Part shown: positions 1 through 12,790 of the stretch, piece by piece
How the letters are laid out: each line of letters begins with the position of its first letter
Position numbering within the stretch: position 1 is the first letter of the stretch
Source: Candidatus Hydrogenedentota bacterium
Lineage (GTDB): Bacteria; Hydrogenedentota; Hydrogenedentia; Hydrogenedentales; SLHB01
Direction: 5' to 3'
Assembly (NCBI GenBank): GCA_034408725.1
Contig: JAWXCN010000262.1
Span: 1-12,790, forward strand
DNA: 12,790 nucleotides
Position numbers and translations under genes: made by a program
Notes under the pieces: model-generated
The model's database searches: none
What the model was told of the DNA's origin: nothing
The model's input: the letters and a program-made list of their open reading frames with translations, nothing else

Positions 1-614
1 ACATCCACCTGCGCCAAACGCGCGCAAAGCTGATCGACCGAACCCTTCAACGTATTTGCGCGAATGGTGACCGGCGCCTGCTCGGCAGAGGCGCTGCACA
101 TCGCGCGCGTAACGTCGTCACCGAAAGTATCCAGCCAATCCTGCACCAGCCAATCCGGCAACGAATAGCGCACGCCCAGATAGCGCACCAATTTTTCCTC
201 GCTCGGCAGCGGAACGTCCTCGATGCGCTGGGGCACACGTTTGAGCACCGCATTGACTAGCTTGGCCGTGCCGGGGTGGCCCCGCTTCTTGGCGAGGTCA
301 ACGCTTGTATGCACCATCGCTGGAAATGTGACTTGCCTGCAGAACATCGCCTGAAACACGCCCATTCGCAGGATCGCGTGGATGGGGCGGGGAAGGGCGT
401 CCAGCGGTTGTTTTAGAAAACGTTGGAGCACGTGATCGCTCAGCCGCTGGTGGCGTACCGTGCCGTAAGCGAGCTGCGTCAGGAAACGCGCGCCCCGATC
501 GCTCAGGTCTTTCCTGCGAAGTGTCTTGTCGATCGAGTCACTCAAAAATGCGCCGCGCTCGGTGACCCGCAGCAACACGTCTATCGTCGCGTCGCGGACG
601 ACGTCAATGCTCAC
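1..614 (-). CDS. rsmB: 16S rRNA m5C967 methyltransferase RsmB/Sun, N-terminal part (NusB-like domain); continues beyond the left edge
   Basis: Not in the ORF track because it has no stop in the window. A GTG at 614-612 overlaps the fmt stop (GTGA). Manual translation is open to position 1: MSIDVVRDATIDVLLRVTERGAFLSDSIDKTLRRKDLSDRGARFLTQLAYGTVRHQRLSDHVL...AILRMGVFQ...VHTSVDLAKK...LVNAVLKR...LGVRYSLPDWLVQDW...APVTIRANTLK. The YGTVR, LRMGVFQ, VNAVL, YSxPxW and IRxNTLK motifs and the fmt-rsmB adjacency are typical. Confidence 0.93.
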   Translation of the reverse strand, partial: MSIDVVRDATIDVLLRVTERGAFLSDSIDKTLRRKDLSDRGARFLTQLAYGTVRHQRLSDHVLQRFLKQPLDALPRPIHAILRMGVFQAMFCRQVTFPAMVHTSVDLAKKRGHPGTAKLVNAVLKRVPQRIEDVPLPSEEKLVRYLGVRYSLPDWLVQDWLDTFGDDVTRAMCSASAEQAPVTIRANTLKGSVDQLCARLAQVD

Positions 615-1552
615 GGCAGGTTCTCGAAACGTTGACCCGGCAGAATCGCGTGGCCCCGAAGGTAATCGGCCGTTGCCATAGCGCGTTTGCCGGGGGCTTG
701 AATTTTGAGCACGCCAATCGTTCCTTCTCCGGTAGCGACGACAACCCGATCTGCCTCGACCTCCAAAACCTCGCCGGGCGACAAGTGTACGGTGCTGGAG
801 TGGGGGAGAAGTTCCGTTTTGAGAACCTTCACGACGTCGCCGCTGAACAGGCAATGGGCGGCTGGCCAGGGTTGTGCTCCACGAACGAGGTTGTGAATGT
901 CGAGCGATGCCTTTGACCAATCAATCTGGCCATCGCGCTTCTTGATCAAACCGCAATAGGAGGCGTTGGCGTGGTTTTGCGGCGAAAATACCGCCGAACT
1001 CAATGCGATCTGGTCAATGGCGTCACACAATTTTCTTCCACCAAGTTCCGCGAGCCGCGAGGTCAATGTGATGCCATCATCCTCGGGTAAAATTGGGACG
1101 CGTTCCTGAAGGACGATGTCGCCGGCATCCATTTCCACCGACAGGCGCATGATAGTCACTCCTGTCTCGGTTTCTCCGCGGATGAGCGCGGACTGAATGG
1201 GTGACGGGCCACGGTAACGCGGCAGCATACTCGGGTGCATGTTGAGTATGCCGTGGGGCGCAGCTTCCAGAATGGGCTGCTTGAGAATCCTGCCATATGC
1301 CGTAAGCGCGCAAATATCCGGGCGCTGATCGCCGAGCCACGACGCGAACTCACCATCGTTCAAACGCACCGGCTGCACCACGGAAATTCCATGCGCGTCC
1401 GCCCATACTTTCGTAGGGGGCGGCAACAACGCCCTGCCACGTCCGCTCGGCCGATCTGGTTGACATACGACTGCGGCGACTTCGTGCTCCTGCGCAATCG
1501 CCGCCAATGAAGGTATTGCGAGTTCGGGGGTTCCAAAAAATACGATGCGCAC
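611..1552 (-). CDS. fmt: Methionyl-tRNA formyltransferase
   Basis: 313 aa. N-terminal MRIVFFGTPEL, VVCQPDRPSGRG, AYGRIL, NMHPSMLPRYRGPSPIQ (HPSLLP motif), ETGVTIM, MDAGDI, IDWS...VRGAQPWP, C-terminal QAPGKRAM...YLRG. Confidence 0.97.
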   Translation of the reverse strand: MRIVFFGTPELAIPSLAAIAQEHEVAAVVCQPDRPSGRGRALLPPPTKVWADAHGISVVQPVRLNDGEFASWLGDQRPDICALTAYGRILKQPILEAAPHGILNMHPSMLPRYRGPSPIQSALIRGETETGVTIMRLSVEMDAGDIVLQERVPILPEDDGITLTSRLAELGGRKLCDAIDQIALSSAVFSPQNHANASYCGLIKKRDGQIDWSKASLDIHNLVRGAQPWPAAHCLFSGDVVKVLKTELLPHSSTVHLSPGEVLEVEADRVVVATGEGTIGVLKIQAPGKRAMATADYLRGHAILPGQRFENLP

Positions 1553-1572
1553 GGAAGTGGCTGTGGCGCGGA

Positions 1573-1911
1573 CTACGACGTTAGGCCGGGAATGTCGATT
1601 CCACCGGTCAGTTCCGTCATCCGCTCGCGAATAAGCTCCTGAACGCGATCAACGCCATCGTTGACCGCCGCCTGCACCATCGTCTCGAGCATTTCAGTCT
1701 CGTCGCGATTTACGATCTCGGGATCAATGGTCAAGGAGACAATCTTACATTTGCCATTGACGACGGCCTTCACCATTCCCCCGCCCGCCGAAGCTTCAAC
1801 GGTCACGGCCGCAAGCGATTCTTTCATCGCTTCCATTTTGCTTTTCATTTCCATGGCCTGTTTCAACATGCCTGCCATGTTTCCGAGATTTCCCAGTCCT
1901 TTGGGTAACAC
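1573..1911 (-). CDS. ybaB: YbaB/EbfC family nucleoid-associated protein
   Basis: 112 aa with MLKQAMEM, VEASAGGGMVKAVVNG, SLTIDPEIV, EMLETMVQAAVND and TELTGGIDIPG. GTG start with GGAG at 1922-1925. Confidence 0.93.
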   Translation of the reverse strand: MLPKGLGNLGNMAGMLKQAMEMKSKMEAMKESLAAVTVEASAGGGMVKAVVNGKCKIVSLTIDPEIVNRDETEMLETMVQAAVNDGVDRVQELIRERMTELTGGIDIPGLTS

Positions 1912-1955
1912 GATTCAGTCACTCCGTGGTTGAACACATTGCTGGTTTCGGAAGA

Positions 1956-1961
1956 AGTATA
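1956..1961 (-). promoter_or_regulatory. Possible -10 element (TATACT) for ybaB-fmt-rsmB
   Basis: TATACT on the minus strand in the 83-bp yjbQ-ybaB gap. No convincing -35. Confidence 0.3.
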
Positions 1962-1994
1962 CGCTTGGGCGGAGATGAACGCCAGACGAAGGGA

Positions 1995-2390
1995 CTACGC
2001 AGGAATTACTTGCACCCAGGCCTTGCGCGCGCGTGGGCCGTCGAACTCGCAAAAGTAAATAGATTGCCACGTGCCAAACTGAAGCCGCCCATTTTTGACG
2101 ATGACCTGAACGCTGAAGCCCATCATGCTCGCCTTGACATGCGCCGCGGAATTGCCTTCGGCGTGCGCGTAACCGCCTTTCCAGGGGACTGCGCGATCGA
2201 GGATGAGTTTCATGTCGCGAACCACATCCGGGTCAGCATTCTCATTAATGGTGATGCCCGCCGTGGTGTGCGGGACAAAGACGACGCAAATGCCATCGAC
2301 CACGCCGGATTCCTCGACTGCCTTCTGCACTGCGTGGTCAATATTGATGAACTGGCAGTGCTCCGAACTATCGATGTTGATTTCGATCAT
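1995..2390 (-). CDS. yjbQ: YjbQ / UPF0047 family protein (secondary thiamine-phosphate synthase enzyme)
   Basis: 131 aa with the family motifs VFVPHTTAGITINENADPDV, HAEGNSAAHVKASMMG and GTWQSIYFCEFDGPRAR. Confidence 0.95.
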   Translation of the reverse strand: MIEINIDSSEHCQFINIDHAVQKAVEESGVVDGICVVFVPHTTAGITINENADPDVVRDMKLILDRAVPWKGGYAHAEGNSAAHVKASMMGFSVQVIVKNGRLQFGTWQSIYFCEFDGPRARKAWVQVIPA

Positions 2391-2409
2391 CGGTAATACT
2401 CCCGCGTAA

Positions 2410-5400
2410 TTACTTCGGCGCCGCCACGGGAACCGGCGCTCCCTCTATTTCGGGTTTCTTCTTGCGCACCCTCTCGGTCAACCGCTGAATGAGCACGAAG
2501 AACAGCGGTACGAACAAAACGGCCAGAAAGGTTGCCGCAAACATTCCGCCCGCGACTCCGGTTCCGATCGAATGTCGTCCACCCGCTCCCGCGCCCTGCC
2601 CAAAGACGAGCGGCATCACGCCAAGGATGAATGCGAGTGATGTCATGATAATTGGGCGCAGACGTAGTCTTGCCGCTTCGAGCGCGGCATCGACAATGCC
2701 CATGCCCTGTTCGCGCAACACCGTGCAAAACTCGACAATTAGAATCGCGTTCTTGGCCGAAAGCCCGACCAGGGTCAACAGGCCAATCTGGAAGTAGATG
2801 TCGCGGTCGATCCCGCGAAGGTACACGGCAAGTACCGCGCCGAGCGAACCAAACGGCACCGCCATCAACACCGCGAAAGGCAATGACCATTTTTCGTACT
2901 GAGCCGCCAGCACAAGAAATACGATCGTCAGACCAAACATGATAATAAACGGCGCCTGGCTCCCCGCGCTTTCCTCCTGATACGACACGCCACTCAAGCC
3001 AACACCATAGCCCGCCGGCAATGTGGCCAGGGCAAGTTCATTGATCCGTTCTATGTTCTGGCCCGTGCTGAACCCTGGAGACGGCGCTCCCGTGATTTGA
3101 ACTGCGGGGTAACTGTTGAAACGGCTGACGACGTTCGGGCCGGATTGAAAATGCATACTGAGCACACCGGACAACTCGACCATGTCCCCAGTATCATTTC
3201 GCACAAAAATTTTACGGATGTCGTCGGGGGTTGCGCGAAACTGCGGTTCTGCCTGAAGCTGCACCCGGTAGATACGGCCATATTTGTTGAAATCATTCAC
3301 ATACAAGGAGCCAAGATACGCTTGCAAGCTGTCGAAAATGGTGTTCAAGGGTACGCCCAAGGCCTTGGCCCGCGTGCGGTCGACGTCAACGAATAGCTGC
3401 GGCTGCGTCATTGTGAGCACGCTCGATACGCCAGTGAACATCGGGTCTTCACTCATTTTCTGAATGAACGCATCCGAAGTTTCGGCAAGCTCTCGAATGT
3501 CGGTTACTCCACGGCCTTCGAGCTGCACTTCAAATCCGGCGCGAACGCCGAGACCTCGAATCGCGGGCGGATTAAACGCAAGTACCGTTGCTTCTTTTAG
3601 ATTGGCAAATGCGCCAAAAACGCGGTCAACCATCGCGTTGGCGTCGCTGTCCGGTCCGGTGCGCTCGGACCAGTCCGTCAGGTTCACGAACATAGCCCCC
3701 GCGCTTGTGCTGGCCGAACGGCCCGCCAGAAAGTCCTGCCCCCCTAGCGTGACTACACGCTTCACCTCCGGCTGCTTCATCAGATAGTCTTCGATGTCTT
3801 TCATCACGGCGCTGGTGCGCTCGAGCGAAGCGCCCTGGGGCAACTGCGTCGCGACCATGAAATATCCCTGGTCTTCGGAAGGAATGAATGCGCTCGGGAC
3901 CTTTTGAAACAACCCGTAAGTCGCCCACAGCAGCGCGGCGAAGACAAGGAGTGACACCACGGAGAACCGGATAATTTGCCGCACGGCGCCGGTATACGCG
4001 CGCGTCGCGCGGGTAAACAGGTTGTCAAACCACCGGAAAATAAAAATCTTCTCGTGCGAGGGTTTCAGTAATATGCGGCACATCGCCGGTGTCAGCGTCA
4101 ACGCCACCAGTCCGGAGATAGCCACCGACAGGGCAATGGTCACGCCAAACTGCCGGTACATGACACCTGTAAGGCCGCCCAAAAACGCGACCGGTAAATA
4201 CACCGCGCTCAGCACCAGCACAATCGTGATAACAGGGCCAGAAACCTGTTCCATCGCCTTGATAGTGGCGTCCCGTACGCCCAGCTTTTCCTCGTGCATG
4301 ATTCGCTCGACGTTTTCGACGACGACGATCGCGTCGTCCACCACGATGCCAATGGCAAGTACAAGACCGAACAAGGTCAAGGTGTTGATCGAGAATCCAA
4401 AAACGAGCATTCCGGTGAACGTCCCAATGATTGCCACCGGAATCGCCAGCAAAGGAATCAAGGTCGCCCGCCAACTTCCCAGAAACATAAACACCACCAA
4501 CACCACAAGAATGATGGCCTCAACGAAGGTCTTCACAACCTCTTCAATGGAGACCCGCACAAACTGGGTCGTGTTGAAGGGAATGTCGTAACTCACGCCT
4601 TCCGGAAAGCTGAGTTTGAGCGTTCCGAGCGCCTCTTCCAATCCATCCATTGTGGCGAGTGTGTTGGCGCCGGGTTGCAGAAAAATGAGGACGAACGTAG
4701 TTTGCTTTCCATTGAGCCGTCCAAAGGAATCGTAACTAAATGCGCCAAGTTCGACACGGCCCACGTCCCGGAGTTTCAACATAGAACCATCCGGGTCGGA
4801 GCGCAGAATAATGTCCTCGAATTGTTCGGGTTCATCAAGCCGGCCCCGCGTAATCACTGGAATCGTGAATTCTACCGGCGTGGTATTGGGCGGCGCGCCA
4901 ATGCGACCCGCCGCGTACAAGCCATTCTCCTCGTTGATGGCCTGGGAAACGTCTGAAACCGTCAAGCCTTTTGCGGCCATCTTGTCGGGGTTCAACCAGA
5001 TGCGCATCGAGTAGTCTTTCGATCCGAATACCATGGCGTCGCCAACACCAGATACGCGCTTGATCGCGTCAATCATGTAGATATTCGCGTAGTTGCTGAG
5101 GTGCAGGTCCGTGAATGTGGGGTCCGTTGAATTCAAGGCAACCACGCCCAGGATATTGTTTGATCGCTTGTTCACCGCGATGCCTTGCCGTATGACTTCC
5201 TGGGGCAGGCGTGGCTCCGCACGTTTTAACCGGTTCTGAACTTCGACCGCGGCGATATCAAGATCGGACCCGATTTCGAATGTGAGCGTGATCGAAAGGC
5301 TCCCGTCATTCGAGCTCTGCGATTGGTAGTAGAGCAAGTTCTCAATTCCACTTAGCTCCTGCTCAATTGGAACGGCAAGCGAATCGGCGACGACTTCCGC

Positions 5401-5559
5401 GTTGGCGCCGGGATATCGTGCCGAAATGTCAACGGTTGGCGGCGTGATCTCCGGCGATTGTTCGATCGGCAGCATGTAGATCGACACCACGCCGCACAGC
5501 ACGATGACGATCGAGATGACGCATGCGAACACCGGTCTATCAATGAAAAAGCGCGACAT
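2410..5559 (-). CDS. RND efflux transporter, inner-membrane permease (HAE1, AcrB/MexF-like)
   Basis: 1049 aa starting MSRFFIDRPVFA. The proton-relay residues are intact: VVDDAIVVVENVER, GLSAKNAILIVEF, RLRPIIMTSLAF. Confidence 0.97.
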   Translation of the reverse strand: MSRFFIDRPVFACVISIVIVLCGVVSIYMLPIEQSPEITPPTVDISARYPGANAEVVADSLAVPIEQELSGIENLLYYQSQSSNDGSLSITLTFEIGSDLDIAAVEVQNRLKRAEPRLPQEVIRQGIAVNKRSNNILGVVALNSTDPTFTDLHLSNYANIYMIDAIKRVSGVGDAMVFGSKDYSMRIWLNPDKMAAKGLTVSDVSQAINEENGLYAAGRIGAPPNTTPVEFTIPVITRGRLDEPEQFEDIILRSDPDGSMLKLRDVGRVELGAFSYDSFGRLNGKQTTFVLIFLQPGANTLATMDGLEEALGTLKLSFPEGVSYDIPFNTTQFVRVSIEEVVKTFVEAIILVVLVVFMFLGSWRATLIPLLAIPVAIIGTFTGMLVFGFSINTLTLFGLVLAIGIVVDDAIVVVENVERIMHEEKLGVRDATIKAMEQVSGPVITIVLVLSAVYLPVAFLGGLTGVMYRQFGVTIALSVAISGLVALTLTPAMCRILLKPSHEKIFIFRWFDNLFTRATRAYTGAVRQIIRFSVVSLLVFAALLWATYGLFQKVPSAFIPSEDQGYFMVATQLPQGASLERTSAVMKDIEDYLMKQPEVKRVVTLGGQDFLAGRSASTSAGAMFVNLTDWSERTGPDSDANAMVDRVFGAFANLKEATVLAFNPPAIRGLGVRAGFEVQLEGRGVTDIRELAETSDAFIQKMSEDPMFTGVSSVLTMTQPQLFVDVDRTRAKALGVPLNTIFDSLQAYLGSLYVNDFNKYGRIYRVQLQAEPQFRATPDDIRKIFVRNDTGDMVELSGVLSMHFQSGPNVVSRFNSYPAVQITGAPSPGFSTGQNIERINELALATLPAGYGVGLSGVSYQEESAGSQAPFIIMFGLTIVFLVLAAQYEKWSLPFAVLMAVPFGSLGAVLAVYLRGIDRDIYFQIGLLTLVGLSAKNAILIVEFCTVLREQGMGIVDAALEAARLRLRPIIMTSLAFILGVMPLVFGQGAGAGGRHSIGTGVAGGMFAATFLAVLFVPLFFVLIQRLTERVRKKKPEIEGAPVPVAAPK

Positions 5560-5570
5560 GCGGTACTACC

Positions 5571-6743
5571 TTATTTCGCGCCGTCCGCGGCAGGTTCCGC
5601 GGCAGCCAATCGGGTTGGAACAACTTCTCCGCCCGGTCTGACTTTTGTCAAACCTTCGACGATGATGCGCTCGCCCGCTGACAATCCTCCGGAAACCATC
5701 CAGTCGTCCCCGGACCATTCGCCGAGCGTGACGTTGCGCATCTCGGCCTTGTTCTTTTCGTCAACGACATAAACGAAAGCGCCTTGCGGCGACTGACTCA
5801 CGGCGCGCTGCGGAATAGTGAGCGTACCTGGCCGCGCCCAACCCTTGATGTGCGCCTTGATGAATTGGCCGGGGCGCAGTTTCACGTCGGGATTATCGAA
5901 TTGCGCGCGCAACTCGTAGGTGCCGGTATTCATGTCGAGCTCGTTTGAAATGAAGTTGATCGCGCCTTTGTTCTCGTACGTCGTGCCGTCAAGCAACGTA
6001 AGTTCAAGGTAGGGTTCACCGTTTGTCAGCATGAGTGCGCCCGACTGCTGATCCGTCCGCCACGCGAGATAATCGCGTTCACTGACGCGGAAACTTACAT
6101 AGATTGGAGAAACCTGGTGCATCACGGCCAACAAGCTGTTCGTACCTTCATCGACGAAGCTGCCAATTTCTTTTTGCGCCTTGCCAATCAACCCGGAAAG
6201 CGGCGCGTGCACCGTCGTGTACCCAAGTTCGAGGTTCGCCTTTGCCAGTTCCGCTTTCGCAAGCCGTACCGACGCCGCGGCCTCTGCCTGTGCCGCGATC
6301 TGTCGATCAACTTCACTGGCCGCAACCGCGCCGGGCACGGTAACGGATTTGAGGCGTTTTACTTCCTGATCGGCTAGTGCAACCTGTGATTCCGCCTGTT
6401 GCACCCGGGCCGCGGCAATGTCCTTGTCCGCCTTGAAGGATCGTGGATCGATGGTGAACAACACGGTTCCTTCCTCGATCAGTGCGCCTTCCTCAAAATC
6501 ACGCGACTCGAGAAAACCGCGCACCCGTGACCGGAGCTCGACGGTTTTCGACGCTTCCGTGACGCCCACGTAATCAAACGTGACCGGCACGGTGCGCGCT
6601 TCGACAGTCACCACCGATACTTCTGGCGGAGGGGGCGGTCCTTGACCAGGGCCTTGCGCGCGCGCCGCGGACATGAACACGCAGCACATGCCGGCGAGTG
6701 CGATATTCCGGTAATGAAACGAGTAGCGCGTAGAGTCATGCAT
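5571..6743 (-). CDS. RND periplasmic adaptor (membrane fusion protein, AcrA/MexE-like)
   Basis: 390 aa. Lipoyl half-motifs VELRSRVRGFL...FEEG and TTVHAPLSGLIG flank a helical hairpin; also LRPGQF, IPQRAV and GLSAGERIIVEGL. Lies directly upstream of the RND gene. Confidence 0.95.
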   Translation of the reverse strand: MHDSTRYSFHYRNIALAGMCCVFMSAARAQGPGQGPPPPPEVSVVTVEARTVPVTFDYVGVTEASKTVELRSRVRGFLESRDFEEGALIEEGTVLFTIDPRSFKADKDIAAARVQQAESQVALADQEVKRLKSVTVPGAVAASEVDRQIAAQAEAAASVRLAKAELAKANLELGYTTVHAPLSGLIGKAQKEIGSFVDEGTNSLLAVMHQVSPIYVSFRVSERDYLAWRTDQQSGALMLTNGEPYLELTLLDGTTYENKGAINFISNELDMNTGTYELRAQFDNPDVKLRPGQFIKAHIKGWARPGTLTIPQRAVSQSPQGAFVYVVDEKNKAEMRNVTLGEWSGDDWMVSGGLSAGERIIVEGLTKVRPGGEVVPTRLAAAEPAADGAK

Positions 6744-6752
6744 TGGATTGTC

Positions 6753-8471
6753 CTATTCCGGCCTGTCGAGGGCAGCGGTTTCATCATTAGGAATTTCAAA
6801 CGATTCCCAGCCACCACCCAGCGCTTTGTACAGCGCCACCAAATTGAGCAACACCGTCGTCTGGCTTTGCACCTGTTGATCCTGTGCGGTATATAGCGCC
6901 CGCTGAGCATCCAGCACGTTCAGGAAATCGCTTAATCCGGTTATGTACCGTTCATTGGCGAGCGTTACAGCCTGCCGTTCCGCTCCAACTGCCTGCCCCA
7001 GGAGGGAAAACCGCTGCTGTTCTTTTGCGTATGCAACCAGACTGTTCTCCACGTCTTCGAGCGATTCTTTTACTGTTCGCTCGTACAGGAACACCGCCTG
7101 CTCCTGCCGCGAATTTTGCACGTCGATGTTCGCGCGGATGCGTCCGGCATCAAAGACTGGCCAGCTTACCGTCGGTCCAAATCCCCAAAACCGGCTCGTG
7201 CCCAACACCAGATCGCCGGCGTTGCTGTTTTGAAAACCGAAATTGCCCGTCAGCGAAAACTTGGGGAACAGATCGGCCATTGCTTCGCCAATGCGCGCTG
7301 TCGCGCCGGCGAGCTCCCGCTCTGCACGCCGGACGTCGGCACGACGCCGAAGGAGATCAGATGGCATGCCTACCGGAACCGACGGTGGAGTAGGGGGGAG
7401 CGGTTGCCCTAGCACAAGCTCGTCGAACAAACTGGCAGGGTTCTGGCCCAACAACACGCTCAGCCGATGAATCGCCGAATAGACAATCGTTTCAAATGCG
7501 GGTATCTGAGACTGCGTGGTTGCCAGTTGGGCTTCCGCGCGCAGGGCGTCCGAGGCATTCGTCAGGCCCGCGTCGTATCGCGCGCGCGTAATGTTCACGG
7601 AATTTTGTTGCGCCTCAATATTTTCGTTCGCGATCCGTAGCCGCGCCTGTGCCTCACGCAGCGTCAGATAATTGCGGGCCACTTCCGCGAGCAGCGATAC
7701 CAGGACGTCCCGGCGGCCTTCTTCTTCCGCGCTGATGTCCGCCGTGGCCGCTTCCACCGCGCGCCGGTTCCCTCCAAAAACGTCCAGTTCCCACGACGCG
7801 TCGAACCCGGCCTGATAAAAATCCTGCGTGCGCTCGAACGAAGGGCTATTGTTTGGCGAAAACGAAAGGTTGGCGCTGTTGGAAGGGAGCAGCGCGCTGC
7901 CAATACTTTGGGTACCGCCCTGTTGACCAAGTAAAAGCGAACCAAGACGTGTAAACGCGCTCGTGCCTGTCGCGGTAAAGTCGCCTGAACGAAGGGTCGC
8001 CGTGCGCGAAAACGATTGCGAATTTGTGGACCCGCTCAAACTCAGGGACGTATTATCTATCGAATCCGGCGCCGGTGATTCGCTTCGCTGATAGGACGCC
8101 CGCGCATTCAGTTGTGGATACAGGTCCGCGGCGACGATACCCCGCGCCGCGCGCGCTTCGCGCACGCGCGCCTCGGCAATGCGCAAGTCGTAGTTTGTTT
8201 CGGCCGCTTCTGCAACGAGATTGTTCAAAGTAGCGTCGCCAAAGACTTCCCACCACTGCGTCAACGCCGCGGGGGTGTCCTGTTCACCGCCGGCCATGGG
8301 CGCATGCCATCGGCCCGGCAACCCAGGCGCTGGCGGGGTGTAGTCTGGCCCGACCGCACACCCAGCAATTAGCAATGCGATTGTAGCCAGAAAAACGCGG
8401 CTTACGATGCGAGCATGCAGCCGATCATCGCTGCTCATTTGATTTCCAAAAACCATGAGGTCCATCCGCAA
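6753..8471 (-). CDS. Outer-membrane efflux channel lipoprotein (NodT/OprM/TolC family); start codon uncertain
   Basis: Lipobox LIAG-C followed by AVGPDY, plus WWEVFGD, NYDLRIA, ASWELDVFG, PSDLLRRRADVRRAE and LYKALGGGW. The track start is TTG, and in-frame ATGs follow (e.g. MSSDD). Confidence 0.95.
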   Translation of the reverse strand: MRMDLMVFGNQMSSDDRLHARIVSRVFLATIALLIAGCAVGPDYTPPAPGLPGRWHAPMAGGEQDTPAALTQWWEVFGDATLNNLVAEAAETNYDLRIAEARVREARAARGIVAADLYPQLNARASYQRSESPAPDSIDNTSLSLSGSTNSQSFSRTATLRSGDFTATGTSAFTRLGSLLLGQQGGTQSIGSALLPSNSANLSFSPNNSPSFERTQDFYQAGFDASWELDVFGGNRRAVEAATADISAEEEGRRDVLVSLLAEVARNYLTLREAQARLRIANENIEAQQNSVNITRARYDAGLTNASDALRAEAQLATTQSQIPAFETIVYSAIHRLSVLLGQNPASLFDELVLGQPLPPTPPSVPVGMPSDLLRRRADVRRAERELAGATARIGEAMADLFPKFSLTGNFGFQNSNAGDLVLGTSRFWGFGPTVSWPVFDAGRIRANIDVQNSRQEQAVFLYERTVKESLEDVENSLVAYAKEQQRFSLLGQAVGAERQAVTLANERYITGLSDFLNVLDAQRALYTAQDQQVQSQTTVLLNLVALYKALGGGWESFEIPNDETAALDRPE

Positions 8472-8482
8472 TCCGGTTACTG

Positions 8483-9100
8483 TTATGCGCGGTACGCCGC
8501 AATGCCCGCCAACGAGAATGCTGTGATCTGCTTCGCCAGCTTCTCGATTTCATCGTCTTCTTCCGGAAGCCCCCCATGAAGTCGTTTCAGCACATGCCCC
8601 GCATGTTTGTACACCAGACATTGGCCCAACACGCATGACGCCAGATCGTTCATGTCCTGCTCCGGAGCATCGCCCACGAGTTCGCGGAGGATGCCGATCA
8701 GCGTCTCATGCGTGGGACGAATCGCGTCCTCACAAAGCCGATCCAGCGCACCCGTCGGGCTGGCCATCTCGGCCGCCATCAATTTACCGTGAATGGCTGG
8801 CCTTCCTTTGCCCAACAACCTAAACAACAGGATGCGCACAAATCCTTCCAGATGTTCCTCCGGCGAGTCCCCCGTCAAATCAAATGGATACGCTTTCTGA
8901 ATTTGCTCGAACGATTGAAGCAGGATTGCTTCATACAGGCTTTCCTTGTCTCGAAAATGGTAATTCACCGCCGCGAGATTCACATTCGCGCGGCTGCTGA
9001 TGTCCCTGATGCTTGTGTCCTGAAAGCCACGCTCGGCAAACAGTTCGCTGGCCGCATCCAGGATTCGCTCAGAAGTAGAATGTAGAGATTCGAGTGCCAT
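8483..9100 (-). CDS. TetR/AcrR family regulator with probable CecR/YbiH-type (DUF1956) C-terminal domain
   Basis: HTH region RILDAASELFAERGFQDTSIRDISSRANVNLAAVNYHFRDKESLY. The EMASPT, SCVLGQCL and FSLAGI segments resemble CecR-like C-termini. First gene of the efflux operon. Confidence 0.92.
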   Translation of the reverse strand: MALESLHSTSERILDAASELFAERGFQDTSIRDISSRANVNLAAVNYHFRDKESLYEAILLQSFEQIQKAYPFDLTGDSPEEHLEGFVRILLFRLLGKGRPAIHGKLMAAEMASPTGALDRLCEDAIRPTHETLIGILRELVGDAPEQDMNDLASCVLGQCLVYKHAGHVLKRLHGGLPEEDDEIEKLAKQITAFSLAGIAAYRA

Positions 9101-9139
9101 ACGAACGATTGAAACACCTATTTAATACGACAGTTTAAC
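9098..9139. promoter_or_regulatory. Candidate TetR operator array: three degenerate 13-bp units
   Basis: ACGAACGATTGAA (9101-9113), ACACCTATTTAAT (9114-9126) and ACGACAGTTTAAC (9127-9139) form overlapping imperfect AAAC-N4-GTTT-like dyads between the -10 box and the tetR start. Confidence 0.5.
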
Positions 9140-9161
9140 TTATTCGTTCGACTTCTGTCAA
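9132..9161 (-). promoter_or_regulatory. Sigma70-type promoter of the tetR-efflux operon
   Basis: Minus strand TTGACA (9161-9156), 18-nt spacer, TAAACT (9137-9132), about 30 nt upstream of the tetR ATG. Confidence 0.7.
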
Positions 9162-9223
9162 ATCCCGCTGCTATATATGCGTAAAGTACCGTAAATATTC
9201 GACTTGGATTCGCCAGAAATCAT

Positions 9224-9259
9224 AAAAAAGACGACCCCGAGAGAAAATTCTCGGGGTCG
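9224..9259 (-). terminator. Rho-independent terminator of the acidic lipoprotein gene
   Basis: Perfect 11-bp stem CGACCCCGAGA (9232-9242) / TCTCGGGGTCG (9249-9259) with a 6-nt loop, followed on the minus strand by TCTTTTTT. Lies 50 nt after the stop at 9310. Confidence 0.85.
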
Positions 9260-9309
9260 GCGACCTGGTGTTTCGATATTCGAGGGTAAGGTTGGCGGAG
9301 CCCTAAACC

Positions 9310-10341
9310 CTAGTCATCATTTTCGTCGTCGTCGTCGTCGTCATCATCGTCATCATCATCGTCGTCGTCATCATCATCGTCATCATCATCATCGTGATCG
9401 CCGTCGTCATTGTCCCCGTCGTCGTGATCGCCATCGTTGTCGTCGTCGTGGTCGTCAAAGTCATCGTCATCTTCATCGCAGTTATACGCGACAAATTGTA
9501 CGGTGTCCGCCATAAGAACAAGGTCGTCATCATCAAGGATCAGAATGCCTGTCACGTATACGCAGGCGTCTTCTTCCAAATCTTCGGGCGTTCCTACGAC
9601 AGGCTCACCACCCTCGACATCGGGCGGCAGCAGGATCAGCGCTTCTGCGAAGTCAACTTCGATCTCGCTGTCGCCGATTTCCATCTCAAATTCGGACTCG
9701 TCAAGCTCGACGTCATCAATCGAACCCGACGTCTCAACATCTCCAATCACGAAGTCCGGGTCGCCGTCGTCAGTGTCATCGGGATCATCAATATTGGCTT
9801 CAAGTTCAAAATCTGCTTCGAGCAAAAGCGATTCATCCGCAAGCACAAGAATCTCAATATCGTCGAGTTCAAGCTTCAGAACGCCATGGCCATCAGCCAG
9901 AATCTCGAATTCCGCTTCCACCGTGTACTCACCGCCGAATGGCAACGCCACCGGAACGAGAACACCGGGGTTGTCAGCATTTTCAACTTCCGCGGTGGTG
10001 AGTACCAACGTGCCGCCGACATACACCCCAGCGGGAATGTCCGCGGCCGCGAGTATCGATGCCGCGGCGTCATCTGAAAGCAGGTCCACCTCAATTGGCG
10101 CAGGAAGCACTGGAACCAGGGAACCGTCCTCCTGCTCCAGCGTAATGCTTCCGACGGTCACAAACAGCGCGGCTAGCGTATCGCCGCCCTTTGACGATGC
10201 CAGATTCCCTGAGAGCATCACGGCGACTTTTCCGACCTCGGAAGCCGGAACAAGTCGCGGACAACCGCTTAAGGAAATCGCTACGGACGCTGTCGCGAAC
10301 ATGATTAGTAGAGTACGGAACACAAGCATCGCTCGGTGCAT
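9310..10341 (-). CDS. Highly acidic lipoprotein with DUF4382-like and DUF5666-like domains and a poly-Asp tail (343 aa)
   Basis: Start revised from the track's TTG at 10371 to ATG at 10341, which has AGGAGG 7 nt upstream. Signal peptide ends in lipobox LSG-C. VTVGSITL...EVDLL...DIPAGVY resembles DUF4382, and SGSIDDV...IEVD...EDLEEDACVYVTG...ADTVQF resembles DUF5666 (by eye). Confidence 0.8.
   Translation of the reverse strand: MHRAMLVFRTLLIMFATASVAISLSGCPRLVPASEVGKVAVMLSGNLASSKGGDTLAALFVTVGSITLEQEDGSLVPVLPAPIEVDLLSDDAAASILAAADIPAGVYVGGTLVLTTAEVENADNPGVLVPVALPFGGEYTVEAEFEILADGHGVLKLELDDIEILVLADESLLLEADFELEANIDDPDDTDDGDPDFVIGDVETSGSIDDVELDESEFEMEIGDSEIEVDFAEALILLPPDVEGGEPVVGTPEDLEEDACVYVTGILILDDDDLVLMADTVQFVAYNCDEDDDDFDDHDDDNDGDHDDGDNDDGDHDDDDDDDDDDDDDDDDDDDDDDDENDD
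9313..9477 (-). repeat. Coding GAT/GAC low-complexity repeat (55-aa Asp-rich tail)
   Basis: 23 consecutive Asp codons at 9325-9393. Segments 9331-9360 and 9361-9390 are 29/30 identical. DGDH units precede the run. Confidence 0.95.
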
Positions 10342-10428
10342 ACCAACCCCTCCTCTTTCGTACTGACTCAACTGAAACGTTTTACTTATATTGCCAGAGC
10401 GCCATCTTGCCGCTTAGCAATGGTCGAA

Positions 10429-10457
10429 ATACTATCATTTTCTTGCGGTATTTACAA
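10429..10457 (-). promoter_or_regulatory. Candidate sigma70 promoter of the acidic lipoprotein gene
   Basis: Minus strand TTGTAA (10457-10452), 17-nt spacer, TAGTAT (10434-10429) preceded by TGn (extended -10). An AT-rich tract lies upstream. Confidence 0.5.
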
Positions 10458-10538
10458 GATAATCAGGATATTCAATATTAAATTGTCATTTATTATTTAC
10501 TTTATGTGGCTTTTCAATGCTCAAAGCCGTTACCACAG

Positions 10539-10553
10539 CAGACAGACTGTCTG
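10539..10553. promoter_or_regulatory. Perfect 7-1-7 palindrome, possible protein-binding site
   Basis: CAGACAG-A-CTGTCTG in the intergenic region. Confidence 0.35.
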
Positions 10554-10576
10554 GATATGCCAAGGGGGGCCTTACA

Positions 10577-10705
10577 CTAATACTCGCTTTGCTCGAGATT
10601 TCTCAGTCCAAGCCGCATTGGTATAAAGGTTGTGGTCGCGCTCAGTGCTGCCATCCCGGACACCACCACGACAAGCGTTGCGTAGAAGTGCGTCGGGGTG
10701 GCATA
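10577..10705 (-). pseudogene. Orphan second copy of the 3' end of the permease gene (gene fragment, or a possible 55-aa small ORF at 10577-10744)
   Basis: Encodes YATPTHFYATLVVVVSGMAALSATTTFIPMRLGLRNLEQSEY*, versus YRSPSHFHATLVLVVAGMAVLSAVTTFLPMRLGLRNLDQSEY* at 12070-12198. 32/42 residues are identical, the alignment is ungapped, and the stop is at the same position. Confidence 0.85.
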
Positions 10706-10740
10706 CAGTTCTAGGAGTTTGTTCGGCGCGCCCCGCCATG

Positions 10741-11985
10741 TCACGGGAACGCCAAATTTTTCGGTGGAAACGTACCTATTGGCAACAACTCGATGTTGTT
10801 TCCGTGTTGCTGCCACCAATCCGACAGATGGGCCCTTAGCTTCTCGACAAATTTTGGAAATCTCGGGTCAATCGCGTCGCCAGGCCGCCCAGGTTGTGAA
10901 ATGCCGCTCGCCGCAGCGCTGTTGGACAGCATAGTCTCTACGCAGTCGCTGTAGGACACGGGTCCGGTGTTCGGGTCGTGCCGGTGTCCAACGAATGAAA
11001 TGGCAGTGATGGCACGAGGGACACGCGCGCGGTCGTTATAACTTGCGAGAATGAAGTTTGCCCACTCCGCGACATCTCCATCGCCTCGCGCAATCTCCGC
11101 TAGCGTTCTTCTCGCCTTCCGATTCTCTTCAACGAGAGCATGTGCTCCGCCAACAAGACACACTAATGGCTCGCGCGCATCCATTAGCTCCAGCGCCACT
11201 CTGTTTCGCTTCGCTACGGGGCATCCCCACAGCATAACTTTCGCCGCGCCCGCCAATTCAGAAGGCCAGCGAAACCCCAATTCTGAAGACTTGACTCTTG
11301 ACAGCTGCCTTGCCACAAACAATGAATCGGTATAAGACAACCGTTGTATTGCATGCAACCAGCCGGAAAACGCTTCGGCCTCGGCAACACTGCGAGATTC
11401 TCTGAGTCGAGCTTGCAGACTTTCTCTTTCCCCGGGCGCGAGCGGCTCCGGGGTTACTCCGACCAATGGTAATGCGTACTGTCGGTTCGTGTGTGGCAAG
11501 GAATCAACGGCTTGCCGAAGATCATCCAGATTGCCTCCAAACCCGGGGAACGCGTGCCGAAGCGAATCGGAATAAATTTCAGGCACCCGCACCCATCCCC
11601 AAGCGAGATGGTAACGGTAGCCGGCGTCCGGCTCTGGAAACCACGTCTTCCCCGTCGGATCGCCGGTTCCCGGTTGTCGGACGGGGATTTCTATCTTCTG
11701 GAACAACACGCGTTGTAACGCCCCGACATAACGCTCGCCGACGCGCGCGGTGCAATGGATGGTGAACTCCTCCATCCCCGGCTGGCCTCGCCACGCTTCG
11801 ACAACTCGAAACCTGGACGAATAAATCCCGGCGCCGGTGCACTCGACGACTCCAACGAAATCAGACGCGGCGATCAATTCCTGCCATGATCCTGGCTCTA
11901 CGGACGTTGCTATCGCGTCCATTTGCACCAATAATGTAGCGACGACCGTCCAGATGCGAGCGTATCTAATAGAGAATCCAGGCAT
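10741..11985 (-). CDS. Hypothetical exported protein, 414 aa; beta-rich N-terminal domain and helical (HEAT-like) C-terminal half
   Basis: Long ORF with ATG preceded by AAGGA. Signal-peptide-like N-terminus (RYARIWTVVATLLVQMDAIA-TS), then WQELIAASDFVGVVEC, amphipathic helical repeats (ALELMDAREPLVCLVGG, TLAEIARGDGDVAEWANFIL) and LSDWWQQH near the end. No family recognised with confidence. Confidence 0.75.
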   Translation of the reverse strand: MPGFSIRYARIWTVVATLLVQMDAIATSVEPGSWQELIAASDFVGVVECTGAGIYSSRFRVVEAWRGQPGMEEFTIHCTARVGERYVGALQRVLFQKIEIPVRQPGTGDPTGKTWFPEPDAGYRYHLAWGWVRVPEIYSDSLRHAFPGFGGNLDDLRQAVDSLPHTNRQYALPLVGVTPEPLAPGERESLQARLRESRSVAEAEAFSGWLHAIQRLSYTDSLFVARQLSRVKSSELGFRWPSELAGAAKVMLWGCPVAKRNRVALELMDAREPLVCLVGGAHALVEENRKARRTLAEIARGDGDVAEWANFILASYNDRARVPRAITAISFVGHRHDPNTGPVSYSDCVETMLSNSAAASGISQPGRPGDAIDPRFPKFVEKLRAHLSDWWQQHGNNIELLPIGTFPPKNLAFP

Positions 11986-12069
11986 GCTGTAAATCCTTTG
12001 CCAAATTCCACGTGAACAACGTAATCATCAGGAAATAATGCCACCCCCTACCTATAGTTGGCGGAGTCG

Positions 12070-12790
12070 TTAATATTCACTCTGGTCAAGGTTGCGAAGA
12101 CCCAGCCGCATCGGAAGGAATGTCGTGACCGCGCTAAGCACGGCCATCCCTGCGACAACGAGAACCAGCGTCGCATGGAAGTGCGAAGGAGACCGATATA
12201 CGCCCAACACTTCGGTCACCATCATGGTTGTCTGCGCGGCGATGATGAGTGTGATGTACCCCATGCTCAGCAGAAAGTTGAGCGTCCCACCCATGCCCGA
12301 AACGATGCGCGCAGGGTTGTCCTCCTGAAAATTTGGGTATAGGCTTCCCAGTCCTACAGATAAGCCGGACAGACCAAAATTCGTTATCACGATGCTATAG
12401 AGTGAAAGAGCGAAGAATATCGCATCAACCTCAAGCATGTAACAAGAGAGAAGCACAAGCGTGATCGTGAACGCGGATGTACTGCTGACACTCAACCAGA
12501 ATTTTTGCCAGATCAATTGCCGGTACGTAAGCGGTGCGAGACCGATCACCCAGAAACGTCGCCCTTCCAGACTGATTAGCGGAAATATAAACCGGCTTGT
12601 GAGTGTGGCAAGAATCAACGTGCAGGCGCCAATGTTCAGACACACGATCCAGGTGCGCCAGAACGCGGATTCCATTGCGACCGGCCGATCGCGAAGGCTC
12701 GCAATGTATACCGCCATGATGCCAAAGAAGATGACGAACTGAGACCATTGCGCGGGGTCGCGCCAAAACAGCTTGATGTCCTTCGTAACC
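12070..12790 (-). CDS. Putative ABC transporter permease subunit (ABC-2-like; resembles Pfam ABC_tran_2), C-terminal part; begins beyond the right edge
   Basis: The frame is open to the window edge (VTKDIKLFWRDPAQWSQFVIFFGIMAVY...), so the track's Met at 12717 is internal. Multiple TM segments and motifs KDxxxFxRD, FPLISLEGRRFW, APL...QKFW and GLGSLYPNFQEDNP. Confidence 0.8.
   Translation of the reverse strand, partial: VTKDIKLFWRDPAQWSQFVIFFGIMAVYIASLRDRPVAMESAFWRTWIVCLNIGACTLILATLTSRFIFPLISLEGRRFWVIGLAPLTYRQLIWQKFWLSVSSTSAFTITLVLLSCYMLEVDAIFFALSLYSIVITNFGLSGLSVGLGSLYPNFQEDNPARIVSGMGGTLNFLLSMGYITLIIAAQTTMMVTEVLGVYRSPSHFHATLVLVVAGMAVLSAVTTFLPMRLGLRNLDQSEY

Follow-up and report, generated by a model that had tools for sequence, protein, structure and literature searches.

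Orphaned gene ends are a textbook feature of toxin loci and of the sites where prophages insert, and are explained there by an integrase or by strong diversifying selection. In an uncultured mat bacterium of the Hydrogenedentota, we find the same footprint in an ordinary transporter and in seven or more further genes of housekeeping type, without mobility genes. At the locus described here, a 12,790-nt stretch of DNA (the window, contig C262), an ABC permease gene is followed by an unrelated accessory gene and then by the 3' end of a second, diverged version of the same permease. On balance, this orphaned end is probably a scar left by one homologous and one illegitimate joint between related haplotypes (an event resembling homology-facilitated illegitimate recombination, HFIR) rather than part of a defined cassette. 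If such ends are scars of one-sided homologous recombination, they would constitute a readable record of the movement of accessory genes between close relatives in a natural community. They would also imply that gene gain can be additive, with cassettes stacked and short stretches of the partner lineage's allele preserved, and they could be mined systematically in metagenome-assembled genomes (MAGs).

Two versions of a permease 3' end

The resident permease enters the window on the minus strand with its 3' 239 codons (12070..12789; Pfam PF16949, E 1.5e-77, profile positions 304-541 of 542), where it is cut by the contig end. The gene is divided between contigs C150 and C262 and is bridged by the metagenome contig L057, in which the full permease comprises 564 aa (PF16949 ABC permease, E 2.3e-136) and an ABC ATPase gene (PF00005) overlaps its start on the 5' side. 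By sequence comparison, its last 47 codons and TAA stop (12070..12213) are homologous to the orphan, 47 codons and a TAG stop on the same strand (10577..10720), which was recognized by alignment, tblastn and tree. The orphan is free of internal stops and frameshifts and lacks the 517 upstream codons; an 80-codon frame at 10577-10819 runs through it. Between the two ends lie an 84-nt spacer (11986..12069), a 414-aa accessory gene on the minus strand (cargo414; 10741..11985) and at most 20 nt (10721..10740), so that cargo414 is indeed the sole gene between the copies, as a preliminary description of this DNA had noted. The short last interval, which contains a GC-alternating stretch, runs from the cargo414 TGA to the first recognizably homologous orphan codon and is where we place the proposed illegitimate joint. 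Beyond the orphan stop, an AT-rich spacer of 205 nt (10372..10576; GC 0.42-0.46) leads to a second accessory gene (acidic353; 9310..10371, minus strand), encoding an acidic 353-aa protein whose N-terminus resembles that of a lipoprotein and whose tail is long and rich in Asp. Past this gene, a hairpin followed by a T run (9232..9259, minus strand) is the sole terminator-like site on that strand downstream of permease, cargo or orphan. It is followed by a conserved tetR promoter block (9101..9180, minus strand; TTGACA, 18 nt, TAAACT, with the promoter-like site at 9161-9132) and by a tetR-family regulator (8483..9100, minus strand), which Pfam and synteny identify as the first gene of a tetR-OMF-MFP-RND block.

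The two ends align without gaps (12070-12198 with 10577-10705, 1493 bp apart), with 87/129 identical nucleotides and 32/42 identical residues, or 33/43 if the stop is counted. Mismatches fall 9/3/30 on the three codon positions, the longest identical run is 8 nt, and the 30 conserved residues other than Met and Trp use the same codon in 9 cases and a different one in 21. These figures reproduce the earlier ones to the base. The protein match was lengthened to 47-48 residues by tblastn (10580-10720/10723; E 1.3e-15 and 8.5e-16), and 5' of ~10720 the identity is at chance level (10/30, 20/60 and 34/150 nt). Over the 47 codons the ends differ at 50 sites, 13/4/33 by codon position (binomial probability of at least 33 third-position differences out of 50, 2.4e-6), with dS saturated and dN 0.19. 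The third-position bias, saturated dS and dN of 0.19 indicate that both ends evolved as working gene ends, as had been proposed, in separate lineages of one genus-level clade. A close relative from this clade appears to be the source of the orphan. Its protein identity to the resident end is 76%, versus at most 62% to six relatives, and the resident end, the orphan and the sister species G003 form a clade with support 92/90. The same-codon fraction of the two ends (0.30) lies at or below the range for gene bodies between species (0.34-0.49). Pfam searches with the bare 47-residue ends carry no information, and the functional ends of G003 and G001 likewise score nothing.

The junctions are physically real. 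Logan contigs of runs X1 (3427 nt) and X2 (5389 nt) span 9409-12790 with 0 differences. An independent run, X3, yielded a 495-nt contig over 10305-10799 that includes both orphan junctions, as well as a 1598-nt contig over 11325-12790, again with 0 differences in each. Two JGI contigs are 100% identical to the window, L056 over 3974 nt and L057 over 9073 nt. Both of them, like the per-run contigs of X1, X2 and X3, run without a branch through the junctions of the orphan with the cargo and with the spacer. This check, made on contigs, draws entirely on short-read assemblies, of which X1 and X2 possibly represent the source samples, and it covers the C262 junctions; the other seven loci are known from the MAG alone.

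The site in relatives and the same layout at other genes

A single permease match is present in each of the 32 matching genomes among 40 relatives, and none of the 40 carries a second permease fragment or tandem permease paralogs, which speaks against the possibility, raised earlier as a refuting outcome, that the orphan is the remnant of such a pair. Nor was an integrase-bearing island, likewise considered earlier, present in the 10 loci of relatives that were read. The tetR-OMF-MFP-RND block is common to G001, G002, G003 and the present genome. In the sister species G003 and G002, the tetR promoter stands directly after the permease stop, and the promoter block is conserved with the window (z 12.2 versus G003 and 6.6 versus G002, plus alignment). 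Here the two are ~2.9 kb apart, separated by two unrelated accessory genes with the orphan in the middle. Given the arrangement in G003 and G002, the block at 9101-9180 therefore marks the far edge of inserted DNA, and the orphan sits between two stacked insertions. What follows the permease differs in each of the five genus members, in keeping with the possible cassette-exchange hotspot that the preliminary description had envisaged.

That description had also anticipated 'empty' alleles in which the permease ends in the orphan version. No allele with such an end, cargo-free allele or single-cargo allele occurs in the 40 relatives or in a metagenome scan of 80 loci among 140 relatives found, where the same organism is represented only by L056 and L057, L058 corresponds to G003 and the next best locus is 65% identical. 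Contigs of four runs searched at 85% likeness, with partial cover in X4, likewise contained no joints and no empty or single-cargo allele. The 84-nt spacer shows no similarity to the permease-downstream DNA of five relatives (z -1.0 to 0.2), and the 205-nt spacer shows none to such DNA in relatives. In a test of direction, in which the orphan and resident flanks were compared with the downstream DNA of five relatives, z values ranged from -1.0 to 0.7 throughout. When identity was followed in a sliding manner over the whole permease, no recombination breakpoint emerged, and the last ~60 residues are the fastest-evolving in every pair. Either segment may be the incomer, the resident end together with cargo414 or the orphan together with acidic353, since the two readings are symmetric and none of the available relatives is close enough to separate them.

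A genome-wide scan (5.2 Mb), of the kind proposed earlier, revealed seven further loci with the orphan-end architecture, four of them at 3' ends and three at 5' ends, bringing the total to eight. The additional 3' orphans are located on C110 (155 nt, 95%), C225 (160 nt before the stop, 85%), C182 (168 nt, 96%, with an RND efflux operon as cargo) and C83 (141 nt, 88%), and the 5' orphans on C142, C46 and C124. At the five 3' loci, orphan lengths range from 141 to 168 nt (141, ~144, 155, 160 and 168), and two of the three 5' orphans measure 144 and 163 nt; shorter orphans of 35-88 nt are also present. Differences are mostly synonymous at three of the other loci (0/1/6, 1/1/10 and 0/1/7 by codon position), and the C83 orphan contains both a frameshift and a stop, as expected of a dead remnant. 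At each locus, the outer edge of the repeat coincides with a stop, start or terminator. The distance from cargo stop to orphan is 20 nt at C262 and 22 nt at C83.

The cargos of the eight loci are unrelated to each other (no blastp pair at E<0.1 among 12 proteins). Their number and orientation vary, from one small ORF to a 7.3-kb opposite-strand operon; examples from the loci other than C262 are an efflux operon and a VWA protein. At two loci, C110 and C225, the joints trap fragments of other genes. At C225, the trapped piece is 138 nt long and comes from a homeologous copy of the next gene (81% nt); the joint itself sits on a shared 6-nt GCGGGA that was read by eye. The unit of new 3' end plus cargo gene that the preliminary description had proposed is not supported as a defined entity with ends of its own. 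No motif common to the joints was found across loci. GCGCGC near the joint, considered post hoc as a general motif, was rejected; it occurs at 3/5 3' loci (4.8% of random 30-nt windows) and 0/3 5' loci. At C110, the genes beside the M42 peptidase show no conservation across six loci from Hydrogenedentota or other MAGs, and the ends of relatives are equidistant from resident and orphan.

Several candidates were set aside in the genome scan, namely C13, C120, C64, C216 and C256 (non-coding, tandem or internal repeats), C152 (an apparent spurious ORF) and C165. Multi-copy repeats, with 9-78 copies each, made up 11 of 22 examined. Among 129 loci from other organisms (1.09 Mb, partly redundant), 31 repeat pairs were detected and five were inspected, without a clear gene-end orphan; this DNA-repeat scan is weakly informative, because only ~1 case would be expected.

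A probable recombination scar and competing mechanisms

We propose that two related haplotypes existed at one chromosomal site within one genus-level clade, permease-cargo414 and permease'-acidic353-tetR, with distinct accessory genes occupying the variable spot from permease stop to tetR promoter. A piece of one haplotype might have entered a cell bearing the other. On one side it would have been incorporated by homologous recombination in the conserved permease body or the tetR/efflux block, and on the other by illegitimate joining at a point 47 codons short of the stop in one of the permease copies. Such a cell would retain a complete permease along with cargo414, acidic353 and, from the second haplotype, a permease end of 144 nt truncated on its 5' side. 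Host recombination and end joining would suffice for this process, making an element-encoded integrase unnecessary. What the data show is the layout and its physical reality, the coding-type divergence of the ends, the absence of mobility genes, the variability of the site and the recurrence at other genes; the two-haplotype history, the homologous anchor, the entry of DNA and any direction of transfer are what we infer from them.

Several features are consistent with a scar of this type. The longest shared run of 8 nt is too short for a RecA crossover inside the repeat, so the homologous exchange would have taken place outside it. Stacked insertions on both sides of the orphan are expected from the merging of two differently loaded haplotypes, and the trapped fragment and GCGGGA at C225 are expected from a linear donor (L'-X-R') with an illegitimate, microhomology-assisted joint. 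Coding-type divergence, the placement of the orphan and the variable site all indicate that donor and recipient were related lineages differing at this site. The C262 joint is abrupt and falls within 10721-10740. A homologous junction is visible at no locus, and the crossover escapes detection since all sampled species are saturated with respect to one another at synonymous sites. Other observations also weigh against the scar. If illegitimate joints formed at random, orphans of widely varying length would be expected, and the observed clustering at 141-168 nt is not predicted; moreover, neither a donor nor a recipient haplotype occurs in the 40 relatives, the 80 metagenome loci or the contigs of four runs.

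Different cassettes also occupy one slot between conserved genes, without mobility genes of their own, in the minimal mobile elements of Neisseria. These resemble our locus in having lineage-specific cassettes in a shared slot, but as usually defined they involve clean homologous exchange in both flanks and leave no orphaned ends. The simplest mechanism for the scar has already been published, as HFIR was put forward to account for the orphaned 3' regions, and the arrays of immunity genes, at T6SS and Rhs loci (PMC5361080). As in the history proposed for our locus, a conserved upstream anchor is combined with new downstream DNA acquired via an illegitimate joint, and the old downstream part is pushed further away and retained, without an integrase (PMC5361080). 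In contrast to those loci, the gene affected here is an ordinary ABC permease, its two ends are orthologous and equal in function rather than alternative toxin tips, and no immunity logic favours retention of the orphan. In addition, the joint at our locus lies inside the homologous region, which produces a duplication and not a deletion.

An alternative that we regard as unlikely, and which extends the gene-terminus-replacement cassette of the preliminary description to the whole genome, is a dedicated, integrase-free or trans-acting system that inserts accessory genes at gene termini and duplicates ~50 terminal codons of the neighbouring gene. The presence of one architecture at eight loci of a single 5.2-Mb genome would be readily explained in this way, as would the clustering of in-gene orphan lengths (141-168 nt at 3' ends, 144 and 163 nt at two of three 5' ends), the coincidence of outer repeat edges with stops, starts or terminators, and the cargo stops only 20 and 22 nt from the orphans at C262 and C83. 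However, the joints share no motif, the cargos range from a small ORF to a 7.3-kb operon without being related, the trapped gene fragments at C110 and C225 speak against defined element ends, and orphans of 35-88 nt exist as well. No candidate enzyme was found, and the ~1.09 Mb of loci from other organisms contained no clear case in the DNA-repeat scan, with ~1 expected. It is similarly doubtful that this lineage gains genes by a recurrent, stackable, integrase-free process that duplicates ~47-56 terminal codons at both gene ends. If it did, a duplication of near-constant length would call for a molecular ruler in recombination, or else for a trans-acting insertion system so far unrecognized, and not for sporadic illegitimate joins. 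The clustering of orphan lengths around ~150 nt, if real, would in itself point to an undescribed constraint in the recombination machinery.

A Campbell-type event, in which a circle carrying a permease 3' fragment and the cargo integrates by a single homologous crossover inside the fragment, seems quite unlikely at C262. Such a crossover was proposed for the displacement of Rhs tips by Jackson et al. 2009 and yields a full gene, a cargo and a 5'-truncated orphan (PMC2935791). In E. coli conjugation, mostly single crossovers were reported, with duplications of 109-950 bp (PMC3240628), and the mechanism is feasible for the 95-96% identical repeats of C110, C182 and C124. The C262 repeat, in contrast, is 67% identical with runs of at most 8 nt, far below what a homologous crossover needs, and the differences between the ends are older than the event, which means that at no time were the two copies more alike than now. 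Rhs loci do resemble ours in that an intact gene is followed by a 5'-truncated fragment consisting of a conserved piece and the old end, although the Rhs model requires a near-identical core and a circular intermediate (PMC2935791). Our locus has no string of several orphans and no toxin domain.

Phage 21 integrates into icd and leaves icdC, and the layout of our locus also holds an in-frame replacement 3' end with the displaced end on the far side. The remnant of an integrative element of this type, its integrase deleted or encoded elsewhere, is nonetheless improbable. The parallel with the prophage e14 is close, since icd runs into the prophage, which supplies a replacement 3' end, and the displaced end persists opposite as icdC, a short C-terminal pseudogene with mostly synonymous differences (PMC13626634). 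Unlike our locus, which has no recombinase or shared core, e14 is a 15-kb prophage that uses site-specific recombination and is excised upon SOS induction (PMC13626634). Neither integrase, transposase, tRNA nor an identity block or att-like core is present in the window and 3.2 kb of upstream DNA from L057, which upholds what had been reported for the window, and no integrase or excisionase family was detected there or among 28 proteins at the seven other loci. The 5' edges of the two gene-end copies differ and share no identical core, the 8-nt run lying elsewhere. Only one or two ordinary accessory genes separate the copies, and the 10 relative loci read contain no island at this site.

We consider it very improbable that the orphan arose by misassembly of two relatives living side by side, or that it is a tandem copy made locally and left to decay. 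The fragmentation of the MAG into 280 contigs, the split of the permease itself between C150 and C262, and orphan lengths near common k-mer and read lengths would all be compatible with an artifact. Identical junctions in the per-run contigs of four runs and in two other metagenome contigs argue strongly against a chimera. Decay of a local duplicate would spread changes evenly across codon positions, yet 33/50 are at third positions, and each of the 32 matching relatives has a single permease match.

A mobile ORF of the homing-endonuclease type that brought a foreign C-terminus, as described for fungal mitochondrial atp6, atp9, cox2 and nad3, shares the order of inserted C-terminus, ORF and native C-terminus, the low DNA and high protein identity of the ends (63.5% nt and 91% aa in Glomus atp6) and the occurrence at several genes of one genome (PMC3630166, which also cites Allomyces atp6 as a further case), but it is scarcely credible here, since LAGLIDADG or GIY-YIG homing endonucleases drive those events and the cargos at our loci are unrelated non-nuclease genes, among them the efflux operon and the VWA protein.

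Accessory genes and known element classes

The cargo414 protein matches no LAGLIDADG, GIY-YIG, HNH or other Pfam family, nor any NCBIfam or PADLOC family. An AF2 model (pLDDT 85.2) predicts an N-terminal hydrophobic helix, a beta domain modelled as a barrel and a C-terminal alpha-solenoid, with no nuclease-like match. In a Foldseek comparison of this model with the PDB, nothing was retrieved at E<=1e-3; the best weak matches were TIMP/NTR modules, which the beta domain weakly resembles, and armadillo/HEAT repeats. By every test run, cargo414 is neither a nuclease nor a recombinase. A search of 5.8 billion proteins returned two homologs at 45-46% identity. At E<=1e-3, 218 representatives were matched.

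PADLOC reported nothing at this locus, and the genes downstream of the permease match no toxin, immunity or defence family. As at polymorphic toxin loci, a 5'-truncated orphaned end is kept downstream of an intact gene; the two ends are, however, 76% identical orthologous PF16949 transmembrane tails and not variable toxic domains. For an integron attC site, the 25 longest of 58 inverted-repeat pairs included no local one at the end of the cargo, Rfam gave no match above threshold, and an IntI-type integrase is absent too. The acidic 353-aa protein belongs to no Pfam or NCBIfam family, and homologs of its residues 1-200 are present in 38/132 other genomes of the order. The best homolog (52%) is encoded on contig C63 of the genome G024, whose permease is located elsewhere, on C153.

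The displaced permease end and its assembly

The resident end is the 3' part of a gene for a PF16949 ABC permease (12070-12789, minus strand; E = 1.5e-77). It is followed by an 84-nt spacer, an ORF of 414 aa (cargo414; 10741-11985, minus), a gap of about 20 nt, and a second, 5'-truncated permease end, the orphan, with 47 codons and its own stop (10577-10720, minus). After an AT-rich spacer of 205 nt comes acidic353, a lipoprotein-like ORF (9310-10371, minus) with a terminator-like hairpin (9232-9259), and the minus strand continues with tetR, an OMF-MFP-RND efflux block, UPF0047, ybaB, fmt and rsmB. No tRNA was found at the locus, nothing in Rfam rose above threshold there, and none of the ORFs tested belonged to an integrase or transposase family. 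The window is one complete contig (12,790 bp) of the source assembly, a MAG of 280 contigs (5.17 Mb, 92% complete) that breaks inside the permease gene, at window position 12790 and position 11350 of contig C150. The 696 missing nucleotides are positions 2527-3222 of L057, a JGI metagenome contig from the same organism that is 100% identical to the window over 9073 nt and spans the gap to C150. Read from L057, the full permease has 564 aa, and its gene starts before an upstream ABC ATPase gene has ended.

Chimeric assembly, which the preliminary description named as a possible source of the arrangement, was not seen. Contigs were assembled per run from four public metagenome runs (X1-X4) and compared over 8400-12790. 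X1 and X2, possibly the source samples, each gave a single contig over 9409-12790 (3427 and 5389 nt) with 0 differences. X3, a different sample, gave a 495-nt contig over 10305-10799 that crosses both orphan edges and a 1598-nt contig over 11325-12790, again with 0 differences; contigs from X4 gave partial cover. No cargo-skipping joint was reported among the contigs of the four runs in this interval, and two JGI contigs (L056 and L057) match base for base. All the supporting assemblies are short-read ones, produced by three pipelines; the sequence at the junction occurs nowhere else. The structure is not an assembly artefact. One short X4 contig matches the permease end upward from 12083 and carries 17 unmatched letters on the stop-codon side, which could be a candidate variant downstream junction. 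Separately, the tail of acidic353 (9310-9480) consists of roughly 60 successive codons, mostly for Asp (GAC/GAT repeats), where per-run contigs break in 4/4 runs and unrelated contigs stack at 9417-9456.

Origin of the orphan and state of the site in relatives

All alignment figures of the preliminary description were reproduced: the two ends, 1493 bp apart, share 87/129 nucleotides and 32/42 residues, with mismatches of 9/3/30 by codon position, TAA versus TAG as stops and a longest identical run of 8 nt. Conserved residues other than Met and Trp use a different codon in 21/30 cases. By tblastn the match reaches 47-48 residues (E about 1e-15), beyond which identity is at chance level; over 47 codons, third positions account for 33/50 differences (P 2.4e-6). 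The copies differ with a dN of 0.19 and a dS outside the range of the Nei-Gojobori correction. Their same-codon fraction is 0.30. Between the sampled species of the genus, all of which are saturated at synonymous sites relative to one another, the fraction is 0.34-0.49 across the gene body. In every comparison the last ~60 residues were the fastest-evolving part of the permease.

Over 42 codons the orphan shares 76% identity with the resident end and at most 62% with six relatives, which show 38-60% identity to one another and to the resident end. A tree of 47-residue ends from 19 relatives and both copies, rough given its 47 columns, grouped resident, orphan and the genus relative G003 with support of 92/90, nested in the genus group (91/91), with both copies on short branches. 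Since the orphan has no internal stop and no frameshift, its displacement would be recent relative to the divergence of the two ends. These comparisons trace the orphan to a functional permease gene in a closely related lineage. That it might instead be the remnant of tandem paralogs, as had also been considered, is ruled out, because 32/40 relatives searched have one permease match each and a second match occurs only in this genome.

In five genomes outside the genus (G009, G012, G024, G006, G018) the permease is directly followed by the UPF0047 gene, and in three genus relatives (G001, G002, G003) the tetR-OMF-MFP-RND block lies between them, in G003 with an additional ABC exporter within it. 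A fourth genus relative, G004, has an unrelated long ORF at the site. In G003 and G002 the permease stop lies about 150 nt from tetR, and the TTGACA/TAAACT promoter block in the proximal ~70 nt of that spacer is kept at 9101-9180 of the window (z 12.2 and 6.6). Compared with the G003/G002 state, the stretch from about 9180 to 12069 is extra DNA; it contains two unrelated accessory genes, one on each side of the orphan. In the loci read from ten relatives, neither of the two lies downstream of the permease. In G001 about 1.3 kb of tandem repeats follow the permease; ~0.8 kb of tandem repeats fill its permease-tetR gap, and related copies occur ~7.5 kb on, past the UPF0047 gene, so that the efflux block is flanked (L026 3281-4132 and 11513-12001).

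Weak homologs of cargo414 occur in 10/132 other genomes of the order and in 0/4 of the genus. A search of 5.8 billion proteins gave two homologs at 45-46% identity, one of them from a Hydrogenedentes MAG, and a separate exhaustive search gave 218 representatives at E<=1e-3. The relatives form an unnamed family, mostly of 500-530 aa, that matches in two stretches and has an extra middle segment. No Pfam, NCBIfam or PADLOC family was assigned to cargo414, and 12/13 homologs also lack any Pfam family. A confident AlphaFold model (40-sequence alignment; pLDDT 85.2, pTM 0.85) predicts a hydrophobic helix at the N-terminus, a small beta domain and an alpha-solenoid. A Foldseek search of the PDB had no hit at E<=1e-3; the best of its weak rows paired the beta domain with TIMP/NTR modules and the remainder with armadillo/HEAT repeats, and the model suggests a TIMP/NTR-like beta domain joined to a HEAT/armadillo-like solenoid. 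Given these rows and the lack of a family, cargo414 resembles neither a homing endonuclease nor an integrase or transposase. The N-terminal 200 residues of acidic353 have homologs in 38/132 genomes, none of them syntenic in the best cases.

Proposed mechanism and known systems

We propose that two related haplotypes, differing by an insertion beside a conserved gene, were spliced together, with one homologous junction and one abrupt junction inside the conserved gene; the first would be homologous because it is invisible. This splice geometry is that of homology-facilitated illegitimate recombination (HFIR), which PMC5361080 proposes to explain orphaned effector ends and arrays of immunity genes at Vibrio T6SS clusters and at Rhs loci. 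At the permease locus, permease-cargo414 would have merged with permease'-acidic353-tetR, where permease' is the allele of the other haplotype. Either a permease-cargo414 fragment entered a cell carrying acidic353, anchored in the permease, or a fragment with the permease' end, acidic353 and tetR entered a cell carrying cargo414, anchored on the tetR side. The earlier reading of a new end arriving with its cargo stands as one of these two symmetric possibilities, between which the locus does not decide the direction of transfer.

Insertion of a circular intermediate via a single crossover is an alternative (PMC2935791), and such insertion has been seen experimentally (PMC3240628). It would fit the repeats of 95-96% identity found elsewhere in the genome, but does not fit the permease locus, whose repeat at no stage had over 8 identical bases in succession. 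Among established systems, e14/icdC (PMC13626634) and Rhs C-terminal displacement leave the same footprint, and fungal mitochondrial mobile ORFs with foreign C-termini the closest one (PMC3630166); their defining agents (integrase, toxin/immunity module and homing endonuclease, respectively) were tested for and are absent. The locus works like HFIR, full membership of which would need donor and recipient alleles. In this housekeeping transporter, the integrase-free displacement of a gene terminus is real and well supported.

Displaced termini at other genes

Two sets of queries were searched against the genome: the C-terminal 45 residues of every ORF of 150 aa or more (7375 ORFs), and all 3802 non-overlapped ORFs at full length. 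Direct DNA repeats of 90-600 nt, 0.2-30 kb apart, were also listed (78 pairs). Among 22 repeats examined, 9 had exactly one other copy and 11 belonged to multi-copy families. The same architecture, which the preliminary description had suggested looking for, was found in seven further pairs in the MAG assembly. Four concern 3' ends: an M42 peptidase (C110, 2317-2471/5069-5223; 155 nt, 95%), a Gfo/Idh/MocA oxidoreductase (C225, 9799-10007/8708-8919; 212 nt, 85%, with 160 before the stop and the remainder running through a terminator), a xylose-isomerase-like TIM-barrel protein (C182, 16266-16432/8775-8942; 168 nt, 96%, TAA versus TAG) and a class I/II aminotransferase (C83, 28325-28465/26988-27127; 141 nt, 88%). 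Three concern 5' ends: an EEP-family protein (C142, 5589-5731/8657-8800; 144 nt, 83%), a PQQ-propeller protein (C46, 15716-15878/17108-17269; 163 nt, 76%) and a GT2 glycosyltransferase (C124, 58541-58849/55178-55486; 309 nt, 96%).

What lies between the copies varies from a single small ORF to a 7.3-kb RND efflux operon on the opposite strand. No recombinase family was found among 28 chosen ORF products of about 90 aa upward from the seven loci, and no similarity among 12 cargo proteins. Differences between copies (0/1/6, 1/1/10 and 0/1/7 by codon position) fall almost all at third positions, with dN/dS about 0.03-0.06; the C83 orphan has one stop and one frameshift. The C225 orphan continues in frame, across a shared 6-nt GCGGGA, into 138 nt from an additional copy (81% identical) of the next downstream gene.

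Measured inside the gene, the 3' orphans, the permease one included, span 141, about 144, 155, 160 and 168 nt, and the 5' orphans 144, 163 and 254 nt. With the 254-nt case and the shorter unique pairs touching ORF ends (35-88 nt) counted, the cluster comprises 7/11 cases and is still tighter than random joints would give. These lengths lie near common k-mer and read sizes, which cannot create a unique cargo-orphan junction, confirmed for the permease locus by independent assemblies. Terminus displacement recurs within this one genome, and the regularity of the orphan lengths is unexplained; the literature searched, which is no proof of absence, gave no account of such scars genome-wide at non-toxin genes.

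No shared motif was found at the joints. A stretch containing GCGCGC occurs no more than 30 nt from the joint at 3/5 3'-end loci (window 10721-10740; C182 near 8943-8970; C225 near 8920-8930) and at 0/3 5'-end loci, versus 4.8% of random 30-nt windows, a pattern noticed post hoc. The C225 fusion (8760-9044, minus; L138 1760-2044) forms a 94-codon chimeric frame from the oxidoreductase end and ~45 first codons of its partner, the additional copy (81% nt) of the small gene at 8149-8424. Within the C110 insert there is also a 3' fragment from an MFS gene that is related to the adjacent MFS gene. Among named genome records, the closest homologs of the C110 peptidase (1413-2471), at 75-80% identity (L143-L147), come from MAGs labelled Candidatus Hydrogenedentota or Hydrogenedentales, and two are labelled 'uncultured Nitrospiraceae'.
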